A stretch of DNA of 64,000 bases, from the NCBI RefSeq assembly GCF_011045215.1, contig NZ_CP049201.1. The stretch is one strand, 5' to 3'. The stretch is from Escherichia coli (GTDB taxonomy: Bacteria; Pseudomonadota; Gammaproteobacteria; Enterobacterales; Enterobacteriaceae). The position numbers and the translations under genes were made by a program. The notes under the pieces are model-generated. The model ran no database searches and was not told where the DNA came from. It saw only the letters and a list, made by a program, of their open reading frames with translations. This document shows, piece after piece, positions 1 through 64,000 of this stretch. Each line of letters opens with the position of its first letter. Positions within the stretch are counted from its first letter, which is position 1.

Positions 1-1147
1 ACCTATCGGCTGCTTTCGCGGTGCGTTAGCGGGTCATTCCGCCGTGGAACTTGGTAGTCTGGTCGTGAAAGCGTTAATAGAACGTACCGGCGTTCCTGCA
101 TATGCGGTGGATGAAGTAATTCTTGGTCAGGTGTTGACTGCAGGGGCAGGGCAGAATCCGGCAAGGCAATCGGCTATTAAAGGTGGTCTTCCTAATAGCG
201 TTTCTGCAATCACGATTAATGACGTTTGCGGTTCTGGGCTTAAAGCACTGCATCTGGCTACTCAGGCGATACAGTGTGGCGAGGCTGATATTGTCATCGC
301 CGGTGGCCAGGAAAACATGAGCCGCGCACCACATGTTCTGACTGATAGCCGCACCGGTGCACAGCTTGGCAATAGCCAGTTGGTTGACAGTCTGGTGCAT
401 GATGGGTTGTGGGATGCCTTCAATGATTATCATATTGGTGTCACCGCCGAAAATCTGGCTCGCGAATATGGCATCAGCCGTCAGTTGCAGGATGCTTACG
501 CACTTAGCTCGCAACAAAAAGCGCGAGCGGCGATTGACGCCGGACGATTTAAAGATGAGATCGTCCCGGTAATGATCCAAAGTAACGGTCAGACGTTGGT
601 TGTTGATACCGATGAACAGCCACGCACTGACGCCAGTGCAGAAGGTTTAGCCCGTTTAAATCCTTCATTTGATAGTCTCGGTTCTGTGACCGCGGGGAAT
701 GCATCATCCATAAACGATGGCGCAGCTGCGGTAATGATGATGAGCGAAGCCAAAGCACGAGCGTTGAATTTACCCGTGCTGGCCCGCATCCGCGCATTTG
801 CCAGCGTTGGTGTAGATCCGGCATTGATGGGAATTGCGCCGGTGTATGCGACCCGCCGTTGCCTGGAGCGTGTAGGCTGGCAGTTGGCTGATGTCGATCT
901 TATCGAGGCTAATGAAGCGTTTGCTGCACAGGCGCTTTCGGTTGGCAAGATGCTTGAGTGGGATGAGCGTCGGGTCAATGTCAATGGTGGCGCGATCGCA
1001 CTCGGTCACCCGATAGGCGCTTCCGGTTGCCGAATCCTGGTTTCTCTGGTTCATGAAATGGTGAAACGTAATGCCCGCAAAGGGCTGGCAACGCTTTGTA
1101 TCGGCGGGGGCCAGGGCGTGGCATTGACCATTGAACGTGACGAGTAG
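1..1147 (+). CDS. yqeF: acetyl-CoA C-acetyltransferase (thiolase), 5'-truncated by window edge
   Basis: Reading frame is open from position 2 with no start codon; thiolase motifs (NDVCGSG, CIGGGQG) in translation; lies immediately upstream of kduI as in K-12. Confidence 0.85.
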   Translation, partial: PIGCFRGALAGHSAVELGSLVVKALIERTGVPAYAVDEVILGQVLTAGAGQNPARQSAIKGGLPNSVSAITINDVCGSGLKALHLATQAIQCGEADIVIAGGQENMSRAPHVLTDSRTGAQLGNSQLVDSLVHDGLWDAFNDYHIGVTAENLAREYGISRQLQDAYALSSQQKARAAIDAGRFKDEIVPVMIQSNGQTLVVDTDEQPRTDASAEGLARLNPSFDSLGSVTAGNASSINDGAAAVMMMSEAKARALNLPVLARIRAFASVGVDPALMGIAPVYATRRCLERVGWQLADVDLIEANEAFAAQALSVGKMLEWDERRVNVNGGAIALGHPIGASGCRILVSLVHEMVKRNARKGLATLCIGGGQGVALTIERDE

Positions 1148-1304
1148 CTCTGCATTTCCTCCTTACCGATAAATATCTGCCGTCATTAATCTGTTGAATA
1201 ATGATGGCTGGCAAGTCGACATACATTTTCTGGGCTCCCTCATTTTTCCATTCTCATGACATATTCGTGATCGACACTGCACTTTTTTTAATCCTTAACT
1301 TAAA

Positions 1305-1323
1305 AATGAAACATTGTTTTATT
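1305..1323 (+). promoter_or_regulatory. KdgR operator upstream of kduI
   Basis: AATGAAACATTGTTTTATT matches the KdgR consensus AATRAAAYRNYRTTTYATT at every position; about 110 bp upstream of kduI start. Confidence 0.55.
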
Positions 1324-1371
1324 TTTAATTGAAAACCCTAGCCCATGGGCATATCATCCCTTTATAGAGAA

Positions 1372-1390
1372 AACGAAACAGTGTTTCACT
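1372..1390 (+). promoter_or_regulatory. second KdgR-like operator upstream of kduI
   Basis: AACGAAACAGTGTTTCACT, palindromic GAAACA/TGTTTC core with 2 mismatches to the KdgR consensus. Confidence 0.4.
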
Positions 1391-1433
1391 ATCGTTTTCT
1401 ATTTTCACGCTTCACTGATTATCGGAGGTTGAT

Positions 1434-2270
1434 GTGGACGTAAGACAGAGCATCCACAGTGCGCACGCAAAAACGCTGGATACCCAAGGGCTGCGCAATG
1501 AATTTTTGGTTGAAGAGGTATTTGTCGCCGATGAGTACACCATGGTTTACAGCCACATTGACCGAATTATTGTTGGCGGCATTATGCCGATAACTAAAAC
1601 GGTTTCCGTTGGCGGGGAAGTTGGTAAACAACTCGGCGTAAGCTATTTCCTTGAACGTCGCGAGTTAGGTGTTATCAATATTGGCGGTGCCGGTACGATT
1701 ACTGTCGATGGCCAATGCTATGAAATCGGTCACCGCGACGCCCTGTATGTGGGTAAAGGTGCAAAAGAAGTTGTCTTTGCCAGTATTGATACCGCCACTC
1801 CGGCAAAGTTTTATTACAATTGCGCACCCGCGCATACGACGTATCCCACCAAAAAAGTCACACCGGACGAAGTATCTCCAGTCACGTTAGGCGATAACCT
1901 CACCAGTAACCGTCGCACAATTAACAAATATTTTGTCCCGGATGTGCTGGAAACCTGCCAATTGAGTATGGGGCTGACGGAGCTGGCTCCAGGTAACTTG
2001 TGGAACACCATGCCGTGTCACACTCACGAGCGCCGGATGGAAGTTTATTTCTATTTCAATATGGATGATGACGCCTGCGTTTTCCACATGATGGGGCAGC
2101 CGCAAGAAACGCGTCACATTGTGATGCATAACGAGCAGGCGGTGATCTCCCCGAGCTGGTCGATTCATTCCGGCGTCGGAACCAAAGCTTATACCTTTAT
2201 CTGGGGCATGGTCGGTGAAAACCAGGTCTTTGATGATATGGACCATGTGGCCGTTAAAGATTTGCGCTAG
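1434..2270 (+). CDS. kduI: 5-dehydro-4-deoxy-D-glucuronate isomerase
   Basis: 278-aa ORF, N-terminus [11 protein letters not shown], length and synteny match KduI. Confidence 0.95.
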
Positions 2271-2299
2271 TTGTGGGCATAAACGAATAAGGTATTGTT

Positions 2300-3061
2300 A
2301 TGATTTTAAGTGCATTTTCTCTCGAAGGTAAAGTTGCGGTCGTCACTGGTTGTGATACTGGGCTGGGCCAGGGGATGGCGTTGGGGCTGGCGCAAGCGGG
2401 CTGTGACATTGTTGGCATTAACATCGTTGAACCGACTGAAACCATCGAGCAGGTCACGGCGCTGGGGCGTCGTTTTTTAAGCCTGACCGCCGATCTGCGA
2501 AAGATTGATGGCATTCCTGGACTGCTGGATCGCGCGGTAGCTGAATTTGGTCATATTGATATCCTGGTGAATAACGCCGGATTGATTCGCCGCGAAGACG
2601 CTCTCGAGTTCAGCGAAAAAGACTGGGACGATGTCATGAACCTGAATATCAAGAGCGTATTCTTCATGTCTCAGGCAGCGGCGAAACACTTTATCGCGCA
2701 AGGCAATGGCGGCAAGATTATCAATATCGCGTCAATGCTCTCCTTCCAGGGCGGGATCCGTGTGCCTTCTTATACCGCATCAAAAAGCGGCGTGATGGGT
2801 GTGACGCGATTGATGGCGAACGAATGGGCTAAACACAACATTAATGTTAATGCGATAGCTCCGGGTTACATGGCGACCAACAATACTCAACAACTACGGG
2901 CAGATGAACAACGTAGCGCGGAAATTCTCGACCGCATTCCAGCTGGTCGTTGGGGACTGCCGAGTGACCTGATGGGGCCGATAGTGTTCCTTGCCTCCAG
3001 CGCTTCAGATTATGTGAATGGTTATACCATTGCCGTGGATGGCGGTTGGCTGGCGCGTTAA
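2300..3061 (+). CDS. kduD: 2-dehydro-3-deoxy-D-gluconate 5-dehydrogenase (SDR family)
   Basis: 253-aa ORF with SDR glycine-rich NAD motif (VTGCDTGLG); 29 bp after kduI. Confidence 0.95.
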   Translation: MILSAFSLEGKVAVVTGCDTGLGQGMALGLAQAGCDIVGINIVEPTETIEQVTALGRRFLSLTADLRKIDGIPGLLDRAVAEFGHIDILVNNAGLIRREDALEFSEKDWDDVMNLNIKSVFFMSQAAAKHFIAQGNGGKIINIASMLSFQGGIRVPSYTASKSGVMGVTRLMANEWAKHNINVNAIAPGYMATNNTQQLRADEQRSAEILDRIPAGRWGLPSDLMGPIVFLASSASDYVNGYTIAVDGGWLAR

Positions 3062-3083
3062 TTCATTCTTCTTACTTTTATGA

Positions 3084-3108
3084 CCCTGCCGCATGGCAGG
3101 GTTTTTTA
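3084..3108 (+). terminator. rho-independent terminator after kduD
   Basis: GC hairpin CCCTGCC-GCAT-GGCAGGG followed by T-run. Confidence 0.6.
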
Positions 3109-3249
3109 TACCTGTAGATCATCATAATCCATATCATGGTTATGAAATAATCCATATTAATTATCAATTAATGAACTTTATGAATTTTATCTGCTGTAAA
3201 ATTAGGTGGTTAATAATAATCTCAATAATTCAACTTAATTTGAAAATTG

Positions 3250-3315
3250 GAATATCCATCACATAACGACATGTCGCAGCAATTTAATCCATATTTATGC
3301 TGTTTCCGACCTGAC
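3250..3315 (+). promoter_or_regulatory. araE promoter region with AraC-like half-sites
   Basis: AGCAATTTAATCCATA resembles araI1 (TAGCATTTTTATCCATA); downstream CCGACCTGA resembles araI2; a further ATATCCATCA upstream. Confidence 0.35.
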
Positions 3316-3375
3316 ACCTGCGTGAGTTGTTCACGTATTTTTTCACTATGTCTTACTCTCTGCTGGCAGGAAAAA

Positions 3376-4794
3376 ATGGTTACTATCAATACGGAATCTG
3401 CTTTAACGCCACGTTCTTTGCGGGATACGCGGCGTATGAATATGTTTGTTTCGGTAGCTGCTGCGGTCGCAGGATTGTTATTTGGTCTTGATATCGGCGT
3501 AATCGCCGGAGCGTTGCCGTTCATTACCGATCACTTTGTGCTGACCAGTCGTTTGCAGGAATGGGTGGTTAGTAGCATGATGCTCGGCGCAGCAATTGGT
3601 GCGCTGTTTAATGGTTGGCTGTCGTTCCGCCTGGGTCGTAAATACAGCCTGATGGCGGGGGCCATCCTGTTTGTACTCGGTTCTATAGGGTCCGCTTTTG
3701 CGACCAGCGTAGAGATGTTAATCGCCGCTCGTGTGGTGCTGGGCATTGCTGTCGGGATCGCGTCTTACACCGCTCCTCTGTATCTTTCTGAAATGGCAAG
3801 TGAAAACGTTCGCGGTAAGATGATCAGTATGTACCAGTTGATGGTCACACTCGGCATCGTGCTGGCGTTTTTATCCGATACAGCGTTCAGTTATAGCGGT
3901 AACTGGCGCGCAATGTTGGGGGTTCTTGCTTTACCAGCAGTCCTGCTGATTATTCTGGTGGTCTTCCTGCCAAATAGCCCGCGCTGGCTGGCGGAAAAGG
4001 GGCGTCATATTGAGGCGGAAGAAGTGTTGCGTATGCTGCGCGATACGTCGGAAAAAGCGCGAGAAGAACTCAACGAAATTCGTGAAAGCCTGAAGTTAAA
4101 ACAAGGCGGTTGGGCACTGTTTAAGATCAACCGTAACGTCCGTCGTGCTGTGTTTCTCGGTATGTTGTTGCAGGCGATGCAGCAGTTTACCGGTATGAAC
4201 ATCATCATGTACTATGCGCCGCGTATCTTCAAAATGGCGGGCTTTACGACCACAGAACAACAGATGATTGCGACTCTGGTCGTGGGACTGACCTTTATGT
4301 TCGCGACCTTCATTGCGGTCTTTACGGTAGATAAAGCAGGTCGTAAACCGGCTCTGAAAATTGGTTTCAGCGTGATGGCGTTAGGCACTCTGGTGCTGGG
4401 CTATTGCCTGATGCAGTTTGATAACGGTACGGCTTCCAGTGGCTTGTCCTGGCTCTCTGTTGGCATGACGATGATGTGTATTGCCGGTTATGCGATGAGC
4501 GCCGCGCCAGTGGTGTGGATCCTGTGCTCTGAAATTCAGCCGCTGAAATGCCGCGATTTCGGTATTACCTGTTCGACGACGACAAACTGGGTGTCGAATA
4601 TGATTATCGGCGCGACCTTCCTGACACTGCTTGATAGCATTGGCGCTGCCGGTACGTTCTGGCTCTACACTGCGCTGAACATTGCGTTTGTGGGCATCAC
4701 TTTCTGGCTCATTCCGGAAACCAAAAATGTCACGCTGGAACATATCGAACGCAAACTGATGGCAGGCGAGAAGTTGAGAAATATCGGCGTCTGA
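3376..4794 (+). CDS. araE: arabinose:H+ symporter (MFS sugar porter)
   Basis: ORF track frame 3247..4794; ATG matching the known N-terminus [14 protein letters not shown] gives 472 aa. Confidence 0.95.
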
Positions 4795-4800
4795 TTTCAC

Positions 4801-4833
4801 GGGCCGGATGTGCTGTACATCCGGCCCTTTTTT
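4801..4833 (+). terminator. rho-independent terminator after araE
   Basis: Hairpin GGGCCGGATGT...ACATCCGGCCC followed by TTTTTT. Confidence 0.7.
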
Positions 4834-4922
4834 CGTTAATAGAGATCGGGCACCTGGCCGTTGAGGCGTTTGTCTCGTTCCTTATTCAGCCTTGTTGCGG
4901 TAACACACATCAGGAGAGAGGA

Positions 4923-5615
4923 ATGAAAACAATTGGTTTGCTGGGAGGAATGAGCTGGGAATCCACCATTCCTTACTATCGTCTGATAAATGAAGGCATT
5001 AAACAGCGGCTTGGTGGGCTTCACTCTGCGCAAGTGCTGCTACATAGCGTCGATTTTCATGAAATAGAAGAGTGCCAGCGTCGCGGGGAATGGGATAAAA
5101 CCGGGGACATTCTGGCTGAGGCGGCGCTTGGCTTACAGCGGGCGGGCGCAGAAGGTATTGTGTTATGTACCAATACGATGCATAAAGTGGCGGATGCCAT
5201 TGAGTCACGTTGCACTCTGCCTTTCTTACACATTGCGGATGCCACCGGACGTGCAATTACCGGGGCCGGAATGACTCGTGTGGCGCTGCTGGGTACGCGT
5301 TACACCATGGAACAGGATTTTTATCGCGGGCGGCTGACGGAACAATTTTCCATCAATTGTCTTATTCCTGAAGCGGATGAACGGGCGAAAATTAATCAGA
5401 TTATTTTTGAAGAACTGTGTCTGGGGCAATTTACCGAAGCGTCACGCGCTTATTATGCGCAAGTGATTGCTCGCCTTGCAGAACAGGGCGCACAGGGCGT
5501 CATTTTTGGCTGCACAGAAATTGGTTTACTGGTGCCAGAAGAGCGCAGTGTTTTGCCTGTGTTTGATACTGCGGCGATCCATGCCGAGGATGCTGTCGCT
5601 TTTATGCTGTCGTAG
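4923..5615 (+). CDS. ygeA: Asp/Glu-family amino acid racemase
   Basis: 230-aa ORF, length and synteny match YgeA. Confidence 0.9.
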
Positions 5616-6537
5616 CTGACGACAAAATAGCGTCAAGAGAAGTGACCAGTTTCGGTAACCCCGCTTGTAAATGCTCACTAAACGCCTGCACCAGCGCTGA
5701 TGACGGGCGGTGCAGGGGGCGGATCAGGCTGACGGTGAACGGAACCGCAATACTGAACCGCCGCACCACTAAACCGCTTGCCGCATAATCCAGTGCGGTG
5801 AGCGGGTTAACCACCGAAACACCTACCCCCGCCCGTACCATTGCGCAGACTGACGCGGCGCTGTGGGTTTCTACGATCATGCGTCGTTTAACCTGATGTT
5901 CAGTAAATAGCTGATCCAGCAACTGGCGATAGCTGTCAGTACGGGAAAGGCTGATGTAGTTCTCACCCTGAAAATCATCCGGCGTTAATACCTTTTTTAC
6001 CGCCAGCGGATGACCCGGAGGTAACACACACACTTCATCTAAAGAGAGTAATTCGGTACGTTCTGTTCCCGCAGGCGTATGGAGCGTCTCAGTGAACCCT
6101 AAATCATGACGCTGGGCCGAGAGCCACTCTTCAAGTAGCGGTGATTCCTGGGGCACGATATTTAAGCTGACATCGGGATAACGTGCCAGAAAGGGTTGCA
6201 GGAGCTGCGGTAAAAAAGATTGCGAAAAGACTGGCAGGCAGGCAATAGACAGTTCTCCCTGGCGAAACTCGCGCAGACTTTCTGCGGCGCTGACAATGCG
6301 ATCCAGTCCGTACCAGGATCGTTGCACTTCTTCAAACAGACGCAGTCCTTGCACGGTAGGATGTAATCGTCCACGTACGCGCTCAAACAATTTTAGCCCG
6401 ATCACCTTCTCAAAGCGCGCCAGTTCGCGGCTGACGGTTGGCTGTGAGGTGTGTAGCAGGTGTGCCGCCTCAGTCAGGCTTCCGGCGGTCATTACCGCAT
6501 GAAAAATTTCAATATGACGTAAGTTAACGGCGGCCAT
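5602..6537 (-). CDS. lysR: LysR transcriptional activator of lysA
   Basis: ORF trimmed to [15 protein letters not shown] (311 aa); HTH LysR N-terminus; divergent from lysA. Confidence 0.95.
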
Positions 6538-6659
6538 TAGCACTCTCTCGCAATCCGGTAATCCATATCATTTTTGCATAGACTCGACATAAATCGATAT
6601 TTTTTATTCTTTTTATGATGTGGCGTAATCATAAAAAAAGCACTTATCTGGAGTTTGCT

Positions 6660-7922
6660 ATGCCACATTCACTGTTCAGCACCGATACCGATCTCACTGC
6701 CGAAAATCTGCTGCGTTTGCCCGCTGAATTTGGCTGCCCGGTGTGGGTCTACGATGCGCAAATTATTCGTCGGCAGATTGCAGCGCTGAAACAGTTTGAT
6801 GTGGTGCGCTTTGCACAGAAAGCCTGTTCCAATATTCATATTTTGCGCTTAATGCGTGAGCAGGGCGTGAAAGTGGATTCCGTCTCGTTAGGCGAAATAG
6901 AGCGTGCGTTGGCGGCGGGTTACAATCCGCAAACGCACCCCGATGATATTGTTTTTACGGCAGATGTTATCGATCAGGCGACGCTTGAACGCGTCAGTGA
7001 ATTGCAAATTCCGGTGAATGCGGGTTCTGTTGATATGCTCGACCAACTGGGCCAGGTTTCGCCAGGGCATCGGGTATGGCTGCGCGTTAACCCGGGGTTT
7101 GGTCACGGACATAGCCAAAAAACCAATACCGGTGGCGAAAACAGCAAGCACGGTATCTGGTACACCGATCTGCCCGCCGCACTGGACGTGATACAACGTC
7201 ATCATCTGCAGCTGGTCGGCATTCACATGCACATTGGTTCTGGCGTTGATTATGCCCATCTGGAACAGGTGTGTGGTGCGATGGTGCGTCAGGTCCTCGA
7301 ATTCGGTCAGGATTTACAGGCTATTTCTGCAGGCGGTGGGCTTTCTGTTCCTTATCAACAGGGTGAAGAGGCGGTTGATACCGAACATTATTATGGTCTG
7401 TGGAATGCCGCGCGTGAGCAAATTGCCCGCCATTTGGGCCACCCTGTGAAACTGGAAATTGAACCGGGTCGCTTCCTGGTAGCGCAGTCTGGCGTATTAA
7501 TTACTCAGGTGCGGAGCGTCAAACAAATGGGTAGCCGCCACTTTGTGCTTGTTGATGCCGGGTTCAACGATCTGATGCGCCCGGCAATGTACGGTAGTTA
7601 CCACCATATCAGTGCTCTGGCAGCTGATGGTCGTTCTCTGGAACACGCGCCAACGGTGGAAACCGTCGTCGCCGGGCCGTTATGTGAATCGGGCGATGTC
7701 TTTACCCAGCAGGAAGGGGGAAATGTCGAAACCCGCGCCTTGCCGGAAGTGAAGGCGGGTGATTATCTGGTACTGCATGATACAGGGGCATATGGCGCAT
7801 CAATGTCATCCAACTACAACAGCCGTCCACTGTTACCAGAAGTTCTGTTTGATAATGGTCAGGCGCGGTTGATTCGCCGTCGCCAGACCATCGAAGAATT
7901 ACTGGCGCTGGAATTGCTTTAA
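6660..7922 (+). CDS. lysA: diaminopimelate decarboxylase
   Basis: ORF trimmed to MPHSLFSTDTDLTAENL (420 aa). Confidence 0.95.
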   Translation: MPHSLFSTDTDLTAENLLRLPAEFGCPVWVYDAQIIRRQIAALKQFDVVRFAQKACSNIHILRLMREQGVKVDSVSLGEIERALAAGYNPQTHPDDIVFTADVIDQATLERVSELQIPVNAGSVDMLDQLGQVSPGHRVWLRVNPGFGHGHSQKTNTGGENSKHGIWYTDLPAALDVIQRHHLQLVGIHMHIGSGVDYAHLEQVCGAMVRQVLEFGQDLQAISAGGGLSVPYQQGEEAVDTEHYYGLWNAAREQIARHLGHPVKLEIEPGRFLVAQSGVLITQVRSVKQMGSRHFVLVDAGFNDLMRPAMYGSYHHISALAADGRSLEHAPTVETVVAGPLCESGDVFTQQEGGNVETRALPEVKAGDYLVLHDTGAYGASMSSNYNSRPLLPEVLFDNGQARLIRRRQTIEELLALELL

Positions 7923-7928
7923 CTGCGG

Positions 7929-8960
7929 TTAGTCGCTGGTTGCATGATGACTTGCCTCCAGCGACGGAGTTGACACTGAATGGCGACGTACCAGCGTCGG
8001 ACTAAAGACATTAGTGATTTCCGGGAGAGGGCGATTATCCGCCAGCGCCAAAGCCAGTTCGGCAGCCTGGGTCGCCATCGTCACGATTGGATAACGCACG
8101 GTGGTCAGGCGCGGTCGCACATAGCGTGACACCAGCACATCATCAAAGCCAATTAACGAAATTTCGCCCGGTACATCAATACCATTATCATTGAGAACGC
8201 CCATCGCACCTGCCGCCATTGAATCGTTATAACAGGCTACCGCAGTGAAATTTCTTCCTCGTCCCAAAAGCTCGGTCATTGCCTGTTCGCCGCCGCTTTC
8301 GTCTGGTTCGCCAAATGTCACCAGCCGATCATTGGCCGGAATACCACTTTCAGCAAGGGCATCGTAATACCCTTGCAGACGATCTTCGGCGTCAGAAATA
8401 GAGTGGTTAGAGCACAGATAACCAATGCGGGTATGACCTTGCTGAATTAAATGACGCGTTGCCAGCCAGGCACCGTAACGATCGTCCAGAGCAATACAAC
8501 GGTTTTCAAAGCCAGGCAGGATACGGTTGATCAGCACCATACCGGGCATTTGTTTCATTAATGAGGCTAAATCGGCATCCGGGATCATTTTGGCATGGAC
8601 GACCAACGCAGCACAGCGATGGCGGATCAGTTGCTCAATAGCCTGACGCTCTTTTTGTTCGTTGTGGTAACCGTTGCCAATCAATAAGAAATTACCGGTG
8701 TGATAAGCCACCTGTTCGACCGCTTTCACCATTGCACCGAAAAACGGATCGGAAACATCACCAACGACCAGACCGACCGTTTCAGTGGTCTGCTGCGCCA
8801 GCGCACGGGCGTTGGCGTTCGGGTGATAGCTAAGAGACTCCATTGCACTATGCACAGCCAGCCGGGAAGCTTCGCTGGCTTTGGGTGAATTATTAATGAC
8901 GCGGGAAACGGTGGCGACTGAAACGCCTGCCAGTCGGGCTACATCCTTTATGGTCGCCAT
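7929..8960 (-). CDS. galR: galactose repressor (LacI/GalR family)
   Basis: 343-aa ORF, N-terminal HTH MATIKDVARLAGVSVATVSRV. Confidence 0.95.
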   Translation of the reverse strand: MATIKDVARLAGVSVATVSRVINNSPKASEASRLAVHSAMESLSYHPNANARALAQQTTETVGLVVGDVSDPFFGAMVKAVEQVAYHTGNFLLIGNGYHNEQKERQAIEQLIRHRCAALVVHAKMIPDADLASLMKQMPGMVLINRILPGFENRCIALDDRYGAWLATRHLIQQGHTRIGYLCSNHSISDAEDRLQGYYDALAESGIPANDRLVTFGEPDESGGEQAMTELLGRGRNFTAVACYNDSMAAGAMGVLNDNGIDVPGEISLIGFDDVLVSRYVRPRLTTVRYPIVTMATQAAELALALADNRPLPEITNVFSPTLVRRHSVSTPSLEASHHATSD

Positions 8961-9173
8961 GAAAATACCTTAGTGGGTAAACGCTTACATTCTTTCAGTG
9001 TTACGGAAAACGCCCGTTGGTTCAAGGGGTGGCGTGTTTTCATCGTGGGAATGTGAGCCAAACGCAAATAAGTAAGACAAAAAAAGAGATTGCAAACCTT
9101 TGGTTACACTTTGCGAAACGCTGTTGCGATTGACCGCTGGTGGCGTTTGGCTTCAGGTTGCTAAAGTGGTGAT

Positions 9174-9256
9174 CCCAGAGGTATTGATAGGTGAAGTCAA
9201 CTTCGGGTTGAGCACATGAATTACACCAGCCTGCGCAGATGCGCAGGTTTTTTTTT
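9174..9256 (+). ncRNA. omrB: OmrB small RNA (RygB)
   Basis: Begins CCCAGAGGTATTGATAGGTGAAG, ends in hairpin CCTGCGCAGATGCGCAGG plus T9; matches my recollection of OmrB; located between galR and aas. Confidence 0.8.
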
Positions 9257-9370
9257 GCCGGTCATCAATCTGTAACAGTAACCGACAATTTACACACCTC
9301 GTTGCATTTCCCTTCATTCCTTTGCGTTTTCTCGCTGGCGAAGAGTCGTCGTGCAGACCACAATCAAGAT

Positions 9371-9458
9371 CCCAGAGGTATTGATTGGTGAGATTATTCG
9401 GTACGCTCTTCGTACCCTGTCTCTTGCACCAACCTGCGCGGATGCGCAGGTTTTTTTT
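9371..9458 (+). ncRNA. omrA: OmrA small RNA (RygA)
   Basis: Begins CCCAGAGGTATTGATTGGTGAGATTATTCGG, ends in hairpin CCTGCGCGGATGCGCAGG plus T8; paralogue of omrB about 200 bp downstream. Confidence 0.8.
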
Positions 9459-9524
9459 CGCACCTAATTTACTGTCGCTCGCGTTCTTTATCTCGTGTAA
9501 TCTCCCTCCATTCGCTTTTACTGA

Positions 9525-12891
<3,367 letters not shown>

Positions 12892-12896
12892 TATTT

Positions 12897-12921
12897 AACG
12901 CCGGTTTGAACCGGCGTTAAT
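12897..12921. terminator. bidirectional terminator between convergent lplT and tas
   Basis: Hairpin AACGCCGGTT-TGAA-CCGGCGTT flanked by A/T runs on both sides. Confidence 0.55.
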
Positions 12922-12922
12922 C

Positions 12923-13963
12923 TTATGGTGCAGGATAAGTATAAACCTGATGCACCGCTTCAATTTCAGCTAAAACTTCTTCGCTCAACTCCAGATGCAA
13001 ACTTTCGACGTTAGTTTTCAGCTGCTCCATCGTGGTTGCGCCCAGCAGAGTGCTGGCAACAAACGGTTGACGGCGTACAAAAGCGAGCGCCATCTGAGCA
13101 GGATCCAGCCCATGACGTCTGGCAATATCAACATACGCCGCGACGGCTTTTTGCGTTTGCTCACCGCTATAGCGGGTGAACCGACTAAAGAGCGTATTAC
13201 GTGCGCCAGCGGGTTTTGCACCGTTGAGATATTTCCCGGTCAGCGTGCCGAAACCCAGGCACGAATAGGCCAGCAGTTCGACCCCTTCATACTGGCTGAC
13301 TTCTGCCAGACCTACTTCAAAACTGCGGTTTAACAGACTGTAAGGGTTCTGAATGGTGACAATACGCGGCAGATCGTGTTTGTCCGCCAGATGCAGGTAG
13401 CGCATTACGCCAAATGCAGTTTCGTTCGACACGCCGATATAACGAATTTTTCCCGCTCGTTGGTACTCTGCCAGTGCGTCCAGCGTATCCAGCAGCGAAA
13501 CCGCAGGCGCAGAATCTGTCCAGCTATAACCGAGTTTGCCGAAGCAGTTGGTTGGGCGCTGCGGCCAGTGCACCTGATAAAGATCGAGGTAATCAGTCTG
13601 CAGACGCTTGAGGCTGTCATGCAACGCTTCGCGGATATTCTTCCGATCCAGCGCCTGATCCGGGCGGATGCCCTTGTCATTATTGCGCGACGGTCCGCTC
13701 ACTTTGGAGGCGATAATTAACTTTTCGCGGCTGCCATGTTTCGCCAGCCAGTTGCCGACGTAGGTTTCGGTTAACCCTTGCGTTTCGGGGCGCGGAGGTA
13801 CTGGGTACATTTCGGCAACGTCGATAAGGTTAATGCCCTGAGCGACGGCATAGTCGAGTTGTGCGTGGGCGTCGGCTTCGCTGTTCTGTTCACCAAACGT
13901 CATCGTGCCAAGCCCCAGCGTGCTGACTTCCAGCGAACTGTGGGGTATACGGTGATATTGCAT
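12923..13963 (-). CDS. tas: NADP(H)-dependent aldo-keto reductase
   Basis: 346-aa ORF, AKR family, length and synteny match Tas. Confidence 0.93.
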   Translation of the reverse strand: MQYHRIPHSSLEVSTLGLGTMTFGEQNSEADAHAQLDYAVAQGINLIDVAEMYPVPPRPETQGLTETYVGNWLAKHGSREKLIIASKVSGPSRNNDKGIRPDQALDRKNIREALHDSLKRLQTDYLDLYQVHWPQRPTNCFGKLGYSWTDSAPAVSLLDTLDALAEYQRAGKIRYIGVSNETAFGVMRYLHLADKHDLPRIVTIQNPYSLLNRSFEVGLAEVSQYEGVELLAYSCLGFGTLTGKYLNGAKPAGARNTLFSRFTRYSGEQTQKAVAAYVDIARRHGLDPAQMALAFVRRQPFVASTLLGATTMEQLKTNVESLHLELSEEVLAEIEAVHQVYTYPAP

Positions 13964-14070
13964 AGCCGTTTCCTTTTTATAATCACGACATAAGGAATAT
14001 AAAAATGGCAGAGGGAAGGGAAAAGGGAAAGAGAAAAATCTTAAGGCCAGCCGGATGCTGACCTTATTTG

Positions 14071-26100: not shown

Positions 26101-26501
26101 GCGGTGGTAATGGTGAAAGTCGCCTTTTTCTACGCAAAGACGGCGAGTGGCGTTTTCCGCCGCTTGCAGCCGAACAGGCTTTGCATTACCTCTCACAACT
26201 GATTGAGGGGTATCGTGAAGGGATGTCCGCGCCATTGCTGGTGTTACCTGAAAGTGGCGGCGCGTGGCTAAAAACCTGTTATGACGCGCAAAACGATGCC
26301 ATGCTGGATGACGATTCCACGTTGCAAAAAGCCCGTACGAAATTCCTTCAGGCTTACGAAGGCAACATGATGGTGCGTGGCGAAGGTGATGATATCTGGT
26401 ATCAACGGCTCTGGCGGCAATTAACACCAGAGACAATGGAGGCCATCGTTGAACAGTCGCAACGTTTCCTGTTACCGCTGTTTCGCTTTAATCAGTCATG
26501 A
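23133..26501 (+). CDS. recC: exodeoxyribonuclease V gamma subunit
   Basis: 1122-aa ORF, N-terminus MLRVYHSNRLDVL. Confidence 0.97.
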   Translation: MLRVYHSNRLDVLEALMEFIVERERLDDPFEPEMILVQSTGMAQWLQMTLSQKFGIAANIDFPLPASFIWDMFVRVLPEIPKESAFNKQSMSWKLMTLLPQLLNREDFTLLRHYLTDDSDKRKLFQLSSKAADLFDQYLVYRPDWLAQWETGHLVEGLGEAQAWQAPLWKALVEYTHELGQPRWHRANLYQRFIETLESATTCPPGLPSRVFICGISALPPVYLQALQALGKHIEIHLLFTNPCRYYWGDIKDPAYLAKLLTRQRRHSFEDRELPLFRDRENAGQLFNSDGEQDVGNPLLASWGKLGRDYIYLLSDLESSQELDAFVDVTPDNLLHNIQSDILELENRAVAGVNIEEFSRSDNKRPLDPLDSSITFHVCHSPQREVEVLHDRLLAMLEEDPTLTPRDIIVMVADIDSYSPFIQAVFGSAPADRYLPYAISDRRARQSHPVLEAFISLLSLPDSRFVSEDVLALLDVPVLAARFDITEEGLRYLRQWVNESGIRWGIDDDNVRELELPATGQHTWRFGLTRMLLGYAMESAQGEWQSVLPYDESSGLIAELVGHLASLLMQLNIWRRGLAQERPLEEWLPVCRDMLNAFFLPDAETEAAMTLIEQQWQAIIAEGLGAQYGDAVPLSLLRDELAQRLDQERISQRFLAGPVNICTLMPMRSIPFKVVCLLGMNDGVYPRQLAPLGFDLMSQKPKRGDRSRRDDDRYLFLEALISAQQKLYISYIGRSIQDNSERFPSVLVQELIDYIGQSHYLPGDEALNCDESEARVKAHLTCLHTRMPFDPQNYQPGERQSYAREWLPAASQAGKAHSEFVQPLPFTLPETVPLETLQRFWAHPVRAFFQMRLQVNFRTEDSEIPDTEPFILEGLSRYQINQQLLNALVEQDDAERLFRRFRAAGDLPYGAFGEIFWETQCQEMQQLADRVIACRQPGQSMEIDLACNGVQITGWLPQVQPDGLLRWRPSLLSVAQGMQLWLEHLVYCASGGNGESRLFLRKDGEWRFPPLAAEQALHYLSQLIEGYREGMSAPLLVLPESGGAWLKTCYDAQNDAMLDDDSTLQKARTKFLQAYEGNMMVRGEGDDIWYQRLWRQLTPETMEAIVEQSQRFLLPLFRFNQS

Positions 26502-26676
26502 GTGCTGTATAAAAATTGCGCAATCTATCCGCTTACTTTATGATGCGCACCAGTCACGGACTGATGGTTATATAAACATAGGCTGACTCGTGCAGCACAA
26601 GATTAAATTCTGGCAGATCATTTGCGTTAACCTGTTGAATCTGTCCAGAAAATAAAGTTGATTATGAGGTCCGTGA

Positions 26677-29565
26677 ATGCCCCGCAGCACCTGGTTCAAA
26701 GCATTATTGTTGTTTGTTGCCCTCTGGGCACCATTAAGTCAGGCAGAAACGGGATGGCAGCCGATTCAGGAAACCATCCGTAAAAGTGATAAAGATAACC
26801 GCCAGTATCAGGCTATACGTCTGGATAACGGTATGGTGGTCTTGCTGGTTTCTGATCCGCAGGCAGTTAAATCGCTATCGGCGCTGGTGGTGCCCGTTGG
26901 GTCGCTGGAAGATCCCGAGGCGTACCAGGGGCTGGCACATTACCTTGAACATATGAGTCTGATGGGGTCGAAAAAGTACCCGCAGGCTGACAGTCTGGCC
27001 GAATATCTCAAAATGCACGGCGGTAGTCACAATGCCAGCACTGCGCCGTATCGCACGGCTTTCTATCTGGAAGTTGAGAACGACGCCTTGCCCGGTGCGG
27101 TAGACCGCCTGGCCGATGCTATTGCAGAACCCTTGCTCGACAAGAAATACGCCGAACGTGAGCGTAATGCAGTGAACGCTGAATTAACCATGGCGCGTAC
27201 GCGTGACGGGATGCGCATGGCACAGGTCAGCGCAGAAACCATTAACCCGGCACACCCCGGTTCAAAGTTTTCTGGTGGTAACCTCGAAACTTTAAGCGAC
27301 AAACCTGGTAATCCGGTGCAGCAGGCGCTGAAAGATTTCCACGAGAAGTACTATTCCGCCAATTTGATGAAGGCGGTTATTTACAGTAATAAACCGCTGC
27401 CGGAGTTGGCAAAAATGGCGGCGGACACCTTTGGTCGCGTGCCGAACAAAGAGAGCAAAAAACCGGAAATCACCGTGCCGGTAGTCACCGACGCGCAAAA
27501 GGGCATTATCATTCATTACGTCCCAGCGCTGCCGCGTAAAGTTCTGCGCGTTGAGTTTCGCATCGATAACAACTCAGCGAAGTTCCGCAGTAAAACGGAT
27601 GAATTGATTACCTATCTGATTGGTAATCGCAGCCCAGGTACACTTTCTGACTGGCTGCAAAAGCAGGGATTAGTTGAGGGCATTAGCGCCAACTCCGATC
27701 CTATCGTCAACGGCAACAGCGGTGTATTAGCGATCTCTGCGTCTTTAACCGATAAAGGTCTGGCGAATCGCGATCAGGTTGTGGCGGCCATTTTTAGCTA
27801 CCTCAATCTGTTACGTGAAAAAGGGATCGATAAACAATACTTCGATGAACTGGCGAATGTGCTGGATATCGACTTCCGTTATCCGTCGATCACCCGTGAT
27901 ATGGATTACGTCGAATGGCTGGCAGATACCATGATTCGCGTTCCTGTTGAGCATACGCTGGATGCAGTCAATATTGCCGATCGGTACGATGCTAAAGCAG
28001 TAAAGGAACGTCTGGCGATGATGACGCCGCAGAATGCGCGTATCTGGTATATCAGCTCGAAAGAGCCGCACAATAAAACGGCTTATTTTGTCGATGCGCC
28101 GTATCAGGTCGATAAAATTAGCGCACAAACTTTCGCTAACTGGCAGCAAAAAGCTGCCAATATTGCGCTCTCCTTACCGGAGCTTAACCCCTATATTCCT
28201 GACGATTTCTCGCTGATTAAGTCAGAGAAGAAATATGACCATCCAGAGCTGATTGTTGATGAGTCGAATCTGCGCGTGGTGTATGCGCCAAGCCGTTATT
28301 TTGCCAGCGAGCCCAAAGCTGATGTCAGCCTGATTTTGCGTAATCCGAAAGCCATGGACAGCGCCCGCAATCAGGTGATGTTTGCGCTCAATGATTATCT
28401 CGCAGGGCTGGCGCTTGATCAGTTAAGCAACCAGGCGTCGGTTGGTGGCATAAGTTTTTCCACCAACGCTAACAACGGCCTTATGGTTAATGCCAATGGT
28501 TACACCCAGCGCCTGCCGCAGCTGTTCCAGGCATTGCTCGAGGGGTACTTTAGCTATACCGCTACGGAAGATCAGCTTGAGCAGGCGAAGTCCTGGTATA
28601 ACCAGATGATGGATTCCGCAGAAAAGGGCAAAGCGTTCGAGCAGGCGATTATGCCCGCGCAGATGCTCTCGCAAGTGCCGTACTTCTCGCGAGATGAACG
28701 GCGCAAAATTTTGCCCTCCATCACTTTGAAAGAGGTGCTGGCCTATCGCGACGGCTTAAAATCAGGGGCTCGACCAGAGTTTATGGTTATCGGCAACATG
28801 ACCGAGGCCCAGGCAACAACGCTGGCACGCGATGTGCAAAAACAGTTGGGCGCTGATGGTTCAGAGTGGTGTCGAAACAAAGATGTAGTGGTCGATAAAA
28901 AACAATCCGTCATCTTTGAAAAAGCCGGTAACAGCACCGACTCCGCACTGGCAGCGGTATTTGTACCGACTGGCTACGATGAATACACCAGCTCAGCCTA
29001 TAGCTCTCTGTTGGGGCAGATCGTACAGCCGTGGTTCTACAATCAGTTGCGTACCGAAGAACAGTTGGGCTATGCCGTGTTTGCGTTTCCAATGAGCGTG
29101 GGGCGTCAGTGGGGCATGGGCTTCCTTTTGCAAAGCAATGATAAACAGCCTTCATTCTTGTGGGAGCGTTACAAGGCGTTTTTCCCAACCGCAGAGGCAA
29201 AATTGCGGGCGATGAAGCCAGAAGAGTTTGCGCAAATCCAGCAGGCGGTAATTACCCAGATGCTGCAGGCACCGCAAACGCTCGGCGAAGAAGCATCGAA
29301 GTTAAGTAAAGATTTCGATCGCGGCAATATGCGCTTCGATTCGCGTGATAAAATCATGGCCCAGATAAAACTGCTGACGCCGCAAAAACTTGCTGATTTC
29401 TTCCATCAGGCGGTGGTCGAGCCGCAAGGCATGGCTATTCTGTCGCAGATTTCCGGCAGCCAGAACGGGAAAGCCGAATATGTGCATCCTGAAGGCTGGA
29501 AAGTGTGGGAGAACGTCAGCGCGTTGCAGCAAACAATGCCCCTGATGAGTGAAAAGAATGAGTGA
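26677..29565 (+). CDS. ptrA: periplasmic protease III (pitrilysin, M16 metallopeptidase)
   Basis: 962-aa ORF with signal peptide and HYLEH zinc motif. Confidence 0.96.
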   Translation: MPRSTWFKALLLFVALWAPLSQAETGWQPIQETIRKSDKDNRQYQAIRLDNGMVVLLVSDPQAVKSLSALVVPVGSLEDPEAYQGLAHYLEHMSLMGSKKYPQADSLAEYLKMHGGSHNASTAPYRTAFYLEVENDALPGAVDRLADAIAEPLLDKKYAERERNAVNAELTMARTRDGMRMAQVSAETINPAHPGSKFSGGNLETLSDKPGNPVQQALKDFHEKYYSANLMKAVIYSNKPLPELAKMAADTFGRVPNKESKKPEITVPVVTDAQKGIIIHYVPALPRKVLRVEFRIDNNSAKFRSKTDELITYLIGNRSPGTLSDWLQKQGLVEGISANSDPIVNGNSGVLAISASLTDKGLANRDQVVAAIFSYLNLLREKGIDKQYFDELANVLDIDFRYPSITRDMDYVEWLADTMIRVPVEHTLDAVNIADRYDAKAVKERLAMMTPQNARIWYISSKEPHNKTAYFVDAPYQVDKISAQTFANWQQKAANIALSLPELNPYIPDDFSLIKSEKKYDHPELIVDESNLRVVYAPSRYFASEPKADVSLILRNPKAMDSARNQVMFALNDYLAGLALDQLSNQASVGGISFSTNANNGLMVNANGYTQRLPQLFQALLEGYFSYTATEDQLEQAKSWYNQMMDSAEKGKAFEQAIMPAQMLSQVPYFSRDERRKILPSITLKEVLAYRDGLKSGARPEFMVIGNMTEAQATTLARDVQKQLGADGSEWCRNKDVVVDKKQSVIFEKAGNSTDSALAAVFVPTGYDEYTSSAYSSLLGQIVQPWFYNQLRTEEQLGYAVFAFPMSVGRQWGMGFLLQSNDKQPSFLWERYKAFFPTAEAKLRAMKPEEFAQIQQAVITQMLQAPQTLGEEASKLSKDFDRGNMRFDSRDKIMAQIKLLTPQKLADFFHQAVVEPQGMAILSQISGSQNGKAEYVHPEGWKVWENVSALQQTMPLMSEKNE

Positions 29566-32500
29566 TGTCGCCGAGACACTAGATCCTTTGCGCTTGCCCT
29601 TACAGGGCGAGCGCCTGATTGAAGCCTCTGCCGGCACAGGCAAAACCTTTACGATTGCGGCGCTCTATTTGCGCCTGTTACTTGGACTAGGCGGTTCCGC
29701 CGCCTTTCCCCGCCCGCTGACCGTTGAAGAACTGCTGGTGGTCACCTTTACCGAGGCTGCCACGGCAGAATTGCGCGGTCGTATCCGTAGCAATATCCAC
29801 GAGTTGCGCATCGCCTGTCTGCGTGAAACCACCGACAATCCACTGTACGAACGCCTGCTGGAAGAGATCGACGATAAAGCGCAAGCCGCGCAGTGGTTGT
29901 TGTTAGCCGAACGGCAGATGGATGAAGCGGCAGTCTTTACTATTCACGGCTTTTGCCAGCGCATGCTCAACCTGAATGCCTTTGAATCCGGCATGCTGTT
30001 TGAGCAGCAGCTGATTGAAGATGAGTCTCTGCTACGCTACCAGGCCTGCGCCGATTTCTGGCGTCGCCACTGCTACCCGCTGCCGCGTGAAATAGCCCAG
30101 GTCGTCTTTGAAACCTGGAAAGGGCCGCAGGCGTTGCTGCGCGATATTAATCGTTATCTGCAAGGCGAAGCGCCGGTTATCAAAGCACCGCCGCCCGATG
30201 ATGAAACGCTGGCTTCCCGTCACGCGCAAATTGTGGCGCGTATTGATACGGTAAAACAGCAGTGGCGCGACGCAGTGGGTGAACTGGATGCGCTGATCGA
30301 ATCTTCTGGTATTGATCGACGCAAGTTTAACCGTAGCAATCAGGCTAAATGGATCGACAAGATCAGCGCCTGGGCAGAAGAAGAGACAAACAGTTATCAG
30401 TTGCCGGAGTCGCTGGAAAAATTCTCCCAGCGTTTCTTAGAAGATCGCACGAAGGCCGGGGGGGAAACCCCGCGACATCCACTGTTTGAGGCGATCGATC
30501 AACTGCTTGCAGAACCATTGTCGATCCGCGATCTGGTGATCACCCGCGCATTGGCTGAGATCCGCGAAACAGTAGCGCGTGAGAAACGCCGCCGTGGCGA
30601 ATTGGGTTTTGATGACATGTTAAGTCGGCTCGATTCCGCGCTGCGTAGCGAAAGCGGTGAGGTGTTGGCAGCGGCGATCCGTACGCGATTCCCGGTGGCA
30701 ATGATCGATGAATTTCAGGATACCGACCCCCAGCAGTACCGAATTTTTCGCCGTATCTGGTACCATCAGCTGGAAACCGCATTGTTGCTAATTGGCGACC
30801 CGAAGCAGGCCATATATGCTTTCCGGGGTGCGGATATCTTCACTTATATGAAGGCGCGTAGCGAAGTTCACGCCCACTACACTTTAGACATCAACTGGCG
30901 TTCCGCACCAGGAATGGTGAACAGTGTGAACAAGCTTTTCAGCCAGACTGATGACGCGTTCATGTTTCGCGAAATACCGTTTATTCCAGTGAAATCAGCC
31001 GGGAAGAATCAGGCGTTACGTTTTGTATTTAAAGGTGAAACGCAGCCTGCGATGAAAATGTGGCTGATGGAAGGCGAAAGCTGCGGCGTTGGCGACTATC
31101 AAAGTACCATGGCGCAGGTATGTGCTGCGCAAATCCGCGACTGGCTACAAGCCGGACAGCGGGGCGAAGCGTTGCTGATGAACGGCGACGAAGCGCGTTC
31201 GGTGCGTGCTTCGGACATCAGCGTGCTGGTGCGCAGCCGCCAGGAGGCCGCTCAGGTGCGCGATGCCTTAACGCTGCTGGAAATCCCTTCCGTTTACCTT
31301 TCGAACCGCGACAGTGTTTTTGAAACTCTGGAAGCGCAGGAAATGCTTTGGTTGTTGCAGGCGGTGATGACGCCCGAACGTGAGAACACCCTGCGCAGTG
31401 CGCTGGCAACGTCAATGATGGGGCTGAATGCGCTGGATATTGAAACGCTGAACAATGACGAACATGCGTGGGATGCGGTAGTTGAAGAGTTCGATGGTTA
31501 TCGGCAAATCTGGCGCAAACGTGGCGTTATGCCGATGCTGCGGGCGCTGATGTCGGCGCGTAACATTGCAGAAAACTTGCTGGCAACGGCAGGCGGTGAG
31601 CGGCGTCTTACCGATATCTTGCATATCAGCGAACTGCTACAAGAAGCCGGAACGCAGCTGGAAAGTGAACATGCGCTGGTACGCTGGTTATCGCAACATA
31701 TCCTCGAGCCAGACAGTAATGCCTCCAGCCAACAAATGCGCCTCGAAAGTGATAAACATCTGGTGCAGATTGTCACGATCCATAAATCGAAAGGGCTGGA
31801 ATATCCGCTTGTCTGGTTGCCATTTATTACCAATTTCCGCGTCCAGGATCAGGCGTTTTATCACGATCGCCACTCGTTTGAGGCTGTTCTGGATCTTAAC
31901 GCTGCGCCAGAAAGTGTCGATCTCGCGGAGGCCGAACGTCTGGCGGAAGATCTGCGTTTGCTTTACGTGGCGCTGACGCGTTCGGTTTGGCATTGCAGTC
32001 TCGGCGTTGCACCGCTGGTGCGCCGTCGTGGCGATAAAAAAGGTGACACCGACGTCCACCAAAGTGCGCTCGGGCGTTTGCTGCAAAAAGGGGAACCGCA
32101 AGATGCGGCAGGGCTTCGCACCTGTATTGAAGCGTTATGCGATGATGATATTGCCTGGCAAACGGCACAAACTGGTGATAACCAGCCCTGGCAGGTTAAT
32201 GATGTTTTAACTGCAGAACTGAATGCGAGGACGCTACAACGATTGCCCGGCGATAACTGGCGTGTCACCAGCTACTCCGGTTTGCAGCAGCGTGGTCACG
32301 GTATCGCTCAGGATCTGATGCCACGGCTGGATGTTGATGCCGCAGGCGTGGTCAGCGTCGTTGAAGAACCGACGTTAACACCGCATCAATTCCCGCGCGG
32401 TGCGTCACCGGGGACATTCTTGCACAGTTTGTTTGAAGACCTCGATTTTACCCAGCCGGTTGACCCGAACTGGGTGCGGGAAAAACTGGAACTCGGCGGC

Positions 32501-33100
32501 TTTGAATCGCAGTGGGAACCGGTATTGACCGAGTGGATCACGGCTGTCCTCCAGGCACCTCTCAATGAAACCGGCGTAAGCCTGAGTCAACTTTCCGCCC
32601 GCAATAAACAGGTGGAGATGGAGTTTTATCTGCCGATTAGTGAACCGCTTATCGCCAGTCAGCTTGATACGTTAATCCGCCAGTTTGACCCGCTATCCGC
32701 AGGCTGCCCGCCGCTGGAGTTCATGCAGGTACGTGGCATGTTAAAAGGCTTTATCGACCTGGTGTTCCGCCACGAAGGGCGTTATTACCTGCTCGACTAT
32801 AAATCCAACTGGTTGGGTGAAGACAGTTCGGCTTACACCCAACAGGCTATGGCAGCGGCAATGCAGGTACACCGCTATGATCTGCAATATCAGCTTTATA
32901 CCCTGGCGCTGCATCGTTATCTGCGCCATCGCATTGCTGATTACGACTATGAGCGCCACTTTGGCGGCGTTATTTATCTGTTCCTGCGTGGCGTTGATAA
33001 AGAACATCCGCAACAGGGGATTTACACAACCCGACCCAACGCCGGGTTGATTGCCCTGATGGATGAGATGTTTGCCGGTATGACCCTGGAGGAGGCGTAA
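29558..33100 (+). CDS. recB: exodeoxyribonuclease V beta subunit (helicase-nuclease)
   Basis: ORF trimmed to [13 protein letters not shown] (1180 aa); Walker A AGTGKTFT; overlaps ptrA by 8 nt. Confidence 0.97.
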
Positions 33101-34926
33101 TGAAATTGCAAAAGCAATTACTGGAAGCTGTGGAGCACAAACAGCTACGCCCGCTGGATGTGCAATTTGCCCTGACCGTGGCGGGAGATGAACATCCTGC
33201 CGTCACCATCGCGGCGGCACTGTTAAGTCATGATGCCGGAGAGGGACACGTTTGTTTGCCGCTTTCACGACTGGAAAATAACGAGGCGTCGCATCCGCTG
33301 TTGGCGACCTGTGTCAGTGAAATCGGTGAGCTACAAAATTGGGAAGAATGCTTGTTGGCTTCTCAAGCGGTCAGCAGGGGAGATGAACCCACGCCGATGA
33401 TCCTCTGTGGCGATCGTCTTTATTTGAATCGCATGTGGTGTAACGAGCGGACGGTAGCGCGCTTCTTCAATGAGGTGAATCATGCCATCGAGGTTGATGA
33501 AGCTCTACTGGCGCAAACCCTGGACAAACTTTTTCCAGTAAGCGATGAAATTAACTGGCAAAAAGTTGCAGCGGCAGTGGCGCTGACGCGGCGGATCTCG
33601 GTGATTTCCGGCGGCCCAGGCACCGGTAAAACGACCACCGTGGCGAAGTTGCTGGCAGCGTTAATTCAAATGGCCGACGGCGAACGCTGCCGTATCCGTC
33701 TGGCTGCACCAACGGGTAAAGCTGCCGCGCGCTTAACCGAATCTCTCGGCAAGGCTTTGCGACAGTTACCGCTGACCAATGAACAAAAGAAACGCATTCC
33801 GGAAGATGCCAGCACTTTGCACCGATTGCTGGGCGCGCAGCCGGGTAGCCAGCGTTTACGTCATCATGCCGGTAACCCGCTGCATCTTGATGTGCTGGTG
33901 GTAGATGAAGCGTCAATGATCGATCTGCCTATGATGTCGAGACTGATCGACGCCTTGCCAGATCATGCGCGAGTGATCTTTCTCGGCGATCGTGATCAAC
34001 TGGCCTCGGTTGAGGCTGGGGCTGTGCTGGGCGATATCTGCGCTTATGCCAACGCGGGCTTTACCGCCGAGCGTGCCAGGCAGCTAAGCCGCCTGACGGG
34101 GACTCACGTTCCGGCTGGAACTGGCACAGAAGCGGCATCTTTGCGCGACAGTCTCTGCCTGCTGCAAAAAAGCTATCGTTTCGGCAGCGATTCTGGCATT
34201 GGTCAGTTAGCTGCGGCGATCAACCGTGGTGATAAAACGGCAGTGAAAACCGTTTTTCAGCAGGATTTTACTGATATCGAAAAACGGCTTTTACAGAGCG
34301 GCGAAGATTATATTGCGATGCTTGAGGAAGCTCTTGCGGGTTATGGACGTTATCTGGATCTGCTGCAAGCGCGTGCCGAGCCGGATTTAATCATTCAGGC
34401 GTTCAATGAGTACCAACTTTTGTGCGCCCTGCGGGAAGGGCCATTTGGCGTGGCTGGACTGAATGAGCGAATTGAGCAGTTTATGCAACAGAAGCGCAAA
34501 ATTCATCGTAATCCGCACTCTCGTTGGTACGAAGGCCGACCGGTGATGATTGCCCGTAATGACAGCGCGCTTGGGTTGTTTAATGGCGATATCGGTATTG
34601 CGCTGGATCGCGGGCAGGGGACGCGCGTCTGGTTTGCGATGCCGGACGGCAATATTAAGTCTGTGCAACCGAGTCGTTTGCCAGAGCACGAAACTACGTG
34701 GGCGATGACGGTACATAAATCGCAGGGATCGGAGTTCGACCATGCGGCGTTGATTTTGCTGAGCCAACGCACGCCGGTAGTAACGCGAGAGCTGGTTTAT
34801 ACCGCGGTGACCCGCGCGCGTCGCCGTCTGTCGCTGTATGCCGATGAGCGCATATTAAGTGCGGCAATCGCCACTCGTACTGAGCGGCGCAGTGGTCTGG
34901 CGGCGTTGTTTAGTTCACGGGAATAA
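33100..34926 (+). CDS. recD: exodeoxyribonuclease V alpha subunit
   Basis: 608-aa ORF, start overlaps recB stop (TAATG); Walker [11 protein letters not shown]. Confidence 0.97.
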
Positions 34927-34934
34927 ACGTAATT

Positions 34935-35056
34935 GCCGGATGCGACGCACGAGTGTTACGCCTGCCGCATCCGGCGATTTTCGTCGCTTACCCTAAATCC
35001 GCCATCAACATCTTCGATTTTACGTAGGTCGGATAAGGCGTCCACGCCGCATCCGA
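34935..35056. repeat. REP/BIME cluster between recD and argA
   Basis: Two REP-like palindromic units (GCCGGATGCGACGC...GCATCCGGC and GTAGGTCGGATAAGGCGTCCACGCCGCATCCGAC) and a roughly 50-bp direct repeat GATTTTCGTCGCTTACCCTAAATCCGCCAT. Confidence 0.7.
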
Positions 35057-35069
35057 CGATTTTCGTCGC

Positions 35070-36401
35070 TTACCCTAAATCCGCCATTAACACTTTGGAT
35101 TTACGCTGGTAGTTGTACAACTGCTTTTTGCTTTCGGGCAGTAAATCAATATCCACTGGGGTAAATCCACGTTCCTGGAACCAGTGAATACTGCGCGTGG
35201 TCAGCACAAACAATTTGCTTAAGCCGCTCTGCTTCGCCTGAGCGGCAATGCGTTCCAGCAGAACTTCACCCCTTGATGAACTGCGGTAATCCGGGTGAAC
35301 TGCCACACAGGCCATTTCCCCAATCTTCTCTTCCGGGAACGGATAGAGCGCGGCGCAGGCAATAGTCGTGTTATCGCGCTGAATAATGGTGAATTTGTCG
35401 ATTTCCATCTCCAGCTGCTCGCGAGAACGGCGTACCAGAATACCTTGCTGCTCCAGCGGGCGAATCAACTCCAGAATACCGCCAATATCGTTGATTGTTG
35501 CGCGACGAATCTGCTCGGCGCTTTCCATCACAATCTGCGTACCGATACCGTCGCGTGAGAACAACTCTTGCAACAGCGCGCCATCTTCCTGATAACTGAT
35601 TAAATGACAGCGACGCACGCCGCTGCGGCAGGCTTTCACTGCGCCACGCAAAAAGCGCACCGTACCGGAGTTGTAATCACCTTTCTCTTCCTGGGCTTCT
35701 ACCCGCGCTTGCGCTTCGTTAGGGAAAAGTTCGGAGACAATATCACCGTCGTCATTAGTGACGCCCTGGGAAGAGCAAAAACCAATCATCTTTTCAGCTT
35801 TCAGTTTGATGGCCAGTTGAGTGGCAATCTCTTCCGAGGTCAGATTAAAGCTCTCGCCAGTGACTGAAACAGCGACCGGCCCCATTAGCACTATTGCACC
35901 GCTGTCCAGTTGACGATGGATCGCGTCTTCATCAATCCGCCGGATACGCCCGCTATGGCAGTAATCCACGCCGTCATCGACGCCCAGCGGCTGGGCAATA
36001 ATAAAATTGCCACTGACGACGTTGATATGCGCGCCCTGCAGCGGCGTGTTATTGAGACTCATCGACAGGCGAGCCGTAATATCCAGTTGCAATGTTCCCG
36101 CAGCCTGCTTCACCAGTTCCAGTGTTTTGGCGTCGGTCACACGTATATTCTTGTGATACAGCGGTTCGTGGTGATGCGCAGCCAGATTTGCGTCGATCTG
36201 CGGACGTGCGCCATAGACCACCACCAGACGGATGCCGAGGCTGTGCAACAACCCGATATCATTAACGATACTGGAGAAATTCTCATGCTCAATGGCTTCA
36301 CCGCCGAGCATGATGACAAACGTTTTTCCCCGGTGGGTATTGATATAGGGAACCGAATGGCGGAATCCCTCGACCAGCTCGGTTTTACGTTCCTTTACCA
36401 C
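35070..36401 (-). CDS. argA: N-acetylglutamate synthase
   Basis: ORF trimmed to the GTG start giving [20 protein letters not shown] (443 aa). Confidence 0.93.
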
Positions 36402-36632
36402 GGCACACCTCTTTGCATGATTATTCGAAATTATTGTATTTTTATTCTGTTTTTTCGCAGGGTGCAAGTGTAAATTTTATGCGAGAGCGACTTTTTTATC
36501 AGTAATACCGTGAATATAAAAAGAATGTTTACCGTTTATTAGATGACAGATTATGCGTCTTTCGCTAAAGTTTCCGGTCAAATTAGTCGTTTACTTGTTA
36601 CACAGCTTAGATTTCTTTTGCTCGGGAGAGGC

Positions 36633-37886
36633 ATGTCAGGATCCAACACTGCAATCAGCCGTCGTCGTTTACTGCAAGGCGCGGGTGCCATGTGGCTATT
36701 GAGCGTAAGTCAGGTCAGTCTGGCTGCGGTCAGCCAGGTCGTGGCGGTGCGCGTCTGGCCTGCGTCCAGCTACACCCGCGTGACGGTGGAATCAAATCGT
36801 CAGCTGAAATATAAGCAGTTCGCGTTGAGTAACCCTGAACGCGTGGTGGTGGATATCGAAGATGTAAACCTGAACTCGGTACTCAAGGGGATGGCGGCAC
36901 AAATTCGTGCAGACGACCCGTTCATCAAGTCGGCGCGCGTCGGGCAATTTGACCCGCAAACCGTACGGATGGTTTTTGAATTAAAGCAAAACGTAAAACC
37001 GCAGCTGTTTGCCCTTGCGCCGGTCGCCGGGTTTAAAGAGCGTCTGGTGATGGACCTCTATCCGGCCAATGCACAGGATATGCAGGATCCGCTGCTGGCG
37101 TTGCTGGAGGATTACAACAAAGGCGACCTCGAAAAGCAGGTGCCGCCAGCGCAAAGTGGTCCACAACCGGGTAAAGCAGGGCGCGATCGTCCGATTGTCA
37201 TTATGCTTGACCCTGGCCACGGTGGCGAAGACTCCGGTGCGGTGGGGAAATACAAAACGCGCGAAAAAGATGTGGTATTGCAAATAGCTCGCCGTTTGCG
37301 CTCTCTGATCGAGAAAGAGGGCAATATGAAGGTGTACATGACGCGCAATGAAGACATCTTCATTCCGTTGCAAGTGCGCGTAGCAAAAGCCCAGAAACAG
37401 CGTGCTGACCTGTTTGTCTCTATCCATGCCGACGCCTTTACCAGTCGTCAGCCGAGCGGTTCCTCTGTGTTTGCGCTCTCAACCAAAGGTGCAACCAGTA
37501 CTGCGGCAAAATATCTGGCACAAACCCAGAACGCCTCGGACTTGATTGGTGGCGTGAGCAAAAGCGGTGACCGCTATGTCGACCACACCATGTTCGATAT
37601 GGTGCAGTCGCTGACCATTGCCGACAGCCTGAAGTTTGGTAAAGCGGTACTGAATAAGCTCGGTAAAATCAACAAGCTGCATAAAAATCAAGTTGAACAG
37701 GCCGGGTTTGCCGTACTAAAGGCACCAGATATTCCCTCCATTCTGGTCGAAACGGCGTTTATCAGTAACGTTGAGGAAGAGCGTAAACTGAAAACGGCGA
37801 CCTTCCAGCAGGAAGTTGCAGAGTCTATTCTTGCAGGGATTAAAGCGTATTTTGCCGATGGAGCGACGCTGGCGAGAAGGGGATGA
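36633..37886 (+). CDS. amiC: N-acetylmuramoyl-L-alanine amidase (Tat-exported)
   Basis: ORF trimmed to [18 protein letters not shown] (Tat motif), 417 aa. Confidence 0.93.
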
Positions 37887-37887
37887 T

Positions 37888-37914
37888 AAAAAGGCGCTGA
37901 ATGGCGCTTTTTTA
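37888..37914 (+). terminator. rho-independent terminator after amiC
   Basis: Hairpin AAAAGGCGC-TGAAT-GGCGCTTTTTT. Confidence 0.65.
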
Positions 37915-37959
37915 TAGGAGACCAGAAACAAAAAAACACCCGCTAGGGTGTTCAATAAT

Positions 37960-38036
<77 letters not shown>

Positions 38037-38244
38037 TCCGTGGATGCGCACTATACTCCGCTCGCGTTTTCATGCAACCTTTTTTTTACCCCGATCACGG
38101 ATCTGGCATGATTTTGAACAAAAACAAATCACTAAAGCCTATTTTTTGTGCAAAATTTGCGTCAGGGAGAGGCTGCTCATTTCATTAAACGCGGTGGTTT
38201 GTTATCTTCGTTGCGCCTTATTTTTTAACCTGAAGAAGAGAACA

Positions 38245-39342
38245 ATGAAAGGACGTTGGGTAAAGTACCTTCTTATGGGCACGGTTGTGGCAATGCTTGC
38301 CGCCTGCTCTTCCAAACCAACCGATCGCGGACAGCAATATAAAGACGGGAAATTTACCCAGCCTTTCTCTCTGGTGAACCAACCAGATGCCGTTGGCGCG
38401 CCGATTAACGCCGGTGATTTTGCCGAGCAAATTAACCATATCCGTAATTCGTCACCGCGTCTGTATGGCAACCAGAGTAATGTTTATAACGCGGTGCAAG
38501 AGTGGCTGCGCGCAGGCGGTGATACCCGCAATATGCGCCAGTTCGGCATTGATGCCTGGCAGATGGAAGGTGCCGACAATTATGGTAACGTGCAGTTTAC
38601 AGGCTATTACACGCCGGTAATTCAGGCGCGCCATACCCGCCAGGGCGAGTTCCAGTATCCGATTTACCGTATGCCGCCAAAACGTGGTCGTCTGCCGTCT
38701 CGTGCGGAGATCTACGCGGGGGCATTGAGCGATAAATACATCCTCGCTTACAGCAACTCTCTGATGGATAATTTCATTATGGATGTGCAGGGTAGTGGGT
38801 ATATCGACTTTGGTGATGGCAGTCCGCTTAACTTTTTCAGCTATGCAGGGAAAAACGGTCATGCCTATCGCAGCATTGGTAAGGTGCTGATCGACCGTGG
38901 CGAAGTGAAAAAAGAAGATATGTCGATGCAGGCGATTCGTCACTGGGGCGAAACACACAGTGAAGCCGAGGTTCGCGAGCTGCTGGAACAGAACCCGTCT
39001 TTCGTTTTCTTTAAACCGCAATCTTTTGCACCGGTGAAAGGGGCAAGTGCGGTGCCGCTGGTTGGCCGTGCTTCTGTTGCCTCTGATCGTTCAATTATTC
39101 CGCCAGGTACAACCTTGCTGGCAGAAGTGCCGCTGCTGGATAATAACGGCAAATTTAACGGTCAGTATGAACTGCGTCTGATGGTGGCACTGGATGTCGG
39201 TGGCGCAATCAAAGGCCAACACTTCGATATCTATCAAGGGATCGGGCCGGAAGCCGGACACCGCGCAGGTTGGTACAACCACTATGGACGTGTCTGGGTG
39301 CTGAAAACGGCTCCGGGCGCAGGTAACGTCTTTAGCGGCTGA
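38245..39342 (+). CDS. mltA: membrane-bound lytic murein transglycosylase A
   Basis: ORF trimmed to MKGRWVKYLLMGTVVAMLAAC (lipobox), 365 aa; the longer track ORF from 37948 would overlap the tRNA. Confidence 0.95.
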   Translation: MKGRWVKYLLMGTVVAMLAACSSKPTDRGQQYKDGKFTQPFSLVNQPDAVGAPINAGDFAEQINHIRNSSPRLYGNQSNVYNAVQEWLRAGGDTRNMRQFGIDAWQMEGADNYGNVQFTGYYTPVIQARHTRQGEFQYPIYRMPPKRGRLPSRAEIYAGALSDKYILAYSNSLMDNFIMDVQGSGYIDFGDGSPLNFFSYAGKNGHAYRSIGKVLIDRGEVKKEDMSMQAIRHWGETHSEAEVRELLEQNPSFVFFKPQSFAPVKGASAVPLVGRASVASDRSIIPPGTTLLAEVPLLDNNGKFNGQYELRLMVALDVGGAIKGQHFDIYQGIGPEAGHRAGWYNHYGRVWVLKTAPGAGNVFSG

Positions 39343-39376
39343 TGTGATATTCTGTATGCCGTTTTTACGGATATGA

Positions 39377-39560
39377 CAGGGTGAGGGATAACCTCACATC
39401 CTGATTATTGACTAAGTGCGCGTTGTTCATGCCGGATGCGGCGTGAACGCCTTATCCAGCCTACAAATCATGCAAATCCAAAATATTGCAGGAGTTATGT
39501 AGGCCTGATAAGCGTAGCGCATCAGGCATTTATGCGTTTAGGGTGAGGGATAACCTCGCC
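39377..39560. repeat. BIME/RIP-like REP cluster between mltA and tcdA
   Basis: REP GCCGGATGCGGCGTGAACGCCTTATCCAGCCTAC and inverted REP GTAGGCCTGATAAGCGTAGCGCATCAGGC, flanked by two copies of GGGTGAGGGATAACCTC. Confidence 0.7.
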
Positions 39561-39580
39561 CTTTTTAATTCTGAGGTGCT

Positions 39581-40387
39581 ATGTCTGTGGTAATTAGTGA
39601 TGCATGGCGTCAGCGTTTTGGTGGCACAGCGCGTCTGTATGGTGAAAAAGCGTTGCAACTGTTTGCTGACGCGCATATTTGTGTGGTTGGTATCGGTGGT
39701 GTCGGTTCCTGGACGGCGGAAGCGCTGGCGCGCACGGGGATTGGCGCAATCACGCTTATCGATATGGATGATGTGTGCGTCACCAATACCAATCGGCAAA
39801 TTCATGCCCTGCGCGATAACGTTGGGCTGGCAAAAGCGGAAGTCATGGCGGAACGTATTCGCCAGATTAACCCGGAGTGCCGTGTAACGGTGGTGGATGA
39901 TTTCGTGACGCCGGATAACGTAGCGCAATATATGAGTGCCGGTTATTCGTACGTGATTGATGCCATTGATAGTGTACGGCCCAAAGCGGCGCTGATTGCT
40001 TATTGTCGGCGCAATAAAATTCCGCTGGTCACGACCGGTGGCGCGGGTGGGCAGATTGACCCAACGCAGATTCAGGTTACCGATCTGGCGAAAACGATTC
40101 AGGACCCGCTGGCGGCGAAGTTGCGTGAGCGCCTGAAAAGCGATTTTGGCGTAGTGAAAAACAGTAAAGGTAAGCTCGGCGTGGATTGCGTGTTCTCTAC
40201 CGAAGCATTGGTGTACCCGCAGTCAGACGGCACGGTGTGTGCGATGAAAGCCACGGCGGAAGGACCAAAGCGGATGGATTGTGCATCTGGATTTGGCGCG
40301 GCAACTATGGTGACCGCCACCTTTGGGTTTGTTGCGGTTTCTCATGCGCTGAAGAAGATGATGGCGAAAGCGGCGCGTCAGGGGTAA
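39581..40387 (+). CDS. tcdA: tRNA threonylcarbamoyladenosine dehydratase (E1-like)
   Basis: 268-aa ORF with ThiF/MoeB-type nucleotide-binding motif VVGIGGVGSW. Confidence 0.93.
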   Translation: MSVVISDAWRQRFGGTARLYGEKALQLFADAHICVVGIGGVGSWTAEALARTGIGAITLIDMDDVCVTNTNRQIHALRDNVGLAKAEVMAERIRQINPECRVTVVDDFVTPDNVAQYMSAGYSYVIDAIDSVRPKAALIAYCRRNKIPLVTTGGAGGQIDPTQIQVTDLAKTIQDPLAAKLRERLKSDFGVVKNSKGKLGVDCVFSTEALVYPQSDGTVCAMKATAEGPKRMDCASGFGAATMVTATFGFVAVSHALKKMMAKAARQG

Positions 40388-40437
40388 ACAATCAGGTCGG
40401 ATGCGACGCAAACGTCTTATCCGACCCGGTTCTGTGC

Positions 40438-40881
40438 TTAAACCTGCTTCGTCGCAGCGATAATCGCCTCGCTTAACGCATTTAACCCCTGGCTGCGTGA
40501 GGCGCTAAGTTGCGCACGCAATCCCAGTTCATCAAACAATGCCAGCGGCGACTGTGCCTGCAATTCGGCGGCGGTTTTCCCCTCAACGGCAGTCAACAGC
40601 ACCGCCAGCAGGCCGCGCACTATACGTCCTTCGCTGTCGCCAAAGAAGTGCATTTTACCGTTTTCAGCCACGGTATATCCCAGCCAGACGCGGTTTTCGC
40701 ATCCGGCAATCTCTTTAGCCTGCGCTTTTAACTCGTCTGGCAAAGCCGGAAGCTGTTTCCCCAGCATGATCAACTGGCGATATTTATCTTCCCATTGCGT
40801 CAACGGTGCGAAGGTATTGCGTAACGTTTCTGCGGTTACGGTTGTGCCGAACGGGTGTCCGGCGAATTGCGGGTTCGTCAT
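40438..40881 (-). CDS. csdE: sulfur acceptor protein CsdE (SufE-like)
   Basis: 147-aa ORF; start overlaps csdA stop. Confidence 0.93.
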
Positions 40882-42086
40882 TAATCCACCAATAATTCCA
40901 GCGCGCGGTCAACGGCATTCACCAGCGCATCCACATCACTCTTTGTATTATATGGCGCAAAAGAGGCGCGCAGTGTGCCGGTTACGCCTAATTCTGCCAG
41001 TAGCGGCTGAGCGCAATGCTGCCCGGCGCGCAGGGCAATACCGTACTCCGCCAGCAGCGTCACCATATCGCTGTGATGAACGCCAGCAAAATCAAAGGCC
41101 AGCAGGCTGGAATCCTGGCAGCGGAATGAACGAAAGCCTGGACGTTTCGCCAGCGCTTCTTCTGCAAGCGTTGCCAGGCTACGGCTCCAGCTTTCGGCCT
41201 GGTTGATATCGTAATCTGCCAGCCATTCCAGCGCCGCGCTTAATCCTATGACACCAGCCACATTTGGCGTTCCTGCTTCCAGTTTCCACGGCGCAGATTG
41301 AGTCGTGAAGCCGTCAAAACTCACTTCGTGAATCATTTTTCCGCCGCCCAGCCAGGGTGACATTGCTTCCAGCAGTTCTGGTTTGCCATACAGCACGCCG
41401 ATACCTGTCGGGCCATACAGTTTGTGACCTGAAAAAGCATAGAAATCGATATCCAGTTGCTGAACATCCGCGGGGAAATGCACCGCCCCCTGAGCACCAT
41501 CAACCATCACCACCATCCCGGCTGAATGAGCAAAGGTAATCGCTCGCGCCAGATCCGGGCAACCGCCAGTAACGTTCGACATCTGACCCAACGCCAGAAT
41601 CCGACTACGGGGAGTAATCAGTTCTGGCAACAAATCGACATCCGGCAGTCGCTGCGCATTAAGCGGCAATTTCACCACTTTGGCTCCAGTTTGTTGGGCA
41701 ACCATCAGCCAGGGGACGAGGTTAGCGTGGTGTTCTGCCACGCTGACAATAATCTCATCGCCCGGTTGCAGACGCGGACGCGCATAGCATTGTGCCACCA
41801 TGTTGATGGATTCAGTGGTGCCGCGCGTCCAGACGATAGTTTTATCATCCGGTGCATTCAGTAATTGCGCCACTTTTTCCCGCGCAGCTTCATAACGCGC
41901 GGTCAGGCGTTGGGCTTCGGCAAACTGGCTGCGATGGACGTTTCCGGCGCTCAGACTGTAAAACTGTCGGGTGGCTTCAACCACGGCTTCAGGTTTAAGC
42001 GCGGTCGCGGCGCTGTCGAGATAGACGCCCGCATCCTGTAGAGCGGTAAACTGGGCGCGAAACTGCGCGGGATTAAAAACGTTCAT
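40881..42086 (-). CDS. csdA: cysteine sulfinate desulfinase / cysteine desulfurase
   Basis: ORF trimmed to [13 protein letters not shown] (401 aa); class V aminotransferase. Confidence 0.95.
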
Positions 42087-42277
42087 GGTACTCCTCGGCT
42101 TGATGCACCGATCGTGACGCAAAATTCACTTTGATACAAGGAGAGTGCTAACCATCAGAATTATCTGGATATCCTGGCGAAGCCGCGTCAGTAACATATG
42201 CTGAATAGTGTTAGGCGTTAATTTTAGCCTGTTAATCAATACTATTAAGATTTATTAATCGCTTTAAGGAGAAGATG

Positions 42278-42505
42278 ATGAAAAAGACTGCCGCAATTAT
42301 TTCTGCCTGTATGCTGACTTTTGCCCTGAGCGCCTGTTCCGGTTCGAACTATGTGATGCACACCAATGACGGACGTACCATCGTCTCTGACGGCAAACCA
42401 CAGACTGATAACGATACCGGTATGATTTCGTATAAAGACGCTAATGGCAGCAAACAGCAGATCAACCGTACCGACGTGAAAGAGATGGTCGAACTGGATC
42501 AGTAA
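42278..42505 (+). CDS. ygdI: small lipoprotein (DUF903), paralogue of ygdR
   Basis: 75-aa ORF from the second Met, lipobox LSAC; clear similarity to YgdR. Confidence 0.88.
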   Translation: MKKTAAIISACMLTFALSACSGSNYVMHTNDGRTIVSDGKPQTDNDTGMISYKDANGSKQQINRTDVKEMVELDQ

Positions 42506-42524
42506 TTCGCGATCGCAAGGTAAT

Positions 42525-43232
42525 AAATATCCTCCGGCATAGCCGGAGGTTTTTCAAATGCGCCTATAAGGCTCTCTTACCAGCCGCGCCCTAACAGGCG
42601 CACACGATCTGACATTTGCATCCAACTTCGTTACTTACGGCCCGTAAACGGGCTGCCCGGATAGGGAATCGATAACTGCTCTCCCATTTCATCCTCTTCA
42701 AGCTGGTGCTTTATGTAATCCTGTATCTTCGCCGTGTTCTTACCCACCGTATCGACGTAGTACCCTCTGCACCAGAACTCCCTGTTCCTGTATTTGAATT
42801 TCAAATCCCCAAACTGCTCATAAAGCATCAGACTGCTTTTCCCTTTCAGATATCCCATAAAGCCGGATACGCTCATTTTGGGCGGGATCTCCACAAGCAT
42901 ATGGATATGATCTGCACAGCATTCAGCTTCAAGAATCCGTACGCTTTTCCACTCACACAGCTTTCTCAAAATACTGCCTATTGCTCTACGCTTCTCTCTG
43001 TAGAACACTTGTCTTCGGTATTTTGGCGCAAAAACTATGTGATATTTACAGTTCCATCGGGTGTGCGCTAAGCTCTTTTCGTTCCCCATTGGGACCCCCT
43101 TTTGATTTCTTGTTTGACACTTGCAGTTGCCAGACCGCAAGGTGTTTTAACAAATCAAAAGGGGTTTTAATAACTGGCTCAAAGCTGAAAGCTTTCCGGA
43201 ACCCCCAGCCTAGCTGGGGGTTTTCTGTGCAC
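42525..43232 (-). mobile_element. IS200 insertion sequence (IS200/IS605 family); ends approximate to within about 10 bp
   Basis: Encodes a 152-aa IS200-type Y1/HUH transposase; similar GC-rich subterminal hairpins at both ends (CCCCCAGC-CTA-GCTGGGGG at 43202-43220; CCTCCGGC-ATA-GCCGGAGG at 42531-42549); stem-loop sequestering the tnpA RBS; total about 708 bp. Confidence 0.85.
42631..43089 (-). CDS. tnpA: IS200 transposase TnpA (Y1 HUH transposase)
   Basis: MGNEKSLAHTRWNCKYHIVFAPKYRR...HIHMLVEIPP (HuH motif), 152 aa from the internal Met of the track ORF. Confidence 0.9.
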   Translation of the reverse strand: MGNEKSLAHTRWNCKYHIVFAPKYRRQVFYREKRRAIGSILRKLCEWKSVRILEAECCADHIHMLVEIPPKMSVSGFMGYLKGKSSLMLYEQFGDLKFKYRNREFWCRGYYVDTVGKNTAKIQDYIKHQLEEDEMGEQLSIPYPGSPFTGRK

Positions 43233-43438
43233 AAAAAAAAGCACCGCAATTAGGCGGTGCTACATTAATCACTATGGACAGACAGGGTAAATGTACAGGA
43301 AGTGAAAAAAGGTAGCTTTGCTACCATGGTCTGAATCGCAGACCAATTGCAAACACAACAACACAACATCACAACCGTAAGCCAAAAGTTCACCAGAACA
43401 CGCATTCCGATAAAACTTTTCGTTCCGGCTCAGGAAGT
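43233..43438 (-). ncRNA. gcvB: GcvB small RNA
   Basis: Minus strand reads ACTTCCTGAGCCGGAACGAAAAG...GTTGTGATGTTGTGTTGTTGTGTTTGCAATTGG...GCACCGCCTAATTGCGGTGCT plus T8; about 206 nt; divergent from gcvA. Confidence 0.9.
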
Positions 43439-43566
43439 GCCGCCACTATAGGTATTTGCTGGTAGAAGCTCAACGGACAATTTATAATGGCTCAGATTAA
43501 AAAAACTAATAGGTTACACAGTGTGATCTAATTGTTAAATTCATTTAACATCAAAGTTTAAAAGCC

Positions 43567-44484
43567 ATGTCTAAACGATTACCACCGCTAAATGCCTTAC
43601 GAGTTTTTGATGCCGCAGCACGCCATTTAAGTTTCACTCGCGCAGCAGAAGAGCTTTTTGTGACCCAGGCCGCAGTAAGTCATCAAATCAAGTCTCTTGA
43701 GGATTTTCTGGGGCTAAAACTGTTCCGCCGCCGTAATCGTTCACTCCTGCTGACCGAGGAAGGTCAAAGCTATTTCCTCGATATCAAAGAGATATTTTCG
43801 CAATTAACCGAAGCGACGCGTAAACTCCAGGCCCGTAGCGCCAAGGGGGCGTTGACGGTCAGTTTACTCCCCAGTTTCGCCATTCATTGGTTGGTTCCGC
43901 GACTTTCCAGCTTTAATTCAGCTTATCCGGGAATTGACGTTCGAATCCAGGCGGTTGATCGTCAGGAAGATAAGCTGGCGGATGATGTTGATGTGGCGAT
44001 ATTTTATGGTCGGGGCAACTGGCCGGGGCTACGGGTGGAAAAACTGTACGCCGAATATTTATTGCCGGTGTGTTCGCCGCTACTGCTGACTGGCGAAAAA
44101 CCCTTGAAGACCCCGGAAGATCTGGCTAAACATACGTTATTACATGATGCGTCACGCCGTGACTGGCAGACATATACCCGACAGTTGGGGTTAAATCATA
44201 TCAACGTGCAGCAAGGGCCAATTTTTAGCCATAGCGCCATGGTGCTGCAAGCGGCTATCCACGGGCAGGGAGTGGCGCTGGCAAATAACGTGATGGCGCA
44301 ATCTGAAATTGAAGCCGGACGTCTTGTTTGCCCGTTTAATGATGTTCTGGTCAGTAAAAACGCTTTTTATCTGGTTTGTCATGACAGCCAGGCAGAACTG
44401 GGTAAAATAGCCGCCTTTCGCCAATGGATCCTGGCGAAAGCCGCTGCTGAACAAGAAAAATTCCGCTTTCGTTATGAACAATAA
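43567..44484 (+). CDS. gcvA: glycine cleavage system transcriptional activator (LysR family)
   Basis: 305-aa ORF, N-terminal HTH MSKRLPPLNALRVFDAAARHLSFTRAAEEL. Confidence 0.96.
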   Translation: MSKRLPPLNALRVFDAAARHLSFTRAAEELFVTQAAVSHQIKSLEDFLGLKLFRRRNRSLLLTEEGQSYFLDIKEIFSQLTEATRKLQARSAKGALTVSLLPSFAIHWLVPRLSSFNSAYPGIDVRIQAVDRQEDKLADDVDVAIFYGRGNWPGLRVEKLYAEYLLPVCSPLLLTGEKPLKTPEDLAKHTLLHDASRRDWQTYTRQLGLNHINVQQGPIFSHSAMVLQAAIHGQGVALANNVMAQSEIEAGRLVCPFNDVLVSKNAFYLVCHDSQAELGKIAAFRQWILAKAAAEQEKFRFRYEQ

Positions 44485-44502
44485 TTTACGTAGGGTACGA
44501 CC

Positions 44503-44898
44503 ATGACCAGCCGTTTTATGCTGATTTTCGCCGCCATTAGCGGCTTCATTTTTGTGGCTCTGGGCGCTTTTGGCGCGCATGTGTTAAGTAAAACCATGGG
44601 GGCCGTTGAGATGGGCTGGATCCAGACCGGCCTCGAATACCAGGCGTTTCATACTCTGGCGATCTTAGGTCTGGCGGTGGCAATGCAGCGTCGCATCAGT
44701 ATCTGGTTTTACTGGAGTAGCGTTTTCCTCGCGTTAGGCACGGTGCTGTTCAGCGGCAGCCTTTATTGCCTGGCACTGTCCCATCTGCGTTTGTGGGCGT
44801 TTGTCACTCCGGTTGGCGGCGTGAGCTTCCTTGCGGGCTGGGCGTTAATGTTAGTTGGTGCTATCCGTTTAAAGCGCAAGGGCGTAAGTCATGAATAA
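44503..44898 (+). CDS. ygdD: DUF423 inner membrane protein
   Basis: 131-aa hydrophobic ORF. Confidence 0.88.
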
Positions 44899-45991
44899 GG
44901 TTGTATTGCTGTGCCGTCCGGGCTTTGAAAAAGAGTGCGCCGCAGAAATTACCGATAAAGCCGGCCAGCGGGAAATTTTCGGTTTTGCCCGCGTGAAAGA
45001 GAATGCGGGTTATGTCATTTATGAATGTTATCAACCTGATGATGGCGATAAGTTAATCCGTGAGCTGCCGTTCAGTTCATTAATTTTTGCCCGCCAGTGG
45101 TTTGTGGTTGGGGAACTCCTGCAGCATTTGCCGCCAGAAGATCGTATTACCCCCATTGTCGGCATGTTACAGGGCGTAGTAGAGAAGGGCGGTGAACTGC
45201 GTGTTGAAGTTGCCGATACCAACGAAAGCAAAGAGTTGCTGAAATTCTGCCGTAAATTCACCGTGCCGCTACGCGCTGCCTTGCGCGATGCGGGGGTGCT
45301 GGCGAACTATGAAACGCCGAAGCGTCCGGTAGTGCATGTATTCTTCATTGCACCAGGCTGCTGCTATACCGGTTACTCATACAGCAACAATAATTCGCCA
45401 TTCTATATGGGCATTCCGCGCCTGAAATTTCCGGCAGATGCGCCGAGTCGTTCCACGCTCAAACTGGAAGAGGCATTTCATGTGTTTATTCCTGCGGATG
45501 AGTGGGATGAACGCCTGGCGAACGGGATGTGGGCGGTGGATTTGGGCGCTTGCCCAGGCGGCTGGACCTACCAACTGGTGAAGCGCAACATGTGGGTTTA
45601 TTCCGTCGACAACGGCCCGATGGCGCAAAGTCTGATGGATACCGGGCAGGTGACGTGGCTACGGGAAGACGGGTTCAAATTCCGTCCGACACGCAGCAAT
45701 ATCTCCTGGATGGTATGCGATATGGTTGAAAAACCGGCGAAAGTTGCGGCATTGATGGCGCAGTGGCTGGTTAATGGCTGGTGCCGTGAAACCATTTTCA
45801 ACCTCAAACTGCCGATGAAAAAACGCTACGAAGAAGTGTCACACAATCTGGCGTATATTCAGGCACAGCTTGATGAACATGGCATAAATGCTCAGATTCA
45901 GGCGCGGCAGTTGTATCACGATCGCGAAGAAGTGACGGTGCACGTCCGCCGCATCTGGGCTGCGGTGGGTGGTCGTCGCGACGAGCGATAA
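44891..45991 (+). CDS. rlmM: 23S rRNA 2'-O-ribose C2498 methyltransferase
   Basis: 366-aa ORF overlapping ygdD by 8 nt. Confidence 0.93.
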
Positions 45992-46034
45992 CAGGCAAGG
46001 CCGGGGCGTCGTCTCCGGCCTGCTACCCTTTCCG

Positions 46035-46766
46035 TCAGGCTGTTACCAAAGAAGTTGCAACCTGGCGCTCATCAGAAATAATGTGCGTTACCTCATCCAG
46101 ATGCCCGATGCGGGCTTCCCCTGAACGATTAAATTTACTTTTATCAATCAATAACAACGATTGCGCGGCACGTTTTAATAGCATCGATTTGTAATCAGCG
46201 TTGATGGCATTGGAGTCCCACAGTGCGCCGCTGCTATCGATCCCTTCACAAGAAAAAATAAACAGATCGATTTCCAGCGATTTAAGTTGGGAAATCAGCG
46301 AGGGATTGACGTAACAGCCATATTTGCGCTCAAGTGTGCCGCCGGAACTGATCAGTTGAATGCGTTCGCGTTTACCGAGTTCATGGCAAATCGGATGGCT
46401 ATTGGTGAAGACCTGAATGTTGATGTCAGGCAACTGACGTGCCAGATACCAGCAGGTTGAACTGGCGTCTAAGGCTATCACCATCCCTTCTTCAATCCAC
46501 GCGAGCGCCTCGCGCGCGATATCTGCTTTATGCGCATAATGGCTTTTCAGCCTGATGTGAAAGGGATCGCCACTGTCTTGATTTTGACGGTGGATATATT
46601 TAGCGCGTCCATGATTGCGCAGAATTTTACCCTGCGTCTGTAATTCATTGAGATCGCGACGAATGGTTTCTTTACTGACCTTTAGCTGTTCAGAGAGAGC
46701 TTCCGTGGTCAGGCTGGTATGGTTCAGCAGCAGGTCGACTATCGCTTGCTGGCGTGCCGCTTTCAT
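46035..46766 (-). CDS. fucR: L-fucose operon activator (DeoR family)
   Basis: ORF trimmed to MKAARQQAIVDLL (243 aa). Confidence 0.93.
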   Translation of the reverse strand: MKAARQQAIVDLLLNHTSLTTEALSEQLKVSKETIRRDLNELQTQGKILRNHGRAKYIHRQNQDSGDPFHIRLKSHYAHKADIAREALAWIEEGMVIALDASSTCWYLARQLPDINIQVFTNSHPICHELGKRERIQLISSGGTLERKYGCYVNPSLISQLKSLEIDLFIFSCEGIDSSGALWDSNAINADYKSMLLKRAAQSLLLIDKSKFNRSGEARIGHLDEVTHIISDERQVATSLVTA

Positions 46767-46823
46767 ATTTTTCACCCCATCATTCGATAACCGCCCGCGT
46801 CATGCGGGCGTACCGGTATGAGA

Positions 46824-47246
46824 TTACGGTGTTACCCCTTTTTTTAAAAGAATATTCCCGTACTTCGCTCGTTCGCCTGTGATAACGATCGCAAAGGCTT
46901 TTTGCGCACGTTCATAAAACGCAAAACGATTGATGCGGATGATGTCAGGACACGGGGCTTGTAGTGAAAGCGCATTACGGTAACGTCGTTCTACTTCAGG
47001 ATCGAGAGTGTCACCTTCTACCGCCGCCATCATCACCAGCGGTGGTGCATAACTGTCCAGTTCAAATAACGGGATAATCGCCTGGAGCAAGTCGCTCACC
47101 AACAGGCCATCAGCGCGGATCACCTGCGGTCCCATCGAATGGGCGGGAAAGTGAGCATCGGAAAAAATAATTTCATCTCCATGTCCCATCTCTGCCAGCA
47201 CTTTCAATAGTTCGGGAGAAATTAACGGCGAAATTGTTTTCAGCAT
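46824..47246 (-). CDS. fucU: L-fucose mutarotase
   Basis: 140-aa ORF. Confidence 0.93.
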
Positions 47247-47247
47247 T

Positions 47248-48666
47248 TCACACTTCCTCTATAAATTCAGGTTCAGTTTGCGGGTAGAAATAACGGTACT
47301 GATAATGAATCTGTGCACGGGCTTCTTCCGGGCTGTTAAATTCCCCTACGCCATACCAACCGAACAGCGCAGCTCCTGCGACGGTCGTTTCAGCATCGTC
47401 GAGAACTTTTACCGGAATATCAAGCATATTGGCTTTAATCTGATTCCACAATGTGTTGCGACTTCCTCCACCGACTAACAATAATTCAGAGGCTTTAAAG
47501 TGGCCGATTTTTTCCAGCATCTGTAGATTGCGCTGTAATTGCGCAGTTAACCCTTCTAGCGCCGCGCGATAGAAATGCCCCCGCGTGGTATTAAGCGTCA
47601 CTCCTTGCCAGCCAGCGTTCTGACACGACAATAAATCACACTGCATTTTTACGCCATCCGCGCCAGGCGCGATCAGACGAGCCTCTTCAATCAACATTTG
47701 CCAGGGTGTTTCAGCCGTCCAGAACAGTTTTCTCACCCATTCCAGCACGCCGGATGCCAGCCATTGCATACCTGGGTTATACAACCCTGCCTGGCTATCC
47801 AGTTCGCAGGTGGAACCGGCGTACTGACTTAACAGCGAAGTATCAACCTGGGCGCTACGGACCATTAAAATTTCCCATGTACCGGAAGAGAGCACGGGTT
47901 CATTTTGGTCGGCACCAGCGCCAAAAAGGGCGAACTGGGTATCGTGACCTGCGGAAATCACCGGTATGCCAACGGGTAAGCCGAGCATTGCTGCGGCGCT
48001 GTTCTGTAGCGTACCAATCTGTTCACCCGCTTCCACCAGACGAGGGAAGAGTCGGCGTGGAATACCGGTGGCTTGTAAAATTTGCGGACTGAAATCGCGT
48101 TGCTGGATATCCAGCATCTGGCTGGTTCCGGCCATCGTGATATCAGTAGTGAATTCGCCGGTTAAACGGTGGTTAATCAGCGACGAAATAAAGAGCCAGG
48201 CGTGCGCGCGTTCCAGCAGTTGTGGATGATTTTCTTTCAACCACACCAACTTATATAACGTATTGAAACTAAAGGCTCCGACGCCAGAAATAGCCTGCAA
48301 CCGCTGTGCGGAGATCAACTGTTCAATATTGTCCATAACCGCTGCTGTTCGCGGACATTTCCAGCTAATGATCGGATAGAGCAGATTACCTTGCTTATCT
48401 ACCAGAGCGCCATCCACACCAAAGGTGGTGACGGCGATACCGCGGATGTGGCATTCAGTCAGTTCACTATTGATTTGCCGACAGCAATCAGCAAAGCGTT
48501 GCAAAATGGCGTCTAAAGACCACTGGTGCCAGGTGTTGTTTTCCATCGCGATATCGCTGGCATTAGGCGTTGAGGCGCGGGCAACAATTTTTCCCTGCCG
48601 ATTAACCGCGATGGCCCTGACATTGGTCGCGCCACAGTCGAGTACCAGGATAACTTCTTGTTTCAT
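47248..48666 (-). CDS. fucK: L-fuculokinase
   Basis: 472-aa ORF, FGGY kinase N-terminus. Confidence 0.93.
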
Positions 48667-48774
48667 AATCGCTCCTGCAATATAGCCGGATAATATTGCT
48701 TATCCGGCTAACCACTCTTGCTTGTTCAGGCCCGGTAGCCGGAGCGACCGGGCATCACATCAGGGAGTAATGTA

Positions 48775-50550
48775 TTAACGCTTGTACAACGGCCCGTAGT
48801 TCTGGCAAGCGCGGTAATCTTGGCCTTCAATATCCATGCCGTGCGCAGCCCAGGCAGAAGGACGATACACTTTGGTCTCTTCTACGTTGTGCATACATAC
48901 CGGGATACGCAGCATGGAGGCGAGAGTGATAAAGTCTGCGCCAACGTGGCCGATGGTCAGAACCCCATGGTTAGCGCCCCAGTTCGCCATTACCGAGTAC
49001 ACATCCGTAAACGGCCCTTTACCGGTGAGGCGCGGTGCAAACCAGGTGGTTGGCCAGGTTGAGTTGGTGCGTTTGTTGAGGATGTCATGCACATCCTTCG
49101 GCAATTCCACGCTCCAGCCTTCCGCGATTTGCAGTACCGGTCCCAGGCCTTTGATGATGTTGACACGAGTCATGGTGAACGGGACGCCGCCTTCGGTAAG
49201 GAAGCGGGAAGAGTAACCGCCGCCACGGAAGTATTCGTGGATCGCCGGGCACCATTCGGTAGCGGCGAGGCAAGCGTCAGCCTCTTGCTGAGAGATTTCC
49301 CAGTGCGGCTTCATCGTCGGGTTACCTTCGCTGTCGCGTTGTTTACAGGAACCGTCCAGCGCAGCAGAACCTGAGTTGATCAAATGGATGATGCCGTGTT
49401 CTGCCAGTCCATCGAGTTTATGCCCCGTTACACGCTCAATTGCTTCTGGTGACCAGTAGGTACGCACATCGGCAAATACCTGAGCGGTGCCGGTGAGCTG
49501 GTGACCCATTAGCATTGCCACGCCGTTAAGACTGTCGTTTTCGGTCGCCACGACAAAGGGTTCGCGCACGCCATTCCAGTCAAATGAACTGTTAAGGATC
49601 GCTTCGGCGGTGTCGCCATTGGGATATTGATCGGTCCAGTGGCGTTGTCCCTGGAAGCCCGCAGCGATGGCGTTGTAGCCAAGTGATTCTTCCACGCGAC
49701 CAATATCGGCCAGTTTGCTGTTGCCTTGCATCATGTCGCGGATACACATCGCCATCAGTAAACTTTCGCGCAGAACTGCGCGGCTTTGCTCGGCATTACG
49801 TTGATACTGTTTGTTATTTTCATCTTCGCCATAGCGGAAGTTTTTATCAGCCCAGGCCAGTGCCATTTCCAGTTCGGCTTCGTCGTAAATCTTCTGATCG
49901 ATACGGCGACGCAGTTCGGTCATATCCACCGCCTGGACTTTCATTCCCAGCCAGGATTCAAAGAAGTTGTGATCAACAATGGAACCGGCGATACCCATCG
50001 AAACGCCGCCCAGCGACAGATAGCTTTTACCTTTCATACTGGCGACGGCCAAACCGGCGCGGGCAAAGCGCAGCAGTTTTTCTTCAACATCGGCAGGAAT
50101 CGATGTGTCATCGGCATCCTGAACGTCATGACCGTAAATGGAGAATGCCGGGATGCCTTTCTGGCTGTGAGCTGCCAGAGCCGCGGCCAGGTAAACAGCG
50201 CCGGGGCGTTCAGTGCCGTTAAAGCCCCAAATGGCTTTCGGGCGGGTTGGATCCATGTCGATGGTTTCACTGCCATAGCACCAGCAAGGCGTTACCGTAA
50301 TGGTGAGGCCTACATTCTGACTGCTAAATTTTTCTTCGCAAGCCGCGGCTTCAGCCATACCCGCGATACAGGTATCGGAAATGACACACTCGACGGCAGC
50401 TCCGCAGGCATGGCGCAGTTTCTCGGTCAGCAGTGCGGCCGTAGCTTTCGCCATATTCATTGTTTGTTCTTCAAGCGACTCACGAACACCCATGCGACGA
50501 CCGTCAATAACCGGGCGGATACCAATTTTCGGTAAGCTGATTTTTTTCAT
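48775..50550 (-). CDS. fucI: L-fucose isomerase
   Basis: 591-aa ORF. Confidence 0.96.
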
Positions 50551-50582
50551 TACAGATTCCTCACTTTATTCGGAAAATATGT

Positions 50583-51899
50583 TCAGTTAGTTGCCGTTTG
50601 AGAACGGAAACGGGCAAAGATAAAGATGACCGCGAAGCAGAGTGCGGGGATCAGTTCAGCAGTGGGGATGTTGCCCGCCGCGTCACTGACAAAACCCATG
50701 ACCGGAGTGACAATACCGCCGCCAATGATGGTCATAACGATGAAGGACGAACCGTATTTGGTGTCCTGGCCGAGATTCTTAATGCCCAGCGAGAAGATTG
50801 TTGGGTACTGAATCGACATAAAGGCGCTGCATAAAGTCAGGGCTATTAAGCCCACATGACCGTCAGCGAAGGCTGAGATCAGGCACAGTGCCATAGCGAT
50901 TAATGCGTAGGCGGCCAGGACTTTGTGTGGTGCGAAGCGACTGATGAGCCAGGTACCGGTGAAACGACCAATAAAGAAGCACACCATGGTTCCGGTTAAA
51001 TAGTTAGCGGCAAAGCCTGCAGTCATACCTGGAATTTCTTCTACAGCGTAGCGAATCAAATAGCTCCAGCAGGCCGTTTGTGCGCCAACGTAGCAGAATT
51101 GCGCTAATACTGCCCAGCGCCAGTGGCGAATACGCGCCAGGCGAGAAAGCGATGCGGAGAACGATCCTTGTTTGGCGTCACTGTGATTATCACTCTGCAA
51201 TGCCGGGAATTTCGTCAGCATGATCAGCAGGGCGACCAGTAACACGATAGCCACGATGATCATATAAGGTGTCTGTACCGATAATACCAGGCTGTGTTTA
51301 TACGCACTCAATTGCTCTGGAGACATTTTATCGAGAACGTCTTGCGATTGATGTGGCACGTTAGACAAAATAAGACTTTGCCCAAAGACAACCGCGATAA
51401 TTGCGCCAAATGAGTTAAATGTTTGCGCAAGATTTAAGCGGAAGTGACCACTGCTTTCCGGCCCTAATACCGTAACAAAAGGGTTTGCGGCAGTTTCCAG
51501 ACAACCTAATCCGGCTGCAATAATAAATAGGCCAACTAAAAATAAGGTGTAGTTCATTATTTCTGCGGCGGGCCAGAATAATGCAGCACCCAAGGCATAT
51601 AAAAATAACCCGGTAATAATTCCTGCTTTATAACTGAGTTTTTTCATCAATATCCCAGCAGGGATTGGGATAATGAAATAACCAAAGTAAAAGGCCGATT
51701 GGATCAGGCCAGCCTGGAAATTTGTCAGTGTAAAAGCCTGCTGGAATTGAGGTAATAAAATGTCGTTAAGGTTATTGGCTACCGCCCAAAGAAAAAACAG
51801 TGAGCACAGCAGCGCGAATGGAATAATGTAACTTCTGCTTTGCCCTGCATCTTTATCTACCGCACGGTAACTCTGCGTTTGTATTGATGTGTTTCCCAT
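50583..51899 (-). CDS. fucP: L-fucose:H+ symporter (MFS)
   Basis: 438-aa membrane ORF. Confidence 0.95.
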   Translation of the reverse strand: MGNTSIQTQSYRAVDKDAGQSRSYIIPFALLCSLFFLWAVANNLNDILLPQFQQAFTLTNFQAGLIQSAFYFGYFIIPIPAGILMKKLSYKAGIITGLFLYALGAALFWPAAEIMNYTLFLVGLFIIAAGLGCLETAANPFVTVLGPESSGHFRLNLAQTFNSFGAIIAVVFGQSLILSNVPHQSQDVLDKMSPEQLSAYKHSLVLSVQTPYMIIVAIVLLVALLIMLTKFPALQSDNHSDAKQGSFSASLSRLARIRHWRWAVLAQFCYVGAQTACWSYLIRYAVEEIPGMTAGFAANYLTGTMVCFFIGRFTGTWLISRFAPHKVLAAYALIAMALCLISAFADGHVGLIALTLCSAFMSIQYPTIFSLGIKNLGQDTKYGSSFIVMTIIGGGIVTPVMGFVSDAAGNIPTAELIPALCFAVIFIFARFRSQTATN

Positions 51900-52087
51900 A
51901 GCATCCTCTTAGGTTCAGAAGCTTAAGCACGTAATCGGTTATGTTTTCAAAAGTGCAAAACCAGCGAGTTCGGGCTTCATATCAGTGAATATTTGCCTGT
52001 CTGAAATGAACTCATGGATTCATTTTCAAATAAAAAACGCTCTGTAATATGACGGCGGTCACACTTATTAGCTGGAAGGTGACTTTA

Positions 52088-52103
52088 TGTGACTACCATC
52101 ACT
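52088..52103. promoter_or_regulatory. CRP-like site in the fucP / fucA divergent control region
   Basis: TGTGACTACCATCACT resembles the CRP consensus TGTGA-N6-TCACA. Confidence 0.4.
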
Positions 52104-52445
52104 TTAATAATCGAAATTTCATGCCCGTTTCAGAAAATAAATCATAAAAAACACAAACCAGATGACCGTATTAATTGTTTATGCCGAAAACGGGCATTCC
52201 TGGCTTAGGTGAATAGAAAAATGACCGTTTTGATAAATATTTTTAAGAGCGGTCATTTTTAATGGGGTTATAAAAAGAGAACTTGCAGTTATTTACTGTG
52301 ATTAGTTGAACCAGGTCACAAAATATAAGCTTGTGAATTTCTTTCTGGTTAATCAGGAAGAAGATGGTGGGTAATTAAACGGCTAATTCAATAGTGTGAA
52401 AGGAACAACATTATTGCCCTGTTTTGAATCAGAGAGAGGTAGCTA

Positions 52446-53093
52446 ATGGAACGAAATAAACTTGCTCGTCAGATTATTGACACTTGCCTGGAAATGACCC
52501 GCCTGGGACTGAACCAGGGGACAGCGGGGAACGTCAGTGTACGTTATCAGGATGGGATGCTGATTACGCCTACAGGCATTCCATATGAAAAACTGACGGA
52601 GTCGCATATTGTCTTTATTAATGGCAACGGTAAACATGAGGAAGGAAAGCTCCCCTCAAGCGAATGGCGTTTCCATATGGCGGCCTATCAAAGCAGACCG
52701 GATGCCAACGCGGTTGTTCACAATCATGCCGTTCATTGCACAGCAGTTTCCATTCTTAACCGACCGATCCCCGCTATTCACTACATGATTGCGGCGGCTG
52801 GCGGTAATTCTATTCCTTGCGCGCCTTATGCGACCTTTGGAACACGCGAACTTTCTGAACATGTTGCGCTGGCTCTCAAAAATCGTAAGGCAACTTTGTT
52901 ACAACATCATGGGCTTATCGCTTGTGAGGTGAATCTGGAAAAAGCGTTATGGCTGGCGCATGAAGTTGAAGTGCTGGCGCAACTTTACCTGACGACCCTG
53001 GCGATTACGGACCCGGTGCCAGTGCTGAGCGATGAAGAGATTGCCGTAGTGCTGGAGAAATTCAAAACCTATGGGTTACGGATTGAAGAGTAA
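52446..53093 (+). CDS. fucA: L-fuculose-1-phosphate aldolase
   Basis: 215-aa ORF. Confidence 0.96.
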   Translation: MERNKLARQIIDTCLEMTRLGLNQGTAGNVSVRYQDGMLITPTGIPYEKLTESHIVFINGNGKHEEGKLPSSEWRFHMAAYQSRPDANAVVHNHAVHCTAVSILNRPIPAIHYMIAAAGGNSIPCAPYATFGTRELSEHVALALKNRKATLLQHHGLIACEVNLEKALWLAHEVEVLAQLYLTTLAITDPVPVLSDEEIAVVLEKFKTYGLRIEE

Positions 53094-53120
53094 TTTCGTA
53101 AAGCAACAAGGAGAAGGATG

Positions 53121-54269
53121 ATGGCTAACAGAATGATTCTGAACGAAACGGCATGGTTTGGTCGGGGTGCTGTTGGGGCTTTAACCGATGAGGTGAAACG
53201 TCGTGGTTATCAGAAGGCGCTGATCGTCACCGATAAAACGCTGGTGCAATGCGGCGTGGTGGCGAAAGTGACCGATAAGATGGATGCTGCAGGGCTGGCA
53301 TGGGCGATTTATGACGGCGTAGTACCCAACCCAACAATTACTGTCGTCAAAGAAGGGCTCGGTGTATTCCAGAATAGCGGCGCGGATTACCTGATCGCTA
53401 TTGGTGGTGGTTCTCCACAGGATACTTGTAAAGCGATTGGCATTATCAGCAACAACCCGGAGTTTGCCGATGTGCGTAGCCTGGAAGGACTTTCCCCGAC
53501 CAATAAACCCAGTGTACCGATTCTGGCAATCCCCACCACAGCAGGCACTGCGGCAGAAGTGACCATTAACTACGTGATCACTGACGAAGAAAAACGGCGC
53601 AAGTTTGTTTGCGTTGATCCGCATGATATCCCGCAGGTGGCGTTTATTGACGCTGACATGATGGATGGTATGCCTCCAGCGCTGAAAGCTGCGACGGGTG
53701 TCGATGCGCTCACTCATGCTATTGAGGGGTATATTACCCGTGGCGCGTGGGCGCTAACTGATGCGCTGCACATTAAAGCGATTGAAATCATTGCTGGGGC
53801 GCTGCGAGGATCGGTTGCTGGTGATAAGGATGCCGGAGAAGAAATGGCGCTCGGGCAGTATGTTGCGGGTATGGGCTTCTCGAATGTTGGGTTAGGGTTG
53901 GTGCATGGTATGGCGCATCCACTGGGCGCGTTTTATAACACTCCACACGGTGTTGCAAACGCCATCCTACTACCGCATGTCATGCGCTATAACGCTGACT
54001 TTACCGGTGAGAAGTACCGCGATATCGCGCGCGTTATGGGCGTGAAAGTGGAAGGTATGAGCCTGGAAGAGGCGCGTAATGCCGCTGTTGAAGCGGTGTT
54101 TGCTCTCAACCGTGATGTCGGTATTCCGCCACATTTGCGTGATGTTGGTGTACGCAAGGAAGACATTCCGGCACTGGCTCAGGCGGCACTGGATGATGTT
54201 TGTACCGGTGGCAACCCGCGTGAAGCAACGCTTGAGGATATTGTAGAGCTTTACCATACCGCCTGGTAA
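53121..54269 (+). CDS. fucO: L-1,2-propanediol oxidoreductase (lactaldehyde reductase)
   Basis: ORF trimmed to MANRMILNETAWFGRGAV (382 aa); iron-containing alcohol dehydrogenase. Confidence 0.95.
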   Translation: MANRMILNETAWFGRGAVGALTDEVKRRGYQKALIVTDKTLVQCGVVAKVTDKMDAAGLAWAIYDGVVPNPTITVVKEGLGVFQNSGADYLIAIGGGSPQDTCKAIGIISNNPEFADVRSLEGLSPTNKPSVPILAIPTTAGTAAEVTINYVITDEEKRRKFVCVDPHDIPQVAFIDADMMDGMPPALKAATGVDALTHAIEGYITRGAWALTDALHIKAIEIIAGALRGSVAGDKDAGEEMALGQYVAGMGFSNVGLGLVHGMAHPLGAFYNTPHGVANAILLPHVMRYNADFTGEKYRDIARVMGVKVEGMSLEEARNAAVEAVFALNRDVGIPPHLRDVGVRKEDIPALAQAALDDVCTGGNPREATLEDIVELYHTAW

Positions 54270-54287
54270 ATGCGCTGATGTGATAAT

Positions 54288-54317
54288 GCCGGATGCGACG
54301 TTTGCGGCGTATCCGGC
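54288..54317. repeat. REP element between fucO and xni
   Basis: GCCGGATGCGACGTTTGCGGCGTATCCGGC palindromic unit. Confidence 0.7.
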
Positions 54318-54323
54318 ACGCCG

Positions 54324-55190
<867 letters not shown>

Positions 55191-56558
55191 TTAATCGCAG
55201 GCAACGATCTTCATTGCCAGGCCGCCGCGAGAGGTTTCGCGGTACTTGGCGTTCATATCTTTACCTGTTTCGTACATGGTTTCGATAACTTTATCGAGGC
55301 AGACGCGCGGCTCGCTGGTACGGCGCAGCGCCATACGTGCGGCGTTCACCGCTTTTACTGCCGCAATGGCGTTACGCTCGATGCATGGCACCTGGACCTG
55401 TCCGGCGACCGGGTCACACGTCAGACCGAGGTTGTGCTCCATGGCGATTTCCGCCGCGATGCACACCTGCGCCGGGCTTGCGCCTAATAGTTCTGCCAGA
55501 CCAGCCGCCGCCATTGAGCACGCCACGCCAACTTCACCCTGGCAACCCACTTCAGCACCAGAAATCGACGCGTTCATCTTATAAAGAGAACCAATGGCGC
55601 TGGCTACCAGCAGGTAACGAGCCAGTGAGTTAGCGTTCACTTCGCGGATAAACTTATCGTAGTACGCCAGCACAGCCGGGATAATCCCGCACGCACCGTT
55701 AGTCGGCGCAGTCACCACGCGACCGCCAGCGGCGTTCTCTTCGTTCACTGCCAGTGCAAACATGTTGATCCAGTCAACAACCGCCATCGGGTCAGTGGTG
55801 GTTTTATCCTGGCTGACCAGCATCCGGCGTAGTGCCGCAGCACGGCGTGGTACGCGCAGTTTGCCAGGCAACACGCCTTCGGTAGAAATACCGCGCTCAA
55901 TACCGCCGCGCATGACTTCCCAGACGTTCGCCAGGTGCTGTTCCAGCTCTTCTTTGCTGTGCAGCGCCAGCTCGTTTTTCATCATCAGGCCAGAGAGTGA
56001 CAGCCCGGTTTCCTGACAATGTTTTTGCAGATCAGCTGCTGAACTGTACGGATAAGGAACTTCAACCGGTGCGCTATCCTGCTGGCCAAAATGCTCTTCA
56101 TCAACGATAAAGCCACCGCCAATAGAGTAGTAAGTCTGACTGTAAACGACTTTATCACCCGCCAGCGCGGTAATGCGCATACCGTTTTCATGCAGAGAAA
56201 GGTTGTCGGCATGGAAGTTCATGCACTGATCAACCGGGAACTCCACTTCATGCTGACCGTTTGCCAGCATCAGGCGACCATGAGTATTCACATCCTGAAT
56301 AAAACCAGGGATGGAATCGATATCCACGGTATCCGGCAGGTTACCCGCCAGGCCCATAATAATGGCGATATCAGTGTGGTGGCCTTTACCAGTCAGAGAG
56401 AGCGAGCCGTACACGTCAACCACCACGCGGGTCACGTCTTTAAGCAGGTTACGGGCAATCAGATCGTCGGTAAATTGTTTACCCGCTTTCATTGGTCCAA
56501 CGGTATGAGAACTGGAAGGGCCAATGCCGATTTTGAAAATATCGAATACGCTAATCAT
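55191..56558 (-). CDS. sdaB: L-serine dehydratase 2
   Basis: 455-aa ORF, N-terminus MISVFDIFKIGIGPSSSHTVGPM. Confidence 0.96.
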   Translation of the reverse strand: MISVFDIFKIGIGPSSSHTVGPMKAGKQFTDDLIARNLLKDVTRVVVDVYGSLSLTGKGHHTDIAIIMGLAGNLPDTVDIDSIPGFIQDVNTHGRLMLANGQHEVEFPVDQCMNFHADNLSLHENGMRITALAGDKVVYSQTYYSIGGGFIVDEEHFGQQDSAPVEVPYPYSSAADLQKHCQETGLSLSGLMMKNELALHSKEELEQHLANVWEVMRGGIERGISTEGVLPGKLRVPRRAAALRRMLVSQDKTTTDPMAVVDWINMFALAVNEENAAGGRVVTAPTNGACGIIPAVLAYYDKFIREVNANSLARYLLVASAIGSLYKMNASISGAEVGCQGEVGVACSMAAAGLAELLGASPAQVCIAAEIAMEHNLGLTCDPVAGQVQVPCIERNAIAAVKAVNAARMALRRTSEPRVCLDKVIETMYETGKDMNAKYRETSRGGLAMKIVACD

Positions 56559-56615
56559 AGGAAATACATCGCGTTAAAACGGAGGAAGCGCCGCCCGAAA
56601 GCGGCGCGAAAGGAC

Positions 56616-57905
56616 TTAGCTGAACAGAGAGTAGAAGATTGCGGAGATTGCAATCAGACCCATCACGACAACGAATACGTTGCTGATGTGACCGCTGTAC
56701 TTACGCATTGCCGGTACTTTCTGAATTGCGTACATCGGCATCAGGAACAGGATCATCGCGATGATTGGGCCGCCCAGGGTTTCAATCATACCCAGGATGC
56801 TCGGGTTCAGGGTGGCAACAATCCAGGTCGTTACCAGCATGAACAGCGCAGTGATACGGTTCAGCTTGTTGATTTCGATAGACTTACCTTTACCACGCAG
56901 AGATTTAATCACCATACCGTTGAAGCCTTCACGTGCGCCCAGGTAGTGGCCGAGGAAGGATTTGGTGATAGCGATAATCGCGATAATCGGAGCCATCCAC
57001 GCGATAACCGGTGCGTTAAAGTGGTTAGCCAGGTAAGACAGAATCGAGATGTTCTGCTCTTTAGCCGCCGCCAGGTCTGCCGGAGTCAGGCTCAGTACGC
57101 AGCTGAAGACGAAGAACATTACGGTCAGCACCATCATGATGTGTGCGAATGCCAGGATCTTCGAGCATTTCTGTTCTGCCATATCGCCGTACTCTTCACG
57201 CTTCGCAACGGCGAAAGAAGAGATGATCGGAGAGTGGTTGAACGAGAACACCATTACCGGAATTGCCAGCCACAGGGTCATCCACAGACCGTTTCCGGTT
57301 GCAGATGCAGTGTCCAGAGACAGCGTTTCCAGTGCTGCGCCGTTCCACTGCGGGATCAGGTACAGAGCCAGCAGCATCAGTACGCCAACAAACGGGAATA
57401 CCAGAATACTCATCGCTTTAACGATCATCTGTTCACCAAAGCGAACGATGGTCATCATACCCACGATCAGGATCAGCGACAGAATCGCACGCGGCGGTGG
57501 TGTCATACCCAGCTGGTGAGACATGAAGCTTTCAACTGTATTGGTGATTGCCACGCTATAAACCAGCAGGATCGGGTAGATAGCGAAGAAGTAGAGCAGG
57601 GTAATCAGTTTACCTGCGCCAATACCAAAGTGTTCTTCTACAACCTCGGTGATGTCTTCGCCCGGGTTTTTACCAGACAGTACGAAGCGAGTCAGGCCGC
57701 GGTGAGCAAAAAACGTCATCGGGAACGCAAGGATAGCCATGATGATCAGCGGGATCATACCGCCAACACCGGCGTTGATTGGCAGGAACAGCACGCCCGC
57801 GCCGATTGCCGTGCCGTAAAGGCCCAGCATCCACATGGTGTCTGTCTTGCGCCAGGCACTACGAGAGTCTTTCGACGCAATCGTGCTGGTTTGAGTCGTT
57901 TCCAT
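56616..57905 (-). CDS. sdaC: serine:H+ symporter
   Basis: 429-aa membrane ORF upstream of sdaB. Confidence 0.96.
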
Positions 57906-58461
57906 CTATTTCTCCTGGAGGAATGCAAATAATTCAGCTTTTAGCCAGTTCAGCCCGGGAAGGTGCCTGACCGTAAAAATGAAATCTGTCTATCGGCGAT
58001 GGCTTAATCATTTACCGCCGTAATAATTTGAGGGCGGAAAGATACACACAAGTTATGTATCTATCAGTGATCTTGATCCCAAATACAATAATCTACTTGT
58101 AAGATAGATTATCCCAACGCTTTACTCTGTAAATCAAAAGTAAAAGAGAATTTAAGGGCAATATTTGCCCATTAAACGACATCTGACTTCTTCCGGGGCG
58201 CGCAATATATGTAGGTTGAACTAAAAAAATCAATACTTTTAGTTAATCATGGCGATAATTTCTTTTTCATAGCGATAAAATACGGTTTATGAAAATAGGG
58301 AAACGTTTGCGTTGCAACATAAATTGTATGACATATTAACTGTGATGATATTTGTCGCGTGAGGGTGATAAGAAACATTCATATAACAAATGAAATGAGT
58401 TGATGAGTAAGTGACCAAAAACGAGAAAACCCGGCAACAAACGTCACCGGGGGAGCGGAGA

Positions 58462-59826
58462 TTACGTGCAGATTTCGTAGCAAGGGATGTAGGCTGAGCC
58501 TGGCAACTTCATACGATGCTGGGCAACAAAACCCTGTAGCAGGTCGTCCATACGACGCATAATCTCTTTATCGCCGTTGATTTTGTAAGGACCAAACTCT
58601 TCAATGGCGCGAATACCGACTTCTTTTACGTTACCCGCCACAATACCGGAGAACGCACGGCGCAGGTCGGCAGCCAGCACTTCAACGGGTTGATCCGGGT
58701 AAAGCTTCAGATTAGCCATATTCTCGTGAGACGGCTCAAACGGCATTTGCAAATCTGGCGCAATGCGCATTGACCAGTTAAAGCTGTAAGCGTCACCGGT
58801 GTCGCGGCGATTTTCTTTCACCAGCGGCATCGATTTTTTCATCTGACGAGCGACTTCAGCGGCGTCATCAATGATGATGCGGTAATGGCGGCGCGCGTTT
58901 TCGCCCAGCGTATGTACGACAAACTCGTCCAGTACGCGGAAGTAGTCGGCGCTCTCTTTCGGGCCGGTGAGGATCAATGGTAAAACCTGATCTTTGTTGG
59001 CCGGGTTCATTAAAATTCCCAGCAAATACAGCAACTCTTCTGCCGTACCCACACCGCCAGGGAAGATAATGATGCCGTGAGCGATACGGACAAACGCTTC
59101 CAGACGTTTTTCGATATCCGGCATGATGATCAATTCGTTGACCAGCGGGTTAGGCGGTTCAGCGGCGATAATCGACGGCTCTGTCATACCAATAAAACGA
59201 CTGTCTTTGTAACGCTGCTGCGCGTGTCCGACCGCAGCACCTTTCATCGGCGCTTCCATCGCTCCCGGACCACAGCCGGTGCAGATATTCAGCTCACGCA
59301 GGCCCAGCTGGTTTCCGACGCGACGGGCATACAAATACTCATTTTCGTTAATTGAGTGACCGCCCCAGCAGACCACCATATTTGGCGCTTCACCCACATG
59401 CAGCGCGCGAGCGTTACGCAAGATGGAAAAGACCAGGTTAGTGATGTGGACGGAGTTGTCGAGATTCAGGTTGGGAAAACGAACGGTATTATGGATTTGC
59501 CCGTAAACGAAGAGAATGTCTCGCAGAACCGCGAACAAGTTGGCCTGCAAAGCGCGAATAATTCGCCCATCGACAAAAGCCTCTTCCGGGGGATTAATCA
59601 GTTCCAGCTTTACGCCGCGTTCACGGCGCAAGACGTTAATATCGAAATTTTCAAAACGAGACAGCAATTCTTTGCTGTTATCGGTCAAACTACCGGAGTT
59701 CAGTACGGCAAGTGAACAGTTGCGAAACAGTTGATAGAGGTCGCTGCTGGCGGTGCGTTTAAGCATATCCACTTCCAGCTGCGACAACATATCCATGGAG
59801 CCAAGCGGGCTAATATGTGTAATCAA
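58462..59826 (-). CDS. ppnN: pyrimidine/purine nucleotide 5'-monophosphate nucleosidase (LOG-like)
   Basis: 454-aa ORF; length and synteny match PpnN (YgdH). Confidence 0.9.
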
Positions 59827-59937
59827 GAAAAACTCCTTATGGGACGAATATCGTCATTCCCTTTGATTACAATAGCCCTGCCTGATGACCTTTCACAACC
59901 TTCTGCGTGAATCCAGCACGCAAAATTGAGAAAAAAT

Positions 59938-60786
59938 TTATTGCCGAACCAGTCTTGTGGTCGATGGGACAAAATCGCTATTACTGCGCCACGGGTTAAT
60001 ATCCAGACCGCCACGACGGGTATAACGTGCGTAAACGCTCAATTTCTCTGGCTGGCAGAAGCGTAACAGGTCATTAAAGATGCGTTCCACGCACTGTTCG
60101 TGGAACTCGTTGTGATGGCGGAAAGAGACCAGGTAACGCAGCAGTTTTTCTCTGTCAATTTGGCGTCCACGATACTGAATTTGGATCGAACCCCAATCTG
60201 GTTGATGGGTGATCAGGCAGTTTGATTTCAGCAGGTGGCTGACAAGCGTCTCTTCCACTACTTTTTCACCACTGGTGGCATTCTCCAGATAGTCAGTAGT
60301 GAATTCATAGTTATCGATAGCGATATCCTGGTCATCAATGCAAGTGCCATTGAAATGACCTATCGGCTGGCCTTCCAGTTCATCAAGACGATATAACGCC
60401 ACGCTAACCTTACCCTGAGCGCAAGTGCTTAAGTCGCGCTCCAGCGTCTGGCGCACCTCATCCCAGTTATTAAAACGCGTCTGGTTAAAACTGTTGAGAT
60501 AGAGCTTAAAACTCTTCGACTCAATCAGATTTACGCTGGTGTAATCAAGTTCAACATGACCGACAGCGACCTGCGGCAAACCTTTCGCATTCAGCCAGGA
60601 AAGTTCATACAGCGTCCAGATATCCGTACCTTGAAAAGGCAGGTTATCCGCTTTCAGACCCAGCGGGTCGCGATTCAGGCTGCGTGGAACGCCTTGCAGT
60701 AGGCTGGCGTCATAGGTATCCCGGTAATCGGTTGATTTTCCAAGAGTCAGGCCCGCAAGTGCCTGATGGTTTGCATAAGAAGACAT
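59938..60786 (-). CDS. queF: NADPH-dependent 7-cyano-7-deazaguanine reductase
   Basis: 282-aa ORF. Confidence 0.93.
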
Positions 60787-60853
60787 GTTTCACCGTCATA
60801 AACCAGATAAACTAAACGACAAGTGTATCTGGTTTAAGTGAAGAGAGAAATTA

Positions 60854-61399
60854 GTGGACGATTTGACCGCACAAGCCCTGAAAGATTTTACTGCACGCTA
60901 CTGCGATGCGTGGCATGAAGAGCATAAAAGCTGGCCGTTAAGTGAGGAACTGTACGGCGTTCCTTCACCGTGCATTATTTCAACTACTGAAGATGCCGTA
61001 TACTGGCAACCCCAGCCGTTTACCGGGGAACAAAATGTAAACGCGGTTGAACGCGCTTTTGATATTGTGATACAACCCACAATTCATACCTTTTATACGA
61101 CTCAGTTTGCCGGGGATATGCACGCGCAGTTTGGCGATATCAAACTGACATTGCTGCAAACCTGGAGTGAAGACGACTTCCGTCGGGTGCAGGAAAATCT
61201 GATTGGTCATCTGGTGACTCAGAAAAGGCTAAAACTGCCACCCACGCTATTTATCGCGACGCAGGAAGAAGAGTTAGAGGTCATCTCGGTGTGTAATCTC
61301 TCCGGTGAAGTGTGCAAAGAGACGCTGGGAACACGTAAACGGACGCATTTAGCCTCAAATCTTGCGGAATTCCTTAATCAACTTAAGCCTCTTCTGTAA
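60854..61399 (+). CDS. syd: SecY-interacting protein Syd
   Basis: 181-aa ORF with GTG start. Confidence 0.9.
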
Positions 61400-61418
61400 T
61401 CCAAATACCCCATCTGGT

Positions 61419-61436
61419 TGTGAGAGATCTCTTACA
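61419..61436. promoter_or_regulatory. UvrY (SirA) response-regulator box upstream of csrB
   Basis: 18-bp near-perfect palindrome TGTGAGAGATCTCTTACA about 175 bp upstream of the csrB 5' end. Confidence 0.6.
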
Positions 61437-61609
61437 GACTCTGTAGGAGATCGCCAGGAAATAAGCGAATACTTAAAAAGATAAGAATCGTTATTTTCAT
61501 TTAAAAACAACATGTTGCTTGTTAATTCCTAACTTTCATATGAAATTTTCCTTAAGGCATTGTCTGTAAGCGCCTTGTAAGACTTCGCGAAAAAGACGAT
61601 TCTATCTTC

Positions 61610-64000: not shown

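Follow-up and report, generated by a model that had tools for sequence, protein, structure and literature searches.

Breakdown products of pectin and hexuronates enter the 2-keto-3-deoxygluconate (KDG) pathway by way of the kduI-kduD operon, a function of relevance to E. coli on plant material and in the gut, and the question raised by its upstream region is which DNA elements there form the switch that controls it. Within the window (the whole 64,000-nucleotide stretch of E. coli DNA that was analysed), positions 1–3061 hold the 3′ part of yqeF (an acetyl-CoA acetyltransferase gene, only this part of which lies inside the window), a 286-bp spacer, kduI and kduD, with araE next. The 401 bases around the candidate operators were 100% identical to E. 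coli chromosomes and were found in 5418 of 5426 complete genomes, where the region is annotated yqeF / kduI. The regulated genes and the two sites in the spacer were placed as follows:

1434–2270, + strand, kduI, the regulated gene, with a GTG start
2300–3061, + strand, kduD, regulated gene of the same operon
1424–1428 and 1434–1436, + strand, Shine-Dalgarno sequence GGAGG (conserved) and GTG start codon of kduI, from the annotation of an identical strain
1304–1324, unstranded, O1, primary KdgR-type (IclR-family) operator, AAATGAAACATTGTTTTATTT, centre 1314
1371–1391, unstranded, O2, secondary KdgR-type operator, AAACGAAACAGTGTTTCACTA, centre 1381

The strict KdgR consensus AAATGAAACAnTGTTTCATTT is quoted in PMC5559549, which credits it to two papers (Rodionov et al. 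2000 and 2004). When O1 was compared with this consensus, 19 of the 20 specified positions agreed, the sole mismatch being a T for C at position 1320. Against the degenerate 19-bp KdgR pattern AATRAAAYANTRTTTYATT, the 19-bp sequence AATGAAACATTGTTTTATT at 1305–1323 had 0 mismatches. The preliminary description of this DNA had the site fitting the 19-bp consensus everywhere, which holds in full for the degenerate pattern and nearly so, with one mismatch, for the strict consensus. O2 agreed with AAATGAAACAnTGTTTCATTT at 17 of 20 positions (three mismatches), and its core GAAACAGTGTTTC at 1375–1387 is a perfect 6-N-6 palindrome. The gap from the end of the first site measured 51 bp (1324–1374) and the centre-to-centre distance 67 bp, in keeping with the second palindrome that had been described about 50 bp downstream. 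That palindrome had also been put just before the kduI ribosome-binding site; it does precede the latter, but the wording is loose in that O2 ends 36 nt short of the Shine-Dalgarno sequence (1424–1428), and a more exact description puts the site just past the predicted start of transcription. With up to 3 mismatches allowed, the degenerate pattern found 2 matches in the 64 kb, against 0.26 expected from shuffled sequences, and both were located in the yqeF-kduI spacer.

For a matrix scan of the window, a symmetrised weight matrix was derived from four K-12 boxes, with the kduI sequence left out. These training boxes had been located ahead of published target genes through their match to the consensus, and the resulting matrix is independent of kduI, although not of the consensus:

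kdgK box (K-12), AATGGAACACTGTTTTAAT, matrix training site
kdgT box (K-12), AATAAAACAGCGTTTCAAT, matrix training site
tabA/yjgK box (K-12), AATGAAACGTTGTTTTAAT, matrix training site
ygjV box (K-12), TATGAAACGCCGTTTTTTA, matrix training site

O1 reached 26.9 bits and ranked first of the 63,980 positions in the window, while O2 reached 20.1 bits and ranked second. The leave-one-out scores of the four training boxes, which include the kdgT and kdgK operators named for comparison in the preliminary description, ran from 14.5 to 25.0 bits, and a poor score was thus not seen for either kduI site. None of the accepted K-12 KdgR boxes used for comparison came as close to the KdgR consensus as O1. The third-best score in the window was 16.4 bits, and only 13 positions reached 10 bits. 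The 16.4-bit match (43152–43172, AAATCAAAAGGGGTTTTAATA) overlaps the gcvA start codon (43168), has no link to the pathway and is probably due to chance. A copy of GAAACATTGTTTT at 22736–22748, with the same core as O1, was judged a chance occurrence as well: it falls within the coding sequence of ygdB, has no AT flanks and was outside the top 12 matrix matches. Finally, the spacer palindrome GCCCATGGGC (1341–1350) was rejected as a site, as it was conserved neither within E. coli nor across genera.

A consensus scan of the spacer revealed one sigma-70-like promoter, TTGAAA-17-TATCAT, with 10 of 12 consensus matches. The same kduI hexamer pair is printed in an RNA polymerase holoenzyme gSELEX study, in which H-NS was also flagged for the spacer (PMC3946193).

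1329–1334, + strand, −35 hexamer TTGAAA of the kduI promoter, from the consensus scan
1352–1357, + strand, −10 hexamer TATCAT, from the consensus scan
1364, + strand, predicted transcription start (A1364), 7 nt past the −10 hexamer, from promoter geometry

The ‘CA’ found at the predicted-start distance from the −10 hexamer is 80–90% conserved across genera, and the literature searched yielded no mapped start for kduI. O1 and O2 flank this core promoter of the KDG-pathway operon kduI-kduD, with the end of O1 at 4 bp from the −35 hexamer and the start of O2 at 14 bp past the −10 hexamer. Relative to A1364, O1 extends from −60 to −40 (centre −50) and O2 from +8 to +28 (centre +18), positions that are provisional because the start is a predicted one. 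A 32-codon open reading frame at 1345–1443 was discarded as a leader peptide, since it would begin before the predicted start site and conservation of its ATG was not seen.

Conservation of this arrangement was followed in a KduI scan of a species-representative genome collection, which yielded 80 loci from approximately 25 enterobacterial genera. One locus (L008) was left out, and the counts refer to the remaining 79 foreign loci together with the window, giving 80 sequences. The locus in question (L008 1–4394) is a ‘Deltaproteobacteria MAG’ contig in which a kduI gene 99.7% identical to that of E. coli (L008 541–1473) sits in unrelated flanking DNA; the copied segment runs from 20 nt before the kduI start codon into the start of kduD, without the operators, and looks like a chimeric assembly or contamination.

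O1 was present in 79 of the 79 usable foreign loci, with scores of 18.9–28.1 bits over all 80 sequences, and the distance from its centre to the first −35 base was 15 nt in 80/80. The promoter itself was equally constant, with TTGAAA-17-TAnnAT in 80/80 sequences (the −10 variants being TAAGAT, TATCAT, TACTAT, TAGTAT, TAATAT, TAGGAT and TATTAT) and ATTGAAAA at the −35 region invariant in the 80-sequence alignment. The conserved islands of the alignment were the O1 core TGAAAC...GTTTTA, ATTGAAAAC, the −10 element T-A-n-n-A-T, the O2 sequence AAAACGRAAC...GTTTC and GGAGG, with the DNA between them varying freely. O2 was weaker than O1: it scored at least 10 bits in 62 of the 80 sequences (median 13.9 bits, the E. 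coli copy being the strongest), and its right half was degenerate in several genera while the left half was kept. The O1–O2 spacing was 67 bp in 53 sequences and 68 bp in 21, together 74 of 80. Because O2 is weak or degenerate in 18 of the 80 sequences, it may not be required, and as judged from the alignment O1 is the universally conserved predicted operator, with O2 as a second and more variable site. Sites, matrix scores, placement around the conserved promoter and conservation are all direct observations of the present analysis.

Within Escherichia, the central N alone varied in O1, and the operators of the genus as a whole (including E. whittamii and a cryptic clade) differed only at degenerate positions in the centre and in the outer O2 flank. 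About 30% of the complete E. coli genomes lacked the exact 40-mer around O2 (1362–1401). In the divergent E. coli strains that were fetched, the outer right flank of O2 read ...TTTCATTGTTG in place of ...TTTCACTATCG (CACTATCG to CATTGTTG), and the common E. coli variant of O2, ...TTTCATTG, scored 20.8 bits versus 20.1 bits and is nearer to the KdgR consensus.

These data bear on the trivial explanation that O1 and O2 are chance matches in AT-rich intergenic DNA and have no regulatory role, which we regard as scarcely credible. The region is indeed AT-rich, H-NS has been flagged for the spacer (PMC3946193), and an unrelated match of 16.4 bits does occur elsewhere in the window. However, the two pattern matches, against 0.26 expected, both fell in the spacer upstream of a KDG-pathway operon and took matrix ranks 1 and 2, their cores were invariant across approximately 25 genera in which the surrounding spacer diverges, and published genetics also speak against chance. 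The conservation, as far as aligned loci can tell, effectively refutes this explanation.

Repression of kduI-kduD by KdgR, which the preliminary description had put forward, is borne out by the matrix scores, by the conserved promoter-flanking sites at some 80 loci and by published mutant and induction data. The kdgR gene (b1827), located outside the window, was found in K-12 and in 5424 of 5426 complete E. coli genomes. In the literature, one study counts kduD with ‘the known targets of KdgR’ and reports more of its mRNA in a kdgR deletion on Northern blot (PMC6958661), and kduI and kduD were overexpressed in an RNA-seq i-modulon study when kdgR had been lost by deletion, with KdgR repression being predicted (PMC6892915). 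Comparative genomics had predicted KdgR control of kduID (Rodionov et al. 2000 and 2004, as PMC6958661 and PMC5559549 cite them). Release of KdgR by KDG, the inducer logic, stems from Dickeya (summarised in PMC5559549). In the literature searched, no gel-shift, footprint or ChIP experiment with KdgR on E. coli kduI turned up, and in-vitro binding is reported for PlaR only. Galacturonate or glucuronate raised the expression of a kduI promoter reporter 7- to 54-fold (PMC3578941), and the reporter fragment, when placed by means of the primers, corresponds to approximately 1112–1468 of the window and includes both operators.

The same study used window positions 1881–2380 as a separate ‘kduD promoter’ reporter, for which hexuronate induction was 3- to 20-fold (PMC3578941). 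No KdgR-like box was found in 1881–2380 with the matrix (best score 3.1 bits), and O1 and O2 therefore leave this induction unexplained.

A second regulator acting on the same spacer is PlaR (YiaJ), a paralogue of KdgR. With PlaR, gSELEX recovers the kduI spacer and gel shifts confirm the twelve target probes tested; kduD mRNA goes up upon plaR deletion; plaR mRNA goes up in a kdgR deletion, and vice versa; the PlaR box resembles the KdgR box; and KdgR/PlaR co-regulation was proposed (all PMC6958661). The PlaR effectors named in PMC6958661 are ascorbate and galacturonate, not KDG. We observed the PlaR-type core TGAAAC-N3-GTTYCA in both O1 and O2; it is shared with the PlaR box ATnTGAAACnnnGTTCAnTT printed in PMC6958661, and PlaR’s own yiaK operator ATTTGAAATCAAGTTTCGCAT has the same core motif. 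The strongest PlaR site (plaR-yiaK, TGAAAT-CAA-GTTTCG) scored less than 11.7 bits with the KdgR matrix, versus 27 bits for O1 and 20 bits for O2.

This might in turn indicate that the boxes are primarily PlaR operators and that KdgR affects kduID indirectly, for example via the mutual regulation of plaR and kdgR. The recovery of the kduI region by PlaR in gSELEX, the shifted probes, the raised kduD mRNA in the plaR deletion, the reciprocal rise of plaR and kdgR mRNA and the shared core motif all speak for such a scheme. Nevertheless, we hold it to be very unlikely. O1 outdoes every accepted K-12 KdgR box in its fit to the KdgR consensus, and it is conserved with the kdu genes in all genera sampled. 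Moreover, because a kdgR deletion raises plaR mRNA, an indirect effect via PlaR predicts more repression of kduD, whereas derepression was seen. Dual control by KdgR and PlaR is the simpler reading.

Upstream of O1, an additional element came to light:

1266–1281, unstranded, CRP-like site CGTGA-TCGACA-CTGCA, centre 1273.5, −90.5 from the predicted start

In the alignment, a block CGTGATC......CA was conserved across genera, and the best TGTGA-N6-TCACA match lay 55.5–56.5 nt upstream of the −35 hexamer (−90.5 or −91.5) in 64 of the 80 sequences. The E. coli copy is weak, matching 6 of 10 half-site positions, and the cross-genus consensus CGTGATCgcaattACA matches 8 of 10. The site at 1266–1281 is probably an activator site of the kduI promoter, in keeping with published work in which kduI is listed as Crp-activated (PMC8085971) and is down-regulated upon crp deletion (PMC8846999). 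O2 was also inspected as a CRP half-site (GAAAC-N6-TCACT), a reading that was rejected by inspection given the poor match of its left half.

Very probably, the kduID promoter TTGAAA-17-TATCAT is flanked by two KdgR-type operators through which KdgR and PlaR repress, with relief by KDG and help from CRP. This model takes from published work the derepression seen on loss of kdgR or plaR, the response to hexuronates, the in-vitro binding of PlaR and the dependence on CRP; the position of the start, the steric action at either operator and KdgR occupancy of the individual sites are inferred. Specifically, when inducer is lacking, KdgR dimers on O1 and O2 would exclude RNA polymerase or stop promoter escape, and PlaR/YiaJ, reading the same TGAAAC-N3-GTTTYA core, would also occupy both sites. 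O1 would lie over the contact region of polymerase’s alpha C-terminal domains and, being placed there between the promoter and the CRP-like element, probably blocks activation too. O2, in turn, would overlap the downstream edge of the polymerase footprint. Upon build-up of 2-keto-3-deoxygluconate from pectin or hexuronates, the repressor would leave and kduID would be transcribed with the help of cAMP-CRP. The spacing does not favour cooperative looping of the two operators, because 67–68 bp amounts to approximately 6.4 helical turns and places the sites out of phase. Judging from this geometry, simple steric repression from two promoter-flanking sites, with both KdgR and PlaR input, would be the best-supported model.

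As to sequence, O1 and O2 are the same 21-bp imperfect palindrome with a TGAAAC-N3-GTTTYA core as the K-12 kdgK, kdgT and tabA boxes and the Dickeya and Yersinia pectinolysis boxes (AAATGAAACAnTGTTTCATTT). Compared with the K-12 kdgK, kdgT and tabA boxes, the kduI boxes have comparable or better scores, serve the same pathway of KDG formation and use, and, on the published mutant evidence, are controlled by the same repressor. They differ in number, as two boxes bracket the kduI promoter whereas one strong box was found upstream of each of kdgK, kdgT and tabA. Two-operator repression around a promoter is known from the GalR operators OE and OI at gal and from IclR boxes I and II at aceBAK. At kduI, as in those systems, the first operator precedes the −35 hexamer, in the activator and alpha-CTD region, and the second follows the start, with CRP as co-regulator. 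The gal operators are spaced 114 bp apart, however, in contrast to the 67–68 bp at kduI. The latter distance is also unlike that of tandem IclR-family sites, which are 18–22 nt apart (PMC8222616).

The KdgR-type operators at kduI are confirmed as real, correctly located, correctly interpreted and members of a well-known class, and a sequence-only reading had picked out the kduID regulatory switch correctly. KdgR regulation of kduID has already been described, first as a prediction and later with the backing of mutant transcript data. Because this control was already predicted and supported, the finding is an annotation detail and not new biology; the detail added consists of the operator coordinates, the two-operator geometry, the universal O1 versus the variable O2 and the probable CRP site.

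One loose end with some novelty is a possible RNA hairpin over O2:

1368–1376 and 1392–1400, + strand, perfect 9-bp inverted repeat AGAAAACGA / TCGTTTTCT enclosing the O2 core, candidate hairpin, +5 to +37

The first arm begins 4 nt past the predicted 5′ end of the kduI mRNA. Among 76 distinct leaders, a repeat of at least 6 bp between the left half of O2 and a segment 8–18 nt beyond was found in 18 with Watson-Crick pairing (1.4 expected) and in 30 with G-U pairs allowed (4.2 expected), counts that ignore the shared ancestry of the leaders. Allowing A-C in place of G-U gave 32 versus 13.5 expected, which is little gain over chance. The arm pairs differ by lineage (AACGGA/TCCGTT, AAGCGGA/TCCGCTT, AGTGGA/TCTGCT and AAATGGAAC/GTTCCATTT), and analogous, apparently compensated arms were seen in Citrobacter, Kosakonia, Yokenella/Trabulsiella and Kluyvera. 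The outer stem is absent from the Enterobacter/Lelliottia group, which makes up about half of the genera. RNAalifold returned zero pairs as a consensus structure for the 76 distinct leaders, the folding z-score of the E. coli kduI leader was only −1.39, and an Rfam search produced a meaningless miRNA match alone (E = 0.29).

Part of the conservation in the O2 region may derive from an RNA hairpin and not from the operator. Taken to its limit, this would leave O1 as the only functional operator, with the O2 palindrome kept mainly as a 5′-terminal stem-loop of the kduI mRNA for stability or translation. The nesting of the O2 core in a perfect 9-bp inverted repeat in E. coli, the excess of repeats and the lineage-specific arm pairs among the leaders, and the retention of the left half of O2 where the right half is degenerate in several genera are consistent with such a role. 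Still, it seems unlikely to be the main one: the 20.1 bits of O2 are inside the range of accepted sites, its left half retains the KdgR half-site AAACGRAAC beyond what pairing potential asks for, the absent RNAalifold consensus, the z-score and the lack of the outer stem in about half of the genera speak against a conserved fold, and the repeat counts do not account for common descent. Operator and hairpin roles are, moreover, not mutually exclusive. A more accommodating, if tentative and in our view rather doubtful, possibility is that O2 is dual-coded, its left half-site doubling as the 5′ arm of a kduI mRNA stem-loop whose 3′ arm would have arisen anew, or been compensated, in several enterobacterial lineages. 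If true, the same 30 bp would be a repressor site as DNA and a stability or translation element as RNA, and RNA pairing would constrain the evolution of the operator.

Leaders of the Enterobacter/Lelliottia group (L025, L031, L039, L040 and others) carry a GC-rich hairpin GCC(C/T)-TCGG-GGC at approximately 25–40 nt past O2, which is absent from E. coli.

A 23-aa microprotein reported ‘adjacent to KduI’ (PMC11188072) was sought at the locus and not located. Near the upstream end of the spacer, approximately 30 nt past the yqeF stop, positions 1179–1208 hold a 13-nt imperfect inverted repeat (GCCGTCATTAATC / GAATAATGATGGC) that lacks a T-run, and the scan did not call a terminator at this repeat. 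For E. whittamii, Escherichia sp. E1V33 and a divergent ‘E. coli’ strain (L009–L011), CAG takes the place of the yqeF stop codon TAG (1145–1147), and the yqeF frame must therefore end elsewhere in those lineages.

Follow-up and report, generated by a model that had tools for sequence, protein, structure and literature searches.

The araE control region of Escherichia coli: a known AraC–CRP module and a conserved distal pair of TCCATA boxes as candidate AraC half-sites

The kduD–araE junction and its orthologues

The window, by which we mean the whole 64,000-nucleotide stretch of E. coli DNA that was analysed, carries kduI (1434–2270), kduD (2300–3061) and araE, which runs from an ATG at 3376 to a stop at 4794, with all three genes on the + strand. 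The araE coding sequence (3376–4794) specifies an arabinose:H+ symporter of 472 aa, as judged from its translation and from the RefSeq annotation of the identical K-12 sequence. The kduD–araE intergenic region is 100% identical to that of K-12 MG1655 (K-12 coordinates are obtained as 2985558 minus the window position), and experiments undertaken with K-12 are therefore directly applicable to the window locus. A 501-bp query found the kduD–araE junction in 5,423 of 5,426 complete E. coli genomes, where the two genes are annotated as kduD and araE. We note that NZ_CP148133.1 (E. coli, 4.64 Mb) aligns with this region only over window positions 3060–3221, the proximal araE control region being replaced or disrupted there, and that this genome possibly represents an engineered K-12 strain in which the araE promoter was exchanged.

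The araE control region is bounded upstream by the intrinsic terminator of kduD (3082–3109, + strand), which was found by a terminator scan and consists of a G+C-rich hairpin (stem 3082–3103) followed by a T run, both of which are kept in most Enterobacteriaceae loci. Two open reading frames that reach into the control region were set aside, as the 515-aa frame from a TTG at 3247 is merely an in-frame upstream extension of araE, and the 100-aa frame on the minus strand (3222–3524) has no support.

Conservation was assessed at two levels. Between genera, we scanned for araE orthologues using one genome per species and retained 80 loci from approximately 30 genera of Enterobacterales, and 75 araE upstream regions were anchored on the proximal AraC half-site I1 (described below); 72 loci of non-Escherichia origin were used for 6-mer counts, in which each E. 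coli intergenic 6-mer was counted at the same I1-anchored position, allowing +/-3 bp. The conserved islands recovered from the 72 loci are the terminator T run, the two halves of the CRP site, the I1 box, the CCTGAC of the second half-site I2, the Shine-Dalgarno region and two distal boxes, and no others. Within Escherichia, we aligned 12 alleles, ten from E. coli (96.6–100% identical to the window) and two from more divergent lineages. The polymorphisms in this alignment spare the AGC and TCCATA boxes, CCTGAC and the –10 hexamer, whereas 45 of the 165 remaining intergenic columns, outside the functional boxes, are variable.

The proximal AraC–CRP module

The first-pass annotation had reported strings resembling araI1 and araI2 upstream of araE, and both are present, the first (AGCAATTTAATCCATA) at 3278–3293 and the second (CCGACCTGA) at 3306–3314. 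The C preceding the first string completes the 17-bp half-site I1 (CAGCAATTTAATCCATA, 3277–3293, + strand), which has an AGC box at 3278–3280 and a TCCATA box at 3288–3293, and the second string lies inside the 17-mer I2 (TGCTGTTTCCGACCTGA, 3298–3314, + strand), a weak half-site and direct repeat of I1 with an ACCTGA box at 3309–3314. I1, the strong, high-affinity half-site of the two, fits the pattern xAGCxxxxxxxTCCATA (PMC11983282) and is the sole exact match to AGCN7TCCATA in the window. I2 keeps T1, T8, CC13–14 and A17 of the shared pattern TAGCxxxTxxxxCCxxA, and in place of AGC it has a degenerate TGC displaced by 1 bp, as expected of a weak I2. From the TCCATA box of I1 (starting at 3288) to the ACCTGA box of I2 (starting at 3309) is exactly 21 bp, which is the canonical AraC spacing and not one incompatible with binding by the dimer, and together I1 and I2 occupy –99 to –62 relative to the araE ATG (3376), in agreement with the 60–125 bp initially proposed. 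The last 4 bp of I2 overlap the –35 hexamer CTGACA. It should be noted that the GC of the 5' box of I2 (3298–3300) lies 8 bp before the 3' box, compared with 7 bp in I1 (3278–3280) and in the I2 of araBAD, and that this 1-bp offset is found in most genera; a 1-bp length difference among I2 sites has been remarked upon before (PMC2893085).

Both half-sites are conserved in sequence and in position. In nearly all loci where the match starts at the araE ATG, I1 is found at –96 to –100, and its TCCATA box is kept in 59 of the 72 non-Escherichia loci. The CCTGAC of I2 is kept in 49/72, with the 5' part of I2 varying between genera, as might be expected for a deliberately weak half-site. Among the 12 Escherichia alleles, the variation in I1 is confined to position 1 (3277) and one spacer base (3282), and I2 varies at 3302, 3303 and 3307.

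Upstream of I1 lies a CRP site (TGGAATATCCATCACA, 3248–3263, no strand assigned) which matches TGTGAN6TCACA at 8 of 10 positions. None of the 75 anchored loci lacks its TCACA, which always lies 13 bp before the I1 17-mer, as it does in araBAD, and in most genera the left half reads TGTAA (4/5). By 6-mer count the left half (AAATTG) is kept in 33/72 and the right half (ATCACA) in 67/72 of the non-Escherichia loci, and in the Escherichia alignment the only variable position is the spacer base 3254. A CRP operator has been placed at ParaE in the same position as in ParaBAD (PMC2893085), and araE is a known CRP target which was recovered by Genomic SELEX as well (PMC3105977).

A further ATCCAT repeat upstream of I1 had also been listed among the AraC half-site-like sequences, and the string does exist at 3254–3259, but it does not amount to a further AraC half-site in register. 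With 33 bp between its box and that of I1, it is off the 21-bp register, and it falls within TGGAATATCCATCACA, where the adjoining TCACA is universal, from which we conclude that ATCCAT belongs to the CRP site. It is improbable that these bases form instead a third AraC half-site (with TCCATC as its box) which lengthens the array upstream and either replaces the CRP site or overlaps and competes with it. Such an arrangement would fit the invariance of TCCA (3255–3258) within the CRP spacer in the core Enterobacteriaceae, and position 2 of the 17-mer at 3244–3260 is an A, as in I1 and O2 (the distal AraC operator of araBAD). However, besides being out of register, the box has C instead of A as its sixth base, and the left half (TGTAA or TGGAA) suits CRP, as does the invariable TCACA on the other side. 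In araBAD the CRP site stands at this same distance from I1 and lacks TCCAT in its spacer, the published CRP operator and target assignments fall here, and the more distant genera lose TCCA yet retain TCACA. We note separately that the invariant TCCA is not demanded by the CRP consensus (the araBAD CRP site has ACGGCG in its spacer), and that it could reflect an overlapping AraC-type box or a constraint on DNA shape.

The core promoter follows directly. The –35 hexamer CTGACA (3311–3316, + strand) is collinear with the CTGACG of araBAD, conserved across genera and invariant in Escherichia. A probable –10 hexamer, TATTTT (3336–3341, + strand), is separated from it by a 19-bp spacer and is invariant among the Escherichia alleles, and a TA(N)TTT hexamer 18–19 bp past CTGAC(A/G) is conserved in other genera. 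The Shine-Dalgarno sequence AGGA of araE (3368–3371, + strand) is likewise invariant in Escherichia, with the region around it (GGCAGGAAAA) kept in 37–48 of the 72 non-Escherichia loci. From the conserved –10 hexamer, we infer a transcription start at approximately 3348, which would place the centres of I2, I1 and the CRP site at about –42, –63 and –92.5, respectively, and this is essentially the geometry of araBAD. A mapped araE start was not found in the genome-wide TSS supplements.

The araE promoter was missed by a generic sigma-70 scan, which returned fewer hits than expected by chance. This is to be anticipated of a promoter with a poor –35 hexamer and a 19-bp spacer (the scan rule allowed 16–18), as is the case in activator-dependent promoters. 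The sole hit of the scan, on the minus strand in A+T-rich DNA, is uninformative. A terminator-like hairpin with a T run at 3319–3337, in the spacer between the –35 and –10 hexamers, was also discounted, as it depends on the K-12 allele and is absent from other genera, and is probably due to chance; most E. coli carry TGTGTGAAT at this position.

Taken alone, the core of I1 is not significant, with AGCN7TCCATA occurring once in the window compared with 0.36 expected, and at least one match found in 32 of 100 shuffled sequences. If this were all, I1 and I2 might be put down to chance resemblance in A+T-rich intergenic DNA, with no regulatory role. The composite site leaves almost no room for this explanation. 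When the 38-bp I1–I2 of araBAD is compared without gaps with the window on both strands (127,926 positions), the araE I1–I2 is the best match with 25 of 38 identities (the next best has 21, and the mean is 9.4 with a standard deviation of 2.7), and nowhere else in the window is the araBAD sequence running from CRP site to –35 hexamer (69 bp) matched as well as by its araE counterpart, with 38/69 identities (z = 5.8). The placement relative to the CRP site, the –35 hexamer and the ATG is exactly that of the araBAD site, the module is kept in both sequence and register in the 75 araE upstream regions from some 30 genera of Enterobacterales with flanks that diverge, and it coincides with a published AraC ChIP target. 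The proximal elements are under purifying selection, both between genera and within Escherichia.

The araE site was reportedly first mapped by Stoner & Schleif in 1983. AraC occupancy, dependence on arabinose and AraC, and dependence on CRP are taken here from the literature. The ChIP/qPCR primers JW073 and JW074 designed for AraC at araE (PMC3738151) map to 3275–3292 and 3353–3370, giving an amplicon (3275–3370) which spans the AraC site, and the same study lists araE among six 'known AraC target regions' and measured AraC association in cells without arabinose. Expression from a ParaE reporter with the complete intergenic region depended on arabinose and was subject to modulation by cAMP, and the ParaE operators were given the same order and position as those of ParaBAD (PMC2893085). 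In another study, araE was described as arabinose-induced and AraC-dependent (PMC11127945).

We are confident (at roughly 95%) that the element flagged in the window is the known proximal regulatory module of araE, made up of an araI-type AraC activator site and a CRP site. The activation of araE by arabinose and AraC, as first suggested from the letters of the sequence, is thus backed by the motifs and their register, by collinearity with araBAD, by conservation and by the literature. This is textbook regulation and there is nothing new in the element itself, but recognising the araE control region does confirm that the window has been correctly annotated. By analogy with araBAD, an AraC dimer would hold I1 and, once arabinose is bound, the second DNA-binding domain would take I2 beside RNA polymerase, activating transcription from around 3348, with CRP centred some 92 bp upstream of the start adding catabolite control. 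Which half-site would be occupied in which state at araE is carried over from araBAD in this scheme.

A distal pair of TCCATA boxes

Two further TCCATA boxes are found between the kduD terminator and the CRP site, both on the + strand and in the orientation of I1. The first is part of U1 (GATCATCATAATCCATA, 3117–3133, with TCCATA at 3128–3133), an araO2-like candidate AraC half-site, and the second of U2 (TTATGAAATAATCCATA, 3140–3156, with TCCATA at 3151–3156), which is a candidate on the strength of its TCCATA box only. The span from U1 to U2 (3117–3156) corresponds to K-12 2982402–2982441. The two boxes are 23 bp apart and lie 160 bp (U1) and 137 bp (U2) upstream of the TCCATA of I1, and they sit within an 11-bp direct repeat (ATAATCCATAT) found at 3124–3134 and 3147–3157. 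Three TCCATA boxes on the same strand within 161 bp would be expected approximately 0.006 times per window. U1 fits the pattern xAxxxxxxxxxTCCATA, which is common to I1 and O2 (PMC11983282), with an AGC box that is not conserved, and U2 has a T at position 2 and so is without the conserved A.

The TCCATA of U1 is kept in 43 of the 72 non-Escherichia loci (+/-3 bp) and that of U2 in 39. As a pair they occur in 56 of the 75 anchored loci when a class in which both lie about 9 bp closer to I1 is included, and the spacing between them is 23 bp in all 56. The pair is conserved in approximately 20 genera and the surrounding DNA is not. The cross-genus consensus for U1 is aaAT....attgTCCATAT, with a core (ATTGTCCATAT) which is the same as that of araO2, and the consensus for U2 is gAAaAATCCATAt. 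When positions are measured from the A of the I1 AGC box, U1 is found at –150 to –152 in the 45 loci of a long class (17 genera) and at –140 to –142 in the 11 loci of a short class (Klebsiella, Kluyvera, Raoultella, Phytobacter and three unclassified Enterobacteriaceae genomes), and in one Raoultella genome a box at –152 occurs together with one at –119. Franconibacter, Cedecea, Buttiauxella and Mangrovibacter have a single TCCATA box at –140 to –144, and no distal box was found in the I1-anchored loci of Erwinia, Mixta, Rosenbergiella and Pluralibacter.

Between genera, the DNA that separates the distal boxes from the CRP site is close to random (42% ungapped identity, 76% A+T), and its length is nevertheless fixed to +/-1 bp within each class. 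Within Escherichia, none of the 34 columns of the U1 and U2 17-mers is variable, and elsewhere in the distal region 31 of 104 columns vary (Fisher one-sided p = 4e-5, which is indicative only as the Escherichia sequences are related). Apart from the proximal module, which has long been studied, the comparison of some 30 genera reveals selection at just one place in the 265-bp control region, the U1/U2 pair. We found no description of distal araE boxes, and no binding or deletion results for them, in the literature searched under araE looping, araO2 and the literal sequences, with the older primary papers on araE falling outside that search.

Two variations near U2 are also recorded here. E. 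coli EC7518 (locus L097) carries a natural 7-bp deletion of 3155–3161, between short repeats, which restores TCCATAT and leaves U2 intact with the distal–proximal spacing shortened by 7 bp. A clade-specific second CRP-like site (e.g. aaTGAcgcgcaTCACA) is found approximately 20–40 bp downstream of the second distal box in Enterobacter, Lelliottia and Leclercia (loci L025, L028–L031, L034, L037, L039–L040, L043–L044, L050–L051 and L054–L056), and is absent from E. coli.

As a positive control, we anchored the araC–araB intergenic regions of Klebsiella, Enterobacter, Cronobacter and Buttiauxella in the same way as those of araE. In five genera, including E. coli, the TCCATA of O2 lies at –201/–202 from I1, and in the four genera with a readable O2 a core of the aATTGTCCATAt type is kept and the 5' half of the site varies. 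U1 and U2 have the same evolutionary signature as this proven operator, being found in the orientation of I1, more than 100 bp upstream, with a distance to I1 that is conserved and an intervening sequence that is not. The most economical explanation would therefore seem to be an O2-like operator or pair of operators. It is possible, and we hold it as a tentative view, that U1 and U2 allow arabinose-free AraC to form a loop from I1 which keeps araE off in the absence of arabinose, and such a loop would account for the presence of AraC at araE in cells without arabinose. The fuller proposal, that the pair is a functional and previously undescribed looping operator for AraC and forms a second natural AraC loop found across the Enterobacteriaceae, we put forward with somewhat greater reserve.

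The geometry of the boxes gives mixed indications. The distance to the I1 box is 160–161 bp (U1) and 137–138 bp (U2) in the long class and 151–152 and 128–129 bp in the short class, compared with 211 bp from O2 to I1. At 10.5 bp per turn, 137–138 bp is in helical phase with 211 bp, but 9 bp, and not 10–11, separate the two classes, and no integer number of turns is consistent for both. The spacing of 23 bp between U1 and U2 also tells against looping by AraC, as all the half-site pairs found at araBAD and araFGH are spaced at 21 bp, and so does the loss of the conserved A from position 2 of U2.

This departure from 21 bp, together with the missing AGC boxes, might indicate that U1 and U2 are real and selected sites which are bound by a protein other than AraC, or which serve the 3' end of kduD, and have nothing to do with AraC control. 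In many genera the boxes lie only about 10–20 bp past the kduD terminator, as would suit a role in kduD. We think this somewhat unlikely, as the conserved hexamer is exactly the TCCATA box of AraC in the orientation of I1, the U1 consensus (ATTGTCCATAT) equals the araO2 core, and the proven operator O2 has evolved in the same manner. A role tied to the terminator also sits poorly with Kluyvera, where the boxes hold their distance to I1 though the terminator is about 45 bp further away, and with Buttiauxella, Mangrovibacter, Cedecea and Franconibacter, where TCCATA is found at –140 to –144 without a terminator context upstream.

If AraC does bind U1 and U2, then looping would not be peculiar to araBAD and would be a general way in which the regulon stays off. 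The threshold for all-or-none induction in arabinose systems is fixed by the basal level of the transporter, and if the loop is real, the basal level of araE would be under its control.

Comparison with araBAD and araFGH

Alignment with the araBAD and araFGH sites, which the first-pass annotation had proposed as a check, bears out the identity of the proximal half-sites. The araE I1 is identical to the I1 of araBAD at 14 of 17 positions and I2 to its counterpart at 11 of 17, and the araE I1 also shares 15 of 17 positions with CAGCAGATTAATCCATA, the strongest of the half-sites upstream of araFGH, whose own partner is spaced at 21 bp. The two control regions of araE and araBAD share the order CRP, I1, I2 and –35 hexamer, the 21-bp register between I1 and I2, the overlap between I2 and a CTGAC(A/G) –35 hexamer, the 13 bp between TCACA and I1, and the start of the I1 17-mer at –99 from the ATG. 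They differ in that araE has neither a divergent araC gene nor an O1 pair, has a promoter spacer of 19 bp rather than 18 bp and a probable –10 hexamer of TATTTT rather than TACTGT, and has the 5' TGC box of I2 offset by 1 bp, unlike araBAD.

The distal boxes of araE resemble the O2 of araBAD in having the orientation of I1, a U1 consensus which is the O2 core, and a distance to I1 conserved to +/-1 bp. In contrast, araE has two boxes, 23 bp apart and 160 and 137 bp from the I1 box, whereas araBAD has one at 211 bp, and looping from O2 has been established by experiment, whereas U1 and U2 are candidates from sequence comparison.

As a rule, ara promoters carry arrays of several AraC sites, and the region upstream of araF illustrates this. 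In K-12 (L083), several AraC-like half-sites are found between –284 and –144 from the araF ATG, on the strand opposite to araF, namely pairs with 21-bp spacing at –263/–284 and –188/–209 and an unpaired site at –144. Both araFGH and araE answer to the same regulators, AraC and CRP. However, the AraC pairs of araFGH are placed at a greater distance from their gene and on the other strand, and there it is the CRP site that adjoins the –35 hexamer (PMC2893085). In its layout, araE follows araBAD and not araFGH.

Follow-up and report, generated by a model that had tools for sequence, protein, structure and literature searches.

The convergent genes ygeA and lysR of Escherichia coli share their last 14 nucleotides, and this arrangement is very probably an ordinary, annotated tail-to-tail overlap of two genuine genes that results from stop-codon drift and not from selection on the shared sequence. 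We analyzed the junction in a window of 64,000 nucleotides (contig NZ_CP049201.1 of assembly GCF_011045215.1), to which positions refer unless K-12 coordinates are stated. The arrangement as such is known: the overlap is annotated and already appears in transcriptome surveys, and the overlapping transcription and a Rho-dependent end are likewise contained in public annotation or published data sets.

The two genes lie on opposite strands and have their 3' nucleotides from 5602 to 5615 in common (Table 1). The 3' end of ygeA reads GCT TTT ATG CTG TCG TAG, with the TAG stop codon at 5613-5615, and that of lysR reads GCT ACG ACA GCA TAA, where TAA is the reverse complement of the TTA at 5602-5604. 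Within the shared segment the YgeA sense strand is read as (TT)T ATG CTG TCG TAG, corresponding to F-M-L-S-stop, and the antisense strand gives the LysR residues A-T-T-A followed by the stop. The computed phase of the overlap is (123:132), meaning that the ygeA codon positions 1/2/3 are placed opposite lysR positions 1/3/2. At its other end, the lysR open reading frame (5602..6543) reaches a GTG at 6543; the K-12 annotation maps the ATG start codon to 6537.

Table 1. Features at and around the ygeA/lysR junction (window positions).
Feature	Position	Strand	Basis or remark
Strong intrinsic terminator after araE; 12-bp stem with 8 GC pairs, T-run	4801..4834	+	terminator scan
ygeA coding sequence; amino acid racemase YgeA, 230 aa	4923..5615	+	ORF list, K-12/RefSeq annotation
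3' untranslated RNA of lysR, running antisense to ygeA over its final ~134 nt	5468..5601	-	C-rich, G-poor; ends at the Rho region
Segment shared by ygeA and lysR, 14 nt, TTATGCTGTCGTAG	5602..5615	both	direct reading
lysR coding sequence; LysR, activator of lysA, 311 aa from the annotated ATG	5602..6537	-	ORF list, K-12 annotation
Hairpin TGTCGT-agctg-ACGACA across the ygeA stop, 6 bp	5608..5624	both	direct reading
lysR codon TCG (Ser; + strand CGA)	5620-5622	-	TAG (+ strand CTA) in E. albertii and the 94%-identity Escherichia clade
Candidate rut-like Rho loading stretch for ygeA transcripts	5756..5833	+	prediction; antisense to lysR codons

Direct reading, the list of open reading frames and the K-12 annotation concur on the 14-nt convergent overlap that a preliminary description of this DNA had pointed out, and both stop codons, when compared with K-12 and RefSeq, proved to be the same there. 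In MG1655, lysR is annotated at 2979021..2979956 (+) and ygeA at 2979943..2980635 (-) with an identical 14-nt overlap, and the RefSeq PGAP annotation of other strains contains the same overlap. Between 4900 and 6600, 16 of 1701 ungapped positions differ between the window and K-12, the overlap itself being unchanged. The 81-nt junction is present once in each of 5423 of the 5426 complete E. coli genomes, with an identity of at least 99% in 4331 of them.

A frameshift or mis-called stop in either gene, which the preliminary description had named as the observation that would speak against the overlap, was looked for and not found. An annotation or sequencing artefact of this kind, in which one stop would be mis-called through a frameshift or a wrong frame and the genes would lack a true overlap, has next to no chance of being the explanation; we came across no point in its support and rejected it. 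YgeA matches the NCBIfam equivalog NF007569 over residues 1-230 of 230 and is identical over 230 residues to the crystallised YgeA (PDB 5hqt/5ell), and LysR matches the equivalog NF008239 over residues 1-308 of 309. Together with the orthologues of both proteins across the Enterobacteriaceae, these matches identify both frames as genuine full-length genes. The artefact reading is further contradicted by the occurrence of the same stops in K-12 and in nearly all complete E. coli genomes, as well as by the recurrence of the 14-nt layout in six further species named below.

Variation at the locus within the species was also noted. The best complete E. coli genome is 99.6% identical to the window over the 1.7 kb from 4900 to 6600, and that set of genomes contains no identical copy; in 42 of the 5423 genomes less than 80% of this 1.7-kb query is covered. 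An IS4 insertion splits ygeA at about window position 5490-5501 in some E. coli (NZ_CP022164.1, NZ_CP173554.1), with flanks that repeat GCACAGGGCGT, and in one such strain lysR is frameshifted as well.

The junction was then compared across the Enterobacteriaceae in a survey with one genome per species. The survey comprised 80 ygeA loci, Salmonella and Klebsiella not being among them, and the comparison set consists of the 29 non-E. coli Enterobacteriaceae loci in which lysR is convergent to ygeA. Overlap lengths were determined by walking from the alignment start to the first in-frame stop. The two genes overlap by 4 nt (TTAA or CTAA) in seven species (Phytobacter, Pseudescherichia and several 'Enterobacter' spp.), by 6 nt in two (E. 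asburiae and Enterobacter MGH 24), by 14 nt in six (Citrobacter FP75, Kluyvera, two Pluralibacter, Superficieibacter and an Enterobacter MAG), by 29 nt in two (C. youngae and C. werkmanii), and by 23, 27 and 38 nt in one each (Enterobacteriaceae RIT691, E. cloacae and Siccibacter, respectively). A gap of 2-4 nt is found in three (one MAG, E. albertii and a 94%-identity Escherichia clade), a gap of 62-110 nt with additional DNA between the genes in two (Pseudocitrobacter), a gap of 500 nt in one MAG, and a gap of about 1370 nt containing an inserted transporter-like gene in three (two Cedecea and 'Enterobacter' Ag1). Hence the genes abut tightly, with an overlap or a gap of no more than 4 nt, in 23 of the 29 other species, and all three overlap phases are seen among these loci.

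The alignment of the protein termini relates the length of the overlap to the YgeA sequence. The C-terminus of YgeA reads (D/A/E)FML(S/D) in nearly all species, and the LysR tails vary in both length and sequence. In every species with an overlap of 14, 23 or 29 nt, the lysR stop corresponds to the TTA contained in the conserved ygeA codons TTT-ATG (Phe-Met), so that, with the LysR tail in that frame, it is the YgeA sequence that sets how long the overlap is. In E. albertii and the 94%-identity Escherichia clade, a stop replaces the serine codon at 5620-5622 (Table 1), LysR ends six residues sooner with AIL, and a 4-nt gap takes the place of the overlap. A 14-nt overlap had been considered for these two and was ruled out, the tblastn alignment having run through the in-frame stop. 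Since the LysR proteins of Citrobacter, Kluyvera and Pluralibacter have no stop at the equivalent codon, the long form of LysR looks ancestral in this group. The truncation in E. albertii and its sister clade suggests that the overlapping LysR tail is dispensable.

Two of the loci with separated genes have features of their own. In Cedecea sulfonylureivorans (locus L018, 3905-5075), a transporter-like open reading frame of 388 aa is inserted between ygeA and lysR; its stop at 5069-5071 lies 1 nt from the lysR stop at 5073-5075, making a near-overlapping convergent junction with a new partner. The ygeA-lysR spacers of Pseudocitrobacter (L013 3694-3755 and L015 3694-3803) contain GC-rich palindromes, e.g. 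GCCGGATAAGGCG…GCCGCCATCCGGC, which by eye are REP-like. The Pseudocitrobacter loci show that inserted DNA is able to break the overlap.

Overlaps of this type are not rare in E. coli, for which 58 convergent overlapping pairs were counted in one study (PMC2174442) and 75 convergent overlaps among 663 overlapping adjacent pairs in another (PMC4161906). Of the convergent overlaps that measure 5 nt or longer, 49% are in phase (123:132), more than in any other phase (PMC2174442). Convergent overlaps arise mainly by mutation of the stop codon (PMC2174442), and the stop-codon-mutation model fits them in both studies (PMC2174442, PMC4161906). Being short and in phase (123:132), the ygeA/lysR overlap is like those described by Lillo & Krakauer 2007 (PMC2174442) and Huvet & Stumpf 2014 (PMC4161906), and we see no substantial difference between this pair and the known convergent overlapping pairs. 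The shifts of stop codons that the model predicts are displayed by the relatives in both genes: ygeA is longer by 5-10 codons in Citrobacter youngae/werkmanii, E. cloacae and Siccibacter, and lysR is shorter in E. albertii. As one of the 58-75 E. coli cases, the overlap is in no excess over chance and ordinary evolution.

Its origin can be pictured as follows. Conservation of the YgeA C-terminus (…D/A-F-M-L-S) would keep the codons TTT-ATG fixed, and on the opposite strand in phase (123:132) these codons would supply a TAA. A lysR allele whose poorly conserved C-terminal tail comes to lie in that frame would stop there, giving the 14-nt overlap, and the final LysR residues would be dispensable. 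The exact overlap would then be a labile by-product of stop-codon drift in the LysR tail, opposite the conserved FML of YgeA.

The lack of a spacer raises the question of how transcription of the two genes ends. The preliminary description had stated that there is no room for a terminator, and for intrinsic terminators this stands: a consensus scan of 4700-6800 detected none after the ygeA or the lysR stop on the gene's own strand, and neither gene has one because no spacer is available. The araE terminator (Table 1) is the only strong intrinsic terminator in this region. The statement does not hold for termination by Rho, which ends lysR-strand transcription inside ygeA, as set out below. The hairpin across the ygeA stop is preceded by a T-run and followed by an A-run, and therefore the stem lacks a trailing U-tract in both transcripts. 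When the folding of both strands was compared with that of shuffled sequences, the z-scores of -1.2 and -1.9 were not significant. No consensus structure at the junction was found among nine species that either have the 14-nt layout or are close relatives, the hairpin being unconserved. As a terminator, the hairpin was rejected on account of the missing U-tract, the insignificant z-scores and the lack of conservation, and we regard it as a chance feature. An Rfam scan of 4000-11000 (E<=1) returned no family near the junction. Elsewhere in the scanned region, RF00079 matches on the + strand correspond to OmrB (9174-9255) and OmrA (9371-9458), with 86 and 97 bits, downstream of galR as in K-12.

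Messenger RNAs that read antisense into a convergent neighbour have reportedly been found by Peters and colleagues in 2012 to be terminated by Rho. For the lysR strand, such an end is documented by a comparison of DirectRNA-seq data in the presence and absence of bicyclomycin (Adams et al. 2021, PMC7815308 supplementary file 2), where a Rho region annotated as 'antisense ygeA' has its peak at K-12 position 2980090 (+), with 73/17 upstream/downstream reads without and 146/129 with bicyclomycin (Rho score 3.79, p=1.8e-6). In K-12 the + strand is that of lysR, and 2980090 corresponds to window position 5468, about 134 nt beyond the lysR stop. Readthrough increases when bicyclomycin inhibits Rho, so in these data the lysR-strand end behaves as a Rho-dependent terminator. 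This strand is sparsely covered, with 73 reads over the 800 nt that precede the termination site (PMC7815308). From +1 to +130 past the lysR stop, the C/G ratio in 78-nt windows is 1.4-1.85, which corresponds to about the 90th-96th percentile of the whole window (median 1.0, 95th percentile 1.73, 99th percentile 2.25), and the C-rich, G-poor tract matches what is expected of a Rho loading region.

On the ygeA strand, a 78-nt stretch at +141..+218 past the ygeA stop has a C/G ratio of 2.0 and 15 YC dimers, placing it in the 95th-99th percentile. From this rut-like tract, Rho termination of ygeA transcripts is predicted to occur a few hundred nucleotides into the lysR antisense. The supplement of PMC7815308 contains no 'antisense lysR' entry and no ygeA-strand 3' end was found there; its text likewise has no Term-seq 3' end annotated to lysR/ygeA at the junction. 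In its lysR strand, the pair is thus like the Rho-dependent ends antisense into a convergent neighbour reported by Adams et al. 2021 (PMC7815308), with the difference that experimental support covers the lysR strand and the ygeA strand is predicted. Past each stop the RNA would be untranslated and antisense to the partner gene, and Rho would end transcription, for the lysR strand as in the published data and for the ygeA strand, we infer, by way of the rut-like stretch 140-220 nt past the stop.

A second convergent pair in the window resembles this layout. The genes lysA (+, stop 7922) and galR (-, stop 7929) are separated by a 6-nt spacer without a terminator (window 7920-7931). A Rho region at K-12 2978071 (+), annotated as 'antisense lysA' (Adams et al., PMC7815308), corresponds to about window position 7487, so that galR transcription extends about 440 nt into lysA, resembling that of lysR into ygeA. 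The galR-lysA pair is also contained in the ExcludonFinder list (PMC12288877).

Bidirectional terminators driven by collision have reportedly been described between convergent genes by Ju and colleagues in 2019. Applied to this junction, the hairpin at 5608-5624 would pause the converging polymerases, and head-on and rear-end collisions would set both 3' ends independently of Rho. The pair resembles collision terminators in being convergent and without canonical intrinsic terminators; the genes have no spacer between them, a 6-bp hairpin spans the ygeA stop, and the model concerns sites without canonical intrinsic-terminator features (preprint 10.1101/2022.10.23.513370). However, the sites of Wang et al. 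(10.1101/2022.10.23.513370) are Rho-independent, have sharp overlapping 3' ends between the genes and require a stem-loop, whereas the mapped lysR-strand end is bicyclomycin-sensitive and lies about 134 nt past the junction, inside the partner gene. The hairpin is weak by its z-scores and is unconserved even in Escherichia relatives, no Term-seq 3' end annotated to lysR/ygeA marks the junction in the supplement text of PMC7815308, and the model performs poorly for lowly expressed pairs (10.1101/2022.10.23.513370). We therefore consider collision termination extremely improbable here, and retain Rho-dependent termination as the account of the lysR-strand end.

Transcription of ygeA likely stems mainly from readthrough past the araE terminator, as a simple scan finds no promoter-like site between this terminator and ygeA. 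In Salmonella, about 50% of ygeA is cotranscribed with araE, and the gene responds to arabinose (PMC8341724). The Salmonella RNA-seq tables, from a species whose junction is outside our survey, give a 7-10 fold change of ygeA with arabinose and do not list lysR (PMC8341724). From the arabinose response and the cotranscription with araE, it follows that antisense input into lysR could rise on arabinose. A Term-seq 3' end with high coverage at K-12 2980766 (-) corresponds to window position 4792, within the araE stop codon (PMC7815308 supplementary file 3). It is located 9 nt upstream of the araE hairpin (4801-4827) and not past the T-run, for which processing or a coordinate convention is a possible reason.

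The concept of the excludon is said to have been set out by Sesto and colleagues in 2013. In E. coli MG1655, lysR-ygeA is one of 165 core convergent excludons present in at least 50% of 58 transcriptomes (ExcludonFinder, PMC12288877 Table 1), and like the other convergent excludons of this list it has overlapping 3' transcript regions of opposite-strand neighbours, as borne out by published data (PMC12288877, PMC7815308). The assertion of the preliminary description that the two mRNAs have complementary 3' ends is upheld by the overlap of the coding sequences, by this listing and by the Rho region about 134 nt past the lysR stop. With Rho terminating lysR-strand transcription within ygeA, complementarity is not confined to the 14 nt of the coding overlap but extends over well over 100 nt, and would come to at least about 150 nt in the 3' regions of the ygeA and lysR mRNAs. 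An excludon call is automatic when two genes with overlapping coding sequences are both expressed, and is thus uninformative with respect to regulation.

Antisense interference, which the preliminary description had suggested, finds weak support as a regulatory function of this pair. In a functional convergent excludon, arabinose- and CRP-induced araE-ygeA transcription would run antisense into lysR and lysR transcription into ygeA, and the resulting mutual antagonism, exerted through RNA polymerase collisions and cleavage of the duplex by RNase III, would link sugar status to control of the lysine pathway. We regard this as unlikely. The core listing speaks for reproducible overlapping transcription, lysR-strand RNA does reach about 134 nt into ygeA, the genes abut closely in most Enterobacteriaceae examined, and in Salmonella ygeA is arabinose-responsive and partly cotranscribed with araE, so that by way of the arabinose-inducible araE promoter the antisense input into lysR could be strong in some conditions. 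A tested precedent exists in the mscL-arfA pair of E. coli (PMC10070815), for which antisense regulation and the involvement of RNase III were shown experimentally; in lysR-ygeA, opposing expression and RNase III cleavage are hypothetical, and the transcript overlap follows trivially from the overlap of the coding sequences. In the portion of the p19 dsRNA supplement (PMC7373196) that was read, neither ygeA nor lysR occurs, and control genes are missing from it too. Against a regulatory role, the call from RNA-seq is trivial, few reads cover the lysR strand (73 per 800 nt), and the Salmonella differential-expression tables that show ygeA changing do not list lysR. The overlap is missing in E. 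albertii, and in Pseudocitrobacter, Cedecea and others the two genes are kept apart by inserted DNA or an entire inserted gene.

The tight abutment in 23 of 29 other species could reflect selection for transcript overlap instead of mere deletion bias. In its fullest form, this would mean that the abutment itself was selected because readthrough from araE through ygeA, driven by arabinose/CRP, restrains lysR by a conditional antisense effect whose reach is set by Rho, and thereby also restrains lysA and the synthesis of lysine. We hold this to be very unlikely; if true, the pair would be a regulated excludon through which a sugar regulon is tied to an amino-acid pathway. Most likely, the transcript overlap of these two weakly transcribed genes is tolerated noise with little or no regulatory consequence.

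Modest added interest would arise only if arabinose-induced ygeA transcription modulated lysR. Otherwise, the ygeA/lysR junction serves as a textbook example of the origin and drift of convergent overlaps, and it also illustrates how Rho clears transcripts where there is no space for an intrinsic terminator.

Follow-up and report, generated by a model that had tools for sequence, protein, structure and literature searches.

Two paralogous small RNA genes, omrB and omrA, stand in tandem between galR and aas in an Escherichia coli genome

The intergenic region between galR and aas in the analysed window (the whole stretch of 64,000 nucleotides of E. coli DNA) contains two independent genes, omrB and omrA, encoding paralogous, Hfq-dependent and trans-acting small RNAs. 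We give this reading a probability of about 98%. The locus is the already known and well-studied OmrB/OmrA pair, and it shows every defining feature of the OmrA-B family open to in silico testing. Its value is that of correct annotation only. It is textbook knowledge that OmrA and OmrB regulate the composition of the outer membrane, iron uptake, motility, biofilm formation and OmpR, which is their own activator. A plain open reading frame (ORF) track over the spacer shows spurious ORFs in place of two functional RNA genes.

The identity of the two units is clear from both a family model and a direct comparison with K-12. In a scan of the whole window against Rfam 15 at gathering thresholds, RF00079 (OmrA-B, gathering score 40) matches twice on the plus strand, with 86.1 bits at 9174-9255 and 96.6 bits at 9371-9458. 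Each match covers the whole model, from position 1 to position 87 of 87, without truncation. This search had been proposed in the preliminary description of the region, and the pair passes it. The first unit is identical to omrB of K-12 MG1655 (b4445, on the galR side) at 82/82 nt and the second to omrA (b4444, on the aas side) at 88/88 nt. As the galR-proximal unit is omrB and the aas-proximal one omrA, the order OmrB then OmrA in the earlier title is right. The two units also lie where they had been described, but their lengths are 82 and 88 nt rather than about 85 nt each. Spacer matches to SgrS (15.2 bits, gathering score 37) and TeloSII_ncR49 (24.5 bits, gathering score 55) were rejected as sub-threshold.

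The tandem pair, co-oriented with aas, has the same arrangement in K-12, and lengths, order, strand relative to galR and aas, promoters and terminators agree as well. Over the 585 bp of the galR-aas spacer the sole difference is one extra T at the end of the omrB terminator, which is followed by nine T in the window and by eight in K-12 MG1655. Since the T-run reaches 9256, the 3' end of omrB is possibly 9255 or 9256. An effect of the polymorphism on termination or Hfq binding is conceivable but improbable. A run of nine T at this place (9248-9256) is also found in E. albertii and in several Citrobacter. With an 801-bp query over the spacer, the locus is found in 5423 of 5426 complete E. coli genomes, in 3913 of them at an identity of at least 99%, and every match lies between galR and aas.

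In the RefSeq record NZ_CP033605.1, annotated by PGAP and 100% identical to the window, the galR-aas spacer is without any annotated feature. The feature table of this record lacks omrA, omrB, gcvB and csrB, while omrA and omrB are annotated in K-12.

Table 1. Features of the galR-aas region, in window coordinates. Promoter positions in brackets are relative to transcription start sites at 9174 (omrB) and 9371 (omrA).
Feature	Position	Strand	Description and basis
galR	7929..8960	-	Flanking gene, divergent from omrB
PomrB upstream box TTTGGTTACACTTTGC	9099..9114 (about -75 to -60)	+	Footprint, 16 genomes; published OmpR/RstA site region
GTTACA half-site, PomrB	9103	+	Sequence match
PomrB second box GCTGTTGCGATTG	9120..9132 (about -54 to -42)	+	Phylogenetic footprint
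PomrB -10 hexamer TAAAGT	9162..9167	+	-12T, putative sigma-70 type; sequence, with -12T literature in PMC12692685
omrB (RygB)	9174..9255	+	Hfq-dependent sRNA, 82 nt; RF00079 and identity to K-12 b4445
OmrB 5' seed CCCAGAGGUAUUGAU	9174..9188	+	Single-stranded; nt 1-9 pair with target mRNAs
OmrB central hairpin UCAACU-UCG-GGUUGA	9197..9211	+	Minimum free energy (MFE) fold; paralog-specific region
omrB intrinsic terminator	9228..9256	+	9-pair stem, GAUG-type loop, 9-T run 9248-9256
PomrA block TGTAACA	9271-9277 (-100..-94)	+	Footprint, 17 genomes
GTTACA half-site, PomrA	9271	-	Sequence match
PomrA block ACACACCTCGTTGCATTT	9292-9309	+	Footprint, 17 genomes
PomrA block TCATTCCTTTGCGTTTTC	9314-9331	+	Footprint, 17 genomes
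PomrA -10 hexamer CACAAT	9359..9364	+	-12C and -13C, putative sigma-S determinant; sequence, with literature in PMC12692685
omrA (RygA)	9371..9458	+	Hfq-dependent sRNA, 88 nt; RF00079 and identity to K-12 b4444
OmrA 5' seed	9371..9385	+	Same sequence as the OmrB seed
OmrA central hairpin GGUACG-CUCUU-CGUACC	9400..9416	+	Fold and Rfam consensus structure; paralog-specific region
omrA intrinsic terminator	9431..9458	+	9-pair stem and 8-T run
aas	9546..11705	+	Flanking gene, co-directional with omrA; 87 nt downstream of the omrA terminator

The two RNAs share their ends and differ in between. The 15-mer CCCAGAGGTATTGAT, with which both begin, occurs exactly twice in the 64-kb window when either strand is considered, at 9174 and 9371, and the chance expectation for a given 15-mer in 64 kb is about 6e-5 per strand. 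A repeat finder returns a shared 5' block (9171-9194 and 9368-9391, 23 of 24 positions identical) and a shared 3' block (9221-9258 and 9424-9461, 89% identical), and the middles of the two units cannot be aligned with each other. The near-identical 5' ends, common terminator hairpin and differing middles that had been read from the letters are all confirmed. The seed is exact in both units and unpaired in the Rfam consensus structure. Both terminator hairpins, AGCCTGCGCAGATGCGCAGGTT at 9228-9249 and AACCTGCGCGGATGCGCAGGTT at 9431-9452, are G+C-rich with nine pairs, six of them G-C, and a 4-nt loop. Each transcript consists of four modules: (i) a 15-nt single-stranded seed, (ii) a GGUG...CACC closing helix, (iii) an enclosed paralog-specific hairpin and (iv) a Rho-independent terminator, whose hairpin and U-tail would be the expected Hfq-binding 3' module, i.e., the handle for Hfq.

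The distribution of this architecture was examined by an exact search for the 15-mer in one genome per species (GTDB r220, 298 Gb), where a match was taken as a unit if a stable hairpin and a T-run followed within 115 nt. Of 142 matches, 70 have the hairpin and the T-run, and every one of these is in Enterobacterales; among others the genera are Escherichia, Citrobacter, Enterobacter, Kluyvera, Kosakonia, Pluralibacter, Mangrovibacter, Serratia, Dickeya, Pectobacterium, Edwardsiella, Pantoea, Erwinia, Tatumella and Rahnella. The other 72 seed matches, in unrelated phyla, are without a terminator and were filtered out as chance 15-mer matches in 298 Gb. The seed is unchanged in genomes where Aas is only 65-70% identical to E. 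coli Aas and where the centre of the RNA has wholly diverged. However, as the seed itself was the search key, lineages with an altered seed fall outside the sample, and it cannot tell how often the seed has changed.

All 63 non-redundant units follow a common plan, in which the 15-nt seed is followed by one variable base, GGUG, a variable centre, CACC and the terminator. Three positions of the terminator stem have undergone compensatory double changes (G-C to A-U, U-A to C-G and C-G to U-A), giving stems such as CCUACGC/GCGUAGG and CCCACGC/GCGUGGG in other Enterobacterales. The central segments are unrelated in sequence, with 62 distinct sequences among the 63 units, and yet the hairpin is kept (mean z of -1.9 against shuffled sequences, 87% below -1). 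These values come from folding each sequence against its shuffles, a procedure used in place of RNAalifold on MAFFT alignments, which recovered the GGUG/CACC helix and the terminator only, because the centre is too divergent to be aligned.

In loci of sufficient length, the units are preceded by galR on the opposite strand and followed by aas on their own strand, and the spacing of the tandem pair is 188-275 bp in most genera. This fixed syntenic site across genera bears on the reading of the units as a chance or selfish intergenic repeat, similar to REP or ERIC elements and without an RNA product. Such a reading could explain why short, hairpin-bearing units recur in an intergenic position. 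However, there are two copies only in the 64-kb window, they match the covariance model of a specific sRNA family, and the 72 seed matches outside Enterobacterales, being without terminator, are chance. The probability of a mere repeat is therefore vanishingly small, and the units are best read as genes for RNAs.

Many genomes carry one exact-seed unit only. Single or chimeric Omr sRNAs, e.g., in Yersinia, Serratia and Dickeya (PMC13425233, PMC10342277), have the same seed, GGUG/CACC helix, terminator and galR/aas neighbourhood. A single unit in Enterobacter sp. BIGb0383 (locus L027, 3079-3167) has an A at position 16, as in OmrB, together with a central hairpin of the OmrA type (GGTACG...CGTACC); in this genome aas is located about 2.8 kb further downstream of the unit. 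It is in keeping with the single-copy chimeras that PMC13425233 describes. In two Pantoea loci (L030, 2747-4879, and L059, 647-2770) the units are about 2.03 kb apart, compared with the usual distance of about 200 bp. In L030 a gene for a 579-aa FtsI-like class B penicillin-binding protein is located between the units. It scores 687 bits against NCBIfam NF011685, and as this is under the cut-off of 737 the protein is probably an FtsI paralog.

For each of the two genes a separate promoter is proposed, with the response regulator OmpR as activator. PomrB would be of the sigma-70 type and responsive to multicopy RstA, while PomrA would in addition depend on sigma-S through its -12C. The -12T of PomrB and the -12C of PomrA are the published basis of sigma-70 versus sigma-S dependence (literature summarised in PMC12692685). 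Upstream of PomrB, the footprint block at 9099-9114 reads TTTnnTTACACTTTGC and is invariant across 16 Enterobacteriaceae. It contains both T-75 (9099) and A-68 (9106); the double change T-75C/A-68G lowers pOmpR activation of PomrB from 81-fold to 3.3-fold and abolishes activation by RstA (PMC13425233). Two conserved PomrB boxes are reported in the same study, and the footprints obtained here agree with its conserved boxes. The conserved upstream blocks of PomrA and PomrB, from footprints of 16-17 Enterobacteriaceae, are not alike.

In vitro, OmpR-P activates both promoters as fragments from -114 to +50, and PomrA cut at -60 is no longer activated, i.e., upstream sequence is needed (PMC5175337). 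ChIP of OmpR detects both the omrA and the omrB locus, and OmpR has no strong consensus (PMC3945435), so a motif match cannot decide, and a strict OmpR-box motif test was abandoned. The half-site GTTACA is found once in each 115-bp upstream region, where 0.07 are expected (P about 0.0025). The check for OmpR boxes upstream of each start that had been suggested earlier is thus supported by conserved blocks and published mutagenesis and not by motif matching, given the weak consensus. The regulation of both sRNAs by OmpR, also proposed earlier, agrees with the direct activation in vitro (PMC5175337). For the window, the predicted OmpR dependence follows from nucleotide identity with the K-12 promoters used in these experiments; the putative dependence on sigma-S and RstA is taken from the literature, and the corresponding sequence features are present here.

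A generic scan for sigma-70 consensus promoters between 8900 and 9700 found none. This is expected for weak, activator-dependent promoters, and the promoter assignment therefore depends on the identity with K-12. The two promoter regions (9059-9173 and 9256-9370) share 71 identical columns out of 129 (z about 2.9 against shuffles), in particular TTGCG..CGCTGG.G. This weak residual similarity suggests that the ancestral duplication included the promoter and is compatible with an old event. A 10-nt inverted repeat, 9056-9065/9143-9152, is not kept in E. albertii and was treated as chance.

Repression by the Omr RNAs is Hfq- and RNase E-dependent and proceeds via pairing of the extreme 5' end, which has been proven by compensatory mutations for the ompT, cirA and ompR mRNAs (PMC2588501). 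The claim in the preliminary description that the conserved 5' seed represses outer-membrane protein mRNAs matches this work. Duplexes were computed between nt 1-21 of the window RNAs and the K-12 translation-initiation regions (TIRs) of ompT, cirA and ompR; 48 start regions of the window, each set at the first ATG of a mechanical ORF, served as controls. Nucleotides 1-9 of the seed pair without interruption with ompT at +12..+20 and with ompR at -19..-11 (nine pairs each), the latter site overlapping the Shine-Dalgarno sequence, and both sites agree with the published ones (PMC2588501). For ompT, one of the 48 controls is equally strong for OmrA and OmrB alike; for ompR there are none of 48 for OmrB and four for OmrA. 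The cirA duplex energy is not set apart from the controls, as 10-12 of 48 are equally strong. The strongest control (ORF 1542-2270) starts at an ATG internal to kduI and is hence no true TIR. Seed complementarity was demonstrated here for two targets, ompT and ompR, the in vivo consequences being those of the literature. From identity to the K-12 RNAs (PMC2588501) we infer that the window RNAs bind Hfq and act in an Hfq- and RNase E-dependent manner.

In the proposed mechanism, the seed would pair at or near the ribosome-binding sites of ompT, cirA, fecA, fepA, ompR-envZ, csgD, flhDC and others, translation would be blocked and RNase E-dependent decay would follow. As ompR itself is a target, OmrA and OmrB would close a negative feedback loop on their own activator. 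RybB and MicA are likewise Hfq-dependent envelope-stress sRNAs with the seed at the extreme 5' end and many outer-membrane targets, and PrrF1/PrrF2 of Pseudomonas are another tandem pair of paralogous sRNAs, duplicated genes with separate promoters. However, RybB and MicA are under sigma-E and PrrF under Fur, and all are unrelated to Omr in sequence and outside RF00079.

Four mechanical ORFs of 49-78 codons overlap the RNAs. The ORF at 9385-9621, described earlier as almost certainly not coding, could in principle encode a true small protein, and omrA would then be an RNA of dual function. It is on the plus strand, has 78 codons and starts with a TTG within the seed, and the AGAGG of the seed, 6 nt upstream of this TTG (window 9374-9387), resembles a Shine-Dalgarno sequence (the 20 nt upstream read CAAGATCCCAGAGGTATTGA). 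However, the frame crosses the omrA terminator (9431-9458) and enters aas in another frame, so that no stop codon would fall within the 88-nt transcript. The length of this register varies from 0 to 94 codons in 19 other genomes: positions 15-17 are TAG in Pluralibacter and Mangrovibacter and TCG in one Enterobacter, frame-shifting indels occur within the RNA (...FVPCLLHQPARMRRFFF in E. coli, ...FVPVSCTDLRGCAGFF in Citrobacter), and in E. albertii the ORF is cut to 47 codons. No CDS is annotated at this place in the K-12 or O157 RefSeq record. From the lack of conservation together with this absence from both annotations, the ORF is judged to be not coding, as had been claimed, and the chance that omrA has a dual function is about as slim as one in a hundred trials would suggest.

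The units could also be regarded as a cis-acting leader or attenuator of the downstream aas-lplT operon and not as trans-acting RNAs. They are co-oriented with aas, only 87 nt separate the end of the omrA terminator from the aas start codon, the scan for consensus sigma-70 promoters gave no match in the omrA-aas spacer, and there are sub-threshold matches to the Rfam Leu_leader family (27.8 and 23.2 bits). However, these matches are well under the gathering score of 50, their alignment rests mainly on the terminator hairpin, and a leader peptide is absent. In Pantoea a gene intervenes between one unit and aas, and in L027 aas is 2.8 kb away. The same RNAs have moreover been shown experimentally to be discrete Hfq-bound transcripts that act in trans on unlinked genes (PMC2588501). 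We consider a purely cis-acting role very unlikely, and two genes for trans-acting sRNAs remain the preferred reading. Besides the action in trans, read-through of the omrB and omrA terminators might put a part of aas-lplT transcription under OmpR and sigma-S, but this, too, is improbable, if somewhat less so. The aas-lplT operon serves lysophospholipid re-acylation and transport, and read-through, if true, would link the sensing of envelope stress in cis with the repair of membrane lipids.

Elsewhere in the window, Rfam matches above the gathering score are found for CsrB (61619-61978, plus strand, 384 bits), GcvB (43233-43438, minus strand, 199 bits), STnc490 (43099-43222, minus strand, directly downstream of gcvB, 146 bits) and ES036/CssrF (39464-39506, plus strand, 46.5 bits). 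A single tRNA-Met (CAT) gene is located at 37960-38036 on the minus strand, while O157:H7 TR01, otherwise colinear, has three in tandem at the equivalent position; either the copy number varies between the strains or the tandem array has collapsed in assembly. Finally, an imperfect palindrome, GGTAAACGCTTACA (core GTAAnCGnTTAC), is found at 8975-8989, upstream of galR and 16-29 bp from its start codon. It is similar to operators of the LacI/GalR family and could be the putative autoregulatory site of galR.

Follow-up and report, generated by a model that had tools for sequence, protein, structure and literature searches.

Overlapping gene junctions in the ptrA-recB-recD operon of an Escherichia chromosome: conservation, ribosome-binding signals and a proposed coupling of recB to ptrA

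The protease gene ptrA lies between recC and recB, two genes for subunits of the RecBCD complex; its end overlaps the start of recB, and the end of recB overlaps the start of recD. Do these overlaps take part in the expression of the downstream genes, or are they the ordinary outcome of dense gene packing? We followed this question in a window of 64,000 nucleotides (the whole stretch of DNA that was analysed), which is an Escherichia chromosome with the canonical locus of recC followed by ptrA-recB-recD. In all likelihood this canonical locus is one packed operon in which recB would be translated by termination-reinitiation, recD would be loaded efficiently and ptrA would be a secondary insertion. 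New in this study are the species survey of gene order and overlaps, an asymmetry of the Shine-Dalgarno signals and a constrained block in ptrA.

Genes and junctions of the locus

Gene identities were assigned with NCBIfam equivalog models and their curated cut-offs. All four products score far above these: RecC with 2128 bits against a cut-off of 1470 (NF008289), pitrilysin with 1852 against 765 (NF011681), RecB with 2328 against 1697 (NF008128) and RecD with 1131 against 671 (NF008127). RecB also matches the UvrD-type helicase models TIGR00609 and PF00580, and its 1180 residues align from 1 to 1180 with the 1180-residue RecB chain of PDB 1W36. RecD carries the Walker A motif GGPGTGKT at residue 171, and PtrA the zinc motif HXXEH (as HYLEH) at residue 88 and an N-terminus, MPRSTWFKALLLFVALWAPLSQA, that looks signal-peptide-like by eye. 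The features of the locus are as follows.

23133..26501, plus strand: recC, RecBCD gamma subunit, 1122 aa (NF008289; RefSeq annotation of a 99.2%-identical E. coli genome), beginning 12 nt after ppdC
26502..26676, plus strand: recC-ptrA spacer, 175 nt, putative promoter and 5'UTR of ptrA-recB-recD (sequence reading, spacer alignment)
26677..29565, plus strand: ptrA, pitrilysin / protease III, 962 aa (NF011681), TGA stop at 29563-29565
29558..29565, plus strand: ptrA/recB overlap, 8 nt, ATGAGTGA, with the recB ATG (29558-29560) and the ptrA stop (direct reading)
29558..33100, plus strand: recB, RecBCD beta subunit, 1180 aa (NF008128; PDB 1W36_B), stop TAA at 33098-33100
33098..33102, plus strand: recB/recD overlap, 1 nt, TAATG, in which the recD ATG (33100-33102) shares its A with the recB TAA (direct reading)
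33100..34926, plus strand: recD, RecBCD alpha subunit, 608 aa (NF008127), last gene of the unit and convergent with argA
34927..35069, no strand assigned: recD-argA convergent spacer with REP-type palindromes, where the unit ends

The recD-argA spacer holds an 82-bp, REP-associated duplication relative to E. coli PS10-3, and a terminator-like match at 34963-34976 coincides with a REP palindrome.

The original prediction had placed the recB ATG at 29558, 8 nt inside the 3' end of ptrA, and the recD ATG on the recB stop at 33098-33102; by direct reading both are exact to the base. The open reading frame list starts recB at a GTG (29549), in frame and just past two in-frame TGA codons (29543, 29546); this start was rejected, and RefSeq annotates the ATG in the 99.2%-identical E. 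coli genome. Both junctions (-8 and -1) belong to co-directional genes and overlap, as is found in coupled pairs, whose co-directional genes overlap or stand no more than a few nucleotides apart; E. coli re-initiation needs the same.

Both junctions are real, ordinary and were in the literature before this analysis. Among E. coli junctions -4 is the commonest class, followed by -1 and -8, and 24% of 2,987 unidirectional gene pairs fall between -8 and +6 (PMC10666635). Along the co-directional string ppdA-ppdB-ygdB-ppdC-recC-ptrA-recB-recD the junctions are -10, -4, -16, +12, +175, -8 and -1, that is, five of seven overlap. It is the gene composition that is odd and not the junctions, which are of the commonest classes; single overlaps are here no more than chance, and what exceeds chance is their persistence across species.

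This persistence was followed in 82 Enterobacteriaceae sequences (the window, one E. coli genome and the loci of 80 species). All 80 species show the order recC-ptrA-recB-recD, as do Pantoea and Erwinia, whereas no ptrA was found at the recC-recB locus of Tatumella (recC-recB gap 45 nt) or at the recC-recB-recD locus of Aeromonas and Vibrio, which bears out the description of the composition as conserved but odd. Conservation of the overlaps, the check proposed along with that description, also held. At ptrA/recB, 81 of 82 sequences have retained an overlap (-8 in 33, -4 in 45, -20 in 3), a count that overstates the number of independent observations because the sequences are phylogenetically related. 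The recB/recD overlap is kept in all 81 scorable sequences (-1 in 10, -4 in 71); Pantoea and Erwinia show -4 at both junctions. The overlaps persist despite heavy third-codon divergence (mean third-position entropy 1.1-1.2 bits). In some Kosakonia a single T-to-A change turns -8 into -20, and the one large departure (+413) is Intestinirhabdus alba, in which a non-coding insert of 413 nt separates ptrA from recB. As this insert and the Tatumella gap without ptrA show, recB can do without a stop/start overlap at its start. A short positive spacer at ptrA/recB was found in none of the 82 sequences.

Ribosome-binding signals at the two overlaps

Shine-Dalgarno energies were calculated as the duplex with the 16S 3' end, for which random positions average -2.6 kcal/mol. 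Upstream of recB no Shine-Dalgarno better than this background was found (-2.5 kcal/mol in the window), and the mean across loci is weak (-3.8, 82 sequences). The start of recD is preceded by such a signal, placed, as is usual but not obligatory in coupled pairs, in the final stretch of the gene before it:

33088..33095, plus strand: recD Shine-Dalgarno GGAGGAGG, in the last recB codons, duplex -12.1 kcal/mol

Over 81 loci the recD signal averages -9.9 kcal/mol, and only 1.4% of random positions reach even -8. Its GGAG core stands before recD in nearly all loci although the C-terminal residues of RecB vary. Codons 1-10 of recB are in the lowest 0.2% for synonymous variability.

The data fit the earlier proposal of ptrA/recB translational coupling in PMC12342828, where the recB ribosome-binding site was located inside ptrA and coupling was suggested. 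Since the recB AUG stands 8 nt before the ptrA stop and lacks a Shine-Dalgarno, recB would be translated mainly by termination-reinitiation: a ribosome that finishes ptrA would step back a few bases and start anew on recB. Such re-initiation would be inefficient, which would suit an enzyme present at <10 copies per cell, and it would make RecB output depend on what happens at the ptrA ribosome-binding site. RecB proteins per mRNA rose from 7.9 to 16.3 when the Hfq site of the ptrA 5'UTR, which lies 2.9 kb ahead of recB, was deleted (PMC12342828), an observation that agrees indirectly with coupling. For recD, an AUG that shares a base with the recB stop and a very strong GGAGGAGG point to efficient loading, be it by re-initiation, direct initiation or both, which would keep the RecD supply near that of its complex partner RecB.

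Which of these routes serves recD bears on the strongest alternative, namely that the recB/recD junction works by direct 30S binding to GGAGGAGG and not by termination-reinitiation, the 1-nt overlap being incidental. We regard this as a real possibility, yet one with the odds somewhat against it. The signal is among the strongest possible, and no local RNA structure that would occlude it was found (z = 0.08). Also, recB-recD fusions without the recB stop still gave wild-type-length RecD, which their authors ascribed to a minor internal promoter (PMC2586629); initiation of recD thus does not require termination at the recB stop. In the work of Huber et al. one of five overlapping E. coli pairs was initiated de novo, but four of the five tested pairs with a 4-nt overlap were coupled. 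The Shine-Dalgarno contribution there ranged from none to essential, and strong motifs also assist re-initiation. Against a merely incidental overlap stands its retention in 81 of 81 sequences, and the two routes are not mutually exclusive.

Transcription of the unit and internal sites in ptrA

Co-transcription, as originally predicted, agrees with the literature. Two operons have been described, recC and the polycistronic ptrA-recB-recD (eLife 2025, PMC12342828); sigma-E overproduction raises all three genes jointly (ptrA 10.7-, recB 4.5- (9.5-), recD 3.1-fold; PMC2731931), and for Serratia an operon that begins with ptrA and includes recB/D has been described. The further claim of a protease gene tightly packed between recC and recB applies to ptrA, recB and recD and fails at recC/ptrA: a 175-nt spacer with a conserved promoter sets recC outside the tightly packed unit. 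The spacer contains a -35 element TTGCGC (26516-26521) and a -10 element TATGAT (26539-26544), with a transcription start inferred near 26551. Among 77 distinct Enterobacteriaceae spacers these two blocks are the best-conserved parts (at least 90% identity), and by this conservation TTGCGC-N17-TATGAT appears to be a sigma-70-type promoter. Its position agrees with the published Hfq site 76 nt downstream of the promoter (PMC12342828). The simple consensus scan, which showed no excess of promoter sites (7 against 14 expected) or terminator sites (23 against 20.6 expected), missed it because the -35 matches at only three of six positions. The Hfq site itself gave no match when the K-12 sequence was searched at up to 3 mismatches, and its homologue was aligned by eye. 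This homologue and three features inside ptrA are listed here.

26627..26662, plus strand: Hfq-binding-site homologue, 36 nt, ptrA 5'UTR, 4 mismatches against K-12 (PMC12342828)
28822..28838, plus strand: sigma-54 binding site CTGGCACGCGATGTGCA, intragenic in ptrA and sense, exact match to IS33 of Bonocora et al. 2015 (PMC4591121)
29326..29424, plus strand: strongest synonymous-site constraint in ptrA, ~100 nt (amino-acid-normalised codon entropy, 77 sequences)
29346..29354, plus strand: TGATAAAAT, extended -10-like motif inside the constrained block, 204 nt upstream of the recB ATG

The constrained block lies about 135-250 nt upstream of recB. Within it, ptrA codons 884-893 reach z = -1.64, which places them in the lowest 0.1% of 953 codon windows, and two adjoining ones are in the lowest 3.7% and 1.2%. 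The motif TGATAAAAT is the only TGNTAWAAT on both strands of the 64 kb, where 4.06 are expected. No conserved RNA structure was found in the block. By its sequence, the block with TGATAAAAT is a possible candidate for an internal promoter or another DNA-level element for recB-recD, and given this conserved extended -10-like motif inside ptrA, recBD may be transcribed independently. That the block is an Enterobacteriaceae-wide internal promoter or regulatory DNA site giving a second recB-recD transcript independent of ptrA is a tentative suggestion, which we think rather unlikely to be right. If true, RecB would have two sources: the polycistron, coupled and under sigma-E/Hfq control, and an uncoupled mRNA from the internal promoter; the latter, of monocistronic type and without a Shine-Dalgarno before recB, would be poorly translated.

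A stronger version holds that recB-recD is transcribed largely from its own promoter in the 3' end of ptrA, with a minor recD promoter inside recB, so that the locus would consist of three nested transcription units and the ptrA/recB overlap would say little about RecB production. Coupling to ptrA could not occur on such transcripts. We hold this to be doubtful. It could draw on the constrained block and the lone TGATAAAAT, but no recognisable -35 accompanies the motif, Pantoea and Erwinia keep the overlap but not the motif, and the constraint could have a cause other than a promoter. The sigma-54 site inside ptrA, ~720 nt before the recB start, would also speak for it, but its motif is not kept outside Escherichia and so probably does not belong to a conserved mechanism. 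In Serratia, recB/recD mRNA was not reduced by a Tn5 insertion in ptrA, which may reflect transposon read-through, and a genomic SELEX peak of a minor sigma factor lies inside recB. Against this reading, the current literature describes one operon whose three genes respond jointly to sigma-E, and recB, on a transcript that begins in the ptrA 3' end, would lack a Shine-Dalgarno as well as a translated ORF ahead of it.

Neutral packing, in which stop/start drift created overlaps without a role in expression and recB and recD are each initiated de novo, is improbable: the common junction classes, the five overlaps in seven junctions, the free variation of the exact overlap among genera (as in Kosakonia), the missing overlap at the recB start in I. 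alba and Tatumella and the RecD made from stop-less fusions would suit it, but recB would then start de novo without the usual signal, none of the 82 sequences has drifted to a short positive spacer at ptrA/recB, re-initiation in native E. coli pairs collapses within a spacer of ~20 nt, and a change in the ptrA 5'UTR alters RecB translation efficiency.

Comparison with known systems

The preferred reading, one packed operon with recB re-initiated from ptrA, can be set beside systems that are already known. The closest is thyA-recC-ptrA-recB-recD-argA of E. coli K-12, which shares gene content, order, strand and flanking genes (ptsP-lgt-thyA-ppdAB-ygdB-ppdC upstream, argA-amiC downstream) with the window and is 95-99% identical to it at the nucleotide level. 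The published 1-nt recB/recD overlap (PMC2586629) and the recB ribosome-binding site inside ptrA (PMC12342828) both match the window, in which the K-12 Hfq and sigma-54 sites are also present. The differences are at strain level only: the 4 mismatches in the 36-nt Hfq site and the 82-bp REP-associated duplication after recD.

The coupled pairs of Huber et al. 2019/2023 (hyfHI, astDB, menDH) are likewise co-directional and overlap at stop and start, and the -1 and -8 of the window belong to the common classes. Overlaps are enriched between subunits of complexes, the category to which recB and recD belong. Unlike those pairs, ptrA and recB are not complex partners, and unlike usual coupled pairs, recB has no intragenic Shine-Dalgarno of the kind that usually aids re-initiation. 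In the coupled pairs of the 1982 work, as cited in PMC12342828, the downstream gene starts at or within the upstream stop and its translation depends on that of the upstream gene. Those pairs, going by the same citation, were shown by experiment and encode enzymes of one pathway, whereas the upstream gene here encodes an exported protease unrelated to DNA repair.

Among other Gammaproteobacteria with an uninterrupted cluster, Aeromonas caviae has recC-recB-recD co-directional and tightly packed as in the window, with recC/recB at -1 (TAATG) and recB/recD at +8. It has no protease gene between recC and recB, and its recB Shine-Dalgarno is strong (-9.3), whereas the window shows none there. According to PMC12342828, Cromie 2009 calls recC-recB-recD the 'usual order' and ptrA an insertion. 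The ptrA gene would accordingly be a secondary insertion into an ancestral recC-recB-recD string, after which it would have replaced recC as the translated gene directly upstream of recB, a position that recC, with its recC/recB overlap, holds in Aeromonas.

Gene order and junctions of the recC-ptrA-recB-recD locus

Between 19.5 and 35 kb the + strand of the window carries lgt, thyA, ppdA, ppdB, ygdB, ppdC, recC, ptrA, recB and recD, followed by argA in convergent orientation. The four large open reading frames all reach NCBIfam equivalog scores far over the cut-offs:

23133-26501, + strand: recC (2128 bits)
26677-29565, + strand: ptrA (1852 bits)
29558-33100, + strand: recB (2328 bits)
33100-34926, + strand: recD (1131 bits)

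All but one of 5,426 complete E. coli genomes contain the region 26000-35500 (95-99% identity), which identifies the window as Escherichia chromosome, and starts and stops are identical in the RefSeq annotation of the top-matching genome (99.2%).

Both overlaps that had been predicted are exact. The recB ATG (29558-29560) and the ptrA TGA (29563-29565) lie in a common octamer, ATGAGTGA, and the recB TAA (33098-33100) and the recD ATG (33100-33102) are merged in TAATG. Position 29549, originally given as the left boundary of the feature, is not the recB start but merely an in-frame GTG preceded by two TGA codons; read from its ATG, recB encodes 1180 amino acids that align end to end with RecB of PDB 1W36. 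The original prediction also described ptrA as flanked by overlapping or very short junctions, which holds for ptrA/recB and fails for recC/ptrA. From ppdA to recD the seven junctions measure, in order, -10, -4, -16, +12, +175, -8 and -1 nt, and recC/ptrA, with its 175-nt spacer, is the only one that we call not tight.

Several features were observed elsewhere in the window. Compared with E. coli PS10-3, the recD-argA spacer (34927-35069) carries a tandem duplication of 82 bp, with a second REP-type palindrome and a repeat of the last ~36 nt of argA (34975-35010, 35058-35095). The amiC-mltA gap holds one tRNA-Met (CAT) at 37960-38036; PS10-3 has three in tandem and PapM-32-1 has one, i.e. the tandem tRNA-Met array varies in copy number. 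An Rfam match to the ES036 (CssrF) sRNA lies just 3' of mltA (39464-39506; 46.5 bits vs a gathering score of 37.6). Relative to PapM-32-1, the ygdI-gcvA gap contains a ~705-bp insertion (42528-43232) with a minus-strand ORF (42631-43140) of 169 amino acids and an HIHML motif, which we take to be typical of IS200/IS605-family TnpA; the insertion appears to be an IS200-type element, its family being assigned by eye.

Conservation of the overlaps across species

Conservation was surveyed with one genome per species in 80 Enterobacteriaceae loci (RecB identity 68-98%), and the order recC-ptrA-recB-recD was found in all 80. Junctions were counted in these 80 loci plus the window and one E. coli genome:

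Spacing of the junctions (nt; negative values are overlaps)
ptrA/recB: -4 in 45, -8 in 33, -20 in 3, +413 in 1
recB/recD: -4 in 71, -1 in 10
recC/ptrA: a spacer in every case, 110-186, with 15 in one metagenome-assembled genome

Point mutations alter the form of the overlap, as in three Kosakonia-group genomes where TGA -> AGA turns -8 into -20, and a short positive ptrA/recB spacer was found in none of the surveyed Enterobacteriaceae sequences. The sole non-overlapping ptrA/recB junction among the 82 sequences is that of Intestinirhabdus alba, in which a 413-nt GC-rich non-coding insert (locus L018, 9588-10000) extends from the ptrA stop to the recB ATG; its recB start still reads ATGAATGA, what remains of an 8-nt overlap. 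The 15-nt recC-ptrA spacer belongs to the Enterobacteriaceae genome UBA5654 (locus L029, 7100-7119); the ptrA promoter region is thereby absent, and unless the assembly is at fault ptrA would depend on transcripts reading through from recC.

A direct search for RecB homologues gave only relatives of at least 86% identity, and distant taxa were covered by 50%-identity representatives. Pantoea agglomerans and Erwinia amylovora share the gene order, with -4 at each junction. In Tatumella sp. (locus L082, 7955-8001) ptrA is absent from an otherwise intact ptsP-lgt-thyA-ppd...argA-amiC neighbourhood, the recC-recB gap is 45 nt, recB/recD is -8 and recB has a moderate Shine-Dalgarno signal (-5.2); since Pantoea and Erwinia retain ptrA, this absence is most simply explained by secondary loss. 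In Aeromonas caviae recC and recB overlap by 1 nt, and recB and recD are 8 nt apart. In one Vibrio parahaemolyticus genome, ~7.2 kb with ~11 small ORFs (locus L088, 828-8000) separate recC and recB; only one ORF gave Pfam matches (mSLOG + DUF4326) and PADLOC gave no match to the ORFs of this island. A further lineage thus shows an independent interruption of the recC/recB junction, here by an island of unassigned function. Other loci, from symbionts among others (L083, L084, L086, L087, L089 and L090), are rearranged or reduced and uninformative on the ancestral order. According to the literature, the ptrA-recB-recD arrangement occurs also in Serratia (Yersiniaceae). It is conserved at least in Enterobacteriaceae and Erwiniaceae and is not universal.

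Promoters and constrained blocks

The co-transcription originally suggested would be contradicted by separate promoters and terminators between the genes. A consensus scan revealed no excess of promoter-like or terminator-like sites and nothing at the junctions; one terminator-like match, at 29659-29675, is within what chance would give, and its T tract is poor. The ptrA promoter is seen as TTGCGC-N17-TATGAT (26516-26544) in the best-conserved blocks of the recC-ptrA spacer, and its position fits the spacing from the Hfq site given in the literature. The K-12 Hfq site gave no match at up to 3 mismatches and is present with 4. The sigma-E consensus GGAACTT-N15-17-TCNAA (up to 2 and 1 mismatches) was not found in or near this spacer; published induction by sigma-E is 4.5-fold for recC, 10.7-fold for ptrA, 4.5- (9.5-) fold for recB and 3.1-fold for recD (PMC2731931). 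Inside ptrA lies an exact copy, CTGGCACGCGATGTGCA (28822-28838), of the published sigma-54 site (Bonocora et al.), which we reject as a conserved recB promoter because its -12 element is lost outside Escherichia.

Profiles of synonymous variability, normalised for amino acids, were computed for ptrA and recB from 77-80 distinct sequences. The most constrained ptrA window comprises codons 884-893 (29326-29355; z -1.64, ~4 SD under the mean, lowest 0.1%), and two adjoining windows are also extreme, so that the block reaches 29424 and sits 135-250 nt 5' of the recB ATG. It holds CGTGATAAAAT, an extended -10-like TGnTAAAAT, and TGATAAAAT (29346-29354) is the sole TGNTAWAAT on both strands of the 64-kb window (4.06 expected). 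The motif is not retained in Pantoea or Erwinia, and RNAalifold found no conserved RNA structure in the block (-3.25 kcal/mol, no compensatory pairs). An antisense ORF over the ptrA/recB junction (29302-29643, 113 amino acids) was discarded, being open in Escherichia only and interrupted by 1-6 stop codons in 74 of the 82 sequences. A role of the block as an internal promoter or regulatory site for recB-recD is conceivable but rather doubtful. If real, an internal promoter would add a ptrA-independent route, and co-transcription from the ptrA promoter would remain.

In recB, codons 1-10 are strongly constrained (lowest 0.2%), as expected of an initiation region. Very low synonymous variability (lowest 0.1-1.2%) was also observed at 31790-31819 and 32723-32815; the second of these, ~285-375 nt upstream of recD, includes GACTATAAAT and may be connected with the "minor internal promoter for recD" of the literature or reflect only the invariant nuclease motif encoded at this place.

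Translation signals and comparison with the published operon

Shine-Dalgarno signals were scored as the energy of duplex formation by the 16S 3' end with the 20 nt 5' of the start codon.

Shine-Dalgarno energies (kcal/mol)
recC: window -6.6, mean across loci -6.8
ptrA: window -6.3, mean across loci -6.3
recB: window -2.5, mean across loci -3.8
recD: window -12.1, mean across loci -9.9

Random positions of the region average -2.6 kcal/mol and only 1.4% reach -8, so recB of the window is without a Shine-Dalgarno sequence. That of recD, GGAGGAGG (33088-33095), lies within the final recB codons and is among the strongest possible. Folds of 100 nt did not exceed shuffled sequences in stability (z -0.34 at ptrA/recB, 0.08 at recB/recD, 0.48 at the ptrA start), and Rfam gave no family match within the operon.

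From these signals we infer that recB would mostly be translated by ribosomes that have terminated at the ptrA stop and step back 8 nt to re-initiate. Such re-initiation would be inefficient, fitting the <10 RecBCD copies per cell (PMC12342828), whereas recD loading would be efficient, through re-initiation and/or direct initiation. Stop-less recB-recD fusions still give wild-type-length RecD (PMC2586629), which indicates that the recD start can be independent. RecBCD must stay at few molecules per cell because excess or shortage impairs double-strand break repair, and its mode of control is under active study (PMC12342828). Hfq has a binding site close to the ribosome-binding site of ptrA, and deletion of this 36-nt site doubled the number of RecB proteins made per mRNA (7.9 before, 16.3 after; PMC12342828). 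Re-initiation from ptrA would account for this effect of a ptrA 5'UTR lesion on RecB translation: if coupled, a recB start that lacks a Shine-Dalgarno sequence and is tied to the ptrA stop would limit RecB output to a small, constant share of ptrA translation, controllable from an Hfq site 2.9 kb upstream, and the strong recD site would hold RecD matched to RecB.

The junctions themselves are not unusual. Among unidirectional E. coli gene pairs -4 is the most frequent spacing, followed by -1 and -8, and 24% of pairs fall within -8 to +6 (PMC10666635); ptrA/recB and recB/recD belong to the commonest classes. The locus has been described as two operons, recC and a polycistronic ptrA-recB-recD (PMC12342828, eLife 2025), the 1-nt recB/recD overlap is on record (PMC2586629), and ptrA probably broke the usual recC-recB-recD order via horizontal transfer (Cromie 2009, as cited in PMC12342828). 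Our data confirm the observation and support its interpretation, and the finding is a rediscovery of the known ptrA-recB-recD operon; overlaps, operon and coupling hypothesis were all previously published, and nothing here is new in kind. What is added is a quantitative account of how far the overlaps are conserved, the taxonomic range of the ptrA insertion (found in Erwiniaceae, missing from Tatumella), a candidate regulatory block within ptrA and a clear contrast between the Shine-Dalgarno signals of recB and recD. In contrast to recB of the window (-2.5, no Shine-Dalgarno sequence), recB of Aeromonas, which directly follows recC, has a strong one (-9.3).

Follow-up and report, generated by a model that had tools for sequence, protein, structure and literature searches.

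The spacer between the convergent genes recD and argA in this Escherichia coli DNA raises the question of how a complete REP came to lie between the functional 3' end of argA and a second, dead copy of that same end. We analysed a 64-kb stretch of DNA (hereafter the window), which belongs to the E. coli complex and whose best matches are 99.1–99.4% identical to it. In the list of open reading frames recD occupies positions 33100–34926 on the plus strand, encodes 608 aa and ends with the stop codon TAA at 34924–34926. It was assigned by the annotated recD in matching E. coli records and by the Pfam RecD domains on the identical product. Its neighbour argA (35070–36401, minus strand) translates into an intact protein of 443 aa that is identical to the commonest E. 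coli ArgA, and this exact protein is present in 94,569 assembly-index blocks. The spacer that separates the two stop codons (34927–35069) is 143 nt long in the window. Read from recD towards argA, the locus presents an old palindrome, a dead argA tail, a new complete REP and the real argA tail.

A repeat search recovered one direct-repeat family as the sole one in the spacer, with copies of 57 nt at 34964–35020 and 35046–35102 that are identical at 52 of 57 positions (91%) and lie 82 nt apart from start to start. Gapped local alignment lengthens them to 34964–35029 and 35046–35110 at the cost of a single 1-nt indel. Without gaps, the highest direct-repeat score in the interval 34800–35250 was 47, as compared with a mean of 9.7 (sd 1.2) and a maximum of 15 among 300 dinucleotide-preserving shuffles of that interval. 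The direct repeat is real and far above chance, in agreement with the initial annotation, which had reported one of about 50 bp. Across the window only one other local direct repeat reaches 30 nt, the OmrA/OmrB sRNA pair. Copy 2, the functional one, consists of the right arm of a palindrome, a 12-nt linker, the real argA stop (35070–35072) and the last 10 codons of the gene (35073–35102), or about 12 codons with the gapped extension. Copy 1 is built in the same way from a REP head, the 12-nt linker, a dead argA stop (34988–34990) and the last 10 codons, and is a relic without function. The two copies and the argA stop in the second had been recognized correctly before; the boundaries needed revision, as the copies start two bases earlier (GCCGCATCC...) and end 9 nt further than had been quoted, and the argA portion of copy 2 comprises ten codons and not the five first counted.

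Two REP-like palindromes had been noted in the spacer, and two there are, the right arm of each being the first 12 nt of a repeat copy, but only the second is a canonical REP. The first, here called REP1 (34935–34975), was delimited by inverted-repeat search and is a degenerate, REP-derived palindrome in which two REP heads (GCCGGATGCGACGC ... GCCGCATCCGGC) face each other and which lacks the GTAG tetranucleotide. It is long and near-perfect, with a DNA fold of -18.5 kcal/mol (z -3.7), and is a resident element that occurs in every E. coli allele aligned or tabulated; the annotation of K-12 MG1655 has no REP feature at the recD-argA spacer. The second palindrome, REP2 (35024–35057, plus strand), is a complete canonical y-type REP located 12 nt downstream of the argA stop. 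It carries at the 5' foot of its hairpin (35024–35027) the GTAG that defines y-type REPs (PMC3333891), and it folds into an imperfect palindrome made up of a 7-bp stem, an AA/GC internal mismatch, a 4-bp stem and the 4-nt loop TCCA. Near-copies of REP2 (34–35 nt, 1 mismatch) reside at unrelated intergenic sites in 2,258 complete genomes, and the sites of this subtype in E. coli include artJ-artM and ycfP-ndh. The exact 34-nt sequence was not found in the complete E. coli genomes searched, nor was any REP similar to REP2 found elsewhere in the window. The degenerate palindrome and REP2 are set apart by the 45-nt relic tail, and only REP2 is complete; the spacer is therefore no BIME in the sense of two complete, opposite REPs with a short linker.

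The distribution of this arrangement was determined first in complete genomes, 5,425 of the 5,426 RefSeq genomes of E. coli searched having a match to the locus. A 91-nt junction probe, searched by megablast against complete E. coli genomes, had no match with at least 80% coverage and hit only 34–35 nt of REPs at other loci, no hit running on into the relic, so that none of these genomes holds the junction. In the E. coli records listed, the counterpart of a 481-nt query around the spacer is 399 or 419 nt long. Accordingly, the spacers in the E. coli genomes fetched measure 61 nt (K-12 type) or 81 nt (as in strain GW-AmxH19). The comparison with other E. coli genomes that the initial annotation had suggested thus separates single-copy spacers of 61 or 81 nt, in which one copy is absent, from the 143-nt form. 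The latter recurs with identical sequence in GCA_910665085.1 and GCA_009766375.1 and with a single SNP in a contig from ERR3329057 that encodes an identical RecB. DRR064052 (L099) likewise has an identical RecB and carries the 61-nt 'empty' spacer; L098 has the 143-nt form. The RecD variant of ERR3329057 is found on six contigs, and the spacer was 143 nt long in all three of the loci fetched, two of them from NCBI assemblies. In a fourth read set, a contig with an identical RecD ends at position 42 of the repeat, at the first difference between the copies after a shared 31-mer, as would happen if that read set contained both copies. An assembly artefact is ruled out by the three other assemblies with a 143-nt spacer and by this k-mer branch at the first copy difference. 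The 143-nt allele is real; at least four assemblies carry it, and it is fixed in a small, rare lineage. No complete E. coli genome exceeds 99.1% identity to the recD-3'/argA haplotype of this lineage, and the recD-argA region is a recombination mosaic. JGI metagenome contigs were scanned for REP2 adjoining the argA linker, with no match.

In relation to every single-copy allele, the window has 82 extra bases, which are the 57-nt repeat plus 25 nt (35021–35045, plus strand) that alignments with the empty alleles showed to be absent from every single-copy allele examined. These 25 nt comprise TAC, GTAG and the left arm and loop of a y-type REP (TACGTAGGTCGGATAAGGCGTCCAC). They represent that half of a canonical y-type REP in which GTAG lies, and complete a copy of the resident half-REP. 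The same 82 bases may equally be read as a whole REP of 37 nt flanked by a 45-nt duplication whose start coincides exactly with the foot of the resident head. Slippage and plain tandem duplication are excluded by the novelty of the 25 nt at this locus: in a plain tandem the units would be colinear with the single-copy allele and nothing new would stand at the joint, whereas here 25 nt stand between the copies. Because these nucleotides are absent from single-copy alleles, they were brought in from another REP. This upholds the initial view that the argA 3' end was duplicated together with a REP end, since the 82-nt gain over the empty alleles creates a complete REP. The proposed footprint of BIME expansion survives insofar as the event is linked to altered REP content; simple BIME expansion cannot supply 25 new nucleotides, and slipped recombination, the other mechanism put forward, fails on the same segment.

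Comparison of single-copy alleles provides a history for the resident palindrome. The GW-AmxH19-type allele has a recognizable z2-like REP and has kept only the head of a y REP, and the K-12-type spacer differs from it by an additional 20-nt deletion. One further locus (L018) is labelled E. coli and is about 92% identical to the window (about 8% diverged), which is why we place it in another Escherichia species. It has the identical 34-nt REP 12 nt past the argA stop, with the same CG as 5' flank, followed by a linker and a decayed second REP, and it has no duplication. From these two comparisons the resident palindrome is the wreck of an old y/z2 BIME, and the window's lineage has regained the missing half of the y REP. 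Two other loci, reached through RecD homologues, say little on ancestry: in E. fergusonii another gene follows recD, and in a lineage whose RecD is 85% identical the spacer measures 40 nt and contains a single, unrelated REP-like hairpin.

The two copies differ in ways that bear on their origin. One difference is a G/A in the REP head, at a site that is polymorphic in E. coli. The A in the head of REP2 pairs with the T of the new left arm (GTCGG with CCGAC), whereas the head of the relic reads CCGGC. A second difference is synonymous, TTG in the relic and TTA in the live argA. The remaining three substitutions, together with one extra T just past the end of the relic (35018–35021), cluster in its last 12 nt, by the junction. 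Both copies carry the SNP pair G...T (GATTTTCG...CCCT), which was present in only 1 of 27 sampled single-copy alleles of E. coli type and is absent from L018. As this pair is common to both copies and rare elsewhere, both descend from one parental allele.

We infer that the most likely origin of this structure is template switching during DNA synthesis at a hairpin-forming site, and we give about an even chance to this account and, jointly with it, to the 143-nt allele being the footprint of a single, lineage-specific, duplicative REP gain. The parent allele would have had the usual E. coli spacer, with 12 nt from argA to a degenerate palindrome that held only the head arm of a y REP. The growing strand would have left the argA tail at a microhomology of 2–3 nt (CG/ACG), copied 25 nt (GTAG, left arm and loop) of a paralogous complete y REP elsewhere, re-annealed by way of the 12–14-nt REP head to the resident head and then copied the tail (57 nt, to codon -10) a second time. 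The parsimonious junction on the argA strand is CCTACG↓TAAAAT (arrows here and below mark joints or cleavage points), and it is the only junction that can be located. The account explains the observed order of the elements, the match between the arms of REP2 as opposed to the relic head, and the intact argA. Likewise, the arms of REP2 are complementary to each other and the relic head is different, which fits the arrival of REP2 as one unit. Polymerase stalling at BIMEs has been documented (PMC3333891). The source would be a y REP with GTCGG...CCGAC arms, such as a paralogous copy of GTAGGTCGGATAAGGCGTCCACGCCGCATCCGAC. As to the new arm, a fold-back (hairpin-templated) origin was rejected, as it would give a perfect stem (GC) and neither the AA/GC mismatch nor GTAG.

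Several points count against template switching. Neither the complete E. coli genomes, searched for an exact 34-nt copy of REP2, nor the rest of the window yielded a donor. Switching between loci is rare and is not known to occur at REPs. The 5 differences in 57 positions and the indel exceed what is expected for a young event in a haplotype that is about 0.9% diverged from other E. coli, and the three differences clustered at the junction require an extra assumption, namely error-prone synthesis at the template switch or later decay. An exact scan of 100,044 species-representative genomes for the relic junction TTCGATTTTACGTAGGTCGGATAAGGCG found nothing, and the megablast hits in complete E. 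coli genomes were confined to REPs; a donor flank in those collections does not account for the three clustered differences. As L018 carries the identical REP in the identical place, the source could, moreover, have been orthologous and not paralogous.

The strongest rival to template switching invokes the RAYT protein TnpA_REP, a Y1 enzyme acting on y REPs. Its cuts in single-stranded DNA would fall at iREP site II, which on the minus strand reads GACC↓TACG, and within the argA tail at the C↓T of AAC↓TACC; strand transfer and primer extension would then duplicate the tail. The models of BIME amplification and integration behind this reading are those of Ton-Hoang et al. (PMC3333891). The substrate is well suited to it. 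REP2 has the GTAG and the stem mismatch needed for binding and cleavage by TnpA_REP (PMC3333891), the minus-strand GACC↓TACG agrees at every position with the consensus published for site II, and argA offers a CTAC with C↓T (plus-strand GTAG 35109–35112; argA sense stretch AACTACCAGCGTAAATCC) just upstream of the repeat. The enzyme furthermore cuts C↓T sites even where more than 400 nt separate them from a REP, and capture of flanking gene fragments has been proposed by the authors who described it. The products are less easily reconciled with it. The published amplification model leads to a pure tandem with the same REP in both units, but the distal unit here is the old degenerate palindrome, and since the resident palindrome has no GTAG, no functional REP was at the locus beforehand. 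In joints made by TnpA_REP the attacking 3' base is C and cleavage is at C↓T (PMC3333891, PMC8266576). The sole C↓T near the junction is GACC↓TACG, whereas the parsimonious joint is ACG↓TAAA, that is, G↓T, and a C↓T joint needs an extra loss of 4 nt in the relic (TAC[CAGC]GTAAA). The in vivo activity of the enzyme is not established (PMC8266576; bioRxiv 10.64898/2026.03.23.713779), and the one Y1 transposase noticed in the window is of IS200 type, with 147.7 bits to transpos_IS200 and 32.2 bits to REP_Tyr_transpos (cut-off 80). We regard cleavage and strand transfer by TnpA_REP as possible, though unlikely. A more specific version is doubtful: that the locus is a natural before/after snapshot of REP gain in vivo, in which TnpA_REP made or handled a REP-bearing single strand whose GTAG/CTAC end was joined and whose head served for priming on the resident half-REP, leaving a long (45–57 nt) flank duplication.

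It is very unlikely that a tandem duplication of about 82 nt, or replication slippage, took place in an E. coli-type spacer and that gene conversion then turned the junction palindrome into a canonical REP. Plain duplications of a gene tail with REPs do exist (200 nt, twice, at codA-cynR; 252 nt, three times, at argA in the locus L087), and the length of the 25-nt segment equals the stretch expected at that place from an 82-nt tandem unit. On direct comparison, however, the 25 nt match the sequence expected from such a tandem at only about 4 of 23 positions; homology for conversion would have been available on one side only (12 nt), and no intermediate allele was found in complete genomes or sampled loci.

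We likewise consider it very unlikely that REP2 arrived by unequal or illegitimate recombination with an incoming orthologous allele of the L018 type, which would have joined a foreign REP2 to the resident argA tail. L018 does possess the 34-nt REP and CG flank in the corresponding position, and the rare recD-3'/argA haplotype of the window, with its ceiling of 99.1% identity, lies in a mosaic region. Sliding identity nevertheless revealed no L018-like tract in argA or recD, with about 8% differences right up to the spacer. At the nearest diagnostic SNP, 8 nt past REP2, the window has the resident base, as does the relic, so that both crossovers would have to lie within the 34-nt REP or at its margin. 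An L018-type spacer (complete REP2 without duplication) was found in none of the 5,425 complete E. coli records, in which the alignments end inside the REP head.

There is only a slight chance that the 143-nt form is ancestral and that deletions between its 57-nt repeats produced the 61- and 81-nt forms. Recombination between the copies would yield the exact E. coli-type spacer, and a complete y REP at this site is old in Escherichia, as L018 attests. Yet the long form is absent from complete E. coli genomes of all phylogroups searched, its carriers sit within E. coli at 99.1–99.4% identity to ordinary strains, and an internal deletion in the old BIME explains the E. coli-type palindrome more simply. 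Insertion of an IS or MITE with target-site duplication was dismissed, the insert being 25–37 nt long with no ends beyond the REP palindrome and the flanking repeat of 45–57 nt starting exactly at the resident REP foot.

The new REP probably behaves as other 3'-UTR REPs do, hindering mRNA decay or terminating in part the transcripts of argA and recD, which converge here. REPs located between two convergent genes have been reported, depending on context, to block decay or to bring about partial Rho-dependent termination (bioRxiv 10.64898/2026.03.23.713779). A stable hairpin stands 12 nt past the argA stop both before and after the event. The terminator scan gave one weak terminator-like match (34963–34976, plus strand) and the promoter scan one 9/12 promoter-like match (35044–35017, minus strand), neither of them above shuffle expectation. 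Apart from its interest as a REP gain, the allele is a small, neutral-looking polymorphism that leaves ArgA unchanged. How REPs spread in vivo is still unsettled (PMC8266576; bioRxiv 10.64898/2026.03.23.713779), and pairs of empty and filled sites in near-identical backgrounds are natural data on this process. The argA locus supplies one such pair, with an empty site, a filled site, the extent of the duplication and one junction defined to the base. It also illustrates how a gene can stay undamaged although REP turnover extends into the end of its coding region, since the tail is copied. Should long flank duplications beginning at the foot of a resident REP prove to mark new REPs in general, they would constitute a searchable footprint of REP dissemination.

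Among known systems, the locus is closest in outcome to codA-cynR of E. coli K-12, where a gene fragment was captured by a BIME unit (Ton-Hoang et al. 2012, PMC3333891). Our examination of codA-cynR showed a 200-nt unit present twice with 97% identity, each consisting of a y iREP, a z2 REP, a hairpin and about 84 nt of the cynR tail. In both cases a REP/BIME spacer between convergent genes holds a second, dead gene 3' end, but the units at codA-cynR are plain head-to-tail repeats of equal REP content, whereas those at argA are unequal and are separated by 25 nt from outside the locus. A parallel within E. coli is the variation of BIMEs between strains, in copy number as well as presence and absence, that Bachellier et al. 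(1997, in Genetics) reportedly described. BIME polymorphism between strains is also documented by Ton-Hoang 2012 (PMC3333891). The argA locus resembles these cases in having a strain-specific REP content at a fixed intergenic site with conserved flanking genes. Classic BIME cases, however, gain or lose whole units, while at argA a half REP completes the resident half and a 57-nt duplication extends into the coding region.

Mobilization of REPINs by RAYTs is matched in that REP2 has all sequence features of a TnpA_REP substrate and in that the junction abuts the GTAG/CTAC end. The locus departs from it in that a REP doublet (REPIN) is absent, a C↓T joint is obtained only with an extra assumption, and the flank duplication is long; single-strand transposition of the IS200/IS605 type yields no such flank duplication (PMC2817692). 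The same gene provides an independent case in L087 (Enterobacteriaceae MGYG-HGUT-00110, another genus), where a 252-nt unit occurs three times, near-identical and head-to-tail, at argA. Each unit contains 52 nt of the argA tail plus the stop and four REP-like palindromes, with the joint directly after the CCTAC end. The tail of the same gene has thus been captured beside REP-like palindromes in another lineage, in that case by plain tandem amplification and with different REP types. The capture of gene tails by REP arrays has precedent; what is new in the window is that the units are unequal and that REP sequence has been imported.

The recD–argA spacer (window 34927–35069), which in the window holds a dead copy of the argA tail (the relic, 34964–35020) beside the live tail (35046–35102), was compared with the same junction in other Escherichia. 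The genome labelled 'E. coli' SCPM-O-B-8794, with ~92% identity to the window, carries at 2830–2910 of its locus a 34-nt y REP identical to the window's complete y-type REP (REP2, 35024–35057), placed 12 nt past the argA stop; beyond it come a linker and a second REP that has decayed. The argA tail is not duplicated there, an arrangement suggesting that a y/z2 BIME is ancestral in Escherichia at this site. At an E. fergusonii-type recD locus (3622–3706), the gene order at the recD junction is unlike that of the window: an FHIPEP (FlhA-like) gene lies downstream of recD, not argA, and the intervening spacer contains a REP-like hairpin.

The ancestry of the window is mosaic, with recombination breakpoints near the recD–argA spacer. 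ERR3329057, which shares the 143-nt spacer, differs from the window by 26 SNPs clustered in 26406–28138 (ptrA) and is almost identical elsewhere. DRR064052, which has a 61-nt empty spacer, is nearly identical in recB, where two SNPs fall in the interval 29357–33777; from the middle of recD through argA (33778–36075) it differs by ~1.5%.

At the relic junction (35017–35044, minus strand), an extra A creates TAAAAT. Paired with TGGACG, which lies in the loop of REP2, this hexamer matches a sigma-70-like promoter at 9/12 positions, directed towards recD. The changed bases also produce a 7-codon ATG mini-ORF (MLMADLG*) within the relic; neither signal exceeds chance. Besides the spacer repeat, the window has a single other local direct repeat of at least 30 nt (9221–9258 and 9424–9461). 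It is the 3' end common to the OmrA and OmrB sRNA genes (9174–9255 and 9371–9458) and is ordinary. Separately, the window has an insertion of ~705 nt (42528–43232) relative to E. coli PapM-32-1, which adjoins the gene for the GcvB sRNA (43233–43438, minus strand) at that gene's 3' side; in the BLAST comparison, the two blocks overlap by 6 nt on the reference side. The insertion contains an IS200-family Y1 transposase ORF (42634–43089, minus strand; 147.7 bits, cut-off 55) and a match to the IS200-derived sRNA family STnc490 (43099–43222).

Gene tails are also duplicated together with REP elements elsewhere. In the codA–cynR spacer of E. coli K-12 MG1655 (1477–1875 of the extracted locus), a 200-nt unit is tandemly duplicated with 97% identity. 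It combines a y iREP, a z2 REP and a hairpin with the last ~84 nt or so of cynR, and the dead cynR tail sits in the first unit. Enterobacteriaceae bacterium MGYG-HGUT-00110 has three head-to-tail copies of a 252-nt unit (2779–3534 of its locus; 94–99% identical) in an array that starts inside argA; each unit consists of four REP-like palindromes and a 52-nt piece from the 3' end of argA, stop codon included, with ...GGCCTACCCTAC meeting TGCTGTATAAC at the unit joint. This array and the window have both captured the tail of argA, independently and in different genera.

Follow-up and report, generated by a model that had tools for sequence, protein, structure and literature searches.

A BIME-1 element downstream of Escherichia coli mltA is bracketed by an apparent duplication of the local terminator hairpin

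The window, the whole 64-kb stretch of E. coli chromosomal DNA that was analysed, carries on its plus strand an open reading frame at 37948–39342, closed by a TGA stop at 39340–39342, which the open reading frame list and annotated orthologues identify as mltA. The annotation of E. coli records that are 100% and 99% identical names the product murein transglycosylase A, and in the RefSeq orthologues the gene is 1098 nt long and ends at this same stop. On the same strand, tcdA occupies 39573–40387 if its ribosome binding site (GAGG, 39573–39576) is counted with the coding sequence that begins at the ATG at 39581. The extragenic stretch that separates the mltA stop (39342) from the tcdA start (39581) holds a single BIME-1 unit, downstream of the transcription unit. 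The 451 bases around it are 100% identical to those of strain XH990 and 99.1% identical to those of K-12, which carries a BIME-1 at the same locus, and the RefSeq annotation of K-12 lists no repeat feature between mltA and tcdA. A scan for promoters across 39200–39700 found none, and a short repeat, GCCGTTTTTA/GCCCTTTTTA, is regarded as chance. Elsewhere in the window a second REP region, at 34931–35102, lies between a recD-like open reading frame (ending at 34926) and a convergent argA-like one on the minus strand (ending at 35070). It contains a 57-nt direct repeat, 91% identical with a spacing of 82, which covers the REP tail plus GATTTTCGTCGC TTACCCTAAATCCGCCAT... and includes the stop and last codons of the minus-strand reading frame, so that a REP unit appears to have been duplicated there along with the 3′ end of the neighbouring gene.

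Judged by its sequence, the element after mltA is a BIME-1 (RIP/RIB), a known and ordinary kind in E. coli. Its left terminal segment (39401–39430, CTGATTATTGACTAAGTGCGCGTTGTTCAT, for a family consensus of CAGATTGCTGACAAAGTGCGCTTTGTTCTT) was delimited by alignment to other copies and to a 152-nt consensus, and is followed by a Y-type REP (39431–39464, GCCGGATGCGGCGTGAACGCCTTATCCAGCCTAC) with one mismatch to the Y pattern. The 34-nt L linker (39465–39498), which contains TGCAAATCCAAAATATTGCAG, leads into a Z1-type REP on the minus strand (39499–39527, reading GTAGGCCTGATAAGCGTAGCGCATCAGGC on the plus strand) that is identical to the Z1 of the fepA-entD and mscK-rsmS copies and to a 25-copy consensus. 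Alignment to the consensus also placed what is left of the right terminal segment (39528–39539, ATTTATGCGTTT). The two oppositely oriented REP units recognised in the first-pass annotation are thus a Y and a Z1, with inverted-repeat arms that are 87–92% complementary; their heads are present (...GCCTAC at 39459–39464 and GTAGGCC at 39499–39505), and the two REPs pair with each other in the minimum free energy (MFE) fold. The same annotation had assigned the whole to the BIME/RIP-type composites, and comparison with the family bears this out: the 142 nt between the flanking repeats share 88–89% identity over 137 nt with other BIME-1 copies, for example those at fepA-entD and mscK-rsmS, the matches at other loci being taken from genomes without the mltA-tcdA copy.

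In the alignment with the fepA-entD and mscK-rsmS copies, family homology begins at GATTATTGAC, 28 nt upstream of the Y-REP, and continues through Y, linker and Z1 as far as GCGTTT. Of the two conserved outer segments of the family, the left one is complete in our copy and the right one is cut: it ends after GCGTTT, and the family's final 12 nt, GTCATCAGTCTC, which form the right inverted-repeat end, are absent here and in all orthologues, leaving a right offset of 12 instead of 24. The left junction reads CTGATT, not CAGATT. The same right-end truncation is found in E. coli E69, Escherichia sp. E1V33 and Escherichia sp. MOD1-EC7003 (L056, L081 and L098), so that all filled alleles descend from one old insertion.

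The spacer between the REPs had been proposed to hold an IHF-like site. A degenerate match to the IHF consensus WATCAANNNNTTR is indeed present in the linker, agreeing at 7 of the 9 specified positions, but the stretch originally singled out, AAATCATGCAAATCC, was misplaced, the best match being ATCCAAAATATTG at 39476–39488, 11 nt further right. The family linker core ATTCAATATATTG, found in 65 of 93 linkers, agrees at 8 of the 9 positions, and the core is on this comparison present but weaker here than in most family linkers. Positions 39464–39506 also match the Rfam family RF02751, the ES036 (CssrF) sRNA, with 46.5 bits against a gathering score of 37.6. The 43 nt of the ES036 model are those of the BIME-1 linker together with the REP heads, which every BIME-1 copy contains, so the match identifies the repeat and gives no evidence for a dedicated sRNA gene at this locus; matches to ES036 across the genome are likely to mark BIME-1 copies and not sRNA genes of their own. 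With Rfam RF02564 (naRNA4) the Y-REP matches below threshold, and the sub-threshold matches to mir-76, mir-188 and Ysr224 were set aside as REP stems matching by chance.

The element is bracketed by an exact direct repeat, AGGGTGAGGGATAACCTC, at 39378–39395 and 39540–39557, with a start-to-start spacing of 162. It had been described as a 17-bp motif in two copies and is in fact 18 nt long. When up to three mismatches are allowed, the 17-mer has two matches in the 64-kb window against 0.06 expected, a number not attained in any of 100 shuffles. By comparison with the empty site described below, the duplicated unit extends to 23 nt, with AGGGTGAGGGATAACCTCACATC at 39378–39400 and AGGGTGAGGGATAACCTCGCCCT at 39540–39562 identical at 19 of 23 positions, and the locus resolves into a 23-nt hairpin copy, a 139-nt BIME-1 (39401–39539) and a second 23-nt hairpin copy with a T-run, 23 and 139 adding up to 162.

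Both copies fold on the plus strand, in keeping with the hairpin potential ascribed to the motif. The proximal (left) copy, at 39378–39400, forms 6+4 bp (−14.7 kcal/mol, z −3.5), while the distal (right) copy, which runs into TTTTT and with it spans 39540–39566, reaches −17.2 kcal/mol (z −4.8). With a 9-bp stem containing six GC pairs, a 5-nt loop and TTTTTAATT, the distal hairpin scores as an intrinsic terminator and is the only terminator-like site after mltA. The proximal hairpin fails the same test, having no T-run and a diverged 3′ end, so the terminator role suggested for the composite repeat can be kept for its distal flank and not for its proximal one. The 230-nt 3′ region as a whole is unusually structured (MFE −89.5 kcal/mol, z = −5.7); in the predicted fold the REPs pair together, with the element enclosed by a possible pairing between the outer arms of the two hairpin copies. 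The proximal hairpin would have lost its T-run, while the distal copy would have kept it and remained a terminator, 10 nt upstream of the tcdA ribosome binding site. Transcription of mltA would then pass the first hairpin and the BIME and stop at the second hairpin (39562–39566), giving an mRNA with a highly structured, REP-stabilised 3′ tail. For mltA-tcdA itself the practical message is modest, in that only the distal copy of the hairpin is still terminator-like.

The mltA-tcdA site is filled in 2,751 of 5,426 complete E. coli genomes, the others having 288–289 nt in place of the 451, and the approximately 162 nt missing from these shorter alleles equal the spacing of the repeat. In CFT073 and HCM-28C-2 the empty-type site reads ...ACGGATATGAC AGGGTGAGGG(G/A)TAACCTC(A/G)CCCT TTTTAATTCTGAGGTGCTATG, with one hairpin and one T-run immediately 5′ of the tcdA ribosome binding site, and Salmonella enterica likewise has a single orthologous hairpin, AGGGGTGAGGAATAACCTCGCCTTTTTTT, before tcdA. 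The position of the distal hairpin is identical to that of the single hairpin of the empty-site genomes and of Salmonella. The single hairpin in Salmonella and in the empty sites suggests that one hairpin is the ancestral state and the hairpin-BIME-hairpin arrangement derived. Among the genomes sampled, we found no allele with two hairpins and no BIME, the empty sites having the motif at one place per genome. Those E. coli genomes that lack the element may have kept the ancestral allele, or may have lost the element secondarily by precise deletion between the 18-nt repeats; many of the empty sites could be of the latter kind, since the filled alleles of E69, E1V33 and MOD1-EC7003 share one truncation. 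At least four tandem 162-bp units, each of hairpin plus BIME-1, run into the contig end at mltA-tcdA of MOD1-EC7003 (L098, minus strand 120–790), where alone tandem copies were seen at this locus, indicating that the hairpin copies recombine. Similar tandem arrays of hairpin plus BIME-1 are present at other loci (L100, L103).

Some further arrangements were seen in the neighbourhood of tcdA. HCM-28C-2 (NZ_AP038246.1, L003:1-480) carries a hybrid in which the mltA end is followed by a left-type hairpin and by the left part of BIME-1 through the Y-REP (...GGCCTACAAATC). Immediately 3′ of the Y-REP comes the breakpoint, beyond which the sequence is that of an internal piece of mltA (TGGCAGAAGTGCC...); after it stand another mltA 3′ end, to which the annotation gives pseudogene status, a single empty-type hairpin and tcdA. 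The Salmonella enterica mltA-tcdA spacer (L114:500-545) has an extra palindrome, CCCGATAACGCGATCGCTATCGGG, upstream of the conserved terminator hairpin that is absent in E. coli. An Escherichia-like lineage, taken as a close outgroup on the strength of a 97%-identical TcdA and known from a 1.3-kb contig (Logan SRR18691088, L116:1-70), has a different REP, GTAGGCCTGATAAGGCGCAGCCGCCATCAGGC, directly upstream of tcdA and no AGGGTGAGG hairpin there; it is uninformative on the ancestral state, for which Salmonella was used instead.

Other BIME-1 loci were surveyed by scanning for ATATTGCAG-N(2-10)-GTAGGCCTGATAAGCG in one genome per species, which returned 98 stretches from E. albertii, E. whittamii, other Escherichia lineages and Pseudocitrobacter, and 49 independent loci once tandem arrays and orthologous loci had been removed. 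The score of a locus was that of the best local direct repeat shared by two 90-nt flanks, one to the left of the Y-REP and the other to the right of Z1, with mismatched left/right pairs as control. The flanking direct-repeat score had a median of 20 against 14 in the controls (49 loci; Mann-Whitney p = 3e-12), and 23 of the 49 loci exceeded the 99th percentile of the controls (a score of 21), where about 0.5 would be expected. In 19 of these 23 the repeats stand in a fixed register beside the element ends, the left copy ending 30 nt before the Y-REP and the right copy starting 24 nt after Z1, with a slack of 0–1 nt at each junction in all 14 ungapped cases. The in-register repeats are usually complete, locus-specific, GC-rich hairpins of 16–29 nt; their two copies at one locus are near-identical (22/22, 21/21, 20/20, 17/17), and hairpins from one locus cannot be aligned with those from another. 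A T-run after the hairpin and/or an A-run before it is found at 15 of the 19 in-register loci (four with a T-run only, four with an A-run only and seven with both), suggesting that the targets are terminator-like, and the orientation of the element relative to the target hairpins shows no bias across the 19. The complete unit measures 151–154 nt, with a mode of 152, and its ends, CAGATTGCTGAC and GTCATCAGTCTC, are complementary at 9 of 12 positions. About half of the BIME-1 loci surveyed have no recognisable flanking duplication; these may be old, truncated or differently inserted.

Pairs of empty and filled sites were also compared at other loci. The empty site at tkt-prohibitin reads GAG AAGGGCCGCGAAAGCGGCCCTT TTTTTAC and the filled site AAGGGCCGCGAAAGCGGCCCTT, then the element (CAGATTATTGGC...GCCATCAGTCTC), then AAGGGCCGCGAAAGCGGCCCTT TTTTTAC, which amounts to a perfect 22-bp duplication and a size difference of 174, or 152 + 22. 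At gloC-aspC, filled in 2,810 genomes, the AGCCCGCTTTTTAAGCGGGCT hairpin stands alone in the empty site and flanks the element on both sides in the filled one, and at mscK-rsmS one hairpin again stands against two, in alleles that are too diverged for a clean junction. In Pseudocitrobacter (L024-L036, L042-L051, L083-L089) there are many BIME-1 copies whose Y and Z1 REPs are of the E. coli type, and their flanking hairpin duplications are often perfect (e.g. 21/21, 20/20, 17/17), a pattern of sequence that suggests comparatively recent activity there. BIME-1 matches in unrelated phyla, on a 262-nt contig of Desulfosporosinus sp. OT (L022) and on a contig of a Bacteroides metagenome-assembled genome (L023), are most likely enterobacterial contamination or mis-binned contigs.

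The arrangement at mltA-tcdA is very probably the outcome of a single event, in which one BIME-1, acting as a short non-autonomous mobile element, inserted at the mltA intrinsic terminator and duplicated the whole 23-nt palindrome, leaving a copy on each side of itself. The junctions here are not pristine, the hairpin copies agreeing at 19 of 23 positions and the right 12 nt of the element being missing. On this account the target would be cut at the two feet of the extruded palindrome, once per strand, and gap repair would then copy the palindrome on both sides; cuts at the feet followed by gap repair would fit a duplication length that tracks the palindrome, symmetric boundaries (AA...TT) and the absence of an orientation bias. 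The enzyme responsible would most likely be the REP-associated Y1 transposase (TnpA-REP/RAYT), a weak assignment in that its IS200/IS605-type Y1 relatives are described without target duplication (PMC2817692, PMC3333891). Recombination or slippage between the hairpin direct repeats would afterwards remove the element precisely or amplify it in tandem, and repeats that serve as recombination substrates in this way would fit the roughly 50:50 presence and absence in E. coli. It is also possible, though we would stop short of calling it probable, that BIME-1s in general are discrete MITE-like units of about 152 bp that take intrinsic-terminator palindromes as their specific integration sites and copy the palindrome in full, the length of the duplication (16–29 bp) then being set by the structure of the target and not by the enzyme. 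If so, the hairpin or cruciform would have to be extruded and cut at its two feet, once per strand, and the occurrence of RIP/RIB at the 3′ ends of transcription units, their precise loss and their tandem amplification would all be explained.

Several other explanations of the flanking repeat have to be weighed against insertion into the terminator. The first-pass annotation had taken the motif to be an outer constituent of the composite repeat, which would travel with the element and recur across the genome. BIME-1 does possess conserved segments beyond the REPs, and the motif brackets the element symmetrically. A 34-nt query containing the motif, however, matches at one or two places per genome and never more in 5,425 E. 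coli genomes, always at mltA-tcdA; the motif was not found in 815 kb of other BIME-1 loci, and the two copies here are the only ones in the window. Elsewhere, BIME-1 is flanked by hairpins that differ from locus to locus and agree with the empty site of the locus concerned, and the mltA hairpin is present without any BIME in CFT073 and Salmonella. A motif confined to one locus is the very outcome that had been named as counting against it as a family component, and we give this explanation almost no credence. On the sequence evidence, the motif is a duplicate of the local mltA terminator and does not belong to any repeat family. It would also be very surprising if the terminator had first been duplicated in tandem, or if two independent terminators had stood here, with BIME-1 landing between them later or being copied in by recombination. 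Tandem amplification of a unit containing the hairpin does occur, as in MOD1-EC7003, and convergent or adjacent genes often have a terminator each, but a hairpin-hairpin allele without BIME was not seen in the genomes sampled, and the same course of events would need to have been repeated at no fewer than 19 unrelated loci, each time leaving both copies within 0–1 nt of the element ends. Nor does it sit well with copies that are near-identical within a locus (22/22, 21/21, 20/20, 17/17) and have no alignment between loci.

The remaining alternatives accept the duplication and concern how it was made. At a replication fork stalled by the hairpin, template switching could copy the palindrome, then a BIME-1 template, then the palindrome once more, all without staggered cuts by a transposase. 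Replication is stalled by palindromes and prone to slip at them; BIME-1 itself folds as a long hairpin; these loci, with their tandem arrays and precise deletions, are unstable in replication or recombination; and IS200-like Y1 enzymes make no duplication (PMC2817692). Yet the BIME-1 ends have no homology to their diverse targets by which the two switches could be guided, while the junctions are precise to 0–1 nt (14/14), and defined ends with inverted-repeat complementarity (9/12) point to recognition by an enzyme, which makes template switching a distinctly unlikely route. The enzyme itself could be a classical DDE-type transposase that mobilises BIME-1 as a conventional MITE and strikes the base of extruded cruciforms, in place of the REP-associated Y1 transposase. 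Terminal inverted repeats with a target duplication are the signature of a MITE (PMC3184786), cuts slightly staggered across the base of a four-way junction would, as we infer, give a duplication the size of the palindrome, and the 30-nt and 24-nt end segments conserved outside the REPs could be read in the same way. No parent IS with these ends was noticed in the course of the analysis, and what makes up the body of the element, a REP doublet with GTAG/CTAC heads, is bound and cleaved in vitro by E. coli TnpA-REP (PMC3333891). We therefore consider a DDE-type enzyme unlikely. Insertion of BIME-1 into the mltA terminator, with the REP-associated Y1 transposase as the candidate enzyme, remains the preferred reading, on which the 17-bp motif would be neither a new repeat family nor a protein-binding box, being instead the mltA terminator, present twice owing to the insertion.

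The element itself agrees with the BIME-1/RIP/RIB of E. coli in its inverted Y and Z1, its long linker L with an IHF-type core, its extragenic position at the 3′ end of a transcription unit and a family length of about 140–150 bp; the mltA-tcdA copy differs from the family in being without the last 12 nt of the right end and in an IHF core of 7/9 instead of 8/9. This architecture, and the presence or absence of BIME-1 among E. coli isolates, are already known from PMC3333891 and PMC1187871, the latter citing Bachellier 1997. In the REPIN-RAYT system, hairpin-forming REP doublets are mobilised in trans by a single-copy Y1 transposase (PMC3116915, PMC3333891), and TnpA-REP (RAYT) cleaves BIMEs in vitro (PMC3333891). 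The yafM/tnpA-REP locus lies outside the window. BIME-1 shares with REPINs a pair of REPs in inverted orientation, headed by GTAG/CTAC and capable of folding together as one long hairpin, the many copies per genome and vertical inheritance, but differs in having a duplication of 16–29 bp equal to the target palindrome and conserved segments of 30 nt and 24 nt outside the REPs. IS200/IS605-type transposition is described as producing no target duplication (PMC2817692, PMC3333891), unlike the 23 nt duplicated here and the 16–29 nt at 19 or more other loci.

How REPs and BIMEs spread has been called ‘unknown’ (PMC3333891) and ‘a central, but unresolved issue’ (PMC3116915), a question open since the 1980s, for which defined ends, a structural target and a palindrome-sized duplication would provide testable constraints on the chemistry of integration; the natural filled/empty pairs could be used for assay design. 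Duplicated hairpins, as substrates for precise deletion and tandem amplification, would also explain the known presence/absence polymorphism of BIME-1. In the accessible literature, a scope outside which key papers of the 1990s fall, we found no description of terminator-hairpin duplication by a BIME, REP or REPIN, so that while BIME-1 itself is already known, the hairpin-duplication rule is possibly new.

In Correia and RUP elements the target duplication is TA, short and of fixed length. BIME-1 resembles the Correia/NEMIS, ERIC and RUP MITEs in being short and non-coding, with what may be imperfect terminal inverted repeats, a target duplication and a filled/empty polymorphism, and differs from their short, fixed duplications in that its own varies in length with the target hairpin, the target being a structure and not a sequence. 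REPs have been said not to show the signatures of MITEs, and Correia elements also carry an IHF site (PMC3184786). For BIME-1, a target-site duplication that has its empty site and abuts both element ends is found at mltA-tcdA, tkt-prohibitin and gloC-aspC, and the family consensus ends, complementary at 9 of 12 positions, are putative terminal inverted repeats, of which the mltA-tcdA copy has lost the right one. As for the choice of a GC-rich intergenic stem-loop as landing site, BIME-1 has company among other mobile elements. Group IIC introns insert after terminators. IS1397 and members of the IS621/IS110 family insert into REPs (PMC1525189, PMC3184786). These introns and insertion sequences differ from BIME-1 in that they encode their own enzyme and do not duplicate the whole hairpin at which they land.

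Follow-up and report, generated by a model that had tools for sequence, protein, structure and literature searches.

The window, by which we mean the whole 64-kb stretch of DNA that was analysed, is collinear with positions 2.92-2.985 Mb of Escherichia coli K-12 MG1655 in reverse orientation, and the sole large difference between the two is the segment 42522-43232. Around this segment the local order is csdA (- strand), ygdI (+ strand), a 0.7-kb block with a single long ORF on the - strand, gcvB, and gcvA (+ strand). The features are collected in Table 1. The lipoprotein gene ygdI differs from its K-12 counterpart b2809 by 2 nucleotides, which lead to one amino-acid change, N58S; the ORF list puts its start one ATG further 5', at 42275. 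The sRNA gene gcvB is identical to K-12 b4443 at 206 of 206 positions. It matches its Rfam family in sequence and structure, is divergent from gcvA and ends in an intrinsic terminator, the hairpin and all eight T of which are retained. The T-run (43233-43240, on the - strand) stops exactly at the boundary of the 0.7-kb block.

Table 1. Features at the ygdI-gcvB locus, in positions of the 64-kb window
Feature	Position	Strand	Evidence or remark
ygdI CDS, DUF903 lipoprotein, intact	42278..42505	+	Base-for-base alignment to K-12 b2809
IS200C element (709-bp core 42524-43232)	42522..43232	-	Net +711 bp relative to K-12
Right-end subterminal hairpin, 8 bp stem, 3-nt loop	42531..42549	both	Terminator scan and ssDNA folds
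tnpA, 152-aa Y1 (HUH) transposase, with stop codon	42631..43089	-	Pfam, NCBIfam and PDB matches
5'UTR stem-loop over the tnpA ribosome-binding site	43096..43164	-	Inverted repeat and fold
Rfam RF01405 STnc490, IS200 left-end regulatory region	43099..43222	-	146.4 bits (gathering threshold 56), full model 1-124
Left-end subterminal hairpin, perfect 10 bp stem	43200..43222	both	Inverted repeat and ssDNA fold
gcvB sRNA, complete	43233..43438	-	Rfam RF00022, 199 bits, full length
gcvB terminator hairpin	43240-43261	-	Flagged by terminator scan
gcvA, LysR-type regulator, divergent from gcvB	43567..44484	+	ORF; collinear with K-12 b2808

A complete IS200C element between ygdI and gcvB

A 708-bp query covering the block is 99.7% identical to its best copy and 99.4-99.7% identical to copies that are annotated as IS200C in RefSeq, where the transposase of near-identical copies carries the label 'IS200/IS605-like element IS200C family transposase'. 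The best place in each of 775 E. coli records is at least 99% identical to the query, and at this level of sequence identity a chance match may be regarded as excluded. The 709-bp core agrees in length and in both ends with seven other E. coli copies, from which it differs at 2-7 positions, and the nearest E. coli relative, which lies elsewhere, differs by only 2 bases. At 709-711 bp the element has the size of about 0.7 kb that is typical of the IS200 group, and like other members of that group it carries tnpA and no tnpB; tnpA is the only ORF of the element with a family match, the others being overlapping frames that find no support. Terminal inverted repeats are absent, and similar subterminal hairpins lie on the same strand near both ends, as in the rest of the IS200/IS605 family. 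A truncated or decayed element was considered and rejected, as the ORF, both ends and the length of the core agree with those of other copies.

The tnpA frame runs uninterrupted from its ATG at 43089 (the protein queries started one codon upstream, at 43092). Its product matches Pfam Y1_Tnp (PF01797) with an E-value of 4.5e-38 over residues 2-121 of the 121 in the model, and the NCBIfam equivalog NF033573 (transpos_IS200) with 147.7 bits against a cutoff of 55, in agreement with the 152-residue Y1/HUH transposase recognised in the preliminary description. The protein aligns to the solved structures 2EC2, 2F5G, 2A6M, 2VJU and 2XM3. In two alignments, His61-Ile62-His63 falls on the DHIH motif of 2EC2 and of the 2F4F/2F5G sequence, and Tyr125, the catalytic tyrosine, together with Gln129 (Y-x3-Q) falls on the Y..Q of the same proteins. 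Six of the seven copies compared (WP_000526135.1) differ from the window protein at one residue, with Lys134 in place of Glu134, while the translation of the remaining copy, from strain GF4-3, is identical to it. IS200 has been described as nearly dormant (PMC4513863).

The two ends carry the repeats CCTCCGGCATAGCCGGAGGTTTT (42531-42553) and CCCCCAGCCTAGCTGGGGGTTTT (43202-43224), which are in direct orientation and 78% alike. As single-stranded DNA both end hairpins fold better than nearly all shuffled sequences, with z-scores between -3.1 and -4.9, so that the similar hairpins that had been noticed at the two ends hold up in both sequence and fold. For the right-end hairpin the fold energies are -10 kcal/mol (- strand, z -3.2) and -9.9 kcal/mol (+ strand, z -3.1). 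After it come TTTTT on the + strand and ATATTTATT on the - strand, and it resembles a terminator on both. On the + strand it lies 26 nt past the ygdI stop codon, where, as had been proposed, it now occupies the position of the ygdI terminator. The left-end hairpin of IS200 acts as a bidirectional terminator against transcription coming in from outside (PMC4513863, PMC5435999), and that of the Salmonella element terminates about 85% of upstream transcripts (PMC5435999). On the tnpA-sense strand GAAAA stands directly 5' of both end hairpins.

Further inside the left end, the two 16-nt arms of the 5'UTR stem-loop (43096-43111 and 43149-43164) are 94% complementary. The stem-loop is present in the minimum-energy fold of the tnpA 5'UTR (z -4.2), where it pairs the Shine-Dalgarno stretch AAAAGGGG; the claim that a stem-loop hides the tnpA ribosome-binding site is borne out to this extent, and the function of the structure has been described for Salmonella IS200 (PMC4513863). 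By homology, the + strand opposite the stem-loop probably encodes the antisense RNA art200, within about 43084-43170. Terminator hairpin, Shine-Dalgarno stem-loop and antisense region together make up the left-end regulatory set of an IS200-type element.

IS200C copies that cover at least 80% of the query are found in 2063 of 5426 complete E. coli genomes (about 38%), at up to 35 places per genome; within the 64-kb window no further copy and no other insertion sequence was found. This lack of other insertion sequences, together with the collinearity with K-12, makes Shigella an unlikely source. By contrast with the element, the arrangement ygdI-IS-gcvB was found in none of the 5426 complete genomes by megablast at a query coverage of at least 80%, and the exact insertion junction was absent from the metagenome contigs that were scanned. 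The flanks reach at best 98.8% identity among the complete E. coli genomes (24.5 kb of flank), and the source lineage is therefore not represented in that set. The element had been taken to mark a strain other than K-12 or a recent transposition. The flanks, at 97.8-99.3% identity to MG1655, agree with a different strain, while the element itself, present in over a third of the complete genomes, is a weak marker. On the age of the transposition, the data show the absence of this insertion from the complete genomes and of its junction from the metagenomes, and a recent event is one possible reading. Both the element and its type of placement are already known, and it is the particular site between ygdI and gcvB alone that is new.

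The empty site and the boundaries of the element

In MG1655 the site is empty (...caaggtAAAAAAAAgcaccgc), as had been expected, with 16 bp between the ygdI stop codon and the annotated 3' end of gcvB, and the junction reads ...cagTAAttcgcgatcgcaaggtAAAAAAAAgcaccgc... That K-12 has no IS200 at all, as the preliminary description held, is probable and agrees with Table 3 of PMC2943607, where IS200-derived RNAs are given as missing from the K-12 genome. The junctions in the window, on the + strand, are ...caaggtAA[taaatatcc...ctgtgcac]AAAAAAAAgcaccgc, where the inner brackets enclose the core, and the net gain is 711 bp. Together with the RefSeq annotation of IS200C and the match to Rfam STnc490, this comparison upholds the view that a complete IS200-type element sits between ygdI and the 3' end of gcvB. 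The right boundary is 43232, as in the preliminary description; the left boundary had been placed at 42525 and is instead 42522 or 42524, a shift of 1-3 bp, so that the boundaries are fixed to within 2 bp.

The remaining 2 bp stem from an AA dinucleotide that is found on either side of the 709-bp core on the + strand. Read in the tnpA sense, the empty site is ...GGTGC-T8 / ACCTTGCG and the occupied site is ...GGTGC-T8 / GTGCACAG...GGATATTTA-TT / ACCTTGCG. Positions 42522-42523 (AA on the + strand, TT in the tnpA sense) may close the right end or may be duplicated target, and two readings would fit the sequence: an element of 711 bp that ends in ...TTTATT and was inserted without duplication, or one of 709 bp with TT duplicated. 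The absence of a target duplication, which had been claimed from the outset, is thus consistent with the net gain of 711 bp, while the AA on both sides agrees equally well with a duplication of 2 bp. TT follows ...ATATTTA in all eight E. coli copies and in all 53 other copies with both ends readable. One Yersinia pestis copy (L083) has CT as its left flank and TT as its right flank, which favours the TT as belonging to the element. Two copies at the sodA terminator were set against the K-12 empty site: one (L010) agrees with the 711-bp model without duplication, and the other (L003) leaves 4 bases unexplained. The copy at gyrB (L002) is unusable for such a comparison because the K-12 gyrB terminator differs. 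From these sequences it would seem likely that IS200C inserts without a target duplication.

We conclude, with a probability of about 0.9, that the region is a structurally complete IS200C element of the IS200/IS605 family, IS200 group, which was inserted 3' of the gcvB terminator T-run and in the same orientation as gcvB.

Placement at terminators and how it may arise

The left end of the element begins right after the gcvB terminator's final T, and tnpA is co-oriented with gcvB. The same is found for all eight E. coli copies that were compared, in each of which the left end abuts the T-run of a terminator and the element is co-oriented with the terminated gene; these genes are gcvB, gyrB, sodA (two insertion points), ycdU, cheW, cspE and fabF. 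Because six of the eight copies had been chosen from matches with flanks like those of the query, a wider sample of flanks was taken. An exact scan with the 26-nt block of the left-end hairpin, over one genome per species, gave at least 120 loci. Those among the matches listed come from Y. pestis (IS1541), Vibrio ruber and other Vibrio, Brenneria, Pluralibacter, Edwardsiella and Budvicia, and from metagenome-assembled genomes of Oxalobacter, Mailhella, Desulfovibrio, Bacillota, Peptococcaceae and others. Pooled with the E. coli sites, the matches listed provide 125 distinct left-end flanks from at least nine element lineages, with Y. pestis accounting for 57 of the 125.

A flank was counted as terminator-like if the foot of a stable hairpin lay no more than 10 nt from the boundary and five or more of the last 8 nt were T. 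This was so for 91% of the 125 flanks among the matches listed, against 1.3% of random positions in the same loci; at control positions matched for the T-run, where T-richness is set by the matching, the hairpin was found in 24%. In the same 91% the hairpin and T-run immediately precede the left end when the tnpA-sense strand is read. A strict rule that demands a perfect stem gave 74% of the 117 non-tandem flanks from the scan (again among the matches listed) against 0.52% of random positions, and the median fold energy was -18.2 kcal/mol for the listed IS flanks, -7.8 kcal/mol for random positions and -5.8 kcal/mol for the T-run-matched controls. In Y. pestis there are also head-to-tail tandem copies, in which one left end follows directly after the right end and TT of another copy. 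The site between ygdI and gcvB is therefore a typical one for IS200, with an intrinsic terminator whose T-run leads straight into the left end, a point that the preliminary description did not note. A recent preprint (2025-26) reports the association of IS200 with terminators statistically. Besides this preprint, our literature search, outside which papers in subscription journals may lie, found no paper that describes terminator targeting by IS200 and none that gives a mechanism for it.

In IS608 and ISDra2, TnpA recognises the subterminal hairpins of one DNA strand and cuts this strand out in circular form; the circle is then inserted 3' of a short single-stranded target, which comes to abut the left end (PMC5027513, PMC2806898). 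By homology with these elements we infer a single-strand mechanism for the window copy also, in which IS200C would have been pasted by 'peel and paste' immediately 3' of the gcvB terminator T-run in the orientation of gcvB. The right end of the element consists of a hairpin and a 9-nt T-rich tail that ends in TT, and the target of a hairpin and a 7-8-nt T-run that also ends in TT. A terminator may thus be mistaken for a right end of the element. The GAAAA stretch ahead of each end hairpin could in turn pair with the T-rich cleavage or target site, in the manner of the guide bases of IS608. Tentatively, and with the chances somewhat against the proposal as a whole, we suggest that IS200-group transposases may read terminators structurally, with the terminator as a mimic of the right end, an A-rich guide and a precise, co-oriented paste, and that the single-stranded DNA possibly comes from terminating RNA polymerase.

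The strand on which the copy lies bears on the last of these points. A bias of the active strand towards the lagging-strand template has been reported for the IS200/IS605 family (PMC5027513), as a statistical rather than a strict rule. The + strand of the window is G-rich (GC skew +0.044, positive in seven of eight bins), in agreement with the K-12 map position in a replichore that is replicated toward lower coordinates. With tnpA on the - strand, this puts the tnpA-sense strand on the leading-strand template. The window copy thus has the orientation opposite to the reported bias, though a single copy says little about it. It lies on this template because gcvB is a head-on gene, which suggests that the orientation of the terminator, and not the polarity of the fork, set the orientation of IS200C here. 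Behind a head-on sRNA gene the non-template strand at terminating RNA polymerase would be a possible source of single-stranded DNA for a copy on the leading-strand template, in addition to the replication fork.

The pattern might also come from survivorship only, if IS200 inserted at roughly any T-rich place and only the harmless copies at the ends of terminators persisted. IS200 has been recorded within genes, as in hisD984 (cited in PMC4513863), and the 24% of T-run-matched controls that pass the hairpin test mean that the background is not negligible. Selection alone, however, would permit both orientations and any intergenic position, whereas the eight E. coli copies are all co-oriented with the upstream terminated gene and 91% of the 125 listed sites have the hairpin and T-run immediately before the left end in the tnpA sense. 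The listed sites also have a median flank fold energy of -18.2 kcal/mol against -5.8 kcal/mol in the T-run-matched controls, and the tandem copies take the right end of another copy as their site. The survival of harmless insertions could partly stand in for true targeting, but we consider it unlikely to account for the whole of the pattern.

Two further explanations concern the window copy itself. That the element is ancestral at ygdI-gcvB and was lost by precise excision from K-12 and other strains would be compatible with the peel-and-paste reaction, in which excision is precise (PMC5027513), so that an empty site on its own is the same whether it was never occupied or was vacated. Against such a history, none of 5426 complete E. 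coli genomes is occupied at this site, a scan of the metagenome collection did not find the exact junction, and only 2 bases separate the copy from its nearest E. coli relative; we give it next to no credence. It is also very improbable that the element has been co-opted for regulation, whether as a terminator of ygdI, as insulation of gcvB from convergent transcription or through sRNAs (a fragment of the tnpA 5'UTR, or art200) that act on host genes. The right-end hairpin with its five T does look a better ygdI terminator than the gcvB terminator read in reverse, and an RNA derived from the tnpA 5'UTR regulates invF in Salmonella (PMC5435999). The same structures, however, are found in every IS200 copy, whatever its location, and an insertion that only a single lineage carries, with over 5400 genomes compared, gives no sign of having been selected.

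Consequences and comparison with known systems

Most likely the insertion of IS200C is neutral, because neither ygdI nor gcvB with its terminator has been altered, ygdI would have a new terminator, and tnpA would be silent. On this account ygdI would now use the right-end hairpin and T5 as a canonical terminator, while the gcvB terminator, the left-end hairpin, the Shine-Dalgarno stem-loop and the antisense RNA art200 would together keep tnpA from being expressed. As a global regulator of amino-acid transport, gcvB is left untouched, and the insertion may serve as a marker of its lineage. The target rule of IS200 has long been given as unknown or 'AT-rich'. More widely, elements of this group lie in many bacteria at the exact end of terminator T-runs, where they would persist quietly, shielded from transcription from outside. 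Annotation pipelines should expect IS200 copies directly behind the terminators of sRNAs and genes.

Compared with the other IS200C copies of E. coli in RefSeq, the window copy is the same in core length, ends and 152-residue TnpA, and differs in location alone. The IS200 of Salmonella enterica is a different isoform, for which 707 bp is quoted as against 709-711 bp here, with the same layout of the left end: its hairpin spans nt 12-34 and its stem-loop nt 69-138 (PMC4513863), and the corresponding structures of the window copy, counted from 43232, span nt 11-33 and 69-137. IS1541 of Y. pestis shares with the window copy the 26-nt left-end hairpin block, the right end CCGGAGGATATTTA followed by TT, and a placement after a hairpin and T-run. 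It differs in having a core of 708 bp and GTGCCCAG instead of GTGCACAG as its first bases, and it is present in far higher copy number, tandem copies included.

The transposases of IS608 (Helicobacter pylori) and ISDra2 (Deinococcus radiodurans) are homologous Y1 HUH proteins, which the window TnpA matches with E-values of about 5e-19 (2A6M and 2VJU) and 1.7e-16 (2XM3). These elements, too, have subterminal hairpins instead of terminal inverted repeats. They insert without duplication 3' of a short target that adjoins the left end, as the window copy probably did also. They also carry tnpB, whereas the window IS200C has tnpA only. Their targets are TTAC or TTGAT, and a target hairpin is not reported to be required; that of the window copy is a terminator hairpin with its T-run, and the orientation of the window copy is opposite to their lagging-strand rule. 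A further parallel in site choice is one of analogy only. Group IIC introns (bacterial class C) home to positions immediately past the hairpins of intrinsic terminators; built from a ribozyme and a reverse transcriptase, they are unrelated in sequence and mechanism to a DNA transposase, and they provide an independent case of a mobile element that uses terminators as a safe site defined by structure.

IS200C among Escherichia coli genomes

A match of some kind to IS200C, the insertion sequence between ygdI and gcvB, was found in 3096 of the 5426 complete E. coli genomes in the comparison collection, with coverage of at least 80% in 2063 of these and partial matches alone in approximately 1000; plasmid-borne matches occupy 1287 places. 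Two strains of E. coli each carry an IS200C copy (L003 and L010) between sodA and kdgT, in both cases behind the same sodA terminator. As the two insertion points differ by a few bases, these copies represent independent hits on one terminator. When L003 is set against the empty site of K-12 MG1655 (K-12), 4 bases are left over, unexplained.

The source lineage and its differences from K-12

For the 24.5-kb segment leading up to the element, the top identity to any of the 5426 genomes was only 98.8%. The source of the window is an E. coli-like lineage without a close relative in this collection. There is a single gene for the initiator tRNA-Met, versus the three tandem copies (metZ, metW and metV) at the corresponding place in K-12. 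At the argA/recD junction a stretch of ~58 bp is doubled, the two copies being separated by a REP-like spacer of ~23 bp (gtaggtcggataaggcgtccacgccgcatccg), and K-12 has a single copy. The rest of the 64-kb window is collinear with K-12.

Features of the window discussed in the text
Feature	Position	Strand	Remark
Segment compared with E. coli genomes	18000-42524		
argA/recD junction	34967-35106		
Initiator tRNA-Met gene	37960-38036		
ES036 (CssrF) sRNA	39464-39506	+	Rfam match, 46.5 bits (gathering score 37.6)
STnc490	43099-43222		Rfam match, left end of IS200C

The left end of the element

STnc490, also called art200, has been described as antisense to the 5'UTR of the transposase gene tnpA (PMC4513863). 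Since the Rfam match scored 146 bits on the tnpA-sense strand, against a weak 18 bits on the opposite strand, the Rfam model seems to represent the left end of IS200 in its sense orientation.

Among the matches listed from an exact scan with the 26-nt left-end hairpin block (one genome per species), identical blocks (L014-L069) are present on MAG contigs assigned to very distant phyla (Oxalobacter, Mailhella, Desulfovibrio, Bacillota, Peptococcaceae, Saccharibacteria and Elusimicrobiaceae). They are mostly at contig ends and the first bases of the element differ from lineage to lineage, with the block here too following sites with a hairpin and a T-run. Horizontal spread or mis-binning may account for the occurrence of the block in such distant phyla.

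In Yersinia pestis NCTC5923, copies of the IS200-group element IS1541 (L075, L076, L078, L092 and L122) are arranged in head-to-tail tandem with the junction ...GGATATTTA-TT(T)-GTGCCCAG..., the next copy using the right end of the preceding copy as its insertion site.

Follow-up and report, generated by a model that had tools for sequence, protein, structure and literature searches.

An intact copy of IS200 (IS200C type) was identified in the window, a 64,000-nucleotide stretch of Escherichia coli DNA. The element has very probably transposed precisely to the 3' edge of the T-run belonging to the terminator of the small RNA gene gcvB, with tnpA co-directional with gcvB. The preliminary description had treated this abutment as a peculiarity of the locus; it is instead the usual location of IS200-type elements, since the same kind of junction was observed at most of the left-end flanks that were compared. 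The element and its surroundings comprised the following features.

IS200 (IS200C type), 711 bp: 42522..43232, minus strand; left end at 43232, right end at 42522.
tnpA, intact Y1 HUH transposase of 152 aa: 42631..43089, minus strand; open reading frame with HIH motif and Y-x3-Q.
Right-end subterminal hairpin: 42531..42549, flagged on both strands by the terminator scan.
gcvB small RNA gene: 43438..43233, minus strand; Rfam RF00022, 199 bits, model positions 1-204.
GcvB intrinsic terminator: 43233..43261, minus strand; hairpin 43261..43240 and U-tract 43240..43233 (8 U).
gcvA: 43567-44484, plus strand; divergent from gcvB, arranged as in K-12.
ygdI lipoprotein gene: 42275..42505, plus strand; open reading frame, NF033216 at 111.7 bits; convergent with gcvB.

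Comparison with the empty site in K-12 showed an exact addition of 711 bp within the 16-bp spacer between ygdI and gcvB, with no target duplication. Read in the orientation of tnpA, the empty site was GCGGTGC-T8-ACCTTGCG; in the window, GCGGTGC-T8 was followed by the element (GTGCACAG...GGAGGATATTTATT) and then by ACCTTGCG, and the flanks rejoined exactly. The left end began directly after the tract of eight U in gcvB, while the right end closed with ATATTTATT, a tail of 9 nt beyond the right-end hairpin. Because the element ends in TT, its boundaries can be moved jointly by 0-2 nt into the T-run (left, 43232-43234; right, 42522-42524). A 2-bp AA/TT target duplication was considered and ruled out, the apparent repeat being a product of this ambiguity of register.

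In other respects the element was an ordinary, well-insulated IS200, apparently functional and with its canonical parts present, judging from its sequence. The tnpA product matched NCBIfam NF033573 with 147.7 bits (cut-off, 55). The traits of the IS200 group were found throughout: a single Y1 HUH reading frame of approximately 150 aa, subterminal hairpins rather than terminal inverted repeats, a length of 711 bp (approximately 700-711 expected), no target-site duplication and, in the leader, a stem sequestering the Shine-Dalgarno sequence. The interior of the element (631-bp query) was 99.8% identical to its closest relative, an annotated IS200C copy at a different locus, after ycdU; five mismatches separated the element from another copy located after sodA. 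The plus-strand GC skew of the window was +0.044, which places tnpA on the strand with G<C and pointing against the replication fork. This is the minority orientation of IS200 relative to replication (PMC3971601), and the orientation here seems to have been set by the terminator.

The insertion left gcvB intact. All 206 nucleotides, those of the terminator hairpin and the eight U among them, were identical to those of K-12 gcvB (b4443), and the RF00022 family test returned a full-length match with both terminator hairpin and U-tail. The terminator scan described the hairpin as having 8 pairs, 6 of them G-C, a loop of 6 and the tail TTTTTTTGTG; sequence comparison showed the same terminator in K-12. 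The proposal that the A-run at 43233-43240 encodes the GcvB U-tract was thereby borne out, as eight A residues coincided with the end of the RF00022 match. Since the insertion altered neither the promoter and body of the gene nor its hairpin and U8 tail, GcvB is expected, from its sequence, to be of normal length and abundance and to behave as in K-12. GcvB is a global regulator of amino-acid transport and, with the gene intact, the insertion is of little consequence for the window in this respect.

On the other side of the element, the 16 nt that separate ygdI from the 3' end of gcvB in K-12 are found in the window between ygdI and the right end of the IS. The terminator scan flagged no terminator-like site on the ygdI strand in the K-12 arrangement; here, the right-end hairpin followed by TTTTT on the plus strand formed a terminator-like structure 26 nt past the ygdI stop codon. 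We infer that ygdI transcripts would now end at the right-end hairpin rather than entering gcvB. The insertion has probably given ygdI a stronger terminator and 711 bp of additional distance from gcvB. This effect on ygdI is the clearest change predicted from the insertion.

Both junctions were searched for in 5,426 complete E. coli genomes, and no match covered at least 80% of either query; the left junction, as an exact 34-mer, had 0 matches in metagenome contigs. The flanking 11.8 kb was at most 99.4% identical to any complete E. coli genome; the strain falls within the E. coli/Shigella group, and the collection contained no close relative of it. IS200 itself was present in 3,075 of the 5,426 genomes, at 10,626 places and with up to 35 copies per genome. 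The insertion beside gcvB was interpreted as a lineage-specific transposition event, which brought an already described element, with its already described regulation, to a new locus; it is a clean lineage marker, since it was absent from all 5,426 complete E. coli genomes. Such an event is hard to square with an account of IS200 as 'essentially immobile' (10.1101/2024.06.26.600842).

The left end and the tnpA leader conformed to the published anatomy of IS200, as indicated by folding, an Rfam match and compensatory changes. Three features were delimited here, and published IS200 coordinates were mapped such that nt n = 43234 - n.

Left-end subterminal hairpin: 43222..43200, minus strand; 10 pairs and a loop of 3, equal to published IS200 nt 12-34.
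tnpA leader stem-loop pairing the Shine-Dalgarno sequence: 43164..43096, minus strand; from MFE and centroid folds, published nt 69-138.
tnpA Shine-Dalgarno sequence AGGGGG: 43100..43095, minus strand; read from the sequence, with the AUG at 43089..43087.

Sequence and fold agreed with the preliminary description in placing the left-end palindrome at 43202-43220 (43200-43222 when two A-U pairs are counted), approximately 12 bp from the A-run; precisely 12 bases (43221-43232) lie between the two. The palindrome folds on both strands, was invariant in an alignment with 17 relatives and presumably binds TnpA. In published IS200 this hairpin (nt 12-34) is a bidirectional terminator (PMC4513863, PMC5435999). 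The hairpin in the window is the same as the one studied, and on the plus strand it is followed by UUUUCUGU; taking its function from published IS200, this copy would likewise terminate transcription in both directions. A simple terminator scan did not flag it, two U being absorbed into A-U pairs.

An AGGGGG motif does precede the tnpA start codon as had been described, with a spacing of 5 nt (UCCCA) rather than the 6 nt reported, and four of its five G residues were paired in the fold (43096-43099). The long stem, given earlier as 43094-43164, was recovered with coordinates that differed by 1-2 nt (43164..43096). Folding of the leader had been proposed as a check, and a stable stem was predicted: the 163-nt leader reached -61.8 kcal/mol, against -44.5 +/- 4 for shuffled sequences (z = -4.3), and 0 of 200 shuffles did as well. 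Rfam RF01405, the IS200 leader model, matched 43222..43099 on the minus strand with 146 bits (E = 1e-31). In an alignment of 17 IS200-type leaders, taken from Escherichia, Yersinia, Vibrio, Brenneria, Dickeya, Edwardsiella, Mailhella, a Bacillota MAG and a Saccharibacteria MAG, the stem was retained, and both sides had changed at 8 of its 32 pairs. Fold, RF01405 match and covariation are all in keeping with the view that this stem is the classic translational block of IS200 (Ellis 2015, PMC4513863).

The leader of published IS200 also gives rise to an antisense RNA, art200, which starts at IS nt 153/154, among the first codons of tnpA, and is approximately 90 nt long (PMC4513863). The corresponding features of this copy were as follows.

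Predicted art200 antisense RNA: 43080/81 to approximately 43169, plus strand; published coordinates mapped, 3' end after the stem and UUUU.
Candidate art200 promoter: 43046..43075, plus strand; -35 TTTACA (43046-51), 18-nt spacer, -10 TAAGCT (43070-75).

The candidate promoter fell below the threshold of the promoter scan (9/12 matches), and its conservation is confounded by coding sequence; its arrangement, TTTACA-18-TAAGCT, fits the published description of a 'good -35, almost unrecognisable -10' (PMC4513863). The plus-strand fold contained a stem at 43096-43164 followed by UUUU, and art200 is probably made in this copy, ending within the element approximately 64 nt inside the IS. An Rfam match to STnc490 was not accepted as support for the antisense transcript. 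In the literature, STnc490/art200 is an antisense RNA (PMC2515195, PMC4513863), whereas the model scored 146 bits on the tnpA-sense strand and 18 on the other; the match therefore supports the leader only.

The left-end hairpin was used to scan one genome per species, and this recovered at least 120 loci among the matches listed, from Y. pestis, Vibrio ruber, V. penaeicida, Mailhella, Oxalobacter, a Bacillota MAG, Brenneria, Budvicia, Edwardsiella and others. Salmonella IS200 was absent from the matches listed (at least 120 loci). A terminator-like hairpin and T-run, ending at the IS and on the tnpA strand, was found at 95 of 121 distinct left-end flanks (79%) among the matches listed, these flanks representing few genomes (one Y. 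pestis assembly contributed approximately 45) and loci selected by one conserved hairpin sequence. At random positions in the same loci, a hairpin and T-run occurred in 280 of 20,000 cases (1.4%). Where the last 8 nt before the element included at least 6 T, a hairpin was present in 76 of 90 sites (84%), again among the matches listed. Comparable T-runs elsewhere in the same loci followed a hairpin in only 737 of 7,639 cases (9.6%; OR 51, p = 4e-61), and those in confidently non-coding DNA in 173 of 1,392 (12.4%; OR 38, p = 4e-49). The distance from the last G:C pair of the target hairpin to the IS was narrowly distributed, being 6-9 nt in 84 of 99 sites; the tail at the right end of the IS is 9 nt.

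Other copies in E. coli behaved similarly. Those after the sodA and sseA terminators emerged from the junction searches, in which their similarity extended past the end of the IS. The copy after sodA, compared with K-12, was an exact 711-bp addition at the end of a T-run. The copy after sseA had the same type of left junction, its right flank differing from K-12 by one T and some substitutions, and the copy after ycdU displayed the same pattern of hairpin and T-run. The possibility that hairpin and T-run travel with the IS was ruled out, as the flanking hairpins all differ in sequence; nor is the flanking hairpin part of the element, as the terminators of gcvB, sodA and sseA are present at the corresponding IS-free sites in K-12. 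Because they differ in sequence and pre-exist at empty sites, the flanking hairpins are host terminators. The element in the window was likewise inserted immediately 3' of a hairpin and T-run in a fixed orientation, the arrangement that defines a terminator-targeting class. An explicit statement in the literature that IS200 or IS1541 inserts after terminators was not found, only a general statistical note in a preprint that terminator-like sequences occur upstream of ISs more often than expected, above all for IS200/IS605 (10.1101/2025.07.22.666184). One IS1541 copy is described between the pheL attenuator and pheA in Yersinia (PMC3082878).

The association could arise through target recognition. 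In IS200/IS605 elements, each subterminal hairpin has a short guide 5' of its foot, with which the cleavage sites pair; the top strand alone is used, and no repeats are generated (PMC3333891). Both hairpins of the element in the window were preceded by GAAAA(A), and its left cleavage site would be a T-run. TnpA, acting on single-stranded DNA, would pick a T-rich cleavage site able to pair with this guide; the AAAA just 5' of each subterminal hairpin would pair with a TTTT target, and a hairpin would aid capture. A single-stranded terminator would then mimic the right end of IS200, itself a hairpin with a 9-nt T-rich tail. Both the AAAA guide and the requirement for a hairpin are inferred by analogy with IS608. 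It is possible on this basis, and is suggested here tentatively, that transposases of the IS200 group actively target intrinsic terminators on single-stranded DNA as mimics of the right end.

Several other explanations were weighed. A repeat-induced misjoin, placing an IS200 copy here during assembly, would account for the junction being confined to one assembly and missing from every other complete E. coli genome and metagenome contig; copies of ISs do frequently break or misjoin assemblies. However, both junctions were base-exact relative to K-12 and the flanks rejoined perfectly, and the site obeyed the target rule of the family in position, strand and absence of duplication, which a random misjoin would not be expected to do; an artefact has only the slightest probability. 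IS200 is described as favouring A+T-rich DNA without a defined target, and the spacer between ygdI and gcvB is short and A/T-rich, so the position could be a coincidence of random AT-seeking insertion. This was judged very improbable: 79% of the 121 flanks shared hairpin and T-run on the same strand against 1.4% of random positions, only 10-12% of T-runs as such had a hairpin in front of them, and the same junction recurred in E. coli at three further copies (after sseA, sodA and ycdU). It is unlikely that the abutment with the gcvB terminator is coincidental. Insertions of IS200 and IS1541 inside genes are known under selection, for example hisD984. That selection alone produced the pattern, with IS200 entering any T-run and harmless copies behind terminators persisting, is a possible if doubtful explanation. 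It is favoured by the recovery of such in-gene insertions when they are selected for (hisD984, the founding IS200 insertion, cited in PMC4513863), by sites just past terminators being among the least harmful, and by the reading of the general pattern, in the preprint cited above, as an effect of niche through which transposase expression is limited (10.1101/2025.07.22.666184). Yet T-runs in non-coding DNA follow a hairpin in 12.4% of cases against 84% at IS200 ends, the distance from hairpin to IS is narrow (6-9 nt), and the strand always places tnpA downstream of the terminator, for which harmlessness alone has no obvious need. Part of the association may be due to harmless insertions having survived, the cause then being mixed; the control in non-coding DNA and the tight spacing speak against survival as the whole explanation.

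A different explanation attaches importance to regulatory crosstalk, in which readthrough from gcvB drives tnpA or a 5' tnpA small RNA, or antisense transcripts strike gcvB. The two genes do lie in the same direction, as the preliminary description had it, with 12 nt between U-tract and left-end hairpin. Given the strong transcription of GcvB in rich medium, readthrough amounting to a few per cent could exceed the weak tnpA promoter. In Salmonella, two stable RNAs that bind Hfq, STnc290 and STnc440, have been mapped to positions just upstream of IS200 copies (PMC2515195). Against this, the GcvB terminator is intact, with a GC-rich stem of 8 bp and a U8 tail, and the published left-end terminator halts approximately 85% of incoming transcripts while the Shine-Dalgarno stem represses translation approximately 20-fold (PMC5435999). 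Rare readthrough from gcvB would be stopped at the left-end terminator and would go untranslated owing to the Shine-Dalgarno stem. The earlier suggestion was correct that any readthrough would run into tnpA in its sense direction; an altered GcvB is not expected, as hairpin and U8 tail are untouched. Its further suggestion, of transcripts that exit the IS and continue antisense into gcvB, was not borne out by the sequence, given two structures of hairpin and U-tract on the plus strand between the art200 start and gcvB. Such transcription is unlikely to reach gcvB because art200 is predicted to end at the stem and UUUU, beyond which lies the left-end hairpin with UUUUCUGU. Crosstalk was on balance considered improbable.

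If active targeting of terminators by IS200-group transposases is correct, the 3' ends of small RNA genes and operons would be natural, near-neutral landing pads for the IS200 group. It would account for a supposedly 'immobile' element having reached 3,075 of 5,426 E. coli genomes harmlessly, and for the stable Hfq-bound RNAs just upstream of Salmonella IS200 copies. Target recognition of this kind would add a structure-dependent target rule to the model of single-strand transposition and explain the quiet persistence of IS200; it would also caution against reading small RNAs beside IS200 as products of the IS.

Among known systems, the element most resembles the IS200 of Salmonella enterica, with which it shares a length of approximately 707-711 bp, a 152-aa Y1 transposase, a left-end hairpin at nt 12-34 (PMC4513863), a Shine-Dalgarno stem at nt 69-138, an AUG at nt 145, a right-end hairpin, and the lack of both inverted repeats and target duplication. 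It differs in being the E. coli IS200C variant, at a locus where the element is absent from 5,426 complete E. coli genomes, and art200 and the 5' tnpA small RNA would be candidate transcripts of this copy. IS1541 of Y. pestis and Y. pseudotuberculosis has a nearly identical left-end hairpin and leader, and its copies also lie directly after sequences of hairpin and T-run. Unlike IS200 in the window, IS1541 is present in tens of copies per genome and forms head-to-tail junctions of right end and left end (at three of the loci compared, L080, L081 and L083), of which the window contained none.

IS608 and ISDra2, the mechanistic paradigm of the IS200/IS605 family, have fixed targets, TTAC being one. 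These elements resemble IS200 in having subterminal hairpins and a Y1 transposase of the HUH type, in transposing strand-specifically as single strands ('peel and paste'), and in inserting 3' of a short guide-recognised sequence without duplication (PMC3333891, PMC2806898). Their targets are fixed tetra- or pentanucleotides, 'a specific pentanucleotide' in the case of ISDra2 (PMC2806898), with no hairpin context reported, whereas the apparent target of IS200 here was a T-run after a hairpin. A likeness in target niche only is provided by an unrelated group, the class C group II introns, which are retroelements with a ribozyme and reverse transcriptase rather than a Y1 transposase. Class C (IIC) introns insert just after the stem-loops of intrinsic terminators, in the orientation of the upstream gene, minimising harm to the host.

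Finally, STnc290 and STnc440 of Salmonella, both Hfq-bound, resemble GcvB in the window in that the left end of an IS200 copy directly follows the 3' end of a stable small RNA (PMC2515195). They were proposed to be creations of the IS terminator (PMC2515195); by contrast, gcvB and its terminator pre-date the insertion, as the empty site in K-12 demonstrates. Because of the target rule found here, STnc290 and STnc440 may, by analogy, be pre-existing, terminator-ended RNAs beside which IS200 landed later, as it did beside GcvB.

The Rfam model RF01405 ('STnc490') matched the IS200 leader with a strong strand bias, scoring 146 bits on the minus, tnpA-sense strand at 43099-43222 against 18 bits on the plus strand, the latter being only a spurious match. 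STnc490/art200 was defined as an RNA antisense to tnpA by the papers that named it (PMC2515195, PMC4513863). The Rfam family itself appears to model the tnpA leader; therefore, a match to RF01405 is no evidence for an antisense RNA. Matches to two further small-RNA models, and the IS200 right end, were located as follows:

39464-39506, plus strand: Rfam ES036 (CssrF) small RNA, 46.5 bits (gathering score 37.6), unrelated to the IS200 and gcvB finding
42522-42554, plus strand: partial, sub-threshold match to Rfam Ysr202 (Yersinia sRNA 202), model positions 250-282
42531-42549, plus strand: IS200 right-end hairpin, followed by TTTTT

The hairpin and its T-run form a terminator-like site for ygdI, 26 nt past the stop codon of that gene, and the element sets the convergent ygdI and gcvB 711 bp apart. 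In the K-12-type stretch from ygdI to gcvB, the terminator scan flagged no terminator-like site on the ygdI strand before gcvB. The Ysr202 match covers the IS200 right end and corresponds to the 3' end of the model, which suggests that this Rfam family takes in an end of IS1541, the IS200-type element of Yersinia.

Ends of IS1541 were also encountered among the loci listed by the left-end hairpin scan (one genome per species; at least 120 loci). At three loci in Yersinia pestis NCTC5923 (L080, L081 and L083), a left end lay directly after the right end of another copy, with the head-to-tail junction reading ...CCGGAGGATATTTATT/GTGCCCAG... (junction at the slash). This arrangement is consistent with the right end, a hairpin with a T-rich tail, having served as target, or else with tandem dimers. 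At another Y. pestis locus (L079:10100-10180) the target hairpin, GGCAGC...GCTGCC, was itself unrelated, while the ATATTTATT that followed it was identical to the IS200/IS1541 right-end tail; this could be chance, or the remnant of another element's end.

Other left ends were solitary or broken. In Dickeya undicola (L073:562-729), a solo IS200 left-end hairpin formed part of a perfect palindrome that extends beyond it (GTCTATAGAAAAC...GTTTTCTATAGAC). The terminator next to follow has the opposite orientation, and tnpA is absent, so that this left end may represent either a remnant or some MITE-like derivative. The leaders of IS200-type left ends in Pluralibacter (L030:4323-4490) and Y. pestis (L108:2441-2608) broke into unrelated sequence at approximately nt 80 and nt 122 respectively; these are truncated or interrupted copies.

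GC skew on the plus strand of the window was positive (+0.044 overall), and so tnpA (42631-43089, minus strand) points against the replication fork, an orientation that only a minority of IS200 copies are reported to have (PMC3971601). With tnpA oriented in this way, the target T-run lies on the template of the leading strand. Among 5,426 complete E. coli genomes, the IS200 interior was present in 3,075, at 10,626 places (1,259 of them plasmid-borne) and up to 35 per genome; such abundance is hard to reconcile with the description of IS200 as 'essentially immobile' (10.1101/2024.06.26.600842).
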